The position numbers and the translations under genes were made by a program. Below the pieces are notes generated by a model that worked only from the letters and a program-made list of their open reading frames with translations, had not been told where the DNA came from and did no database searches. This document shows, one piece after another, positions 1-64,000 of a stretch of 64,000 nt of DNA (position 1 is the stretch's first letter; each line of letters starts with the position of its first letter). This DNA is from Eledone cirrhosa (lineage: Eukaryota): contig OZ024747.1 in the NCBI GenBank assembly GCA_964016885.1, positions 63,364,001-63,428,000 of the forward strand. Direction: 5' to 3'.

Positions 1-112
1 ACATTACTGGTACTATATTTTATTGACCCCTGAAGGATTAAAGGGAGAGCTAACTTTTGGTGGAATTTGAACTCAGAATATAAAGCATGTTGTCCAAGGC
101 ACTATTGATATT

Positions 113-450
113 GCATGGCTTAGTGGTTAGAGCATTGGCTTTGCAATCGAAAGGTTGTGAGTTCAATTCTCAGACTGGGTGATGTATTGTGTCCTTGAGC
201 AAGACACTTTATTTCACATTGCTCCAGTTTACTCAGCTGTAGAAATGAGATGATAGGGACTGGGGCCCTATCATTCCACTGCAAAGTGGTCGTGGAGGTG
301 CCACGGCAAAAAAGCACCCAGCACTCACTGTAAATGAAGTTGGTGTTAGGAAGGGCATCCAGCTGTAGAAATCAAGCCAGAATCTGTTCCCGTCCCACCC
401 TTACAAGCAGGGAAAAGCAGACGTAAAAATGATGATGATGATGATGATGA
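113..450 (+). mobile_element. tRNA-derived SINE family A (young; RTE-type tail)
   Basis: A box TGGCTTAGTGG, B box GAGTTCAATTC, core TCCTTGAGCAAGACACTT, (GAT)n tail. Near-identical copies occur elsewhere in the window. Confidence 0.9.
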
Positions 451-885
451 ATCTACCACCCCACATGAACTAATTAATATAGGGAGAATTTCATTAAAAA
501 GATAGTTACTAAAGGATTAATAATAGTGTGTAATGTTGGGAAATGATAATATACTCTAAATTTGTCACAATTCGAAAAATTCAATTTAGAGTCTTTTGTT
601 TAAAACATACAAGGTAACAAAACAAAAGGAACAATTAAATTCCTTCAAAATACATCTTAATTATCTTAAAACCAAAGAACACATTGTACAATGTGAATGC
701 ATTGTCTGAAAATAAGATTGGATTGTCAGGGTTGGAACTCTTTCATAAAATTCCTGCCTGACCAAATCTAGTGCTACACAGCATGAACAATAAATATAAA
801 TTAAGGCAATTTTGTTTAACCATTTTGTTACCAGGCCCACCTGAAACCACCACCAATACAAGGCTATTTATGTTAAAGAGTTTAA

Positions 886-1098
886 CCCTTTAGCATTTAC
901 ATTACTCTCTAATTACTATTATATTTTCATGGTAAAGGCTTTACCTCACATAATTATCTCACATAATATATCGAATCTATGAGATTTGGATATTATTTAT
1001 TTTGAGAACACTACCTTAACATCAGTATGAGTGGCCAGTTTGAAGAGAAAGAGGTGAGAGAATTTTGACTAGATAAGGCCGGTTCAAATGTTAAAGGG
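886..1098. mobile_element. TTAA-flanked (piggyBac-type) MITE
   Basis: TTAA|CCCTTTAGCATTT...AAATGTTAAAGGG|TTAA, a 13-bp TIR matching at 12/13. Copies or fragments are at ~5266-5472, 7392-7582, 29382-29630, 57213-57426 and 57588-57722. Confidence 0.8.
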
Positions 1099-1760
1099 TT
1101 AATCTATCTAATTTGATATAGAAATCTCTAAGTTCTGTTCCAAACACCAGATAGATAAGACAATGTCTGTTACATTATTAAATTCTTTCAAATTCTTAAT
1201 TATTTTGAAGACTTTTGGAAAATCCTAGACAATATCTTTCCTTTGAAATATTGTAATGAAAGGTTAATATAATTATATTTAAAGTGTGTTGTTGTTTTTT
1301 TAAATTAAATGATTGAATGCCCAGGGGTTCAACATCTTTGATCATAGGTCTGCTTGATCAGATCTGACCTGAGGATAAAGAACAGCAACTACAACAAAGA
1401 ACTTTGTTTAATATCTTTTCTAAAACTATTTGTAGTTTCTATTTTGTTGTGTGGTTTGATATATATATACAAATATTATACATATATATATGTGTGTGTA
1501 TATATATATACACACACCCATATTATATAATATATGTATAATATTTGTATATATATATACACACACACACCTATCTATCTATCTATATATCACTGTACGA
1601 GAGATGCGATAAATGCTGCAGATCTACTTATGTTGTAATAGAATGTTTTCAATATGATCCATTAATTATGTAAGGTGAATTCAGTGCAATGTTAAAGGAA
1701 ATCAGAATTCTTGAAACAAAGGCATCAGAGTAAGAGATACAGTAAGGGGATATGTAACTG

Positions 1761-1815
<55 letters not shown>

Positions 1816-2384
1816 ATGTGTGTATAAATCAGAGATCATTTATATTACTATATTTTACTTACTACTGCATAGATATCCAAATAAACAACCACATACACAG
1901 AGACAATTGCAGACACACACAATTTCATAATCTCTATATTCCATGCAAATCTTATCCATCCTTATATTTTTGTGTGAAGTCTAGGGAGACGGACATAGTG
2001 TATGTAGCAGAATATAAACTAATATAGCTTCAAATGTAATATTACTTCAAGCAAGTCTGGAAAAGGGCAAGTAATCTTTGTACACATTTGCTATTACCAA
2101 AGCTAATACTGTGATGGATGAACATTGTTTACACCAGGAAAGTTTCTCTCTTAGGTGAAAGCATGTGTAAGGTGATTTTTTTAGAAAAGAAACAGTTATC
2201 CATGCATGTCAGTTTTTCCTCTCTAACTCTCTCTTCTGCCATTAGTCTAGTTCTTGAGAAAGGCAAATGCTGACACAGCATACTTTGATTTTTCAAGCCT
2301 TGGAGCTATGTAAAATAAAGCATGGACCCAGTGCATTCCAGGAATTGAATTCATGAACAGACCATCCTGTCCCTCTTCTTGTCT

Positions 2385-2795
2385 TCTCTCTTCTTCTTCA
2401 CCCACATATTCCTGAGAGGGTCATAGGGACAGAGTCCTCAAACACTCCTTCCTACGGGTCCTGTCAGAAGCAACCATCTCCAACTGGATCTCCAAGTGAG
2501 ACTAGCTGAGCTCATGGATGTTATCCAACCATCTTACTTGGGGTGTACCCTTGGGTCCTCTGTCGGTTGGTTTTGCCCCTAAAATCTGTCCAGTGATTCT
2601 TTCCTGAAACATTCTAACCACATATCCATAGTAACGGACCTGTAATCTCTCAATTCAGAGAAGTAGTGGCTCTACCAGGAGTGACTCTCTGATCTCCGAG
2701 CTACGCACTATATCGAGTAACGTTACTCCAAAGACCCTTAGGAGGGATCCTATTTTGGTTGCTTGTATTTGCAATTATATTCTTCCAGTCATTAC
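2385..2795 (-). mobile_element. RTE-clade LINE 3' fragment (same family as 45850-46350)
   Basis: The reverse complement aligns, including CCCATGACCCTCTCAGGAAT and the GAA tail. Confidence 0.85.
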
Positions 2796-2981
2796 CTGTG
2801 CTTCAGATCTGTCTCTTCATGCTCTTTCTTCACATCTCTCTCCCCCTTTCTCTCATCCCTAATGTATTAATCACCTCATTATAATCCTGCTTTTATCTCT
2901 GTAAAACCAAATTATAAATCTTTAAAAAACTAATCACCATCATTTTTTAATCTCTTGCATGATATTTTAGCTTTCCCTGTA

Positions 2982-3027
<46 letters not shown>

Positions 3028-3435
3028 TATTATTGTCTAGCTTAAATAAAGTATATATACACGTGCAGAGTCTCTATTTCATAACCTTATATATATATGA
3101 TTTTAGTTGGATTACAAGGAATTACTAGTTTCATAATATTTACTAGTAAAGGCATACATCCTCTAATATCACAAATCACATGCGCAAGCCACACAAATCT
3201 AATCATCAGCCATCTTTAAACCAATAGCATTTGAAATACTGGCTATTTTCCATGATAAGATGTTTCAAAAATATAAATAAAGCTTGATGTAAAGGATATA
3301 TATATAGCCCTCCTCCAATGTATTTATTTACTAAATGCATTATTATTTTGTATAATTGCTGAGTATCTCTAGAATAACAACCTCATCATCGTTTAACATC
3401 CCTTTCCCATGTGTATGTATATGTGTGATGATGAT

Positions 3436-3490
<55 letters not shown>

Positions 3491-4707
3491 ATGAGAGAGA
3501 AAGACACACAGAGTGAGAAATGAGTTCATTTATCTTGTGTAGGTGAAAAGAAGCATGCAATGAAAAAAAAGATATTTTTCCAATCAAGAAACTAAATAAT
3601 AATTTAATACACTATATATTTTCCCATATATATTTAATGAGCTATCTCTCCAGACAGTTTCTTTTGGCATATGATTAAATATATAGAGATATGAGAAAGA
3701 GTGAGAGAGGGATACTACTCGAATTATTGTTTATTTGCTTAACTGCAAAGTTTGTCTCTGTGTGTAAACATTTCTGACACCATGTCATACTTGATTACAA
3801 GTGACTGCCAAGAATGATATCATCATCATTATTATTTTATGTCTGCTTTCTATAATGACATGGAATGGATCTGGTGCCTTGTCTTAGACAAGACAAACAG
3901 GAGATAAACGTCTAGCTCATAAATTCCAGATGTTGTTTGGTTGCTACAGATAGATGCCCTTACTAAGCCCAACCACTTTACAGAATGCACAGTATAAATT
4001 TTGTGGTATAAGCATTAAATATATATATATACTTATGGCAAACATGTTAACTAAATGGAGTTGCTTATGCAATGCGCCAATCAGTAAATAATGATGCAAT
4101 TTGATTCAAGCACTCAACACCATATTTTTTCTTTCAAATATGATTTGTCAGTCAGAGTATATGTATGTATATATCCATATGTGGTTGATGGCAGAGAAAA
4201 AGTATTACTCAATACCTAAGTAGAGTTTTAATTTTGATTTATATTAAAGTTAAGATATGAGTCTTGTTACTCTGTAGTGTTGCATGTTTATCACATATAC
4301 AGATACATACACAAAAGTAAACATAGTGAAAGACACACATACAGGTAACTGATACTAGCATAGAAAAATGGATATTAAACGGTGATGATGATGATATGAT
4401 ATGCTTCAACGCAGAAGGCATTAGTCAACATGTGGCTAGAGTAGAACTTACATGCCTAATTTGCTGTGCAGTGGGACTGAATCAAGAACAATGTATTTGA
4501 AATTTGAACTCTTTAACCACACAACCACATATGTTCTCTACCATTAAGTTTATGATCTTTTATTCTTTATATAAATATATATATTCCATTCATGTCTGAC
4601 ATAATACAACTTAAAGTTTTTCCATGTTTTTCTGTTTATTAACAAACAGCAGTTGTAGTTAAACTGAATATATAATTATTGAGTTTATTATGTGAATATA
4701 TATATAA

Positions 4708-5030
4708 GGCTTAGTGGTTAGAGCATCAGGCTTACAATTGTGAGGTTATGAGTTCGATTCTCGGACTGAGCTTTGCATTGTCTTTTTGAGCAAGACACTT
4801 TACTTCACATTGCTCCATTTTACTAATCTGTAGAAATAGGTTGTGATGTCAGCTGTATCAGCTATTGATCTTCCCTTGGATATCATCAGTGGCATGGAGA
4901 GGGGAGACTGGCAAGCATGGGTGATTGCTGGTCTTCCACAAACAACCTTGCCCGGACTTGTGCTTTGGAGGGGAACTTTCTAGGTGCAAATCCCATAGTC
5001 ATTCATGGCTGAAGGGGGTCTTTACCCTTT
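4708..5030 (+). mobile_element. SINE family C (family A head and core, different tail)
   Basis: Shares the tRNA head and TTGAGCAAGACACTT core, then continues GGAGAGGGGAGACTGG...GTCTTTACCCTTT. A second copy is at 25270-25598. Confidence 0.8.
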
Positions 5031-6219
5031 ACTCATATATAAATTAGTGAGCACAACATCAAAATCGTTAGCATTTCAAATATATATTAAGTTATTTATA
5101 TGCGCAGTTATAACCAAGAAATGGGAATAAAGTCTACAGGATTTAACTCTTTTAATGCCAACCTGCCCAAAACAGCCTCTGGTTCTATGAAACAAAATCA
5201 CCAATCTTATAGGGTTCCTATTTAAATTAAAGTCTTTCCACATTATTTGATATAAGAACCTTGTGTTAACCCTTTAGCATTTAAACCAGCCATATCCGGC
5301 CAGAATTCTCTCACCTCTTTCTGTTCAAACCAGCTGCTCATACTGATGTTAAGGTATTGTTCTCAAAATAAATAATATCAAAATCTCATGGATTCGATAT
5401 TATGTGAGGTAAAGCTTTTACCATGGAAGTATAATAGTAAATATAGATTAATGTAAATGGTAAAGTCTTAAATTATGTTAGAAATATCATCTTGAGAACA
5501 GAATACTTAATAATTTGAGTAAATCCTTTCAAATTTATCTTTAAATAGTTGCAATAGGAATATGGTAACAACTGAGTTAAAGACCACCGTCTAGTTACTT
5601 TTGTTTATATGTGAATGAAATACTTTTAGTTAATTTACCCTGTTCAGTTAATTAGTTTATGTATTCCTACCGGGTTTACAATAAATAGTTTAATGTATGG
5701 TTAACTTATTAATTCTCTAGAGTAATATTTAATATAAATACATCCATCATAAATGTTTACCACATATGTATATCTTGATCTTATATAAATATTTAATCTA
5801 TACACCATGTATGTTTTTTTTGTTACATCTGTACATCCTCATCATTGTCCATTTTGCCTGCTAGCAACAAGTATTTAAATTAATAGATCTTTGAGTAAAA
5901 CATTCTTGAATGAGAACTCAACAAAACTAGAAAGTTTTATATTTTTATGATCGATATTCTACGAAATATACTTTTAACGTGAAAATGTTTTATCAATACC
6001 AAATTTATTCTTAGAAATATCGAGAAATATAATTTATTAGGATATTTATTGATATTGTAGCATAGTTTCAGTAGGGACCACAGTGCTATATCAGCCATAA
6101 TAACAATTTTTTCCATATATTATTTTGACAAAAAGTCGCACATATTATATATAAATAAATATATATATATATATATATACGATATTACTAAATGGAAACT
6201 ATATTTATAAAACCATATT

Positions 6220-6284
6220 TATTTCATTATATATATTTCAAGGATACCAAGTTACATTATGGTATGCCTTCATCAGACAAAATA
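6220..6284 (-). ncRNA. Minimal type I hammerhead ribozyme (intact core)
   Basis: Minus strand reads UAUUUUGU-CUGAUGA-AGGCAUACCA(loop)UGGUAUCCUU-GAAA-UAUAUA-UA|AUGAAAUA. Stem I is 8 bp (2 GU), stem II is 10 bp (1 mismatch), stem III is short and palindromic, and the cleavage site is AUA. Confidence 0.75.
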
Positions 6285-9200
6285 CAATATATAACAGTTT
6301 TATAAATAGACATTGACGTACCCCTTTAAAAATTGACCGTTGTTTTTGGAGGCCATCAGGATATATATATAGCTACAGATACAAAAAGCATATTATTATT
6401 ATTGACAGTATCGGTAGAGCATCAGAAACCATGCTTTGCAGCATAAAGTTAAGTCCCTTTATATTCTAAGTTAAAATCCCTCTGAGGTTAGCTTTGTCTT
6501 TCATCCTTATGGAGTCGATAAAATGATGTACCAGTAATGCATTGGGGTTGATTTAATCAACTTTCTCCTCTTTACAAATTGTTGGCCCTGTGTAGAAATC
6601 CTTAATATTATTATTTTATGATATAAATATTTTGGCTGTGATGCCCACCTTTAGTGAAATGGTGAGGTGATGATAACTAGATGTCTGCTCCCAAAGTTTG
6701 TTACAGATTGAAATGTGTAGAAGATAGCATTAGCGGCATTAACCAGGGTGGTGTGCTAGACTTAGCAATTGAAAATAGACTAACATTTCCAATAAATACA
6801 AATTTGTTGAATGTATCTAAAAATTAATATTAATAATAATTTTGATTATTAGAATTTGGTTGTTCTTCTTAATAACTGGGTTATTGGACTTTCAGTTATG
6901 TGTTAAAACCTAACTGCAGCATTTAGGGTTAAAACCTTAGATAAAATATATTATATTTCTTACCATTGAGTATCTTGTAAAATTAAGACTGCATGATCAT
7001 ATTTCTAATGGAATGCAATGATTATATTTCTAAATAATGAAGAAGTTTGAGGGAATAACTAAACTTATTTCATTACAAAGATTCTAATTTAACATGGTTC
7101 TTATATAAAAATAGAAATATATTGGATCTTAATTTAAATATGAGCCCTTTAAAATGTGTAGTTTTGTTTCATAGAAACAGGCTGATATCAAAAGGGTTAA
7201 CCCTTTGAAATACACTCTATTTTAATTAATCAAGGAATTTACTAAAATTATTAGTTATTTCATTATTAAGATAGTTACTTAATGTGAGGTTCTTATATAA
7301 AAATATGTTGGAAGATTTTGATATGAATTGGAAACCTTTAAAATAGGTGGTTACAGTTCATAGAACAAGAGCAGGATTTGGCTGAGTTGGTAGCATTTAG
7401 ATTACTCTATATATACTATTATATTTTTATGGTAAATGATTTATCTTACATAATATCGAATCTATGAGATTTTGATATTATTTACTTCGAAAACAATACC
7501 TTAACATCAGTATAAGTGGCTAGTTACAGCCAGTTTGAACAGGAAGTGGCGAGATATGGCTGGTTTAAATGCTAAAGGGTTTAGGTAATTCATGAACCTG
7601 GCCACAACTGAAACCAGTAAAAGAATAAATTAAAAAAACAACACAACACAATTTGTGATCATGCTAGCTTATTTAGTTTCTATTATCTTATATTTCTATT
7701 GTTTCAAATATACTTTACCATTTCTTTCCTTTATTTGTTATATATCATGTAATTGTGATTTTACTACAAATTACTCTTTGTTATAAGAAGCAACTAATTT
7801 TCTCTGTGCATGATCAGTTCAATAATAATAATGGATGTGAACATTCTTATGATAATGTTTGTTTTTAATCATTTCAGCTATTTCAATATCACTATTTAAT
7901 CATGAGAAAAATACTTCTTCCTATAAACTTTTCAAATGCAAAATATATTGAAATATTAAATTCCAGTTATAACAGCATGCTTAAAAATATTTTCTTTGAG
8001 AGAAAGAATTACTGTTGTATCTATTTCAACAGTTTTTGTAATGCAGCTGCATATGTATGTCTGAAAACAACATTTTGCCTGTTTTTGTTTCTGTAATTGT
8101 TGTTGAATGTATGTCAGTGTGTGCATCTTAGTCAGTAGAATATATTTTTTTTAATTCTTATTTCTCAGAAATTGAAGGCAATGGACATTGTTTTTCTATT
8201 TGCTTTACAAGTTACTTGATATGAAATTATATATTGAAACAGATACATTTTCTACTTTTGGTGCATCATGCTACCAGTTAAAACATGCACTAGTTATGTT
8301 TCATTGCTAAAGCCCTTTTGTCACAGCTTGTGATCTTATCAATGATTTTTGCCCTCAGTGTCTTTTATTTGTCTTAACTTAATTTGAGTAAAGTTGAAAG
8401 CTAGAAGTAGATGAGACACAGTGAGCTAAAGACATTGATAAGGTTACAGATTGTGACCAAAGGACTTTAACAATTAATTTGTTGATAGATGAATTAATTA
8501 CCTAAATAATAAAACCAAAGTGAAAATCAATTGATGTCATCATCATCATCATCATCATATGCCAGTTTTCTCTGACAAAGTACAGCAATAAGTAAATACT
8601 ATACATATATAAAATAATAGAAAAGTGACCCTTAATTGGCATAGAAAAATTATGGAATTTTTATTAATTAAAATTACAGAATAATGAGAAAAGGTCATTA
8701 TTTAAAAAGACTAATTTGCATGTGTGTGTGTGTATCTAGCTGTAGAAACACACACACACACACACACAAAATTTCACTTGCAAAACATGGTTTTATCTAA
8801 ATGACACATGCTCAATAAGCCATCCAATAGAATCAAACTTAGGACCTAGTGGTTGTGAAGCAAACACCTTGACCATTTGGCCATGCTACTTACGCACATG
8901 TACAGTGTCGATCTCCATATGCACACTCATACTCAGACATTATTTCTACCTAGTTCTGCATTTCTTTCTTTTCCTCCAACCCCCTCTCTCGCACACACAC
9001 CCTCTGACACCCACCTACTTTCTCTCTCTCACACACACACACACTCTGTCATACACACTCTTCTCTTACACACACCCTCTTTCACACATACACCTTTCCT
9101 CACACACACCCTTTCACACACACACACCCTCTCACATCCACTCCTTGTTTTCATTTAATTTGTCATCACTTTTTAATTGAAAAAAGATATTAGTTTTAAT

Positions 9201-12200
9201 TAAAACTGACCGAAACTTTTATTCAATAATCTGTCAAATGTTTTTAACAAACAGAAGTAATGGAATGCATTTTTCCTTCTCTTTCCTTAAAGACACTTTA
9301 AAAAAAAAAATGTTATTCAGTTTTATAGAATCTGACTAAAATCTTAGTAATTTCTATAAATACTTTAGCTCAAATATGTGCTTCCCAACATTGCAATAAA
9401 TGAATATATTAGCTTGAATTAGAGAGGCTAGATTTCAAATATTTTTTCATACTATATCAATTCTTCACATAATAACGTGACTACTTAATCAAAATTATAG
9501 AATATGATTTTTAGACTCCTCAGTTGATAGAAGATTGATCCTCCTAAGAATATAAAGCAATAAAAACATCATGCTATTAAATTTAAAAGGAGCAATTGGA
9601 AAGACACAAACTTATTAAACAATATTTGATGTGTACCTTACACAATGGTAATGAAATGAAACAACCGAAGGCATGCTGTATTTGAGAGGACTCATTGAAC
9701 CCAAGCAAGCATGGAAAAAAGACAACCTGACCAAACCCTGCCAGGGGATGTAAAATGATGGTGTTGGCATTAGAGAAAATATCCAGCTTTAGAGACCAAT
9801 GCTAAAACATGGAACATATGAACAAGATGTAGTTCTCTGACCCATGTAACCTTCAACTGTGACAACCCATCCAACCCATGCTAGCATTAAATGCAGACAT
9901 AAAATGATGCAGATGTATATATATATTGGAACTGAATATTGATTCTATACTTATTAAAGAACTGCTGTTAGGACTATCAAGGCTATCTCTGATATAGAAG
10001 TAACTAGGGTGATTTATCTAGAAATTTCACTTCATTGAAAGACAATGTGATATGTCTGCTGTACTCCCAGAACAATTATGCTATTCTATTATTGATATGG
10101 AAAGAATCAGAAGTTCTCTGTAAATTACAATGTACAGCAATAGTCATCTTGGAGTCATTGTAGAGAGATTGTCATCACAGAATATATTAAACATTATTAC
10201 TTCTTTGTCGAATAGATGTATTAATTTAGTTTGTATTTCTCAACTGTTTTAGTTTATACAAGAGGCTCTATATTTCATTGTCTCTGTGCTTAGATCATTT
10301 TATCTTTTCTAATATAAATGCGTTTTTATTTTTACCTTAATACAATTATCTCAAATATTACAATAGTTTTTGTTCGTATTTTGTATTTTAAGAAATAGAA
10401 AAACCAAATTGTCCATGTCAAGATGTTTATCAAAGAACAAATACTCATCTTTACTGGGTATAACTAACTGAATATCTGTTTTACACATTCTGTTACCAAA
10501 CTGTCTGAAACTATCCCTGGTTCCCCAATACAAAATTGTTTATTTTAAAGTGTTTATCATCATCATCATCATCATCATTGTTAAACGTCCATTTTTCACA
10601 CTAGCATGAGTTAGATGGGTCATCCCATTTGAGGCAAGTTGGGTCAGGTGACTGTTTCTGGCTAGGTTTCCTAACACTAACCCTGAGTTCTGTAAGTGAA
10701 TGCCTTTCCTAACACTAATCTTCATACATTAGAAAATATTTAATAAACAAATTAGAGACAAAATGTCTGTGATGCACTGAACTATGGATCACATGTTCAT
10801 AAGTTCAAATCTTACCCCCAAGGACAGCTCACATTGATTACAATATCATTAGAACTCTTTTGACCGTCTAACTGAAAAAGATGTAGATTTTTCCTGAGTT
10901 TATAGTTGATTGGTTAGCTGTGGAATGGATCTTTAAATGTGAAAATAAATTTCCCACATGACCCTTTCTTACTAACACTATCATCAGAGCTGGAGTATGG
11001 ATATTTAGCTCTACAATGCAGGCTCCATTCTCACAGTCAAAATAATTTCAACTCTCAGCTTGGCATACTGATGTAACTACCTAGGCTTTGACACTTCCTG
11101 CTCTGACCACATGAAGAAAATTACCAAGTCAACACTTTCTTCTATAAAATTCACACACCCACAAACCAAATCATGTGACAGGTTATAACATTATACAACC
11201 TTCTGAATATTTCTACATTTATATGTTTAACTGTTCGTCAATCAATGATAAACATTGATTGCAAGCTAAATTATCTTTATTTATATAAATATACTGAAGC
11301 AAAAACCAAACCAAACAGTGAGTTTTTCTAGTTTTTTTTGCAATATTAGGACAACATGACCCTCCCCAAATATAACAATATCTGTTTTAACACATGATTT
11401 CATATAAAAAATCTTGCAAAACAAATACATTGCTGTGGATTTATCCATTAATTGCAGGAAATTATATATTTAATTTAGTTATACAAATTTGTATAAAACC
11501 CAGTTTAAACTTCAGTAATGCACTCCTTTAAGGTATGTGCTCTGGGTGGCTACCAGATGGCCTTTATGGTAGCACCAGCCCATAAAAAAATAATATAAAA
11601 TATTAAATAAGTAAATAAATATCGGGATAAGGTAATGATCAAGTTAAACCTTTTTATATTGTGTTGCATTTCTATACAGTCTAACCCATGCAAACCTGGA
11701 AAATAGAAGTTAAATGGTGATAACAATGGCTTCTATGGTGAACTCTACCAAAGATGACCTTGATGAAAATAACCTGGATCAGTAAAATAAATTGCTGAGT
11801 CTGACTTTGCCTTTCAAGGTCAATATAATTTTAGCCCAAATTGGCCAAATTGTTAGACTTTCAGGTGAAATAGATTCTGGCATTTGTTACAGCAATTTGT
11901 GTTCTGTGTACCTCTGTGGCTGATGTATGTAGTAGGCTTAATCTGCCACCCAGTTTAACACTACCACATAAAACTCGGGTACTTTTAATAGAATTCAATC
12001 TCTTGCAAGCATTCTGGCTAGGTTTTCAGTTTTGAGGTTACCTTCCCTTAATTTTTTCGGCAGTCTTGGCAGCCCCCAAAATAGCCATGAGCACTATCCT
12101 TCCCTCCTATCAATCTTGAAGGCCTTGAAAAAGGGCTCTAAGTACTGCTATTCCCACCTCTGATTAAGCTTGAAAAAATTGTCGTTGCATTTAGATCTAT

Positions 12201-12905
12201 TCAGAAAGAATGCTGACTCTGATATTAAGAACTACAACAGAAATGTTTAGTGAAAGCATTAATAACAACAATAAATTTTACATCGGACTATATAGTAAGT
12301 CAAGCATTGAGAAAGATAAGTCAGATTTTTCTATCAGTTATATTTTGTTGCTAACCCTCAAAAGACTATATATCTTCTTGGCTGAAAATTTATTCTGCTT
12401 TCTGATGTAAGACTAAATAATCTTACATTAATGTTGCCTTTCAAATTTATTGAAGTTGTCTGAAACTGTTGATTTATTTTTTGTTTCATCTCCTATGATT
12501 TATTCATCTCCAGCCTCTTATGAATTCATTAATGTTTTAAGTGAAAAATGTTCTCAGTGCTCCCATATATTATGACAGCAACATTTAGCCTGCACTGATA
12601 TTTTCTATTACAAGGGTGATGGTTTTCCAAAGTCGGTAGAGCATCAGGCAGAATGCCTTGTGTTATATATAGTTACAGGCCTTTCTGTTCTGGAGTCAAA
12701 TTGTACGAAATCAACTGTGCATTATATCCTTCTATCATTAAAAATAATTTAACCATGATGTATTGGGTTAGTGTTTATCCATTATATCCTCTGCCAAAAT
12801 GTTTTAAGTTGTTCAAATGTCAAATCAATTTTACAAATTACAAGATATTGTTTCTGAGCATTTACAATTTGTTTTGGTCTTCTCTATATTGCCATTCAAA
12901 GTTTG

Positions 12906-13126
12906 TTAACCCTTTAGTTACCAACCCATGAAATAAAACCACCCATTTTAAAGGTTTCCAATTTAAATTAAAATTAAAATCTTCCAACATAATTCTATAT
13001 AAGTACATTAAGTTACTCTCTTAGTAATGAAATAATTAATAATTTTAGTAAATCCCTCAACATTCTTCATTAATTAATTAAGATATTAATTATTTCATTA
13101 GAATAAATGCAGTCATGAAAGGGTTA
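12906..13126. mobile_element. Older TTAA-flanked AT-rich MITE family
   Basis: TTAA|CCCTTT...AAAGGG|TTAA. Related decayed copies are at ~6960-7390, 27600-27990, 30500-30705 and 62960-63223. Confidence 0.6.
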
Positions 13127-14129
13127 ATATTTATTATATTATTGGATATTTCACACAAGATTTAATACATCCATTCTTATCCATCATAGAAAATCATTGC
13201 TGTTGTAAAATACTAGATTCATAGATGAATCCATCTGCAACAATTTATCTACAGATACAATCTCCCTTACCATCCTCTGGGGAAATTGCCTTCTCCATTC
13301 TGTCTGTCAGGGTTGTTGGGAGGCCAGCATGTGAGACCCCATTTGCTCACCATACAGAGCGATGGGGAGGGCGAGAGAGATGGAGGCGATGACAGTGGGA
13401 GTTCAGCTCTTCCTCGTTCAGACCATATCCTTGTGATTGTGTTTATTATCTATATAGAAAATTATTTATTGTACAGTTTAATTTATCTGCAGTAATTCAT
13501 CTACACCAATTCTTAAACAACAATTCTTCTATAGATTCAATTCCTCTACAAAATTCACTTAGAACAATTCATTTACAGATACAACTAATGAACAAAAAAT
13601 GATGTGTAAATTAAAAAGGGTCTGAATAAATTTGATAGTTTAAGTGAGCAGCCATCATTTCCCCAATATTGTCTATCAGTAAAAAAGACAAATACCTCTT
13701 CAAATGTTTATCCAAGGTCCCTACTCTAATGTAGATTAATTCTCTCAGCTTCATTTAGTGTGGGGAAAGAATCAGCTTTATGGGAATACAAAACAATCTA
13801 CTTTTGTGAGTGTCTAAAAATGACATCATATTTATAGATTGTTTATAATGTTGCAGCTTCTATAGCCATAGTTTATGGAGTAGATATCTGCTTGTTGAGT
13901 ACTGTCATATGCAACATTTAACAAAATCAAACCTGTGTCATTCTTCTACCAATAACAATAGAAAATTCTTCACTTTACATGAGATGAAACGTTATTTATT
14001 TTTTTTTTTTTATTCAATATTTTATATTTCCTGGCAAAAATGAAATTATGATATAGTATGGTTCCTTCAATCTCATGAAACTACCGAACACAATAGAAAG
14101 CAACAATCATTGTCATCAACATTACAATC

Positions 14130-14400
14130 ATCACCATCATCATTTGTTTAGATTCTTGGCAGAACATAGGTTTCCTGCAGCAATCTTTCAACATATTCTT
14201 TCCTGTATTTTTCTTTTCTTTTCATTCCATGTCATCTCTGTCATGTCCAATCCTTCTTTTGTTAATTTCTGCCATGTAAACCTAGGGTTCCATGCATCTC
14301 CTTTATCCCCTTTGAATCCCATGAATCCCAAGCGAAGTCTTACTTTATCAAATATCCCTCTGGTCTTCTTAACAAATAACCTAGCAATCTCCATCACTTC
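14130..14400 (-). mobile_element. Decayed RTE-like LINE 3' remnant
   Basis: PRFTWQKLTKEGLDMTEMTW resembles the (G)RPR.TW C-terminal motif; degenerate (TGA)n tail. Confidence 0.5.
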
Positions 14401-14499
14401 TATTTGTTAATTAAGGAGCTCCTGCTTGGCTAGGGATGAGAGTTGTTTGTTGGTCATAATTTCTGGATGTGTATATAGTTAATGTGTTATGGTAAATAA

Positions 14500-14571
14500 A
14501 GTTTGGTTCCATTGTGTTCAAACCTGGTGTATATACATATACACCAGGTTTGAACACAATGGAACCAAACT
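14500..14571. repeat. Perfect palindrome (35-bp arms, 2-nt spacer)
   Basis: AGTTTGGTTCCATTGTGTTCAAACCTGGTGTATAT-ac-ATATACACCAGGTTTGAACACAATGGAACCAAACT. Confidence 0.95.
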
Positions 14572-14797
14572 CCCACTGTCTCTCCTGCTCTCCCCATCTC
14601 TCATAATTATGAGCAAATGGAGGCCCACACACTGGCCACTGTGTAGCCCTAGTGGACAGAATACAGAAGGTATTACCCCAGAGGATGGTGAGGGAGATGA
14701 GCTGGAAGAGCTAATGTTAGTAATAATGTGAATATACATTCCTCTCATATAACTGATTACAACAGTCCACTGTGTACGTGACATCCATGCAGTATTG

Positions 14798-14863
<66 letters not shown>

Positions 14864-15654
14864 AGCATATATACAGTATGCCAGTGCTCACCTTCTACTG
14901 TAAAGTGGTTGTGTAAGCATCACAACAAAAAGCACCCCACTGTAAATGAGGTTGGCATTAGGAAGGGCATCCAGCTGTAGAAATCAAGCCACAATCAGTT
15001 CTGTATGTGCAAGGGATGCTCACCTGACCTGACATTACCCCCAACAAGACAACTCCTTTAACCCATGCTAGCGTGGAAAAATGGACATAAAACGATCATG
15101 ATGATATATATCAGAGAAAATAAAAAAACTCTAGTAATTTGATGCATGTGGGCAATCTATGGATGAGCTGAAGGGTACTAGGTAGATATCCATATTTGAA
15201 TAGGAGGAGTGTCTCAAATGCATTGGAATTTGGTTCAAGGTAAACAAGATGAAGACAGACATACAATAACACACTATCTTATTAGTTGCATGCTTGTTGG
15301 AAACGGCAAAGGAAAGAGCAATCTCTGGAGAGTGTTATAACTAGAAGGCTGGGAGAAAAATAAATTGAATGAGAAAACAGGTTTTATCAGCATGTGTGAG
15401 ATAGGTAGGCATGTAGTCATATATGCAGAGGAGGTGACTGAGGTGAAGTGTCCAGGTTTATCATTGGTACAGTTATGTGTATGCAGATGGAGGGCATTTG
15501 TGAGTGTGCATGTTGTTGATTTTATTTTTTCTTTGTGTGTGTGAGATTGAGTATCATATAAACATGTATATGAACATATATGTACATACATATGTGTATA
15601 TATATATACATATGTACATATGTATGCATGTATATATATATATATATATATATG

Positions 15655-15922
15655 GTGTGTTGTTTCCTTGAGCAAGACACTTTATTTCACATTGCTCCAG
15701 TTTACTCAGCTGTAGAAATGAGATGATAGGGACTGAGGTCCTTATCATTCCACTGCAAAGTGGTCGTGTAGGTGCCACGGCAAAAAAGCACCCAGCACTC
15801 ACTGTAAATGAGGTTGGTGTTAGGAAGGGCATCCAGCTGTAGAAATCAAGCCAGTATCAGTTCCCGTCCCACCCTTGCAAGCAGGGAAAAGCGGACGTAA
15901 AATGAAATGATGAATGATGATG

Positions 15923-15924
<2 letters not shown>
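15655..15924 (+). mobile_element. SINE family A, 5'-truncated
   Basis: Matches 113-450 from the core to the tail. Confidence 0.9.
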
Positions 15925-15964
<40 letters not shown>

Positions 15965-16168
15965 GCATGTATATATATATATATATATATATATAACGAA
16001 GGAAATGTGGTAAGGAACCAGGTGGACCATAACGCACCAAAGTACTCAATACTTAGGGTAGTAGAGTGGGTAATAGGAACGAGTAGGACCCCGACGGCTG
16101 AGCTCAAGCCGTTTCGACGGCTAATTCTTGACTAGTCCTATATATATATATACATACATATGTACGTA

Positions 16169-16199
<31 letters not shown>

Positions 16200-16917
16200 C
16201 TTAAATTGTTCACAAAGCAGCTAAAGTATATTATAAATTCAAATCTGTGCACAAACAGAGATGTGTGCAAACAGACACAATCTATATATGAAAACATGTA
16301 AATTTGTCATATTTATGTATTTCTCTGAAGATTCCAGAATATAAAGAACTTGACCTATGTTTCGATCTTTGCTGAAATCTGTATCAGGAGCTATCAACAT
16401 TCATCACAAGCCACATAGAAATACATAAGTAAAGGCATTATATACTTTTCAAATGTGGCAAAAATGTTAATGCTCATCTTGATAGTTAATTCAGTTATTT
16501 AATTGTACTCTAAGCAGCTGAAGTATACTGTAAATTTATTTCTGTACACAAACACTACAGGTTTTAACTATAACCATGAGAAATGTGTATATAAATAGAC
16601 ATGTTATATATTCACATATTTCTTCATTGATTGTGAATGATGTACATAGCCTCTGATGATATTCTCAACAAGGTTCAACATTTGAGTAAAGTTCGTTGTT
16701 TGCAATCTATGGATAAAGATAATATTTAAATAAAACATATTTATATGCTCAAATATATAAATGTGCTTTATTTGTGGAATATTGGTGGAATCCTGTGGTG
16801 TTTATCCAAACACACACACGTGTTTGTGTGTGCATGTATATTTATATACATATGTGTATATATATTTATATATATATTTATATATATATATATGTATATG
16901 TATGTATATATATATAC

Positions 16918-16998
<81 letters not shown>

Positions 16999-17000
16999 CA

Positions 17001-18090
17001 TCATTATCTATAAAAGGCAGATTGTTGTTGCTGTGTGTGTGCCTGGTCCATGTTTATACATTTGCACAATTTCAAACCGATTCGACTCAAAGTCTGTAAG
17101 AATGTTGTAAATGGTTTAAATTAGGTCAACGACTATTTATTTCATTCAAACTCACCCACAATTATGGAGATAATCGATAAAACTAAATACATGACGCCTT
17201 ACCCCTCTAATAGCGAATCTGATTACCTCTCTCTACTCCCCTTAAAATTCAATAAAACTACATACATGCTTACAAACTTCCTTTAGGAACGCCGAAGATA
17301 GAGAGGGGAGAGTGAGAACGTTTGTTTTTGAGTGTGGAACGGTCAAACATTTATTTACTTCAATGACAAAGAGAACTTATTACATTTCAGACGAAACAAC
17401 AATTATTCAAAAGCGACAGATAAATTTATTCAACAACAAAAAAAATAGCGATAAATCTTTTTAAAAACCTCTCAACGAATGTGGAAGAAAGAAGTATCAG
17501 TTTATTTACTATACTCAATAATATACTCTATGAGGTCACTAAACCTGCTAGAAACAGCAGCTAACTCTCCCCCATACCACACCCCTCCATACTGTCTTAA
17601 ATTTTGAAAACATATCCTCTATGAGGTCACTAAATCTGCTAGAAACAGCAGCTAACTCTCCCCCATATTACACCACCCCCTACTGTCTTAAATTTAGAAA
17701 ACATATCCTCTATGAGGTCACTAAACCTGCTAGAAATAGAGGCCAACTCTCCCCCCTATCACACCACTCTCTACTGTCTTAAATTTAGAAAACACACATT
17801 AGACAACCATGCAGAACAACTCCATCGCAGCTCTGTTGTTCGGCTAGCATCGTATACGCGCGTGTTGCACAAGTACTGTGAAACAATAAATTTCAACACT
17901 TCTTTGCACAGAGATAATATCCATAGGCGAAACTACAATTGTAACTGCTGGCGCAGCTCCTGCTTCGGCAGTCCAGGTCTGCAATTCATTCACCCAGTGC
18001 CTGGCAGACAAAAAAGTGCTGCTTAAAATGGGTAGTGCAACCTAACTTTGGTAACTTACTGACCCCGAGCAACACCGGGCTTTAATGCTA

Positions 18091-18091
<1 letters not shown>
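17001..18091 (+). mobile_element. Non-autonomous Helitron
   Basis: The 3' end has a CCCG-agcaacac-CGGG hairpin ~10 nt before CTAG (18088-18091), followed by T. The 5' end is A|TC...CTATAAAAGGCAG (exact start uncertain). It is inserted in (TA)n with no TSD. Confidence 0.7.
17526..17793 (+). repeat. Tandem triplication of a 91-bp unit inside the Helitron
   Basis: Units CTCTATGAGGTCACTAAACCTGCTAGAAA... start at 17526, 17617 and 17708. Confidence 0.9.
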
Positions 18092-18127
<36 letters not shown>

Positions 18128-18269
18128 CAGTCGCTGTTTGGTTGGTTTTCGCTTCTGTATCTTTTATATCTCCACAGTTAATTCATTTGGTCCTCAATGT
18201 TTATCATTGACTGACCAACGGTCAAAAATACAGATATAATATAGATATAAACACATTTATATATAGTCT

Positions 18270-18311
18270 AACAAAGTTCTTTCGTTGCACATCTGCAACA
18301 TCATCAGTTGT
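18270..18311 (-). ncRNA. Hammerhead-like motif
   Basis: ACAA-CUGAUGA-u-GUUGCA(gaug)UGCAAC-GAAA-GAACUUUGU. Core is intact and stem II is a perfect 6 bp, but the stem I/III register is off by one. Confidence 0.45.
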
Positions 18312-18412
18312 ACTATTATCTTCCTCCTGTTCTATTGCAAGTCTACGCCATTTTTATCTTATATGTTTCTTTCTTTCTTTATTTTTGTCTTCTTCTCTGC
18401 GCATGCGTTTGC

Positions 18413-18670
18413 GTGTGTGTGTATATATGTATGTATATATATATATATATGTATGTATGTATATATATGTATGGATGTATATATTTATGTATGTATATAT
18501 ATATGTATGTATATATATATTTGTATGTATGTATATATATATATATGTATGTATATATATATGTATATATATGTACATATATATGTATATATATATGTAG
18601 CGACGTGGTCTAGAGAGTGCTACATATATATATGTATATATATGTGTGGATGTATATGTATATGTGTATG

Positions 18671-18701
<31 letters not shown>

Positions 18702-18790
18702 GTATATATATATATATGTATGTACATATATATATCTATGTATATATATATATGTATATATATATATATCTATGTATATATATATCTATG

Positions 18791-18821
<31 letters not shown>

Positions 18822-18852
18822 CTATGTATATATATAGGTATGTATGTATATA

Positions 18853-18889
<37 letters not shown>

Positions 18890-19262
18890 ATGTATATATA
18901 TATATGTATGTATATATATATATGTATGTATATATATATATCTATGTATATATATGTGTATGTATATATATCTATGTATATATATATATGTATGTATGTA
19001 TATATATAGATGTGTGTATATAAATATATATATATATATATATATGTGTGTAAATATGTATGTATATATATGTATATGTATGTATATATATGTATATAAA
19101 TATGTATGTATATATATGTATATATATGTATATATATATGTATATATATGTATATGTATGTACATATATGTATGTATATATATGTATATGTATGTATGTA
19201 TATATATGTATATATATGTATATATATATATATATATGTATGTACATATATGTATGTACATA
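18413..19262. repeat. Degenerate (AT)n/(ATGT)n microsatellite field, ~850 bp
   Basis: Direct inspection. It is the source of many spurious YIYI/VCVC ORFs. Confidence 0.95.
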
Positions 19263-19400
19263 TTAATAGGGTTATAGTAATTAAGGACTTTGCCATTTGA
19301 ACATCTGCCACTGACGAGCCCCCCTGGTTGAAACACATGTAAGAGCTATATAAAGATATGTTTTAACGACTTGAAACTATTTAATTCACTCATTCTTTTG

Positions 19401-19449
<49 letters not shown>

Positions 19450-19830
19450 CTGTGTGTGTGAGTGTTCAGTAGTTGTTTTGGTAATAAACAGGAGTAACCA
19501 GGGGAAAGCTCTCTACATTAGTAGCTTGTAGTTACGATGGAGATTCAGTATAAGAATAACATTAAGAAAGATGATGACGTTAGATAAATTGTATATTCAT
19601 AATATTTATTTTAATGGTTCCCTTATGCATTCAGCTGGGCACACGAGAAGGAGGACGTGTAATTTTTGAATGCGGCATATCACAAAATCGGATTTTCATC
19701 TGAAGGTACCATTCTCATAACAACAAACAAATGCATAAATTACATCATAGATTGCATAAGGCAACCATTGAAATAATCATTATGAATAAACGATTTATAT
19801 AATAACAACTTTCTAAATGTTATTCTTATA

Positions 19831-19892
<62 letters not shown>

Positions 19893-20437
19893 TATAATGT
19901 AGTTAGATAAATTCACATATAACAAAATCTCTTCTCATCTCTTATAGCAATAAATCATTTATTTTAGTACTTTTTTCCTGTCATTTACAACTGACATTTG
20001 CAATAGTTAAACAATCTATATTAATTTTATTCGTCTTCAACACAATAATGCAACACATTGTAATCTATTGCATCTTAATTCATCATTAAATTATTACCTC
20101 TTTTACTTGCTATATTACTCTCCTACAATATATATATATATCACAGCTTATATTGTTGTTGATATGTCATATTTATATATATATATATGCATATTTATAT
20201 GTATTATAGCTTATATTGTTGTTGGTGTTGTATGTATATGATTGTCGCTTGAATTGTTCTTGCTTTGTTGTTATTGTTGTTAATGTTTTGTATGTTGTTA
20301 TATTTGTTGATGTGGCTTCTCTACACATTGCTTTATTATGTGGATTCCAAATTATTGTTTAATGGTACAACACCCATATAAAACATAAATATATATGTAT
20401 ATATATCAAAAAAGCTTTGGAATATTCCTAATTACTG

Positions 20438-20469
<32 letters not shown>

Positions 20470-20571
20470 TATATATATATATGTGTAAAAGGTAAATAGA
20501 ACTAACAACACAATCGTTACAGTATATGGAAGGTATATATTAGGTTAACGCTTGAAAGAGCATGAAGAGGG

Positions 20572-20607
20572 TCTTAACGCTTCGGATGCTAGTCCTTCAT
20601 CAGAAGA
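20572..20607 (-). ncRNA. Degenerate hammerhead (GAAG instead of GAAA); related copy at 33527-33565
   Basis: UCUU-CUGAUGA-a-GGA(loop)UCC-GAAG-CG-UU|AAGA. The 33527 copy reads CUU-CUAAUGA...UCC-GAAA-UA-UC|AAG. Both continue as AAGACC. Confidence 0.4.
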
Positions 20608-20882
20608 AAGAATGAGAAATAAAATAAATTAAGGGGACAGGCAGGATGAAATAGGAAAAATGTCTTTAGATAAAAATAATAATATTACTAAAATGGGTAA
20701 AGGTATCATGTCAGAGAATATTACAGGCACACGCGCCTTAGTGCCTGCAAGGAAACTCAAAGAAAAAATTCAAAGCTCTTATTATAAATACTAAAATTAA
20801 TGGCATATATGCCATTCATTTTTGAATTTATATATATATATATTTAATTAGAAAGTGAACAACACAAAATATAACTACTCCA

Positions 20883-20946
20883 TTACCAAAGGTTTCTGGA
20901 TCACAGACGATAATAATATATACGTCTGGTACGTTCGTCAGAATAA
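20883..20946 (-). ncRNA. Degenerate hammerhead-like motif
   Basis: UUAUU-CUGACGA...CAGACG(loop)CGUCUG...GAAA-CCU-UU|GGUAA. The base of stem II is weak. Confidence 0.35.
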
Positions 20947-21114
20947 ATAGCTCTGTTCTCTACATAGAGCACTCTCTTTTCCTTTGCTTTTCCTTAAGAA
21001 TTACGTAACATATGTATATATTTATATATATAATATCTAATATAGAATGTATTGAGTACCTTACTTACTGTGGTTACTCCCGATTGAACCCGGGACACAC
21101 ACACATGCACCACC

Positions 21115-21115
21115 A

Positions 21116-21146
<31 letters not shown>

Positions 21147-21400
21147 TTTTAAATTTTTCCCTGCTTGCGTGGGTTGAATTGGTCTTTTTTAACATAATAT
21201 CCCTTCACATGTCTGCTTCCTTTGTCATGTTCTCTGTAAACTTCAGTGATTTGAGATAAGCTCTCACCACCTCTGCTCATGTCTTTCGTGGTCTTCCTTC
21301 ACTGCAGGTTCCTTCCACTGGAATTTCTCATCTCGCCATTTCTTTGCTCTGAGATCATCATCCAAGTGCATCACACATATATACCAGCACATTTCTCTCT
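21115..21400 (-). mobile_element. RTE LINE 3' remnant
   Basis: VEGTCSEGRPRKT motif and a (GAT)n tail. Confidence 0.7.
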
Positions 21401-22458
21401 CTTTAACAGGAAGGTCCTCTCTTTCTATGCTTAAAAACTGCTTATTTTAAGGTGTTTATATTTAAAACACCTTCCAACCTAGCTGAATTATGTTCCATAC
21501 ATTAGCTTAATAATGTGAACATTTTATTAATAAATTCTTACAAATTCTTGATTATTTTCAAAATCATTTGAAAATCATAGGCAGTGTTTGCTTGTTTCTC
21601 TTATTAGAAACATGATAATAAAATGGTTAAAGCCCAAAGAGATTAATTTTAACACGAATATATAAATATATTTTCATTCTTCAAGACGTATTTTTGCCAC
21701 AATTTCTGCTTGTTGCGTGATTTAAGGGCTTCTACCAAATAAAAATCAATTTAAGAATAATTGTTGTTTATCATCCCATTGTGATATAAAATGTCAGAAA
21801 TTTCACAAATGGATTGTTGATAGGCAATTATATTTTTGGCTAAACAGAAAATAATTATTGAATGTATTTAGTTTAGATTCTAATAATCTAGCTTCACACA
21901 CAATCCATTGCCTTACCTGATATATTTCTCATAGGTCTTATATTTAAATTTTATTGATAGCAAGACAGAAATAAGGCAAGGAATAAAGGATATTTAAATA
22001 TTGAAAAAGTGTGTAAATTTATTGGCTTTTTTCTGTCAATTATAAATCCCTTAGATAGGAAACAATAATAATAATAATCATTTCTACTATAGGCACAAGG
22101 CTAGCAATTTGGGGAGAGGGGTAAGTCACTTAAATCGACCCTAGTGTATTACAGGTACTTGATTTTATCGACCCCATAAGGATGAAACGCAAAGCTAACC
22201 TTGGCAGGGTTTGAAGTCAGATTGGAGTTGATTTAATCGATTCCTCTCCTCCAAAATTGTTGGCCTTGTGCTTAAATCATAAATCTTTATTTTCCCCCTA
22301 TTTATTCCTTATTTTCTCCCATTTTATTTCTTCTTTTTATATTAGTACAGTATACATCTGCATAGTTTTCTTATTCATTATGTAAATAGTTTTGATCTGC
22401 TAATTATTGGTGTATAAATAAAATCAAGCAACCATGAAATTAAAGAGGACATGGTAAA

Positions 22459-22640
22459 TTGGCAGTATCGGTAGAGGGTCGGATGCCATGCTTTCCAGCA
22501 TAGAGTTACGGCCCTTGCCATTCTGAGTTCAAATCCCGCCGAGGTTAACCTTGCCTTTCATCCTTACGGGGTCGATAAAATAAAGTACCAGTAATACACT
22601 GAGCAATTGCTGGCCTTGTGCCAAAAGTAGAAACAATTAT
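22459..22640 (+). mobile_element. SINE family B
   Basis: Same consensus as 31459-31639. More decayed copies are at 1-110(-), 6403-6610(+), 22070-22220(-), 23078-23220(+), 37048-37205(+) and 47610-47795(-). Confidence 0.85.
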
Positions 22641-24402
22641 AATGGGGCAAAATAATAATAATAATAATGTAAATTATTGTGTACAGTGCTCAGGTGCACT
22701 ACAACTCATCAAAGGTGCATGTACAGTACATAGAATAATGTACAAATGTCAGGAAAATGAACAGTGTATGAGTCATGATATACACACAGATACATATATA
22801 CATGTGTATGAAGGGTGGGGGGTGGGGAATATCAGGTGTAGTGTTGGTACATTTCAGGATTCATGGAAGTTTTGAAGGATGCAGTGTCCCGACAGCTAAC
22901 AACTAAATAAAAAAAAAACTTTGAAGAGCTCTGGTGTTAAGCTATTTCTGGTGTTATGATCAGTTATAAAAAAATCCTGACAATTTTGTCTTTTACTAGT
23001 GAGTAATGTGTCTCTTTAACCACTTAGATGTTCCTGTAGATACTGTATTGCTTAATATCAGCCAAACAAGGCAGCCAATTGGCAGAGTTGTTAGAATGTT
23101 GGATAGAATACTTTGTGGTATTTGTTTTGGCTCTCTGCACTCCCAGTTCGAATACCACTGAGGTCAATTTTGCCTTTTTATCTTTTCGAGATCGATAAAA
23201 AAAAGTATCAGTCAAGTACTAGTGTAGATTCTTCCTCTATATCTCTTTCTCACTTCCATTCTCTCACTCTCTTTATCCTTCTCTGGAAGAAATCTGCTGT
23301 ACTCAGGCCTGGAGAAGAGATGGTCTGCACCAGGTTTTAAAAATGCCCTAATAATGCCATATGTCAATAGAGTGCCCCTACAAATCCATCGGGAGTTATG
23401 AGACCATTCCATGCATCAGCGTAACACTTTGCCATATTTTCATAAAACTCTTTATTGTATACAAATATTCAAAATATATAATTATAATGGAAGCATTGTA
23501 AGAAGCAATCTAAATCTATTTGCTTGACTTTTTAATGATTTTTTTCTTTATTGCAATTATTATAAAAATACTAATTATGTTACTCTATAATTAATTAAGA
23601 AGAGGCTATCATTATTTAAGAATGCCAGATAGCAGTTTTTATTCTGTTCGTGTATTTCTGTCAGTTTAGCTCTTTAACAGCCAAACTCTGAATTGCCTCC
23701 CCTACACCTAGTTACTATTAGATTATACATTTTTGTTTTTTCCAATGATGGAAGAACCAATCTATTTTCGTGTTCATTTCTTTCACTAATGATCTATAAG
23801 ATATGATTAACTATTACCGTTTTCTAATGAAAAACACTGCCTATAATTTTCAAATATTTTCTTATTATTAAAATTAACAAAGGTTCTTAAAGAAAATTAT
23901 GATGGAACATTTCTACTTAAATATAAACATGTCAACACTTTCATGATTATATTTGCAATGAAAGACACCACTTAGGTTTTTTATATTTTGGAAAATAATT
24001 AAGAATTTAGAGGAATTTAATAATATCTTATCATTTACTTGGTATTTGAAAAATAACATATAATAATGAAAACTATTGTATACAGTACTCAGGTGCACTA
24101 CAACTCATCAAAGGTGTATGTATGGTACATAGAATAATGTACAAATATCAGGAAAGTGAACAGTGTATGAGTCATGATATACACACAGACACACACACAC
24201 ACACATGCATGCATGTGTATGGAGGGGGACAGAAATTCTTGCATAAAATTATGATGGCAGACTTTTAGTTTGGGGTAGTTTGGTATCTAAAAAGTTAAAC
24301 CTATATATCAGAAAACCTTCAAATTTATGACTGTACTGTTCTATTTTTTTTTTCTTTGCCATTCGAATATTGGCGACATGGGGTAGATATTCTATATTCT
24401 TT

Positions 24403-24870
24403 AATAATAATGAAATATTGTGTACAGTGCTCAGGTGCACTACAACTCATCAAAAAGTGTATGTATAGTACATAGGGTAATGTACAAACGTCAGGAAAAT
24501 GAACAGTGCATGAGTCATGATATACACATGTTTGTATTTGGAAGGGGTACATCAGGTGTATTTTTGGCGTATCTCGGGAAGCATGAGGGTTTTAAAGGAT
24601 GCAGTGTCTCAACAGCTAACAACTGACGCAGGCAGTTTGTTCCATGCTTCAGCAACTCTGAGCGTGAAAAAATGTTTACGAAAGTCATGGGAGCTCTGCT
24701 GTTTTCTGATTTTGTAGGCATCTCCACGTGTGTTAGACACATGGAGATCAAAAAGGTGCTCAGGGTTGTTGTTGGCGAGATGGTTAATAACTTTGTGGGT
24801 GTTTACTAAGTCCATTGCCAGACGTCGAAGCTTCAATGAATCCATGCCCAGGGATATGAATTTTCTGTCA
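24403..24870 (-). mobile_element. CR1-clade LINE 3' fragment
   Basis: SLKLRRLAMDL...TRG..YKI...RKHFFTLRVAEAWNKLP..VV motif. The 3' UTR ends CACCTGAGCACTGTACACAA(TTA)n. Shorter copies are at 22652-22905(-), 24060-24230(-), 28895-29145(+) and 30928-31160(+). Confidence 0.85.
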
Positions 24871-25269
24871 AATGTTGTCTATCTGTCTTCCTCTTTCTGC
24901 TTCTATACCTCCCTCTGTCCCTCTTTCTCTCTCTCCCTCTGACCCTCTTTCTAGCCATCGCTGTCATTATCATCATCATACAACATCTATTTTCTATGTT
25001 TGCATGGGTTTGATACGTTGTCATATTATGAGGCCAGCCAGGTCAGGTGACAATGTCTTTCTCATACATATCTGTTGTTGGAATGGTTTTTTGATATATA
25101 TATATATATGAGTGTGTGTGTGTGCGTAATATTGAAACTCTGATTGATACCTTATTGATAACATTCTAAGGAATACAAATCATAGAGTGCTTTACTTCTG
25201 TTTACAAAAACGTTGGTGGATTAGCTGATCAACCAACTTTCATTAATTGAATAATATATATATATGAAA

Positions 25270-25598
25270 GCACGTGGCTTAGTGTTTAAAGAGTTAGATT
25301 CACAATTGTGAGATTGTAAGTAGACTGGGCGATGTGTTGTGTCCTTAAGCAAGACACTCTAAGTTGCTCCGGTTCATTCACCTCTTGAAATGAGGTTGTC
25401 ATGTCACTGGTATCAGCCTTTGCCTTTCCCTTGGGCAACTTTGATGGTGTGGAGAAGGGAGACTGGTATGCATGGGCAACTACTGGTCTTCTACAATAAC
25501 ATCTTGTCCAGGTTTGGGCCTCAGAGGGAAACTTTGCAGGTGCAAAACCTATGGTAATTCATGCCTGAAGGGGATAAGGTGATCTTTACCCTTTTACC
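25270..25598 (+). mobile_element. SINE family C
   Basis: Colinear with 4708-5030. Confidence 0.8.
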
Positions 25599-26819
25599 TT
25601 ATATATATATGTGTATGTGTGTGTGTATGTATGTATATATATATATATATTTGTGTGTGTGTATATATAGAGAAAGAAAGAGAGAATATCTGACATCAAG
25701 TCTTATGAAGGTATCTATCTACCTACATTCACAACTCAAATATTTTGTTTTTATTAATAACTTGGTTAGGTTCAATAAACAAGAAGCTAAATTCTTGACA
25801 CGTATGTGAGCATTAAGAAATTTCAAAGTCCTCAGAGACTGGTTGCTTCTGTCCCTGTTAGTTTCATGCTCTGTCAACATCCTCATTTCACAAAGGTTAT
25901 ATTTAGAAAAATCTTTCTGCAAATGTTTAAACTTGAATCAAATAAGAATTAACTTTATATGTTAGTATGATTGTCATCTCACATAAAAGGTAAAAAAACC
26001 CTTTGAACTGGAAGTCTCAAGGAGGAAGATATAATAGAAAGTACAGATTAAACTCATTTAAAATAAAATCTCAGTTTTCAAGTTATCTAAGCCTTTCATT
26101 GCCATGCTTCAAATGGAAAACACTGCCTTTCATTTTCAAATAATTGAGAATTCAGAGGGATTTAATAATATAACTCAATTTTTTATTCCTGAACTGGTGT
26201 TTTGAGCATAACTTAAGAAAGGTTTTTACATAAAGTTATGGTAGAAAATGTTTAGTTAAATATAAATATTTTAACATTTTCAAGACTGTATTTCTAATGA
26301 AAGAGACTGCCTATAATTATCCTTAAATTTTGAATTAAGTTTTTGAAGAGATTTAGAAATACACCTACCTTTCTTATTTTTAAGCTGCTGTTTTGAACAA
26401 AGCTTAATGAAGGTTCGTATGAAATCGCGATGAAAGTTTAAAAAAAATATAAGTACTTTACAACAAAGTGTTTTCATCATAAGACTACTAGTGGTTTTTG
26501 GCAGATAAGTATCAAAAGAGTTGAACATTAAATTATTTCTCATTATCAAGTTGGTATTTAGAACATACTTTAACATAAGTTTTCACATAAAATTATACTG
26601 GAAGATTTTTAGATAAATATAAACATTTTAAAATCAACAGCTTAGTATTAGAGAAGCAACACCAGTTTCTGATATGAAAAGGGTAAATGCTCTTGTGGTT
26701 GGGAGTTGAAGGATTTTTTAATATAATATATGCATAACTTTTATTATGTCAACTATATTTTACAAAAAGAAGTTATACAATGATGGAAATATAAAAAAGA
26801 AAGATAAAAACAAAATTAA

Positions 26820-27240
26820 GGCTGTAAGGGAAAATAGAGGAAAGGACTATAAATGCCATAAATGAGATGAAAAGAAGGGAAAAGGCAATGACTCTTGGGT
26901 CTCGGAAGAAAGTGAGGGGAAGAGGAAAGGGTGATGGGCTCTATGCCTAGGCATGGCAGTGTTTTGGCAGCACCCCGCAGACAAAACTGCAAAGGTATTT
27001 CTGCAGGCAACAGATGTGACACCTGCTGCAACAGCTACCCCACCTCGTGGGGTTACTTCCTCAGATGTGCTGTTGATGTTTTGATTTTGTGGAGGAGCTC
27101 AGCAGTATGGAGTATGAGAATGCCTGAGGTCTCGATGGGGACTAGTGCATAGAGGAAGTGGCCAGACTAGCCCCAGTATTTACTTGTCTCTCTGTCCTCT
27201 GCATTGCAAGTCTAGATCCTTACTCTGAATCTATCTGCAA
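26820..27240 (-). mobile_element. Diverged CRE-like 3' remnant (related copy ~63480-63655)
   Basis: Hand translation SKY...VPIETSGIL...PHEV..LLQQVS. It shares GTGATGGGCTC...TGTGACACCTGCTGCAACA with 63547-63653. Confidence 0.55.
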
Positions 27241-28199
27241 CACTGATACCATAGACAACTAATATTGTTATAACACTGCCAATGTTTAGGAAGATATTTT
27301 GACTTTGAATACCTGAAAAGATCAGTGAACATTAAGCGATTATTAAATTCAATATTGATGGTGGTGTTACCTGTATTTGTTCATATAAATATAGGATTAT
27401 TGTAATATTGTGATAGGACAACAGTATTACCTAACACTATAAAGTTGAACACAAGACAACCACAACAGATGATGAGGAATCTCATTCTTATGAATATAAT
27501 CCCTCCCATGAGATGAAAACAATTATAGATTAATGTGAGTTTAGGTATTATACATAAAAATTCAGGAGTACTGAGCCATTCATCCTTTTGATAACAAACT
27601 GCTTGAATGCCCACATCCCTCTGGTTATATAATACAAAACTGTTTGTTTTAAAATGTTTATATTAATTTAAAAACATTCCATAATTTTATGTAAGAGCTT
27701 TTGTTAAATTGTGTTTCAACCACCATTTTAATTCCCATGATACAAAATGGCCTCTGGTCCTATGATGCTAAACTGCTTATTTTAATGTGTTTATATTTAC
27801 CAATAAACCAAAAAATATTTCGTCGTAATTTTATGGAACAATCATTGTTATATTATATTTTAAACACTAATTTAATAATGAGAACGTTAGTTATACTACT
27901 ATGTTATTACTGATTATTTTTGTTTTTACAAAATTATGGGAACATTTTAGGTAGATTCTTTCATTAGAAATATGGTAATGAAAGGGTTAAAGTGTTTATA
28001 TTCATCTAAAACTTGTCACCATAATTGTATGTAAAAAACATTATGTTATACTAAAACATTATGCTATACCCCAAACACTAACTTAATAACGAGAAAGTTA
28101 GTTATAATACTAAATCTAATTCTTGATTATTCTAAAAAAAAATTTGAAAATTAGTGTCTTTCATTAGAAATGCAATGACAAAACAAAGTTATGCTCTTA

Positions 28200-28545
28200 A
28201 AACCATGACATTTGGTGCTGCACTTTGGACCGAGGAGGGTTAACTCTCCAAATATTGGACAGGTTTGTGGCCAAGCTCATAACAGTGGAAACTTCTGGTG
28301 TCCTTGGCCCTAGGACCACCTCCCTACTCACCACCTTTGGCATGGAGTTAGCTACCTGCAGGTGTGAGCCTTGTGAGCTGGAATGGCTTTTCCAATACAT
28401 CTCCCACACCATCTTCTGGAGAAATACCTTCTCTATTCTGTCCACTGGGGCCGCAGGGCGGCTAGTGCATGGGGCCCCATTTTCTTGTAATAGTGAGAGA
28501 TGGGGAGAGAGAGAGAGATGGAGGCAGTGAGTGAAAGAGAGAGAA
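28200..28545 (+). mobile_element. CRE-clade non-LTR retrotransposon 3' remnant
   Basis: VETSGVLGPRTTSLLTTFG...EPCELEWLFQYISHTIFWRNTFSIL matches the CRE C-terminal pattern (ETxG..G / E..FL.QR.S.A..RGN). Shorter copies are at 13259-13425(+) and 14540-14715(-). Confidence 0.7.
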
Positions 28546-31458
28546 CATCAACATTTATTTACTTATTTATTTATTTGTCATACCATTAGTAGTATTAAAC
28601 TAATTGTTCATAGTATAGACATTTTCACCTTGTGTAATCCCTGAGTAAAAATCTCTGAATCAGCAAAACAAAGAACAGTAGGAATTGTCACTGTGACTAC
28701 CTTAGTGATATCACTCAAGTAGCTTCACTCAAGTGTTCTTCCTCAGCAAGCATTATTACAAGGCAGTCAAAATATGTGAAGCTATTTATTAATAATTATC
28801 AGTCATGCAATGCTTGATAATGATTCTCCCTTGATGATCAGAAACAATTATTATCTTAATGATTAATTCTGATGAAGAAAATCAAGGGAGGCAATTTTTT
28901 CACGTTCGGAGTTGCCGAAGCATGGAACAAACTACCCGCATCAGTTGTTAGCTGTCGGGACATTGCTTTCTTTAAACTGTCCATGCTTCCTGAAATTCGC
29001 CAACACTTCATCTGATATTCTCATGTGTGTGTCTGTGTGTATATCATGACTCAAACACTGTTCAATTTGCTGACATTTGTACATTATTCTATGTACTATA
29101 CATGCACTTTTGATGAGTTGTATACACAATAATTTTCATTATCATTTTTAAAGTAAATTATGTTAATTAAAAATGAAATGTAGTCCTTGTTATAGAGAAG
29201 TGAGTCCATTCTTGACAGTAGAGTGACAGGTTTCAAGCTTATTAGACCTCCTCAGCAATGCATAGTCTAGGCATAGTCAATGAGAGTTGAACTCATTACT
29301 GTAATCTTTCAACATACTTATCACATTTTAAGTTGTATTGATCAACTCATTTGATACTAACCTTCCTGAAACTGCCTAGGTTTAACCCTTTAGCATTTAA
29401 ACCGGCCATATCCAGTCAGATTTCTCTCACCTCTTTCTGTTCAAACTGGCCATAACCATCCAGAATTATGTGACTTCTTTCTGTTCAAACCAGCCATAAC
29501 TGACATCAAGATATTGTTCTGAAAATAAATAATATCAAAATCATAGATTCAATATCAGAAGAAATAATTATGTGAGGTAAAGCATTTACTGCAAAAATGA
29601 AATAAATATAGAATAATGCAAATACTCAAGAAAGAATAATAAATATAGAATAATGCAGTTTTATGAAAGAAAATTCTTCATTTTAATAGGTTTCTACTCA
29701 TATTAAAACCTTCCATCATAACTTTATTTAAGAAAGTTTTGTTATGTTATGTTTCAAGCATCAACTTAGTAAAGAAAAAGTTAATTCTATTAAAATCTTC
29801 AAATTTTCAAATTAATTGATACATATATGTTGTGAATTTCATTATCGTAATTCTCAGGGAGATTCAGTATAACACAGATTGTGACAGGTTTGGCCTATTG
29901 AATTACCGATACAATCCATCTGATAGGTCTTTAAACAGTTTCTACCTATCTAGTTTCACTCGCAAAGCTTAGGTCTATCTGTGGATATGGTAAATGACAC
30001 TTGACAAAGATAACATGCAGTGGGCGGAAATGAAGACCTAATGATTGGAAAATGAACTCTTTAACCTTTTGGGCATGATGTGTTGATTGTGTGACGATAG
30101 ACATTTAATCAATGGCAGTTACAATATAGAAATAAGTTGGTTATCTATATCTAGTATCTACTCTGTGAACTTAGTCATCTATTCTTCACAATTCTCCAGA
30201 ACAACTTCCATTTCAGATGTTTTAATAGTATCCAAGAAATGGAGCAGATATAATGGTAGATAGGAGGTTATTAACGTAGAATATAACCAGGTTTCCACAT
30301 CAGTCACTAATCTTTAATGGATATTATTGTTGAAGTTAACATCTTCACACTAATATTGTACATCCATTCCAAATTGAAACTGTTGCAGTACTTTGAAATG
30401 TAATTATTCTCCCATTCATTGAACATTTGAAGTATAATTTTATTTTAACATCCTCACCAATTGATACATTATTTATTTTTATTATAGGAAGAGTTACCTT
30501 AATCCCTTTGTGACTGTATTTCCAATGAAATACACTCTATTTCAATTAATTAATGAAGAATTTGGAAGGATTTACTAAAACTATTATTTCATTACTACTT
30601 AATGTATAGTCCCTGTCTAAAATTAAATAGGAACCCTTTAAAATGAATGGTTTTGTTTAACAAAACTAGAAGTGCTTTTATTAAAGTTGGTATATAAAAA
30701 GTTAAACAGAAAAATGGATGTAGATAGTAAGGAGAAAAAATAAAGACAGTAAAATGTTAGACATGGTCATGTAAAGTAATTTTTTCGAACATAGGTACAA
30801 GTCCAGAAAGTTTTTGGGAAAGGCAACATTTCATTGTATGGACACAAGTATTTAACTGGTACTTTATTATTTTCTCAATCCTGGAAGTATGGAAGATAAT
30901 GCTGTCTTAAGTGGGATCTGAATTTAGACACTGCATCCTTCAAAATGTCCATGCTTCTCAAAATTTGGCAACACTACACCTGATATCCCCCTCCAAACAC
31001 ACACACACACACGCATCTGTGTGTATGTATGTCTGTGTCATGACTCATACACTGTTCACTTTCCTGACATTTGTACATTATTCTATGTACTATATGTGCA
31101 CCTTTGATGTGTTGTAGTGCACCTGAGCACTGTACATAATAATTTTCATTATTATTATTATAAAATACAAGACACCTCACTGGACAGGATGCCAGTCCAT
31201 CACAGGATTACAACCTCAGCTACCCCTGGTACTTATTTTCAGCTGAGTATACTGGAGCAATGTGAAATGAAGTGTTTTTCTCAAGAACACAACACAAAAC
31301 CCAGTCCAAGAATTGAACCCATGGAATTATAGTTGTGAGTTCAACACACTTACCAATAAAACACACCTCCACATCCTATTGCCTAATGGTAAATTAGTTT
31401 AATTAAGAGAAGATAACTCTACATTAAAACGATTTTGAGAGAGAGGTAAAAAAATAAT

Positions 31459-31639
31459 TGTCTCTACTTTAGGCACAAGGCCAGCAATTACCCAGTGCAT
31501 TACTGGTACTTTATTTTATCGACCCCGTAAGGATGAAAGGCAAAGTCAACCTCGGTGGGATTTGAACTCAGGTCGTAAAGGGACGTAACTATGCTGGAAA
31601 GCATGGCGTCCGACTCTCTACCGATACTGCCAATCCACC
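31459..31639 (-). mobile_element. tRNA-derived SINE family B, full length with an 18-bp TSD
   Basis: GAGAGGTAAAAAAATAAT is duplicated at 31441-31458 and 31640-31657. B box is GAGTTCAAATCC; body is GCCTTTCATCCTTACGGGGTCGATAAAATAAAGTACCAG. Confidence 0.9.
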
Positions 31640-32113
31640 GAGAGGTAAAAAAATAATGGGTGGTGATTAGAGAGTGTAAGAGATATAGAGATGGTGGTAG
31701 AGGAAGACAGGATAAGAAATATAAGCAGAGGGGTACAAAGACATTGGGAGGGATATAGAGAGTGTAAGAGGTGGTAGGAGGAAACAGGAAGTTTGAGAAT
31801 GGAGAAGAAAATTTGAAATCAGTGATTTCCCAAACTATTTTTGTACTCTGATTCAATATTTCAATAAAACTATAATTAGTCCACTCAGCTTTATCATTTT
31901 AAAATCATTAAGAATATTTTATTGCACAGCAGTAAAGAAAATAAAACAAATGCAAAATATTAAAGTACTTAGAGATAACTATAATTGACATAAAATATAT
32001 ATTACATTATATCACACTGATTTATAATACCACATAGTTATTATTGATAGCACAGTGTGAGATTGTGCTTTTTATTCTTTCAATTATCACATGTTCATAT
32101 GTATATATATGCA

Positions 32114-32206
<93 letters not shown>

Positions 32207-33658
32207 TGTATGTAGCAGGACATATTGTGATCCACAAAATCTTACCATTTCTTTGCCTCTTACAGTACAAGAGTATATTAGATTATAACATTGACATTTG
32301 CAGAATATATATAGATGATATTGTTTTTTGTTCTTAATGGTTTACCATGGCTCACAGGAAGGGCAACCCCCATGTCTTGTTCCAGACTGTTAGGAGGAAA
32401 GTATCTCCAACCTTGAGACCTAGAGTAATGAAGTATTAGTGTTAATTAAACCAGGTGATGGTTTAAGTCTGAGGTCATCATTGTCTCTTATGCTTTCTGT
32501 GTTGATAAAGTACCAGTTGAAGGCAGTAAACTTATGAAATTTTTTGTTTATTGAATGAGATGATTTGTAATATATTTCTGGCTGATAGAGTTCTTTGGCC
32601 AAGCCCCACTATGGCCTATGAGTGGTAAACTTAATCCATCACCTAGTTTAACATCACCTGGCAATTGGGTGCTTTGAATGAAGTCCATTCTGTTGTAAGT
32701 ATTCAAACCAGGACTCTAGTTTGAGGATATCTCACTTCCACCTTCCAGATTTTAGGTTTGGAGAAGAGACATAGGCATTGCCATTCCCTTCTCTGAGTAA
32801 AAAACAAATACAAACATACATGCATGCACACAGGATCATGATGATGGCTGTAATGCCATGGATTTTGAGTCCAGCTAGGGACTTGTCTATCACCAGTAAT
32901 AACATGTGTCACAAAAAATGTCACATATCAATGAAGATGAGGAGTCTCTCGCTCCACAAAAAAAAAAAAGGAAAAAATGTAATGTACATACACACATACA
33001 CACACTCACACATACATACACACATACATACACACATACATACATACAACATTTTGTAAAACATTCTTGCGATTCAAGGGATGACAATTTCTTTTCTTTT
33101 ACAACCTTGACACCAGGAAGGTGGCCGGTCAAAAAAATATACTCGAAATTAAGAGAACGAGATAACATACACACACACACATTCATACACACATACATAT
33201 ATGCATACATACATATACAGGTATCTACCTGTTTAAGATAGGCACCAGTGTCGTTGTTAGACTTTCATGCAGTTTTGAAGAAATAATTCCACTGAGATCA
33301 TATGATGAGAATTATGGCTTTTGTAGTAGGATTTCATCATATAAGATTCTATTGTGCATTTTAAAAGCACTACAGAATCATATTTATATGTGTATGGAAG
33401 TATGAAAAGGTGAAAATTGCTATTTAATTAGTTCATTGTTTTACGATCGTTTCAGAAGGTTGAATGATCATCATAAATCAATAAATTGACTAACTGACTG
33501 TGGTTATTCAACCAAATATTACTGGTCTTGATATTTCGGATCTATCTCATTATCTTCATTAGAAGCAATGACCTGATTAAGGACTAATCTATCCTTTTGT
33601 TTTCATTGTTCAACACACACTCAATAAAACACATACACACACATATGTATATATGTGG

Positions 33659-33696
<38 letters not shown>

Positions 33697-33876
33697 GTAA
33701 CGACCTTAGAGGTATGAATAATTAATAATAATAATTATCCTTATTGAATTTTGAATTATAAATGCTCTGCTACTATAACTGTTCGCACATGGAGAATAAA
33801 GGGGAAAAATGTGCATTAAGTTTAACACATCTTACCAATGAAAATAGTGAACTATTACACTATATTCTCATATATT

Positions 33877-33908
<32 letters not shown>

Positions 33909-34148
33909 TATATGGTAAATTTCTTTAAGTCATTTGGAAGCCTCGAGCATGCAAATGGGTAAATCTCTGGGTAACAAGATCCGGTGGTGGAGAGAGAGAT
34001 GTAAGTGGGTGTACGTTGAGATGCGTGGCGTGTATAAGATGTGTAGAGGAAAGAAGGAAAGAGCATAAAGGATAAAATAAAAATAACAACACAACTATAT
34101 ATATATATAGATTACACAAGTATCAAAGTTATGTTTAAATCATTTAAT

Positions 34149-34195
34149 CGCTGACATTTGTTTCTTCCAAATTTTAGTTTGGAGTCATCGGAGCA
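34149..34195 (-). ncRNA. Degenerate minimal hammerhead (core CCGAUGA)
   Basis: GCU-CCGAUGA-c-UCCAAA(loop)UUUGGA-a-GAAA-CAAAUG-UC|AGC, with a GUC triplet and one core substitution. Confidence 0.5.
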
Positions 34196-34594
34196 TTAAC
34201 AATGTTTGTACATATAATTAACCTCCTATTCAACTGAAGAATCATATAGATACATATATATTGATGTTGTGAACAACAGTTTAGTATATATAGGGTGTAA
34301 TGTATGCGACATATATTATACGAGAATTGTACAATAATTCAAATTCAAGTTAAAGTTAAAATTAAAAGTACAGAGTGGAATACAAGTGACAGATAATACA
34401 AGAGAATAGTCTAATAATTAAAGAAGCAATGTGAAAGGAGTATACAAGGGTGTAGAGATTGTACATGCGTTAGTCATATATTACTGCTCTGTAAAACAAC
34501 TGATGATCTTACATTGAGCTATTTCTCTTACTGGTAATAAGGTAGTAATAAATTACTAACCTTCCCTGTTTATAGTTGTTTATATAGTATAGTG

Positions 34595-35102
34595 CAGGGC
34601 AATAAAGATAGACGGTAGCCACGGAATAGGCAGACCTAGAAAAACCTGGGACGAGCTGATAAACTCCGACCTCACACACTTACACCTCTCCAAGACAATG
34701 TCACTGGACCGAGACCTTTGGCGGTACTCAGTAACAGAGAAGACCCGCCTTGCCAGTAGGCATCTCTAACAAAATACACCCCGTCCCGCCACCACCCCCA
34801 CCCATCCACACCACCCCGTCCTATGTAAAGTTATGTTGGTGCCGCGCCATCCAGGCCGAAACAAATGAGATCGTGTAGGTGTCACGACAAAAAAACACAC
34901 AGTCCACGCTGTAATGTGGCCGTGTAGGCAACACGGTAAAAACCTCCCAGACCCACACTGTAAATGTGGTTGGTGTTAGGAAGGGCATCCAACTGTAGAA
35001 AACCTGCCAGACAGTCCTATGCGAGCAAGACAATCACTCTTGCCTCAAGTGGGACTACCCCCGTCCAAACCCATGCAAGCGTGGAACACGGACGTTAAAC
35101 GT

Positions 35103-35133
<31 letters not shown>
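34595..35133 (+). mobile_element. RTE LINE 3' end whose UTR matches the SINE A tail
   Basis: GRPRKTWDELINSDL...DRDLWR, then GTTGGTGTTAGGAAGGGCATCCA...GGACGTTAAA(GAT)n. Confidence 0.8.
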
Positions 35134-35221
35134 ACATAACTATAAATAGTATCTTTAATATTATATATATATATATATATAAATATATATTATATATAAA
35201 TTTATATATTATATATAAATA

Positions 35222-35259
<38 letters not shown>

Positions 35260-35279
35260 TTATATATTATATATAAATA

Positions 35280-35310
<31 letters not shown>

Positions 35311-35439
35311 AATATATATTATATATAAATATATATTATATATAAATATATATTATATATAAATATATATTATATATAAATATATATTATATATAAATAT
35401 ATATTATATATATAAATATATATTATATATATAAATATA

Positions 35440-35515
<76 letters not shown>

Positions 35516-36160
35516 TATAATAAACAAGAAAGACGGTTTCATTTGTACATCCCTATTTATTTTGTTACACGTATTTGAAAGACGTAAGGCCTATGTGTTC
35601 TCTTTAGACAAAAATCCAAATGAGATGTAAATATCCATTAATATGTTATCAGTCATACATGTTATTCCCTTTGCCGACCAGTAAGCATATGTCCGAAATT
35701 CTCAAGTAGCAGTTCTTATATGTGTGGGAGATAGATATTCCAATTGGTGTTGCTGCTTGTGAACTGGCTAGGGTTTCAACTTACCAGATTGGTTGCTTGA
35801 TTCTTAGTGAGGCATGTATGAACTGTTTACATTGCCATTCATTGTTCCCTCCCTGTGTCTGTATGTCCATTGGTTTATCTCATTATGGTAATGGTGTTAT
35901 CCCTGTTATTCAAGTTGCTGTTTAATCTATCAGTGCTCATGTGCTTGCTATTGTGAGTTATCTCTTTATGTTTAATTCCTAGATTTCTATTGTTAATTTT
36001 CACTATATTCTGGGCTATGCTTTTGGTTGTCGAGTAAGAAAGTTTAATTGTGTATCGATTAAATATTTGACTGTATTTAATCGACACCATTAACATAAAT
36101 GAGATAAACCAACGGGCACACAGATACAGGGATGGAACAATAAATGGTAACGTAAATAAT

Positions 36161-36558
36161 TGCAATTGCAGAAATCGTAATAGTTGCCCAATGAAAAATA
36201 ACTGTTTAGAGAATAATATTGTTTATGAATGTGAAATAAAAACGAGTAGTAAGAGTTATATTTATATTGGATTATACTTCTACTAGATTTAAGGAAAGGT
36301 GGTCAAACATTGCCACACATTTAAAAGATCTAGCATGGCCCTGTCGAAACTGATTTGGTCGCTAAAAAATAAACAAGTAGAATAATCTCACATGCTATTC
36401 TATATATAAATGGATCTATATCTAGTGGCTGTGATCTCTGTACTACAGAGACTCTTCACATCATAAATAGTAGACATAAAATTATTAATAAACACTCTGA
36501 AATTTTTAATTCTTGTTTACACAAAATTAATAAGACATTTTGTAGAATATATAGTTAA
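36161..36558 (+). pseudogene. GIY-YIG endonuclease domain of a Penelope-like element, frameshifted
   Basis: Hand translation: CNCRNRNSCPMKNNCLENNIVYECEIKTSSKSYIYIGL / TSTRFKERW / MALSKLIWSLKNK / GCDLCTTETLHIINSRHKIINKHSEIFNSCLHK...*. Shows the CNC-CP-C motif, the VY...YIG motif and the CxxC...CxH tail. Confidence 0.8.
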
Positions 36559-36926
36559 AACCTAAATAATGTTAAATACACCACCAAATAATTAATTAAA
36601 CATTCCTTAATATATGGATGCATTATAATATCAGCATCAAAGTACAAATATCTAAAATTAGAATTAGTATTTAAGTGAATAGAATCTAGTATAAAAAAAT
36701 AAAAAAATAAACTAACAGTTCAATCATGCCTCACCAAGAATCAAGCAACCAATCTGGTAAGTTGATACCCTAGCCAGTTCACAAGCAGCAACGCCAATTG
36801 GAATATCTATCTCCCACACTTATAAGAACTGCTCTTTGAGAATTTCGGACATATGCTTACTGATCAGCAGAGGGTATAACACATATGACCGGTCACAAAT
36901 CAATGGATATTTACAGCTCATTTGGA

Positions 36927-36999
36927 TTTTTGTTTGAAGAGAACACGTAGGGCAGTTGTTATACAATTACCTTATGTCTTTGAAATACATATAACAAAA
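36927..36999 (+). ncRNA. Degenerate hammerhead in the 3' terminal repeat of the Penelope-like element (second copy 35560-35613, - strand)
   Basis: UUUUGU-UUGAAGA-long stem II-GAAA-UACAUA-UA|ACAAAA. The other arm has CUAAAGA...AAA-UACGUG-UA|ACAAAA, so the consensus restores CUGAAGA...GAAA-UACGUA-UA. Confidence 0.6.
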
Positions 37000-37292
37000 T
37001 AAATAGCGATGTACAAATGTAACAATCTTTCTTGTTTATTATTATCGGCCACCATGCTTTGCAACATAGAGTTATAGCCCTCTGAGTTCTGAGTTCAAAT
37101 CCGTCAAGGTTAACTTTACCTGTCCTCCTTACAGGGTTGATAAAATAAAGCACCAGTAATGGACTGGAGTAATTGCTGGTCTTGTGCTAAAAGTAAAAAC
37201 ATTATAATAAAACTCCAGATGAACAAAAACCGTGGAGTGCTTTAAATCTGTTAAGAAAAAGTCGGCAGATTTTCAATCAACCAACTTTCTTC

Positions 37293-37375
<83 letters not shown>

Positions 37376-37779
37376 TAATCCAATGGAGGGCCGTTTCAAA
37401 TTCCACATGACATTTTCAAGACTTGTCAGGTGATAAAGTCTTATTATTGAAGAGCTATAACAGTTCTTCAGTAGTCTTATTTCTTTTGTGTGCTTTAACT
37501 GGACAACTGAGTGCATCACACTGTGCTTTGAGTATGATGTGCAGTGTTATGTCTTGGTTTCATATTATCTGTTGTATTGTGTGCAGTGCCTAGTAGTGCT
37601 ATGTTGTTGTGTATATTTTGTAAGTCCTGCATCATTTTTAATCATTCTTCAAGCAGCTATATTATTATGAGGATTGTATCTCATTTCAATACTCACATTC
37701 TACATATCTCTGTCATTCCAGATATATTTATTTGGATAATTTCATTATTGTTAGCAGTATGAATGTTGTGTTGTTGTTA

Positions 37780-37822
<43 letters not shown>

Positions 37823-37824
37823 CA

Positions 37825-37872
<48 letters not shown>

Positions 37873-38130
37873 TATTACTACTTGAGACTTCCTTTGAATT
37901 CTGCTTCTTTCCCAAACCATGCCAAGTGTCAACCAGACACCTGAAGCAAAATGTGTTAATACACATATTTTACAAACAATTGTCACAGAGATGATGCCGT
38001 AAGGCCACAAACATCAGTAAATGTCTTTACATGATAATGTTTTCTTTATTGTCCCTTTGTGCTCAATAAAGAAGATTATTATTATTATTATTATCATTAT
38101 TATTATTATTATTATTATTGTTATTGTTAT

Positions 38131-38781
38131 TCCTTGAATCTCAGTCATTGATGTTGGTTAACTGGAAAGTCCGTTGGATTGAATATCAAGCCACTACCTG
38201 CAGCCTCAGATATTCAGGACGTATCGGAGGGTTCTTGCTGTTCCAAGCAAGCATGCCTTTTGAAGCGTTCCAAAAAGCGTGAAGGGGCCGATTTTCTTTA
38301 ACCATCCCTGGAAACCTTTGGAGATAGTCCCCAGTGCGCCTATGACAATCGGGATCACTTTGACTTCATGGCAGTTCGAAATCCTTTTCACCTCCCACTT
38401 TAGGTCCTGGTATCGGTTAATTTTCTCCCTCTCCTTCTCTTGCACTCTCGTGTCGAACGGGCAGGCCACATCCACAATCAGGCACGATCTTTTTTCTTTG
38501 TCCACAACCACCAGGTCAGGTCTATTGTGTTCCAGTTTTTTGTCCGTCTGTATCCTAAAATCCCACAGCACCTTCACCTGACTGTTCTCCATCACCGCCT
38601 CTGGCCTATGCTCATACCATTTCTCAGAATGTGGTAGATTGTTTACTTTGCACAGGTGCCAGTGGATCACCCTGCCCATCACATCGTGTCTCCAGCCCTT
38701 ATAGTGGGTCTGGGCTAGGTGTTTACACTCGGACACAATGTGAGCCACAGTCTCCTCTCTCTCTCCACAGATCCTGCAAAA
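38131..38781 (-). mobile_element. 5'-truncated R4/Dong-clade non-LTR retrotransposon inserted in (TAA)n
   Basis: Frame reads FCRICGEREETVAHIVSEC (CCHC knuckle), RHD, WD..IQTD, NRPDLVVVDK..IVDVACPFD (PD..D restriction-like endonuclease), then a short 3' UTR. (ATT)n arrays lie on both sides. Confidence 0.9.
38206..38781 (-). CDS. C-terminal zinc knuckle plus restriction-like endonuclease of the R4/Dong element (uninterrupted fragment)
   Basis: The 180-aa track ORF (38206-38748) extends upstream without a stop to the truncation point. Confidence 0.8.
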   Translation of the reverse strand, partial: FCRICGEREETVAHIVSECKHLAQTHYKGWRHDVMGRVIHWHLCKVNNLPHSEKWYEHRPEAVMENSQVKVLWDFRIQTDKKLEHNRPDLVVVDKEKRSCLIVDVACPFDTRVQEKEREKINRYQDLKWEVKRISNCHEVKVIPIVIGALGTISKGFQGWLKKIGPFTLFGTLQKACLLGTARTLRYVLNI

Positions 38782-38785
38782 GATA

Positions 38786-38837
<52 letters not shown>

Positions 38838-39087
38838 ATCATCATTATCAACTTCATCATCATTATAATGTATCTGAAGACATAATATTTAGATTTGGTG
38901 GTTGTGTGTCATTGCTGTTCAGGACTTCTGTTAATTCCCTGGAAGCTTACATTTAACTATAACAACTAATCAAGAAATTATTGTTTATTGTTCATTTAGT
39001 TTTGTTCAAAGGACATATAGAGAAACACAATGAATAGAAACTATGAAATATGTAACCTTATTGAAAACTGACATATATATATATATA

Positions 39088-39174
<87 letters not shown>

Positions 39175-39282
39175 GTTACAACAGTGATATATACAGGTAG
39201 TTAAGTTTAGATGGGTTATGCACCCCAACTCATTCAGCCTGTTGTAATAATAGGCTGAAAGAGTTGGGGTGCATAACTTAAT

Positions 39283-39425
39283 TGTTTCTACTTTTGGCAC
39301 AAGGCCAGCAATTACCCAGTGCATTACTGGTACTTTATTTTATCGACCCCGTAAGGATGAAAGGCAAAGTTAACCTCGGCGGGATTTGAACTCAGAATAG
39401 CAAGGCCCGTAACTCTATGCATCAA
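39283..39425 (-). mobile_element. SINE family B (5'-truncated) inserted into a palindromic element, 21-bp TSD
   Basis: AGTTRGGGTGCATAACTTAAT occurs at 39262-39282 and 39426-39446. Confidence 0.85.
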
Positions 39426-40019
39426 AGTTAGGGTGCATAACTTAATGAAACTTAAATATCTATATATGTCACTGCTGTAACTAATTATACTTAACTCATC
39501 CTATGGACTGAGTGCTTGTATCCTTGGATACTTCTACCAAACTTTTACTACAGTAATATATATATATATATATATATTTGTGTGTGGGTATGTATATATA
39601 TAGTTGTTAGAGAATTGGGTTCACAATCTTGAGGTTGTGAGTTCGATTCTTGGACCGGGTGATGTGTTATGCCGTTATGTCAAAGTTATTTATGCATATA
39701 TGTATATGTATATATGTATAATTATATATATGTATATATGTTTAAGTAGATATGTATATATCTATACGTATATATAATTATGTATATATTTATATATCTC
39801 TCTCTATATATATATAGAGAGAGAGAGGTATATGTATATATATATAGGTATACATATATGTATATATAGATATGTATAGGTATATATATATGTGTATATA
39901 TATATGTATATATATATATATATATATATGTATAGGTCAGCAAAAAAGTGTTGGTAAAATCCAGTACTTCAGTATGCAGATAGGGAGCACTCAACGAAGA
40001 TATAAATTCCGGAGTTTTA

Positions 40020-40319
40020 ATAGTGACGAAACATAAGTCAATTGCATGAACTCATAATCCGTTATTTACTGCTATATATATTTCGATGATAGCCATTGTA
40101 TGGCTATGACCTTATCAGGCAGTTAGTAAGTTCTTAGAGCCTTGGGACATATGTCCCAAGGCTCTGAAACCATCAACACCAAAAACCCAGAGCTGGCATA
40201 TCTAAGAACTTACTAACTGCCTGATGAGGTCATAGCCATACCATGGCTATCATCGAAATATATATAACAGTAAATAAAGGATTATGAGTTCATGCAATTG
40301 ACTTATGTTTCGTCACTAT
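40020..40319. repeat. Long inverted repeat (~119-bp arms) with an internal 30-bp perfect palindrome
   Basis: Arms are 40020-40138 and 40201-40319; AGAGCCTTGGGACAT|ATGTCCCAAGGCTCT is at 40136-40165. Confidence 0.95.
40216..40271 (+). ncRNA. Minimal hammerhead ribozyme in the right arm of a fold-back element (inverted copy at 40068-40123, - strand)
   Basis: ACUGC-CUGAUGA-GGUCAUAGCCAU(acc)AUGGCUAUCAUC-GAAA-UAUAUA-UA|ACAGU. The inverted copy has a perfect stem I (ACUGC/GCAGU) but a CUGAUAA core. Confidence 0.7.
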
Positions 40320-40380
40320 GTATAGGTATATATATGTATATATATATATATTTATGTATAGGTATATATATGTGTATATA

Positions 40381-40429
<49 letters not shown>

Positions 40430-40434
<5 letters not shown>

Positions 40435-40612
40435 TGTAATAAACAACATAAGATAATTAATTCATTTTCCAGTGGTTTCTTGAAGGCAAATATTTATGTC
40501 TGTCTTCATTCATCAGAAAAATAATATTATGAATGAAGACAGACATAAATATCTGTCTTCAAGAAACCACTGGTAAATGAAATAATTATCTTATGTTGTT
40601 TATTATATAACT
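40430..40612. repeat. Long inverted repeat (~84-bp arms)
   Basis: 40430-40513 vs 40529-40612. Confidence 0.95.
40464..40522 (-). ncRNA. Hammerhead-like motif, probably inactive (CUG at the cleavage triplet)
   Basis: AUUUUU-CUGAUGA-a-UGAAGACAGA(loop)UUUGCCUUCA-a-GAAA-CCAC-UG|GAAAAU. Stem II is a perfect 10 bp in the opposite arm. Confidence 0.5.
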
Positions 40613-42122
40613 AAAAAGCTCTGTAGCCTACATAGAGCACTCTCTTTTTCTTTACCTTTCCTACGGAAATACTTCATTTATATATATATATATATATATA
40701 TAGATATATAGATATCGGTATATATAGGTATATATAAATATATGTTCCTATAAAAATGAGAAAACTCATCGCTAGAACACGCATTAAAGTAGCCAAATGC
40801 TGTCAATGACAGCAATGGGCAAAATGCCTCTAAGGACAGAGACCAGTGGCTAGTGTTCACTAGAGAGATGCTCCATAAGCTGGGCAACAGGCAGATGAAA
40901 TAGAGAAAAGGTTGAAAGAGGAGAAGGACAAGTGTGTTCGCACATAGAATTGACTGGAAGAAATAAAGAAATGCGATTCACAAGACAAGTTCACACACAC
41001 ACACTCACATCTTGAAACCAGCAAAATGGCACTGCATGATATAATTTAATTGATGTTACCATTTTGAAATGCAACAGAAAAATATCTCTTTCTGCTGGCA
41101 TGGTGTGTATGTGATAAAACAAACAGCACAGGTAGAAGGATGAAAGAAGACAAATAAAATAAAATAATGTGATAATGCACAAGCTGTTGTGTCTATCCTA
41201 ATTAGAAAGCTAATCATAGCTATGATTAAGTTTCTTTAATAAATATTGTTGTCTCTGATCGAGATGAAGCAACAATGTATTTAAATTCAGCACAGGTGTT
41301 AAAACAGCCACAGCTGTCAATGACAGTGACGGGCAAAAATGCTTCAGAGAACAGAGACCTGTGGTTGGCAGAGAGACAATCCACAAGGTGAATGACAGGC
41401 AAATGAAGTATAGAAAAGATTGAAAGAGGAGGAGGACAAGGAGAAGTTGGATATATAAATAAACTTACAAAAAACTTCATATGGCCTTCACTGTACTTAA
41501 TATTCTATAATGTGCCTTTCTGTCATCATCATCATCATCGTTTAACGGCTATCTTCCATGCTAGCATGCGTTAGACGGGAATTGTCCCAGTTGAGGCAAG
41601 ATTGATTGGGTGACCATGTTTCGCACATGTATCTGGCAGGTTTTCTATGGCTGGATGCCCTTCCTAACACCAATCACATTTACAGTGTATTATTTATACA
41701 TTTTTTTTCTCACACATAGATGTGTGTGTATATATATATATATATATTGTTGGGCCCTTCAATGAGAAAGTCTGTCCATAGAATTAATATGCAAGTATAT
41801 GGGCCTTCCAAAGACACATGTACCCTTAATATAATTCTCAGGGAGATTGTGTGACACACTGAGTAACATAACTAACCTCTTGAATTACAAGTAACATTTA
41901 GTTGAGTGAACTGGAGTAAATTTAAATGGAGTGTTTTGCTCCACGAAACAAAGTTCCAATTAATCTGATAATTGAGCCGAATATTCTAATCAATAAGCTA
42001 TGTTCCCTCACACATACACACACATATATAAAATTATATATATATATGTGCGTGTGTACTTACATACACACACATATGTATATATAACTGTTAAATTTTT
42101 GGTTTGTAAGCAGAATGTAACC

Positions 42123-42189
<67 letters not shown>

Positions 42190-42805
42190 GTATATATATA
42201 AGTTACAATTTGCTTACAAACCAAAAATTTAACAGTTCAAGGCATTTAATTACTAACAATTGTTTCTTCCCACGGTGATATACCACATAGAGCATATCAT
42301 TTTATTCAACAATTTCCCATTAGGGAGTAAAGACTATTGGTTGTGATCAGAGATTAATTAGAATACCAATACAAGTCACTTAGGAAAAAAGAACAGATAA
42401 TATATATCGCTCATCAAAATTTCAAGATAAAAGTTTACAGTTCTAAATATAGTTCAGAAAATATAGTGTCAGTAGTGTTAAATGTTGTGTTTAATAGAAT
42501 GAATTGGAGTTTATATATTTTTTTTCGCATCATACGTGTGTGTATATATGGGAAGAAACAATTGTCAGTAATTAAATGCCTTGAACTCGTAAATGATCAG
42601 TTTCTAAGCAAATTACAACTATATACTGGCTCTGTATGATCCTATCATTGCATTGAGCTAAAAGACACCTAGTAAATGAGTAAAATTTACTCCCATTAAT
42701 ATTACTATGATATATATATATATATATATATATGTGTCTGATGGTAGCTAAGATGCTTCTATAGGCTGGTTGAGCACTCTATGCTCTTACAGAGCAGAGT
42801 ATGAT

Positions 42806-43085
42806 AGAATAGGAAACGAAAAATTAGTGATGCATCTGAACTCAATTTATTGCGTGTTACAATTGTTTCGCCAGCGGACAGCTCGAGACGCGATCATTGG
42901 GTGGATCTGTCTGATTCTGGACCCGCAGGTTCGACAGACACGTCTAATGATTTCTGAGCATATTCTCTGAGAGAATCAGACAGATCCACACAATGATCGC
43001 GTCTCGAGCTGTCCGCCGGCGAAACAATTGTAACACACAATAAATTGAGTTCAGATGCATCACTGATTTTTCGTTTTCTATTTTA
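42806..43085. repeat. Long inverted repeat (~112-bp arms)
   Basis: ...GATGCATCTGAACTCAATTTATTG...GGATCTGTCTGATTCT is mirrored from 42972 onwards. Confidence 0.95.
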
Positions 43086-43714
43086 TATACATATGCATGC
43101 TTATATATGTGTTTTTATAAATATGTAGACAGACACATATATATGTGTGTATTGTGTGTATGTGATTACTCTATGATGAACTATAAATATCATTGTATAA
43201 TTATTTTTTTATTTGGCTATGGTTATTTATTGTTTACTAACAATCTTACATTATATATTATTCCAAATTATCCTACTCATACCAAAGTATTATATATGAA
43301 TATATATATATATATATATATCCAGATGTGGTTGACTGCTGAAAGAAAAGAGTACTCACTATTGAAGTAAAGTTTTAATATTCATTTTATTAACGTTGAA
43401 CAGTGAGTCTTGTTACTCTGGAGATTCACCAGTTTATCATACCGCCATCAGATGACACTGTGATGAACAGGCAAAACTCCAGATTAACAAAACTCAGTAT
43501 TCAGCCTTAATAAAAAGAATATATATATTATATAATTTATTTATGTTCATAGACAGAACAAAGTGCTACTTAATGTCTGAGAGCTCAATGTTGATCTTAT
43601 TTCCAGATAAGAAAATTGTGACTTAATCTCCAAAAGCTTAGATGAGTTAGTACTTTTCTTCCTCATCTGAACACTGTTTTCATATTCCCTTTTCCACACC
43701 TACGGATTTTTTCT

Positions 43715-43968
43715 ACACATATATATATATGTATGTATGTATTTAAATATACATATATATATATATAGATATGTATGTATGTATTTAAATATACAGATAT
43801 ATAGATATGTATGTATATATATATGTATGTATGTATTTAAATATACCTATATATAGATATGTATGTATATATATATATGTATGTATTTAAATATACATAT
43901 ATATAGATATGTATGTATTTAAATATACATATATATATATAGATATGCATTTATGTATATATATATAT
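43715..43968. repeat. AT-rich minisatellite (~30-45 bp unit containing GTATTTAAATATAC)
   Basis: At least five copies of ATGTATGTATTTAAATATAC. Confidence 0.85.
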
Positions 43969-44226
43969 GCACATTCATCGGTATGAGTAGGATATTTTGG
44001 AATGGTATTATATATGATGATTTGTTAGGAATGAAATATTTCTAGTCCTGTAGAAGTCATCTCTATATTAAAATAAATATACCAATACTATAGTAATATA
44101 TTGAGTACATTCTTTGTCAAGAATTACATATTATATATATATATATATATCATACACACACAGATATCTATCTATGTATGTGTGTGTGTATATGTATATA
44201 TACACACACATACATATATACTTACT

Positions 44227-44270
<44 letters not shown>

Positions 44271-44304
44271 TATGTATATATATACACACACATACATATA
44301 TACT

Positions 44305-44348
<44 letters not shown>

Positions 44349-44644
44349 CATACATACTGACACATGCGACACATGCATATATTACTCTAGAATTAAAGAC
44401 ATTAATAAATTTCCTTGTACATAAATGCAATCAGATTGGTGGCCAGAAATTATATTGCTATTTATTATTCCAAATATGTTCCATAATTCTTACAGAAGTT
44501 TGATATTGTATATGTCTCTGTTTTGAAGTCTGTGGTGAACAACCCCTCCTTAAAATACTTTCTCCTCCCTTGTCCTCTTGGATTTTGTTAATTCTGGCTA
44601 AAATAGTTGCCTGACTGAGTTCATCTTTATACTCTGTCATGCAG

Positions 44645-44758
44645 ACTGATACACTCGACATGCAGAATACCACAGAGTCCAATGCCCCTCTGTCAAATGG
44701 GCCTCCTCCTCCGTTAAATGCTTCCATGGACTTCTCAGAGACAAGTATTGCGAGCTCT
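44645..44758 (+). CDS. Candidate internal coding exon of an unidentified host gene (114 nt, phase 0-0; TDTLDMQNTTESNAPLSNGPPPPLNASMDFSETSIASS)
   Basis: Branch-like CTGAC at 44611, pyrimidine-rich tract, CAG acceptor 44642-44644, 38 open codons, then a consensus donor TCT|GTAAGT at 44759. It is GC-richer than its flanks, lies in a ~450-bp microsatellite-free island, and encodes an S/T/P-rich disordered-type peptide. Confidence 0.6.
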
Positions 44759-44939
44759 GTAAGTAGACTAGACATTTTCTAAACCTTTTCACCTCTGGTT
44801 GTCTTCTGTTCAACATTCTCCTCGTTGTGTCATTTGCAACATATCTGTCCAGTCAAGTCATATATATATTTATATATATATTTATTTATTTATTATTTAT
44901 TTTTTTTTCTAAAATCCCAATCTGATCCTGTGTGATATA

Positions 44940-44993
<54 letters not shown>

Positions 44994-45849
44994 TAATACT
45001 ACTGCTGTTATCGTTATTAATACCCATTTTTGCTTGCTCTGTGTTATAAATTCAACGTAAAAAGGGATATTATGAAGTTATGTGTTAAATTCTAAATGTT
45101 ATTGAAGTTGTTGTGTGATTATCAAAAGTATGGACATCTCAGTGTTTGTGAAATAACTCTCTCTTATATACACACACACACACGTGTGTACATATATATG
45201 TTTATGTTCACATATATATATGTACAAGGACTTGCACATATATATAAATATATGCATATATATATCAATATATATATATATATATATATAGATAGATACA
45301 TATATATATGTATGTGTGTATATATATATATATATATGTTTGTGTGTGTATATATATATACATATATATATATATATACATGTATATATATTTACGTGTG
45401 TGTGTGTGTGCATGTGCATATACCCACAACCAAATCCCAAACTTTAACCCCAGTCTATTATAGTGACGTTAACTCTATGGATGTACCACAAAATTCAATT
45501 ATAGTGCTTATTAAATATAAAATAACATAAAGTAGACTATAACAACGTTGGGCAATGCTCCATACTTCATTAAAAACCATTGGATGTCTAATTAGATTAA
45601 TTGAATTAAATGTATGTTAGATTGAGTGAAATAGCTAAATTATTTTCATCGCCTATTTATATAAATTAACTCATCGTCATCGTTTAATGTCTACTTTTCC
45701 CGCTAACATAGGTTATTAAAATCTCATGAATTAGCATAAAGTAAAATTTTAAATTAATAATACTCTTATTATTTTTACTATTAATGATGTAGAATATTAG
45801 ATATGTTATTTACTTTGAATTTCTACAGTTTAATTAAACTACAGGACAG

Positions 45850-46350
45850 ACGAATGGAGCTAGGTGTAAATGTCAAACTCGCTTTCTTCAATTCGGTATT
45901 CATGCCAACCTTTACCTAGGTCATGTATCTTGGGTAATGATTGAAAGAATACGATCGGGAATACAAGTGGCTGAAGTGGGGTTCTTCAGAAGGGTTTTTG
46001 GAGTAACATTACTTGATAGGGTGCATAGCTCAGAAATCAGAGAGTCACTCCAGGTAAATCTGCTACTTCTCCGAAGCGAGAAATCACAGCTCCAATATTA
46101 CGAGCATGTGGTTAGAATGTCTCAGAAAACAATCATTGGACAGATTTTACAGGCAAAACAATCCAGCAGGGGACCCAGGAATAGACCCTGAGCAAGATGG
46201 TTGGATAGCAACCATGAGCTTGGATGGTCTCACTTGGGGATCCAGCCGAATTAGTTGGAAACAGTTGCTTCTGACAGGATCCTCTGGAAGGAGTGTTTGA
46301 GGACTCTGCCCCCATGACCCTCTCAGGAATAAGTGGGAAAAGAAGAAGAA
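45850..46350 (+). mobile_element. RTE-clade LINE 3' fragment
   Basis: RIRSGIQVAEVGFFRRVFGVTLLDRVHSSEIRESLQV...EHVVRM...RP is the RTE C-terminal motif; (GAA)n tail. Confidence 0.85.
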
Positions 46351-46367
46351 AATATAAAATTATATTA

Positions 46368-46882
46368 CTGTATATACTTGTATATAAGCTAAGAAATATG
46401 TGACAAAAAATTGCTGGTAAAATAGATGGTGACTTATATTTGAGATCCATATTTTGTAAATTTTCATCAACTTTAAATTCTATGTACATAAAGGGCTAAA
46501 ATATTTTCGCTTTGGCGGTGAATGTTACACCAGTTTTACTTTGTAGGTGAATATTACACTGTTTCATTTTTGACTTAAAATCTATATTTCCTTTTGTTTC
46601 CGATATCGTATGAATGAATATGTCCTTGAAACTGGTCATAAATTGGTAAAAGTCATTATGTAATGGAGTTGTGAAAGAAAAACTATACTCTAAACAACAC
46701 TTAAAACTTTAAATATCAAAATATTAAAACTTCATAAATATATTCTCCATTCATGAGAATTTCAAAACAGTACCATCTAAACATTCATTAGCTGCCTCGG
46801 TTTATGAACAGCATTTGGACTTCTGCCCATTTCTCGGACATAAAATAGAGGAGTGTGTCGGCTTATATTCGTGTATATACAG
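46368..46882. mobile_element. Tc1/mariner-pogo (Tc2-like) non-autonomous DNA transposon
   Basis: Imperfect TIRs CTGTATATACTTGTATATAAGC and GCTTATATTCGTGTATATACAG, TA on the left, and a subterminal GACTTATAT motif. Confidence 0.6.
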
Positions 46883-49014
46883 TTAGTCAAATTATGTCAA
46901 ATAACATTATATTGGAAATGGGTTTTTATTTATATCAATCACATTCAACTCCTAAATTTAATCTATATTTAAAGTAATGAAATAAAAGATTCATAATATA
47001 ATAGATTTTTAATGGCATTTTTCTTGATTAAGTCAATTATGTTATATGAAAGCGATGTGGGATTAGACTTAAACTAATCATACTCAGTTCAAATTACATA
47101 AATATGACTTAGAATGATTTTAAGTAATTAAATGAATGAATAAAAGTGTGCTTTAGTTTCCTTGTATCATTGTGTAAAGTGTAGAAAATTGTGATTTATT
47201 AACACAGCTACCTCACTGCAAATTGAATATTAATTGCTAAAAGTATGATGATAAAAAGAGTTGGGGATGTTACTGTGCTATTGTTTATTGGAGCTTACAT
47301 ATTTGGATATAATCACTTCATTAAAAGAATAAATGAGGAAACTAATTAGGAGCAGGATATTTTTCGTAATTTTTCTGCAGGTTTATGGTGGGGAAGGATT
47401 TGCAAATAATTTTAGCTAGTAATACTACCGATACTGACAATACACTGCCCTAGTAATATAATAATGGTTTGTTCTTTTAGCACAAGGCCAACAATTAGCC
47501 TAGTGCATTACTGGTACTTTATTTTATCAACCCCGTAAGGATGAAAGGCAAAGTTAACCTCAGCGAGATTAACTTTGCCTTTCATCCTTACATAATATAA
47601 TAATGGTTTCTGATTTAGGCACAAGGCCAGCAATTTAGGAGAGGGAAAAGTCAATTAAATTGACTCTAGAGTATTACTTCTACTTTATTTTATCAAACCA
47701 AATCTAATAATGGCAGGATTTGAACTCAGAACATAAAGGGACTTAACTATATGCTGCAAAGCAAGTTGTCCAATGCTCTGCCGATACTGCCAATCTACTG
47801 CACTTGATGATTAATGTTAAAGATTAATGATTAATGTTAAAGATCAGGTGGCAGTTTTGGGCTATTGAGACTATTCTCTTATTCTATTATGTGTTCCAGG
47901 TGAAAGGCTGGGGCCATGCTGGGGCACTGCCACATGGTTAGAAAATTATTAGAAGCTGTCTTTTCTTAATTTGAGATGAATGTGATTGATTTTAGTAGAA
48001 CACCTCTTTTCTATATAATTTAACTTAATTTGATTTAAAGTTAGGTAGTCTAAGTGAATTGAAGAGAATACTGTAGTAACCCTGAGCGATTTACATAACT
48101 AACATTCCACTATATTAAGTTGAAACTTGGAATCATTAATTTACAGTTTTAATTTATGCTAATTTATGAAATTTTACTTTGTCATTTTAAGGTGGTTATG
48201 GATCAATATAATCGATTTCACTCATAATAATTTAACTTAACTTATAAAATAGATTTAATTTGATGTATCAAATTATACTTCCATTGGTACTAACAGGAGT
48301 AAGAGACAATGCGCAACAAAAAACCTCATCTATTTGTCTCACCTTAAAACGAATGCTTTTCATTAATTGAGCATAATAATAGAAACAATTAATTGAGCAT
48401 AATAATCTGGTATTATTGTCCATTCATTGAGTTAACATAATCACAATACTCAGACTTATAACTTGTGTTTGTTTGTGAATATATATATGTGTGTGTGTGT
48501 GTCAGTTAGGCTGCTCAATTTTATTGATTACTGGAGGTTGCACAAATATCAGCGTTCATATATTATGCAGTTTCAATTTAAAATTTTTGTATTTCATATC
48601 GAACATTACATATGTTTCACAGATGATTGGCTCTATGGCTGTGTTGATGTTATGATCCTGACGCCACTAACGATCTGCTCAAATAGAAGGCCTAAAGATA
48701 AAAATGTTTTCATCTGGAGGTCCCAAGATGATCAGATCATTACTGCTGTCAGGACTAACATATAGATAAAAACCTAGAGCTAATCATCTGGGAAGCATAT
48801 GTAAAGTTCAATATAAAGAAAAACTTATCTCATGCATAATTCACTAAGAGAAATAGAGAAAAATATGTTTGCTTTGATAGCGATGGTCCCATACATTTAA
48901 AATATATAAACATGTAGTATATTCTTTCATATACACTCCTATTATGCTTAAACACTGTCTTGGAGCTACTGCCAATTTATATATATATATGAATGTATGT
49001 GTATATATATATAC

Positions 49015-49058
<44 letters not shown>

Positions 49059-49138
49059 TATATATATATATATATAAATGTGAACCTAATGCCTAACACC
49101 TATCGTAACTGTACTCCTTGTTGTTATTTACCTTTCCA

Positions 49139-49174
<36 letters not shown>

Positions 49175-49967
49175 TTATATATATATATATATAGTTGTAG
49201 TTCCTGTCTGTTTGTTTGTTCATGAACTCCTATGGTTTTGGAGATAGACCCCCATAACCATATATATTCTGAAACTACATTGCCCAGGGTACTTGGATAA
49301 GTATATTTAATTTTAATCAAAGAGTTCCCTGGGGGCACAAACCCCTGCTGAAAATTTTTTCTCTTCGAATTATATGATATTTAAACCATAGGTAAATCAC
49401 AAGATATGATGCCTATTCACAAAAGTTTTGAATTGATATTTTGAAAAAAATTATTTACAATAAACAAAATAAAATAAGATTTAATAATGTAATTTTGATT
49501 TGATATATTACAAAAAATGTTTTCCAAATTTTCATGCATTACATTTTACATTGAGTAATATTGAAATGCAGCAGAGTTTTTCTCCATAAATAATATCACT
49601 GATTTAAAATAAATCATCATTTTCTTACAAAAAAAAAAAATGTGTGAAATGCAGCAAGGCAGTATATATATATATATGACATGTAATTATTAAATACTTT
49701 TAAAATTTTGATATGCTTCATTTGGTACTGTTGCTGATTTTCCTCAAAACAAATGTGTTAAATTATTGTTCTGGTAAAGATTTGAAATATATTTAATGAA
49801 TGACACCATCTCCTGATGATCTAATACTGAAATGGATAGATTTCAGTGCAGAGCTTTCACTTCTAATTTATATAAAAACACTTCTATCTTGCAAACTATC
49901 TACAAACACACATATACATAAACAATATATTTATATGTACACACATTTATATATATATATATATATA

Positions 49968-50345
49968 TCATCATCATCATTTCATCATTTCATTTTATGT
50001 CCGCTTTTCCCTGCTTGCAAGGGTGGGACGGGAACTGATTCTGGCTTGATTTCTACAGCTGGATGCCCTTCCTAACACCAACCTCATTTACAGTGAGCGC
50101 TGGGTGCTTTTTTGCCGTGGCCCCTCCATGACCACTTTGCAGTGGAATGATATGGACCCCAGTCCCTATCATCTCATTTCTACAGCTGAGTAAACTGGAG
50201 CAATGTGAAATAAAGTGTCTTGCTCAAGGAAACAACACATCACCCGGTCTGGGAATTGAACTCACAACCTTTCAATTGCAAGGCCAATGCTCTTACCACT
50301 TAGCCATGTGCCTCCATCTCTAACCACTTAGCCATGTGCCTCCAT
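49968..50345 (-). mobile_element. SINE family A, full length, with a tandemly duplicated 5' end
   Basis: Reverse complement of family A. ACCACTTAGCCATGTGCCTCCAT is repeated with a 28-bp period. Confidence 0.9.
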
Positions 50346-50757
50346 ATATACACATACACATTTATAGATATATGTGCATACACATATATAAGCATGTAAA
50401 CATACATATATACATATACATGTGTGTGCATGTATTTATATATATATATATATATGTGTGTATGCTTGTCTGTGCATATGTACAACAATGTATGCACATT
50501 ACGTATAGATGTCTACTCATTTAATTATCTCGACTTTTTCAAGACAAGTATTCTACTGATGAATTTTATATTCAAAATTGATATTTGCTAAGTTTTTTCA
50601 AACCATTTTATATACACATATTAAATATGCATTTGTATACTCTCTCAGTTGCTCTCTATACATAATATGTATGTATATATTATATATAAATTATATATTT
50701 ATATATATATATATATGTATATCATATGTATGTATATAAATTACATGTATCTCTCTC

Positions 50758-50810
<53 letters not shown>

Positions 50811-50887
50811 GCATATGTATATGTGTATCTGTATATGTATATATATCTTTATATATATATATGTATTATATATATATATATAATGTC

Positions 50888-50919
<32 letters not shown>

Positions 50920-51641
50920 CATTTATTCTATATGGATCAGGCATACACAATCACATACAAATGTCTCTATATGTACTCACATAATTATCCATCAGAAAAA
51001 TTCAGTTCTCTGTAGATTAATGGATTTTGCTTAGTTGTGCTACATTTTAAATTCTTTCTCCATTTGTTGTTTAAATTTCCTCTCTTAACGAGTGTGTAAA
51101 TGTCTTATAATTTGATATTCTCTTTAATTCATCATTCTTCTCACGTATTTATCTAAATAACTTTATGCTTGAAAGCTCATAAAAATTACGTTTGGTTTTT
51201 TGTTTTCAATTCATAATTTCATTGATGCTCTCTTTAAAACTCTGCAGAAATATTTATATGCAAAAATGTAGAATTTCTGTTACATCATATTGAAAGAATA
51301 TAAAAAGATACTTCGATAAATTTGTAAATTTATAAATGTGTATTTATGTGCTAAAGCATGCATGTGAAAGTGTTTCTAAGTCTGTGTGTGTAAATATGTA
51401 TGTATATATGTATGTTTGAATGTATGTATGTTTGTATGTATGTAATGATGGGGGATAAAAAAGCAATTTATTTTGGAAAGAGTTAAAATATTTATAAAAT
51501 ATTACCGGAAAAAATATTTTTGCTTGAAAACAAATATATTTTCCATTTCAGTAAAAGTTATATTGAAAAACATATTGGGTAATTTTTCACAACTATCATT
51601 TTACACTTTTATATTAGGACCTTGATAATTTTGTGTTTCTA

Positions 51642-51707
<66 letters not shown>

Positions 51708-51714
51708 TATATAT

Positions 51715-52107
51715 GCCTTTGTCAAGGCAGAATTCTAGGAGAAGGAAAACTCTGATATAACACCTGCAACCCTGATGGTATCCAATGATGTTGACTTGTT
51801 CTTCTTTTTGGTAAATATCATCTTGGTTAAGAGAGTGGGACTGGCTTTGTGCAGTGCCTTTGCTCACTATAAAAGCTTCACGGCACAGGCATTGCTTTAT
51901 ATCTGGAGATCTCTCTGCACTTGTCATCACATGGTACCATGGGCCCAGCACTGTGTGTCAATAATTGTCACAAGTGTAGTGTTTGTACCAGAGTTTTCAA
52001 GTCGCTGGCTGGACTAAAAAGTCACACTCATTCAGTGCATTGGTAGGAGTTCTCCTACATGGATATAAAGTAGTGGCCGTATTCGAAAACGAGTTGGCAG
52101 CCACCAT
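51715..52107 (+). mobile_element. Non-autonomous RTE-derived element (5' UTR-like segment fused to a C2H2-finger 3' end)
   Basis: TCTAGGAGAAGGAAAACTCTGA motif followed by CSVCTRVFKSLAGLKSH...H and an (AT)n tail. A near-identical inverted copy is at 55962-56428. Confidence 0.75.
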
Positions 52108-52523
52108 ATATATATATATATATCTATCTATCTAAGGCGGGTAAAATTCCCGAGATCCATGGACGAGTTCTCTCCAGCAGTCTCTGTCCCTCATTATCGC
52201 TGCCATGTCCTGCGTCTCCAACATATATATATATACACACACACAAACAAACAAAATAAAACAAAATATATATCAGTCCTCCCAATGGCTTCATTATAGT
52301 ATTATGATAGGTATGGCAGTCAGGATTTTACCTATCTCTCTCTATCATCATCATCATCATCATTTAACATCCATTTTCCATGCTTGCAAGTTAGACGGGC
52401 TGTCCACATCATGAGACAAGTCTATCCAGATCCAGATTGGCTGCACAGTACCTTATTCAGACGGAACTGTAAATTTGACTGGGTTTTTACAGTTGGATGC
52501 CTTTCCTAATATATATATATATT

Positions 52524-52864
52524 GGAGGCACATGGCTTAGTGGTTAGAGCATTCGCCTTGCAATCGAAAGGTTGTGAGTTCAATTCTCAGACCGGGTAAT
52601 GTGTTGTTTCCTTGAGCAAGACACTTTATTTCACATTGCTCCAGTTAACTCAGCTGTAGAAATGAGATGATAGGGACTGGGGTCCATATCATTCCACTGC
52701 AAAGTGGTCGTGGAGGTGCCATGGCAAAAAAAAGCACCCAGCACTCACTGTAAATGAGGTTGGTAATAGGAAGGGCATCTAGCTGTAGAAATCAAGCCAA
52801 AAATCAGTTCCCGTCCCACCCTTGCAAGCAGGGAAAAAGCGGACGTAAAATGAAATGAAATGAA
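52524..52864 (+). mobile_element. SINE family A, full length
   Basis: GGAGGCACATGGCTTAGTGG head through an (AAATG)n tail. Confidence 0.9.
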
Positions 52865-52917
52865 TATATATATATATATTATATATGTATAAATATATGT
52901 ATGTATATATTAGCATG

Positions 52918-52964
<47 letters not shown>

Positions 52965-53065
52965 GCTAATATATGGAGCGCTTGCCACACATCTCGGAAG
53001 TTATTTTTCGCTAATTTCCAATAGCCGAAATACGATTCTCGCTAATTTATATTTATATATATATT

Positions 53066-53138
<73 letters not shown>

Positions 53139-53562
53139 CTCTATGTGATGGTCATGCTTTGATACTGTGAATATAATTTTATATATTACGATTTTGACCC
53201 TCCAAACATAAAACAATATATATATAATAGGCCCCTACACTCTGAGTTCAAATTCCACATCGTCAGCTTTGCTTTTCATTCTTTAGGATCGATAAATAAA
53301 GTACCCGTCCTGAGTGGATTGTCAGAATTCTAAACAATTGAACATGATGATTTACAATATATCATAGGCTCTGCGTGTTCTGAGTTCACATCCCATATCT
53401 TTTTGTCAAGAAGTGTAAGCATACAAACAGTACCAACAATGGAAAGACCAATAGAAGATTTTGGTTTTCTGTGGCCCAATCCAACAATCTCCTCCTTTCT
53501 TTTCCAATTATATATATATATATATATATATATGACTGTTATAGTCAAAGAGTCAAAGCAGG

Positions 53563-53644
<82 letters not shown>

Positions 53645-54254
53645 TACATAGATAGATAGATATGAACTTTGCTTAGCTAAAAGTTAAATACATAAAGCTA
53701 TCTATGTTTTTATGAGTTTTTTATTTCTTTTTTACTAGTACTTTTATGTTTTTCATTATTTCATGTAGGCATTATTTCAGTAGATCGAATATGAACATTA
53801 ATAATAACTATTATAGTTTGACTCAAATATACCATGACATTTATTGCTATTTAACTATCAAATTAATGTCCTTTTAGTTCTCAGTTTTTTGTCGGAATAC
53901 ATATATGGTATTTATATATAATATATATGTTGCTGTCTTAACTAGTTATGTAAATGTATGTCAGCTTATCTCATGTTATATATACAAACATATATAGTGT
54001 ATATAGTAATATATATTATTAGAATTAACTATAGAGATAAATATATTTACTGTTTAACTTATTTTTTAACTGTCTTGTATTGTGTGTTTAATATACAATG
54101 GTTCTGGTCATGCTTGTTCCAGTTGTTTGAACAATGAAGCAGCCTAAACAGGAAATTTAGGTTCAAGTGGCTGAGCATTCTAAAAACATACCTTTAACAT
54201 TGCCATCCAGGAGATCCAGCATAATAGAGTGTCTTTTTGTATTTATATACACAA

Positions 54255-54488
54255 CATTGCTCCAGTTTACTCAGCTGTAGAAATGAGATGATAGGGACTG
54301 GGGTCCATATCGTTCCACTGCAAAGTGGTCGTGCAGGGGCCACGGCAAAAAAGCACCCAGCACTCACTGTAAATGAGGTTGGTGTTAGGAAGGGCATCCA
54401 GCTGTAGAAATGAAGCCAGAATCAGTTCCCGTCCCACCCTTGCAAGCAAGGAAAAAGCGGACGTAAAATGAAATGATGATGATGATGA
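54255..54488 (+). mobile_element. SINE family A, 5'-truncated
   Basis: Matches the 3' two-thirds of family A. Confidence 0.9.
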
Positions 54489-54522
54489 ACATTAATTCAA
54501 GTACAAAAACTGGAGCAATGAG

Positions 54523-54847
54523 TAGGGCTGGATTTAGACATTGAGGGAGGGGGGCAACAGTTCAGGTTGGTGGTGGGGGGGGGGGGGGGCGGGGGCGTAT
54601 CTCATACACAAAAAATTAGAATACACAGCAAATCCCTTAGTTTTACAGATCAAATTTAACATGGCACAAGTAATTGGAATTGAAAATTTATACATACAGG
54701 TATTAAATTCAAAGATTCTAACCATCCTAAAACTAAAAAAGCCCAGCTTAGAGCACAAATACATCGCTATGGCTGCCCCCCCCCCCACACACACTCCAAG
54801 GATCCTGAGACACTTTCCCCCTTTGCCCCCCATTAAATCTGGCCCTG
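54523..54847. mobile_element. MITE-like element with GC-rich imperfect TIRs
   Basis: TAGGGCTGGATTTA...TAAATCTGGCCCTG, with a G-rich left and C-rich right subterminal region. Confidence 0.5.
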
Positions 54848-55112
54848 TATCTGTGAGACACTGCTAACTCTTTGAATTATATGTGCAACAGTAATTCAAG
54901 TATAGAAACTGGAGCAATGAGAAATAAAAACAAAATGTGCTGTCCTGACTCAAACACTTAACCTCATGATCATGACCTGAACATTCTAACCATTAAACCA
55001 TGCAGCTTAACAATAATATACTGCAATATATAGTATATATAATTAGAATATGAGTTTTCGCTCTCACAGAGCAGATTACATAAATGTATTTATCGGTTTT
55101 ATATCAAATGAT

Positions 55113-55297
55113 AATAATTGTTTCTACTTTAGGCACAAGGCCAGCAATTACACAGTGCATTACTGGTACTTTATTTTATTGACCCCATAAGGATGAAAGG
55201 CAAAGTCAACCTCGGCGGGATTTGAACTCAGATCGTAAAGGGACGTAACTATGCTGGAAAGCATGGCGTCCGACCCTCTACCGGTACTGCCAATCCA
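55113..55297 (-). mobile_element. SINE family B
   Basis: Near-identical to 31459-31639. Confidence 0.9.
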
Positions 55298-55922
55298 AAT
55301 AATGATATTCAATTGATTTGCAAGGAAACTGCCCCATTTTGCTGTTTTGCTTTTGATGATCATCATCATCTGTTTGTTAAACAGTAGCATCGAAGAACTG
55401 CTGTGTTTCTAAGTTATTGGCCTTTGTCAAAACAGTGTACCTCTCTGCCACTGGTTTGAGCAGTTCAAACAAGTGGCAGAGAAGTACACAGTCTTGGTGA
55501 TAAAAGAAGAGATTAAAAGTGGATTGCATTTCGGTTTTTGTGGGTCAAATGGGCATGGTTGTGGTGGTCAGATATTGTTAAAATTAAATAGATGACACTT
55601 AGTGATATACCCCGATAAAATGGTTCAGGAAGTAAAATCGGCAAATGTATTGGTTTGAACAGCATTGAAAAACAATAAAAAGATGAGATAAATTGGAAAA
55701 GTAAAAGCTCTAAGTTTCTTACATGCACACACATACACACACACATGCACCTACATATCATCATCATCACTGCTTGACATCCATTTTCCCACTCTTGCAT
55801 GAGTTAGACAGGTTGTCCATGGCAGGAGGCAAGTCTGGCCAGAGTATGTATGTATAAATATTTATATGTATATATTTAAATATATATGTATATATATATG
55901 TAAATATGTGTGTGTGTCTGTT

Positions 55923-55961
<39 letters not shown>

Positions 55962-55963
<2 letters not shown>

Positions 55964-56428
55964 TGGTGGCTGCCAACTCGTTTTCGAGTACGGCCACTAC
56001 TTTATATCCATGTAGGAGAACCCCTACTGATGCGCTGAACGAGTGTGGCTTTTTAATCCAAGCCAGCGACTTGAAAACTCTGGTGCAAACACTACACTTG
56101 TGACAATTATTGACACATAGTGCTGGGCCCATGGTACCATGTGACGACAAGTGCAGAGAGATCTCCAGATATAAAGCAATGCCTGTGCCGTGAAGCTTTT
56201 ATAGTGAGCAAAGGCACTGCACAAAGCCAGTCCCACTCTCTTAACCAAGATGATATTTACCAAAAAGAAGAACAAGTCAACATCATTGGATACCATCAGG
56301 GTTGCAGGTGTTATATCAGAGTTTTCCTTCTCCTAGAATTCTGCCTTGACAAAGGCTAAGGGGTTATCTCTCTCGGTGATTTTGGATGGCCATTGACTCT
56401 TACGAGCTCCTTTGCCCTTTGACAGGTT
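55962..56428 (-). mobile_element. Second, longer copy of the RTE-derived element
   Basis: Reverse complement of 51715-52107 plus ~70 bp more 5' sequence; the ORF track shows almost identical peptides. Confidence 0.8.
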
Positions 56429-56889
56429 TTATATATATACACATACATACATACATACATATACATACACAAATATATTCAATAATGGCCATTTATTTTG
56501 AAAAAAACTGTCATCCAACTTCAACATTCCTATTATTGTTAAACATTTTTATTTGATATTTTCAAATGAGTCTCAGTTAATGTTACTGAATAGTGTCTTA
56601 TTTGCCTCAATTGGCAACAATTTACTGCTTATGTGAATTAAAATTTAAAAGCTGTTTAAAATATATATATAAAAAAATACGATGAAATCAAATTGTCAGA
56701 AAAATTAAATTTGAAGAAGTTAGATTTTTTTTGTTCGTATGGATTTTTCTGAAGTTTGTTTTTTAGATATAAACTGTATTATTGATTTCAATTTCAATAT
56801 AAACATTTATATAAATTTTTCATTATTTTGTCGTAGCATGGATATATCTTTAATATCTCTTGTGCTTCAATTATAAACAACAATAAAGA

Positions 56890-57190
56890 AACAACCATCA
56901 TCACCAACACCAACAGCAACAACCCCAACACCATCAACACCACTACCATCACCACCACTGCCAACACCACTGCTGCCACCACCAACACCACCACCACAAC
57001 TGCCACCACCACCACCACCACCGACAACAACAACAACAACCCCAACACCATCAACACCACTACCACCACCACCAACAACAACAACCCCACCACCAACAAC
57101 ACCACCAAAACCACCATCATCATCACCACAATTGCCACCACAATCACCACTATCGCTACCAACACCAACTTCACCATCACCACCAACATC
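56890..57190. repeat. Degenerate (CAC/CAA)n trinucleotide repeat
   Basis: Direct inspection. Confidence 0.9.
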
Positions 57191-58499
57191 ATATGTAGTA
57201 GAACATGTAAATGTTTAGCATTTAATCCGGCCATATCCAACCAGAATTCTCTCACCTCTTTCTGTCCAAACCGGCTGTAACTGGCCGTTTATACTTAAGG
57301 TATTGTCCTCATAATAAATATGAAAATCTTGTAGCATCGATATTATGTGAGATATTTAAGCGAGGTAAAGCCTTTACCACAAAATACAATAGTATATATA
57401 GAGTAATGTACATGCTAAAGGGTTAATTAAGTAATGGCTATTTTCAAGAATGGGAGAGAGAGTGTGTGTATGTGTGTGCATACATTTATGCTTTTAAGTG
57501 CATGTGTATATGTATGTATACATTTGTGTGTGTACATATGTAATGTGAAGGTGCGTGGCTTTGTGGTTAGGGTATTCGCCTGATGATCTATGAGATTTTG
57601 ATATTATTTATTTTGAGAATAATACCTTAATATCAGTAAGAGCGACTGGTTACAGCCAATTTGAACAGAAAGAGTAAGAGAATTCTTGCTGGATATGGCC
57701 AGTTTAAATGTTAAAGGGTTAAAGTAATATCAAATATATAGTTAACAATAATTTTACTAGATATATAAATCAGTACATTTATATAGTTATAATAAATTAA
57801 AAATTATAACCATTTAAAAGTGAAATAAAAATATCTCCCATTCTTCTGTGGCCCTGGAGCCCTTGCTTTTCCCTTCCTTTTCCATTGTTAAATATTTGTA
57901 GTGTTTTTTAATTATTTTATATTCATTCATTAATTAACGTGTGTATATTTCTATGTAAATTCCTAGATTATTACTAATTTAAGCTCCCATAACTTTTTTA
58001 TATTGTTTTCTTTTTTAAAGAAATATAACAGATAATCAATATAGATAAACCTTACAATTGCTTAAAATAAGAGATCCAAACAAATGTTTATTTTACTTAT
58101 AAATAGGAGAATTTTAATATCTTTGTTACAATATTTCTTAAATGAAAGACACTGCTTAGGATTTCCAAATAGTTTTCGAAATATTTATGAATTTGGAGTG
58201 ATTTAGTAATATAACTAATCTTCTCATTACTATGCAGATGTTTCAAACATATCTTAACAAAGGATCTGATGGAAAGTTTTCTTTTTTTTTTAATAATCAT
58301 GAATTTGGAGATATTTAGTTATGTAATTAACTTTATCAATATTATGTTGGTTTATGGAAAAAAACGTAACGGTGGTTTTACAGGGAAATGTCAGAGAAAA
58401 ATAAACAATTTATAACAAACAGTTTTGTATTGTGGAGCCAGGCCGTATGGAATTAAATGTTTTATATAGTGTTATAGAAATACTTAAGACATGTTAAAG

Positions 58500-58950
58500 A
58501 AAGAATCTGATTGCGAATACAAACAGCCAAAATGGGATTCCCCAGAAAGGGTTTTGGAGTAACATTACTTGTTGGAGTGAGTAGCTCAGAGATCACAGAG
58601 TTACTCCAGTTAGAGCCACTACTTCCCTAAATTGAGAGATCACAGCTCTGATACTATGGGCATAAGGTTAGAATGTCTCAGGAAAGAATCGCTGGACAGA
58701 TTTTATGGGCAAAACCAACCAGCAGCAGACCAAGGTGTAGACCCCAAGCAAGATGGTTGGATAACATCCATGACCTTGGCTGGTCATGCTTGGAGATCCA
58801 GCCGAATCAGTTGGCGATGGCTGCTCCTGACAGGACCCGTTTGAAAGAGTGTTTGAGCACTCTGCTCCCATGACCCTCTCAAGAGGAGGAGGAAGAAGAA
58901 GAAGGAGGAGGAGAAAAAGAAGAAGAGGAGGAGGAGAACAAGAAGAAGAA
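58500..58950 (+). mobile_element. RTE-clade LINE 3' fragment (same family)
   Basis: MSQERIAGQILWAKPTSSRPRCRPQARWLDNI; (GAA/GGA)n tail. Confidence 0.85.
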
Positions 58951-59477
58951 AAAGGACAGTATAAGATTTTTGAAATTAAATAAGAGAATAAAAACAAAAC
59001 AATACGGTTTTACATTGAGCTTAAGTTCACATTAGTGCTTGAAATTGTGATGGGAAGTTTATCTTTTAGGAAATGAAATAGTCATTAAGTTAGAAATTCC
59101 TTAGAATTAAAATGAACATGACAAATGCTTTTAGAGATTACATTACAGTTTGTGAAGGTGGTGATAGGGAAATCAATACTGTTTGTATGATTAAAGAAAT
59201 AGTTGTACATAATGAGTTTTCTCAAAGTAATCATGAAAAACACTGCACATTACAGTTTATTTCACATGTATATTCAGTTATTCATTTACTGGTTTCAGTA
59301 ATTTGACTGTTGTCATGTTAGGGCACCATCACTTTGATTTAGACAATCACATCGACCCCAGGACTTATTTTATTAAGTCAAATTCTTATTATTTTATTGA
59401 TTCCGTTTTTGTCAAACCGCTAAGTTACAGGACACATCCATGGACACAAATGTAAACACAGAAACAGCAACAGATGG

Positions 59478-59528
<51 letters not shown>

Positions 59529-59557
59529 AGAGTGTGTGTGTGTCGATATATATATTA

Positions 59558-59797
59558 CCCCCAGTAGACCCGACAGAGGGTCCAGCTATTGAGATTGACG
59601 AATATAGGGTACAAGAGGCAATTAAGAAAATGAAGAATGGTAAGGCTGCTGGACCATCAGGGATAGTTGCTGAGATGCTGAAGGCATCAGGAGAAGTAGG
59701 CACTAAACTAGTTGCACGCATCATTAATCAAGCTATATATGGTGGTGTCATACCCAAAGACTGGTGCAGCAGTATTCTCATAAATTGCTACAAAGGA
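59558..59797 (+). pseudogene. RTE-type reverse transcriptase N-terminal fragment
   Basis: VQEAIKKMKNGKAAGPSGIVAEMLK...IPKDWCSSILINCYKG (non-LTR RT domains 0-1), flanked by (AT)n. Confidence 0.85.
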
Positions 59798-60506
59798 GTA
59801 TATATATATATATATCCGTATGTGGTTGACAGCTGAGAGAATGGAGTACTCAATACGGAAGTAGAGTTTTAATATTCATTTATATTCAGGTTAAAAAGCG
59901 AAACTCCAGAATAAAAAGACTCAATTTTTAGCCAAAGCGTTTGAACAACAGAGATTTCATTTCTGTTACGCGGACAATAGTTCTAGATATAGTTATTCCC
60001 TTATGTGAGAAACTATGCATTGCAGTATTGTGGGAAGCTGATGATTCAGATAATGCTAAGTTCCTTTTTTCGTGTTAGTCTAGTCTTTCTATATTTCTAT
60101 CTATCTCTTCGTTTTTCTCCATAAGCCCTGCTCCATCATTTTCGTCCCCATCTTTCTCCTCTCCTCCTCTTCCCTTCTCTCTCTCTATAACCCTCTCATT
60201 TCTCATCTCATAATTTAGACTCTCTTTCTCCATCTTTCTGTTCGATTTGAGGTTATATAAAAAAAAAGAAAACTTTTACTATGCATATATATATATATAT
60301 ATATATAAATTTTAGTACAGCATTGACGAAGCTTTAGAATACGGCCAAGCTAGCGTATATGCATAATCGGTCTGTAGCTTGAGCACTCAGATGAGGAAAG
60401 ACCCCAGAGTAATAACATTACGTTCAGACAGCTTAGCAAATCAGATATAGCGGTCGGCAGTCCAGCCGCATCACTAGAGCAACGAAAATACAGGACCCAG
60501 GAAAAG

Positions 60507-60546
<40 letters not shown>

Positions 60547-60910
60547 TAGGTAGTATGGTGAAATACTGGTGTTGGTACCAAATTAAGCACTCTATGCATG
60601 GCCACCGGCATATCACAATGATTGCATAACTGCACCAATGATTATGTAAGCATCTGACAAATTCACATGAATAACCATGTTAGAGAAATACATATTATGC
60701 AATAAACAATTATGGTAATTTAATCCCGTCTTAAGTACCATCATTTTACTTCATCACACATTATCACCTACCTGGGATAAACTACTGACATGTAGTGCTT
60801 TGGATCTCTAGGACCTGCTTATGTAACAACTAAGATAAACCACACTATTGTACAACTACATAGACTGTACCGATTGTGTTGTTATTTCTGTTTACCTTTT
60901 ACATATATAT

Positions 60911-61254
60911 AGCACATGGCTTAGTGGTTAGAGCATTAGCCTTGCAATCGAAAGGTTGTGAGTTCAATTCTCAGACCGGGTGATGTGTTGTTTCCTTGAG
61001 CAAGACACTTTATTTCACATTGCTCCAGTTTACTCAGCTGTAGAAATGAGATGATAGGGACTGGGGTCCCTATCATTCCACTGCAAAGTGGTCGTGGAGG
61101 TGCCACGGCAAAAAAGCACCCAGCACTCACTATAAATGAGGTTGGTGTTAGGAAGGGCATCCATCTGTAGAAATCAAACCAGAATCAGTTCCCGTCCCAC
61201 CCTTGCATGCAGGGAAAAGTGGACATAAAATGAAATGATGAATGATGATGATGA
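60911..61254 (+). mobile_element. SINE family A, near full length
   Basis: Matches 113-450 along its length. Confidence 0.9.
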
Positions 61255-61311
61255 TATATATTTATACAATATATTAATAAATGGAAATTATATTTATAAA
61301 ACCATAATTAT

Positions 61312-61370
61312 TTTATTATATATATTTCAAGGGCAACCAAGGCAATTTTGGTGCGCTTTCATCAGATAAA
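61312..61370 (-). ncRNA. Minimal type I hammerhead ribozyme (intact core), homologue of 6220-6284
   Basis: Minus strand reads UUUAU-CUGAUGA-AAGCGCACCAA(loop)UUGGUUGCCCUU-GAAA-UAUAUA-UA|AUAAA. The flank at 61271-61330 aligns with 6182-6243. Confidence 0.75.
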
Positions 61371-61998
61371 TTACAAAATATGTTTTATAAATGTTATATA
61401 TTTATATATATATTGTTTTCTATATACACAGATATATATATATATTGTTTTGCTTTTATACTTCTCATTTTGTTTTCTTCCTGAGCTTGTGTGATTAGCG
61501 AAGTGAATTTCTGAATACAAAATGGTTTAAGCAATGTAACCTTGCTAAAACTGTTGTCTTCTGCTACAGCAAAGAATGATCCATTATGATTCTTAGTTCA
61601 GTGTGTTCTCCTAGAAATAGAGAACAACCACTCCTACTTTCAAATCTTAAAGGATATTAAGTAAGATGGGTGGTAAATTTCACATCAAATGCTTTTGTTT
61701 CGTTTATATTTAAAAATATAAATTTTTCAAACGTTATCCTACTGAGGCTAATGTAGAAACATTGTTACAAATGTCTAAAGTAAATCAAAAGAAAATCATC
61801 CTCATATGGGATCTATCCCAATCTATATTGTCTTAGTTCACTTAAGTTGAAAGAAACATTGGTAATGCAATTTTAACAGATATTTTCTTTCTTGTATATA
61901 CTCTTTGTAAAAGAGGAGTGGTCGATAAATAACAAATATGTTGGGTTGTGGATTGTTACTGGTTACACAGAACATAGTATAAATATTACTTGGAATAT

Positions 61999-62290
61999 GG
62001 GGGCATTGTGGCCTAGTGGTAAGTGTGTTGGACTTATGTTGGACGTATCATAATGTTGTGGGTTCGATTCCTGGGCTGGGTTGTGTGTTGTGATCTTGAA
62101 CGAAAAAATTCATTTCATGCTGCTCCAGTATACTCAGCTGAAAATGAACCAGAAATAGTTGGTGGTTTAACCCTGTGATGGACTGGTTTTCTGTCCATGG
62201 AGGAGTTTTATACTCTCAGTCACTTCACGTCATGAAACCGGGATAAGCACCAGCCTTACTTCTAGCTTAAGACAGACTTTAGACTTTTAG
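61999..62290 (+). mobile_element. SINE family D (tRNA head, shared core, CCCTGTGATGGACTGG domain)
   Basis: A box TGGCCTAGTGG, B box GGTTCGATTCC, (AGACTTT)n tail. A partial inverted copy is at ~31175-31370. Confidence 0.75.
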
Positions 62291-64000
62291 AATATGCAAG
62301 GCTGGTACTACCAATAAGGGCAACTAAGCAGCAACCTTGGACACAGTAATCAGTGAGGTATATTGTTGAATCTTAAAGAATCACAGTTGTATACATATTT
62401 GTATAATTAATTGAAATATTTTAAAATTTCTTCCAATCAATAAATAATGACGAAATATCTTTGCTGACTAGCAAGCTTTGTGGAAATATCTAAAAGAGAG
62501 GATTATATGGAGTTATGAATTGTCACAGAATTTATCATGGGTGAATGTGGACTTTGTAGTGTAGTAGGAAGTGTTGGCTTAGTAATTCTTTTAGTTTGGC
62601 CGTGACACGGAGGTGGAGGGCAAGTTAGTTGGTGTTGAAGCATGTTTATTCAGACGTCACTTCAACAACTAAAGATAGACATAGTGTTAGACAAAGCTGT
62701 CGAAGAAGTGTCTTCTGTACTGAATGACTTATAACAGTAAATATAAAACTCTGCCTTGAAGAAATAATTTAGGGCATTAAATATCCAGGCACTAGCAATG
62801 CAGACATAATTATGTACATCCTTTTATATGGTTGATTCATTGATGACTAAACTGACCCTTACCCACCAGGCTAATGTGGTGAGAAGGATAGCCTTTTGGG
62901 TGGGTCTAGGAAGACAAATATTGGGGTATACTTCCTGGAAGATAAACTGTGACAGTCAACTTTAACTTTTTTTTATATCAAACTGCCTAAAACTGCTTCT
63001 GGCTTTTGAAATAAACTGTTTGTTTTTAAAGTGTTTGTATTCATCTAAAAACTATCCATCATAATTTTATGTGAGAACCTTTATGTTATATTCCAAACAC
63101 AAGCTTGCTAATGAGAAATTTAGTTATATTACTAAATCACTCAATAATTTTTATTATTTTCAAAATTATTTCAAAATCATAAGCAGTGTCTCTCATTAAA
63201 AAATATGGTAACAAATGAGTTAATGTGGTTTATGTCAGACTGTTGTGCTGGTAGGCAGCTACCTTCTACTGGAAAGACATATCATTTTAAACTTGGTTTG
63301 ACCACAGCTGATTTCTTCCAGAGAGAGAGAGAAGAATCAACACCAGTACTTGACATATATATCATATATATATAAATATACTATTAATATATATACTATT
63401 ACATATATATAAATATTTTATTAAAAACAATTTAATAGAAAAAGAAAAAAATAGATTCAGAAGAAAGAATGGAATGTAAAATAAGAAAATATAAAAAAAG
63501 GAAGGTAAAGGCTAGGGCTCAAGTGTCACAGAAGAGGGGGAAGGGGGTGATGGGCTCTTGGTCTAGGACATAGAGGTAATGTGGCTGCACCCTGCAGACA
63601 TGACTGCAAAAAGCATTCCTGCAGAAAATGGCCTGTGACACCTGCTGCAACAACCAGAAAGTTTGCTTTGGTGTTATTTGGACTCAAACTATAGAGAACC
63701 GGAATGAATACTGCAAGGCATTCTATCTGGAACTCTAATGTTTCTGCTAATTCACTGCTTTTAGTTGTATGCATTGAGAATTAAAATCAGCTGGAATTAA
63801 GAAACACAGGCACATTTCTAAGGTTACACCATGAATGTTTCTGCTTCATTTAATAATTCCATTTCATTGCAATCATGCCCAGTCAATCCTGTCTAACCAT
63901 TAAAGCATTTCAAAACGTTTTAAATAAAAATCAGAATGCCTGTGTCTATAGAATGTTGCCACATGAATTAAAACAGTGGTGCATTTCCAATTAAATAAAT

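What the first reader, a model, noticed from the sequence alone, without database searches (positions are those of the whole stretch)
6182..6310. Two hammerhead paralogues 55 kb apart keep the catalytic core and stem pairing despite diverged stem II
Seen: 6220-6284 and 61312-61370 share CUGAUGA, GAAA and UAUAUA-UA exactly. Stem II differs (AGGCAUACCA/UGGUAUCCUU vs AAGCGCACCAA/UUGGUUGCCCUU) yet still pairs, and stem I changes from U-G/G-U to Watson-Crick pairs. Inference: structure was selected during amplification, making these the best candidates for active ribozymes. Predicted minus-strand cleavage is between 6228|6227 and 61317|61316.
Basis: partly seen in the sequence, partly recalled or inferred. 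Interest (0 to 1): 0.75.

Follow-up and report, generated by a model that had tools for sequence, protein, structure and literature searches.

The report
Penelope retrotransposon stubs carrying hammerheads
The two hammerhead-ribozyme motifs are real, but they are short end-pieces of two related Penelope-like jumping genes that left over 26,000 such motifs in this animal genome; the fold was likely kept by selection on the parent elements, and these two stranded copies are probably inert, so this is an ordinary case of a known system.

Summary
Observation confirmed: both minus-strand motifs are minimal type I hammerheads with the predicted cut sites at 6228|6227 and 61317|61316. Each is a solo end-repeat (pLTR) stub, inserted in (TA)n, of a Hydra-clade Penelope-like retrotransposon. 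The two parent families are 66-69% identical in protein. The motif has 26,647 exact genomic matches, so two in 64 kb is unremarkable.

Across 28 hand-picked copies, 14 of 18 pairs change on both sides. With the core left free, 30 of 99 copies vary at N7, against 5 changes in 594 invariant sites. Selection therefore likely acted on the masters.

'Best candidates for active ribozymes' is not supported. Stem III is a 2-bp AU palindrome predicted to need a partner. Copy 2 has a private stem I mismatch. Under 1% of copies begin or end at the cut site. No RNA data were available.

One extra detail: an unpaired C at stem II position 4 (C.C in 89% of matches) persists while neighbouring pairs covary. 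This scan noted the same system, and that C, on other DNA of this genome. Verdict: new members of a known kind.

The parts
6175..6363 (-). Copy 1: solo pLTR stub of Hydra-clade PLE family 1, flanked by (TA)n; 5' end 88 nt upstream of C3, 3' end at the short-tail site (+53 from the cut, TA overlap included)
   Evidence: 98.4% over 193 nt to a natural family-1 junction copy; end mapping; TA run 6142-6179
6220..6284 (-). Copy 1 minimal type I hammerhead: stem I 6284-6277/6227-6220 (8 pairs, two G-U), CUGAUGA 6276-6270, stem II 6269-6240, GAA 6239-6237, palindrome 6236-6229, N17 6228
   Evidence: sequence, coordinates, pair table
6229..6236 (-). 8-nt self-complementary AU palindrome (stem III/loop 3); predicted intermolecular stem III of a dimer
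   Evidence: the homodimer minimum-energy fold pairs it in trans; monomer closure costs 2.2 kcal/mol
6243..6266 (-). Conserved C.C apposition at stem II position 4 (C at 6266 and C at 6243)
   Evidence: 28 of 28 rows in alignment A2, 0 parsimony changes; 23,766 of 26,647 genome matches
61267..61400 (-). Copy 2: shorter solo pLTR stub of Hydra-clade PLE family 2; 5' end 36 nt upstream of C3, 3' end at about +50
   Evidence: 96.4% over 139 nt to a natural family-2 copy; end mapping; family copies
61309..61373 (-). Copy 2 minimal type I hammerhead: CUGAUGA 61365-61359, stem II 61358-61329 with C.C at 61355/61332, N17 61317; private A.A mismatch in stem I at 61371
40050..40289 (.). Third family of the same lineage: inverted pair of pLTR stubs, plus-strand copy with intact core (40201-40289), minus-strand copy with G8 changed to A (40050-40138)
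   Evidence: sequence; model R1 hits at 69.7 and 67.6 bits (the plus copy was in the training set)

Best explanation
Both motifs are minimal type I hammerheads in truncated end-repeat (pLTR) stubs of two Hydra-clade Penelope-like retrotransposon families; the fold was likely selected in the parent elements, where it would cut only as a dimer, probably with help from the element's protein, and these two stranded copies are probably inert. Shown: the full unit is pLTR - RT/GIY-YIG ORF - long 3' UTR - pLTR, with the two hammerheads 4,263 nt apart in one natural copy; insertion into (TA)n; two fixed 3' ends downstream of the ribozyme; clustered 5' ends upstream of it; covariation of stems I and II; core changes confined to N7. 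Inferred: the element's protein nicks a TA repeat and starts reverse transcription internally at about +50 or +140 past the hammerhead on an RNA that is uncut there (or cut and re-ligated). It copies through the ribozyme and usually stops 30-90 nt upstream, leaving stubs like these two. On a transcript carrying two pLTRs, the two AU palindromes would pair into an 8-bp stem III and allow cleavage after A17, which would free unit-length RNA from read-through transcripts or limit the template pool.
For: Full element L061: tandem pLTRs 4,263 nt apart with an RT-EN ORF between. Family 2 element L066 is 66% (217 of 327) and 69% (172 of 251) identical in protein. Hydra-clade motifs present: RWR, DKT, CxCx5C, VVY..YVG, CxxC, CxH, as defined in PMC8557442 section 11. 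Atlas neighbours are eukaryotic clusters carrying RVT_1, HTH_animal or GIY-YIG, scores 0.92-0.94. 3' ends: family 1 at +53 in 19 of 30 and +143 in 9 of 30, 2 run on into the ORF; family 2 at +49 to +56 in 17 of 28, and 11 of 28 run on to about the end of the reference. This matches the two internal RT start sites shown for PAc (PMC11167929). Covariation: 90.1% of 503 cells paired, 14 of 18 pairs change on both sides, 0 of 500 shuffles as high, slid controls 34-48%; RNAalifold recovers stems I and II unaided. Core: of the first 100 listed hits with the 5' core left free (99 distinct; counted by eye), 66 have U7, 15 G7, 13 A7 and 1 C7 with the rest of the core intact, and 4 carry 5 changes at invariant positions; a script on the first 29 gave 20/3/5/0 and 1 defective. 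Copies ending at the cut: at most 248 of 26,647. Copies starting there: 88, against 23,336 intact.
Against: No cleavage assay and no RNA data for this family. Pfam and NCBIfam gave no significant RT or GIY-YIG hit for 4 of 4 ORF pieces each, so clade assignment rests on motifs, architecture and Atlas neighbours, without a phylogeny. Every full-length ORF I read was interrupted (3 of 3 family-1 loci listed and the family-2 locus). Position 10.1-11.1 is A-U here and degenerate across families (paired in 22 of 28, G-C in only 5), unlike the conserved G-C described in PMC4209133. The 28 rows were hand-picked and related, and the GAAA and palindrome columns were fixed by the search pattern, so their invariance is circular. 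The homodimer fold of copy 2 did not give the palindrome helix. The end-mapping sets were the best-scoring copies, not a random sample.
Confidence: 0.88

Rival explanations
1. The copies are efficient monomeric ribozymes: the unpaired C in stem II docks on the long stem I and replaces the usual loop-loop contact, so each transcribed copy can cut its host RNA.
For: The unpaired C sits where canonical 4-bp stem II ends. Stem I extends into a long irregular helix in both families. The C is kept across about ten lineages. Natural hammerheads use peripheral contacts for fast cleavage (PMC6155905 passages).
Against: Stem III is only A-U plus U-A, and closing it is uphill. No conserved partner base or bulge was seen in stem I across lineages (alignment A2). 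Single minimal PLE hammerheads were inactive, and dimers weak (PMC4209133). The PAc hammerhead needed protein.
Confidence: 0.08
2. The fold is kept mainly as a binding or packaging signal for the element's protein, and cleavage is incidental or lost.
For: Copy ends ignore the cut site. Catalytic mutants did not affect PAc insertion in vitro, and no reads ended at its cut site. The 10.1-11.1 pair is degenerate. An invariant unpaired C looks like a recognition mark.
Against: Only N7, the core position known to be free in hammerheads (established knowledge), changes between subfamilies, while C3, U4, G5, A6, G8 and A9 do not. Published Hydra hammerheads from several phyla keep CUGAnGA and GAA with unrelated stems (File S2). 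That pattern follows the catalytic constraints.
Confidence: 0.15
3. The copies are monomers of a non-autonomous non-LTR retrozyme (tandem, circular-RNA-forming repeat).
For: Short non-coding units with type I hammerheads are the retrozyme hallmark, and retrozymes may derive from pLTRs (bioRxiv 10.64898/2026.07.22.740005, first part read).
Against: No tandem array at either site. The stubs are colinear with the ends of protein-coding elements. 15 of 30 family-1 loci continue into the element's 3' UTR.
Confidence: 0.03
4. The pair are locally duplicated paralogues, domesticated for a host function.
For: Same strand and same window; intact cores.
Against: Each is 96-99% identical to many dispersed copies of its own family on other contigs, but only 83% identical to the other. 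The density alone predicts such neighbours. Copy 2 has a stem-breaking private change.
Confidence: 0.02

Closest known systems
Hydra clade of C-terminal-endonuclease Penelope-like elements (Craig et al. 2021, PMC8557442; passages, section 11 and supplementary Files S1/S2 read; includes Hydra-1_Obim of Octopus bimaculoides)
   Same: RT then GIY-YIG; RW(K/R), DKT, CxCx5C linker, CxxC and CxH in the endonuclease; (TA)n target; hammerhead in the pLTR; partial tandems, inverted 5'-truncated copies and an optional tail.
   Different: The unit is about 4.26 kb with a long 3' UTR (published Hydra are mostly under 3 kb). RWR stands for RWK. The tail is about 90 nt rather than 30-40. The hammerhead has a 10-12-bp stem II with a C.C mismatch and an all-AU 8-nt palindrome. 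None of the Hydra hammerheads listed in File S2 has this sequence, so these are families not in that table.
[quoted passage not shown]
   Same: Type I topology, long helix II, tiny palindromic helix III, many sequence families per genome with compensatory changes, mostly solo copies and opposite-strand pairs, predicted dimer mechanism.
   Different: The G10.1-C11.1 pair is not conserved here. Stem I extends into a long helix. Copy number is higher (over 26,000 for one core variant, against about 2,000-9,000 reported). A fixed internal mismatch is present; the paper notes only a mid-helix bulge in D. virilis Penelope.
PAc (Poseidon of Anolis carolinensis) protein-assisted hammerhead and internal RT initiation (Frangieh et al. 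2024, PMC11167929; main text read)
   Same: Two fixed 3' ends that define a tail, AT-rich targets, copies made from RNA not cut at the hammerhead.
   Different: Different clade. In PAc the ORF starts inside the hammerhead; here it starts about 190 nt downstream of the cut. Both 3' ends here overlap short TA runs in the element, whereas PAc initiation was reported as non-homologous to the target.

Membership tests
Hammerhead ribozyme, type I | Core CUGANGA, GAA and UH with stems I-II-III in type I order | tested here: met
   cleavage triplet AUA
Hammerhead ribozyme, type I | Stems I and II supported by covariation | tested here: met
   14 of 18 pairs with changes on both sides; slid controls far lower; rows related and hand-picked; R-scape not available
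Hammerhead ribozyme, type I | Core conserved except N7 when not imposed by the search | tested here: met
   5' core: 30 of 99 vary at N7, 5 changes in 594 invariant sites; the 3' core GAAA was imposed and not tested this way
Hammerhead ribozyme, type I | Canonical G10.1-C11.1 pair and stable monomeric stem III | tested here: not met
   A-U at 10.1-11.1 in both copies, G-C in 5 of 28 rows; stem III is 2 AU pairs, uphill to close; this is the minimal, dimer-type variant
Hammerhead ribozyme, type I | Match to an Rfam hammerhead model | tested here: not met
   no hit for copy 1 at E up to 10; none among the 150 of 201 window hits shown
Hammerhead ribozyme, type I | Site-specific self-cleavage | not testable with these tools
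   needs an in vitro assay or raw RNA reads
Penelope-like element | Single ORF with RT and GIY-YIG between direct pLTRs | tested here: met
   L061, Atlas neighbours; Pfam and NCBIfam silent; ORFs read were interrupted
Penelope-like element | 5' truncation, partial tandems, inverted 5'-truncated copies, optional tail | tested here: met
Hydra clade | RWK-type motif, DKT, CxCx5C linker, CxxC and CxH in EN | tested here: met
   RWR 38, DKT 119, CxCx5C 602 in L061; CxxC and CxH in L062 and L066
Hydra clade | Insertion into (TA)n | tested here: met
   TA runs follow the 3' ends in the listed loci
Hydra clade | Phylogenetic placement with described Hydra proteins | not tested
   reference proteins were not obtained
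Naiad clade | N-terminal GIY-YIG, DKA motif, no canonical hammerhead | tested here: not met
   EN is C-terminal, motif is DKT, hammerhead present
Non-LTR retrozyme | Non-coding head-to-tail tandem units each with a hammerhead | tested here: not met
   no tandem array; stubs colinear with a coding element

The most novel reading that the evidence does not exclude
This hammerhead lineage carries a dedicated switch: the unpaired C at stem II position 4, kept while every neighbouring pair has changed, is the docking or protein-recognition point through which the element's own RT-endonuclease licenses dimer cleavage. The ribozyme would then stay off while the RNA serves as template and fire only at a set step of the transposition cycle. 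Tens of thousands of natural variants give a ready-made mutational scan for the open question of what PLE hammerheads do.
Probability: 0.25. Interest if true: 0.55.

Novelty: new member of a known kind. Interest (0 to 1): 0.2.

Why it matters
As a locus it matters little: hammerheads in pLTRs are described as universal in Hydra-clade elements, and these are two stubs among tens of thousands. As a family dataset it bears on an open question, the role of PLE hammerheads, which PMC8557442 calls unclear. The core evolves as a catalyst should (only N7 changes between subfamilies), yet the inserted copies show that the copied RNA was intact at the cut site. The conserved unpaired C and the AU palindrome give two precise handles for testing protein-assisted, dimer-dependent cleavage.

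Tried and rejected
Rfam: no hammerhead hit; the top hits are AT-microsatellite artefacts. Single-strand folding z-scores: not significant. Naiad, my first guess from the TA target: rejected by domain order and DKT. Pfam and NCBIfam scans of the ORF pieces: nothing significant.

Idea that the cleaved RNA, which ends in an AU run, primes on the (TA)n target: rejected. At most 248 of 26,647 copies have an extended TA run at the cut. In 30 such loci my script called 22 'ends' and 8 'resumes', but it misclassified several; by eye about half are slippage. Idea that cleavage sets the 5' end: rejected, 88 against 23,336; of 30 loci the script scored 26 as truncated and 4 as slippage, and one of the 26 is slippage by eye.

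Expression: no RNA holder listed. Two runs of unknown kind were laid as contigs; they show many family variants and say nothing on expression or ends. L067 held no parent ORF. A test of neutral decay by comparing (16,591 of 26,984 with exact CUGAUGA) was confounded by N7 subfamilies and was not used for that purpose.

Lunse et al. (RNA Biol 14:1499) could not be read; I saw only its title and the review's statement (PMC6765202 passages), and it may already describe internal mismatches in stem II. Literature searches: 'hammerhead ribozyme' + 'C-C mismatch' + 'stem II' gave 0 papers; 'octopus' + 'hammerhead ribozyme' + 'Penelope' gave only PMC8557442. Supplements of the bioRxiv preprint were not seen.

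Full report
1. Observation. Both motifs are present on the minus strand with the shared core and the predicted cut positions. Copy 1 has an 8-pair stem I with tandem G-U/U-G, a 10-step stem II, and GAA followed by an 8-nt AU palindrome and A17. Copy 2 has Watson-Crick pairs at those two stem I positions, two double changes and one single change in stem II, and a bulged U. Both keep C opposite C at the fourth step of stem II. Folding energy alone is not unusual (z from -0.34 to -1.27) and Rfam does not recognise the motif. The case therefore rests on the core and on comparison.

2. What the copies belong to. Searching the own genome (3.0 Gb, animal; likely a cephalopod, which is my inference from recalled repeat types and was not tested) gave many 99%-identical copies of copy 1 (51 matches from 40 scored of 735 candidates) and a separate set of 96-98% copies of copy 2 (57 matches, 40 of 1,218), often as head-to-head inverted pairs. 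Two family-1 hits 4,263 nt apart on one strand enclose an ORF and a long 3' UTR. A family-2 copy lies downstream of a related ORF, 66% and 69% identical. The ORFs show RT motifs followed by a GIY-YIG-type domain and the Hydra-clade marks RWR, DKT, CxCx5C, CxxC and CxH (definitions from PMC8557442 section 11). Atlas neighbours carry RVT_1, HTH_animal or GIY-YIG; Pfam and NCBIfam gave nothing significant. The published table lists a Hydra family from Octopus bimaculoides, with a different hammerhead. Copy 1 (about 190 nt) and copy 2 (about 135 nt) are solo pLTR stubs of these two families.

3. Abundance. The pattern of core, 20-45 nt spacer and GAAA-palindrome has 26,647 exact matches against 36 for the control. 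This is a lower bound, because subfamilies with G7 or A7 are excluded. The expected number per 64 kb is 0.57. A covariance model finds 14 hits at E up to 1 in the window, 8 of them at E below 0.01; three of those were training rows. The 55-kb spacing carries no information.

4. I aligned 28 copies chosen by hand to span about ten subfamilies, from 107 distinct copies extracted. On the hammerhead structure, 90.1% of 503 cells pair, 14 of 18 pairs change on both sides, no shuffle of 500 reaches this, and slid registers give 34-48%. RNAalifold finds stems I and II unaided. The rows are related, so this is not a probability, and the two core boxes were imposed by the search. To remove that circularity for the 5' box I left it free. 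Among the first 100 listed hits (99 distinct, counted by eye), N7 is U in 69, G in 16, A in 13 and C in 1; the G and A forms recur as subfamilies. The six invariant positions show 5 scattered changes in 594 sites, in 4 copies (script check on 29). This is the pattern expected if masters were selected for hammerhead chemistry (N7 being free is established knowledge).

5. Selection on masters, not on these copies. The differences between the two motifs are family differences. Individual copies drift: copy 2 has a private change that opens stem I, the inverted partner at 40050-40138 has lost G8, and even the lineage-invariant Cs are lost in 5-6% of copies each. Copy 1 equals the family majority across the whole hammerhead. 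It is a fair template for an assay, but no better than the other young copies.

6. How it likely works. Stem III of a monomer is two AU pairs and costs 2.2 (copy 1) or 2.9 (copy 2) kcal/mol to close. The predicted homodimer of copy 1 pairs the palindromes into an 8-bp helix; that of copy 2 does not. Published minimal PLE hammerheads were inactive singly and weak as dimers (PMC4209133), and the PAc hammerhead cleaved only with its protein (PMC11167929). Copy ends show what was reverse-transcribed. 3' ends sit at two fixed sites about 50 and 140 nt past the cut, and 5' ends cluster 70-90 nt before C3. At most 0.9% of copies could end at the cut (248 of 26,647), and 88 start there against 23,336 intact. 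Templates were thus uncut or re-ligated; the genome cannot tell these apart. I commit to a dimer-dependent, probably protein-assisted ribozyme that acts on two-pLTR transcripts of the parent element, with solo stubs as by-products of internal RT initiation: about 0.9 for the identity, about 0.7 for real cleavage in the parent, about 0.1 for any function of these two copies.

7. The unpaired C. C.C occurs in 28 of 28 aligned rows with no parsimony change, while the other stem II columns change 1-7 times. Genome-wide it occurs in 23,766 of 26,647; C-G in 163, C with A or U in 1,104, and another base with C in 1,481. One small family has C.A in most listed copies. In family 1 an alternative register with the 5' C bulged is predicted; the 5' C is unpaired either way. 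It is not general to Hydra hammerheads (File S2). I saw it in the listing before any look-up. One paper search found no description, but Lunse et al. could not be read, so novelty is not established. Its role is untested.

8. Verdict. Real feature, known kind: hammerheads in pLTRs of Hydra-clade Penelope-like elements, in families not listed in the table I read. Interest 0.2.

Noticed in passing
window 40050-40289: Head-to-head inverted pair of pLTR stubs of a third family with the same AU palindrome and C.C; the minus-strand copy has G8 changed to A.
   Followed up: partly
window 36914-37018 (+), 35541-35627 (-), 60635-60719 (+), 34130-34211 (-): Older, decayed hammerheads found by model R1 (45.6, 35.4, 29.8, 27.2 bits); the first two belong to one further family and keep C.C.
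   Followed up: no
window 40440-40620: Inverted stub of another hammerhead family with a different 9-nt stem III palindrome, resembling the loop listed for Hydra-1_oBim; it has A, not C, at stem II position 4.
   Followed up: no
window 19311 (+), 20603 (-), 29255 (-), 18307 (-): Further CUGANGA motifs followed by a short hairpin and a GAA(A)-like box; likely stubs of other PLE families.
   Followed up: no
L061 5785 and L066 6157 (element strand): 5' ends of stubs cluster 70-90 nt upstream of C3 in both families (10 of 15 short family-1 copies at -80 to -90; 13 of 26 short family-2 copies at -70 to -81), at a shared 8-nt motif; this may be a transcription start or a cDNA processing site.
   Followed up: partly
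G000 C1, several places: One minor family has C.A in place of C.C in most listed copies, so the 5' C and the unpaired state are more constant than the 3' C; no family with a fixed Watson-Crick pair was seen in the listings.
   Followed up: yes
L061 about 2300-2860: The long 3' UTR holds extended A/T-run inverted and repeated segments that could form large hairpins.
   Followed up: no
window 38206-38787 (-): 193-aa ORF that looks like the C-terminal zinc-knuckle/restriction-like endonuclease end of a non-LTR retrotransposon (label recalled, not searched).
   Followed up: no
window 52533-52590 (+): tRNA-like Rfam hit (35.3 bits, above gathering), probably a SINE head.
   Followed up: no
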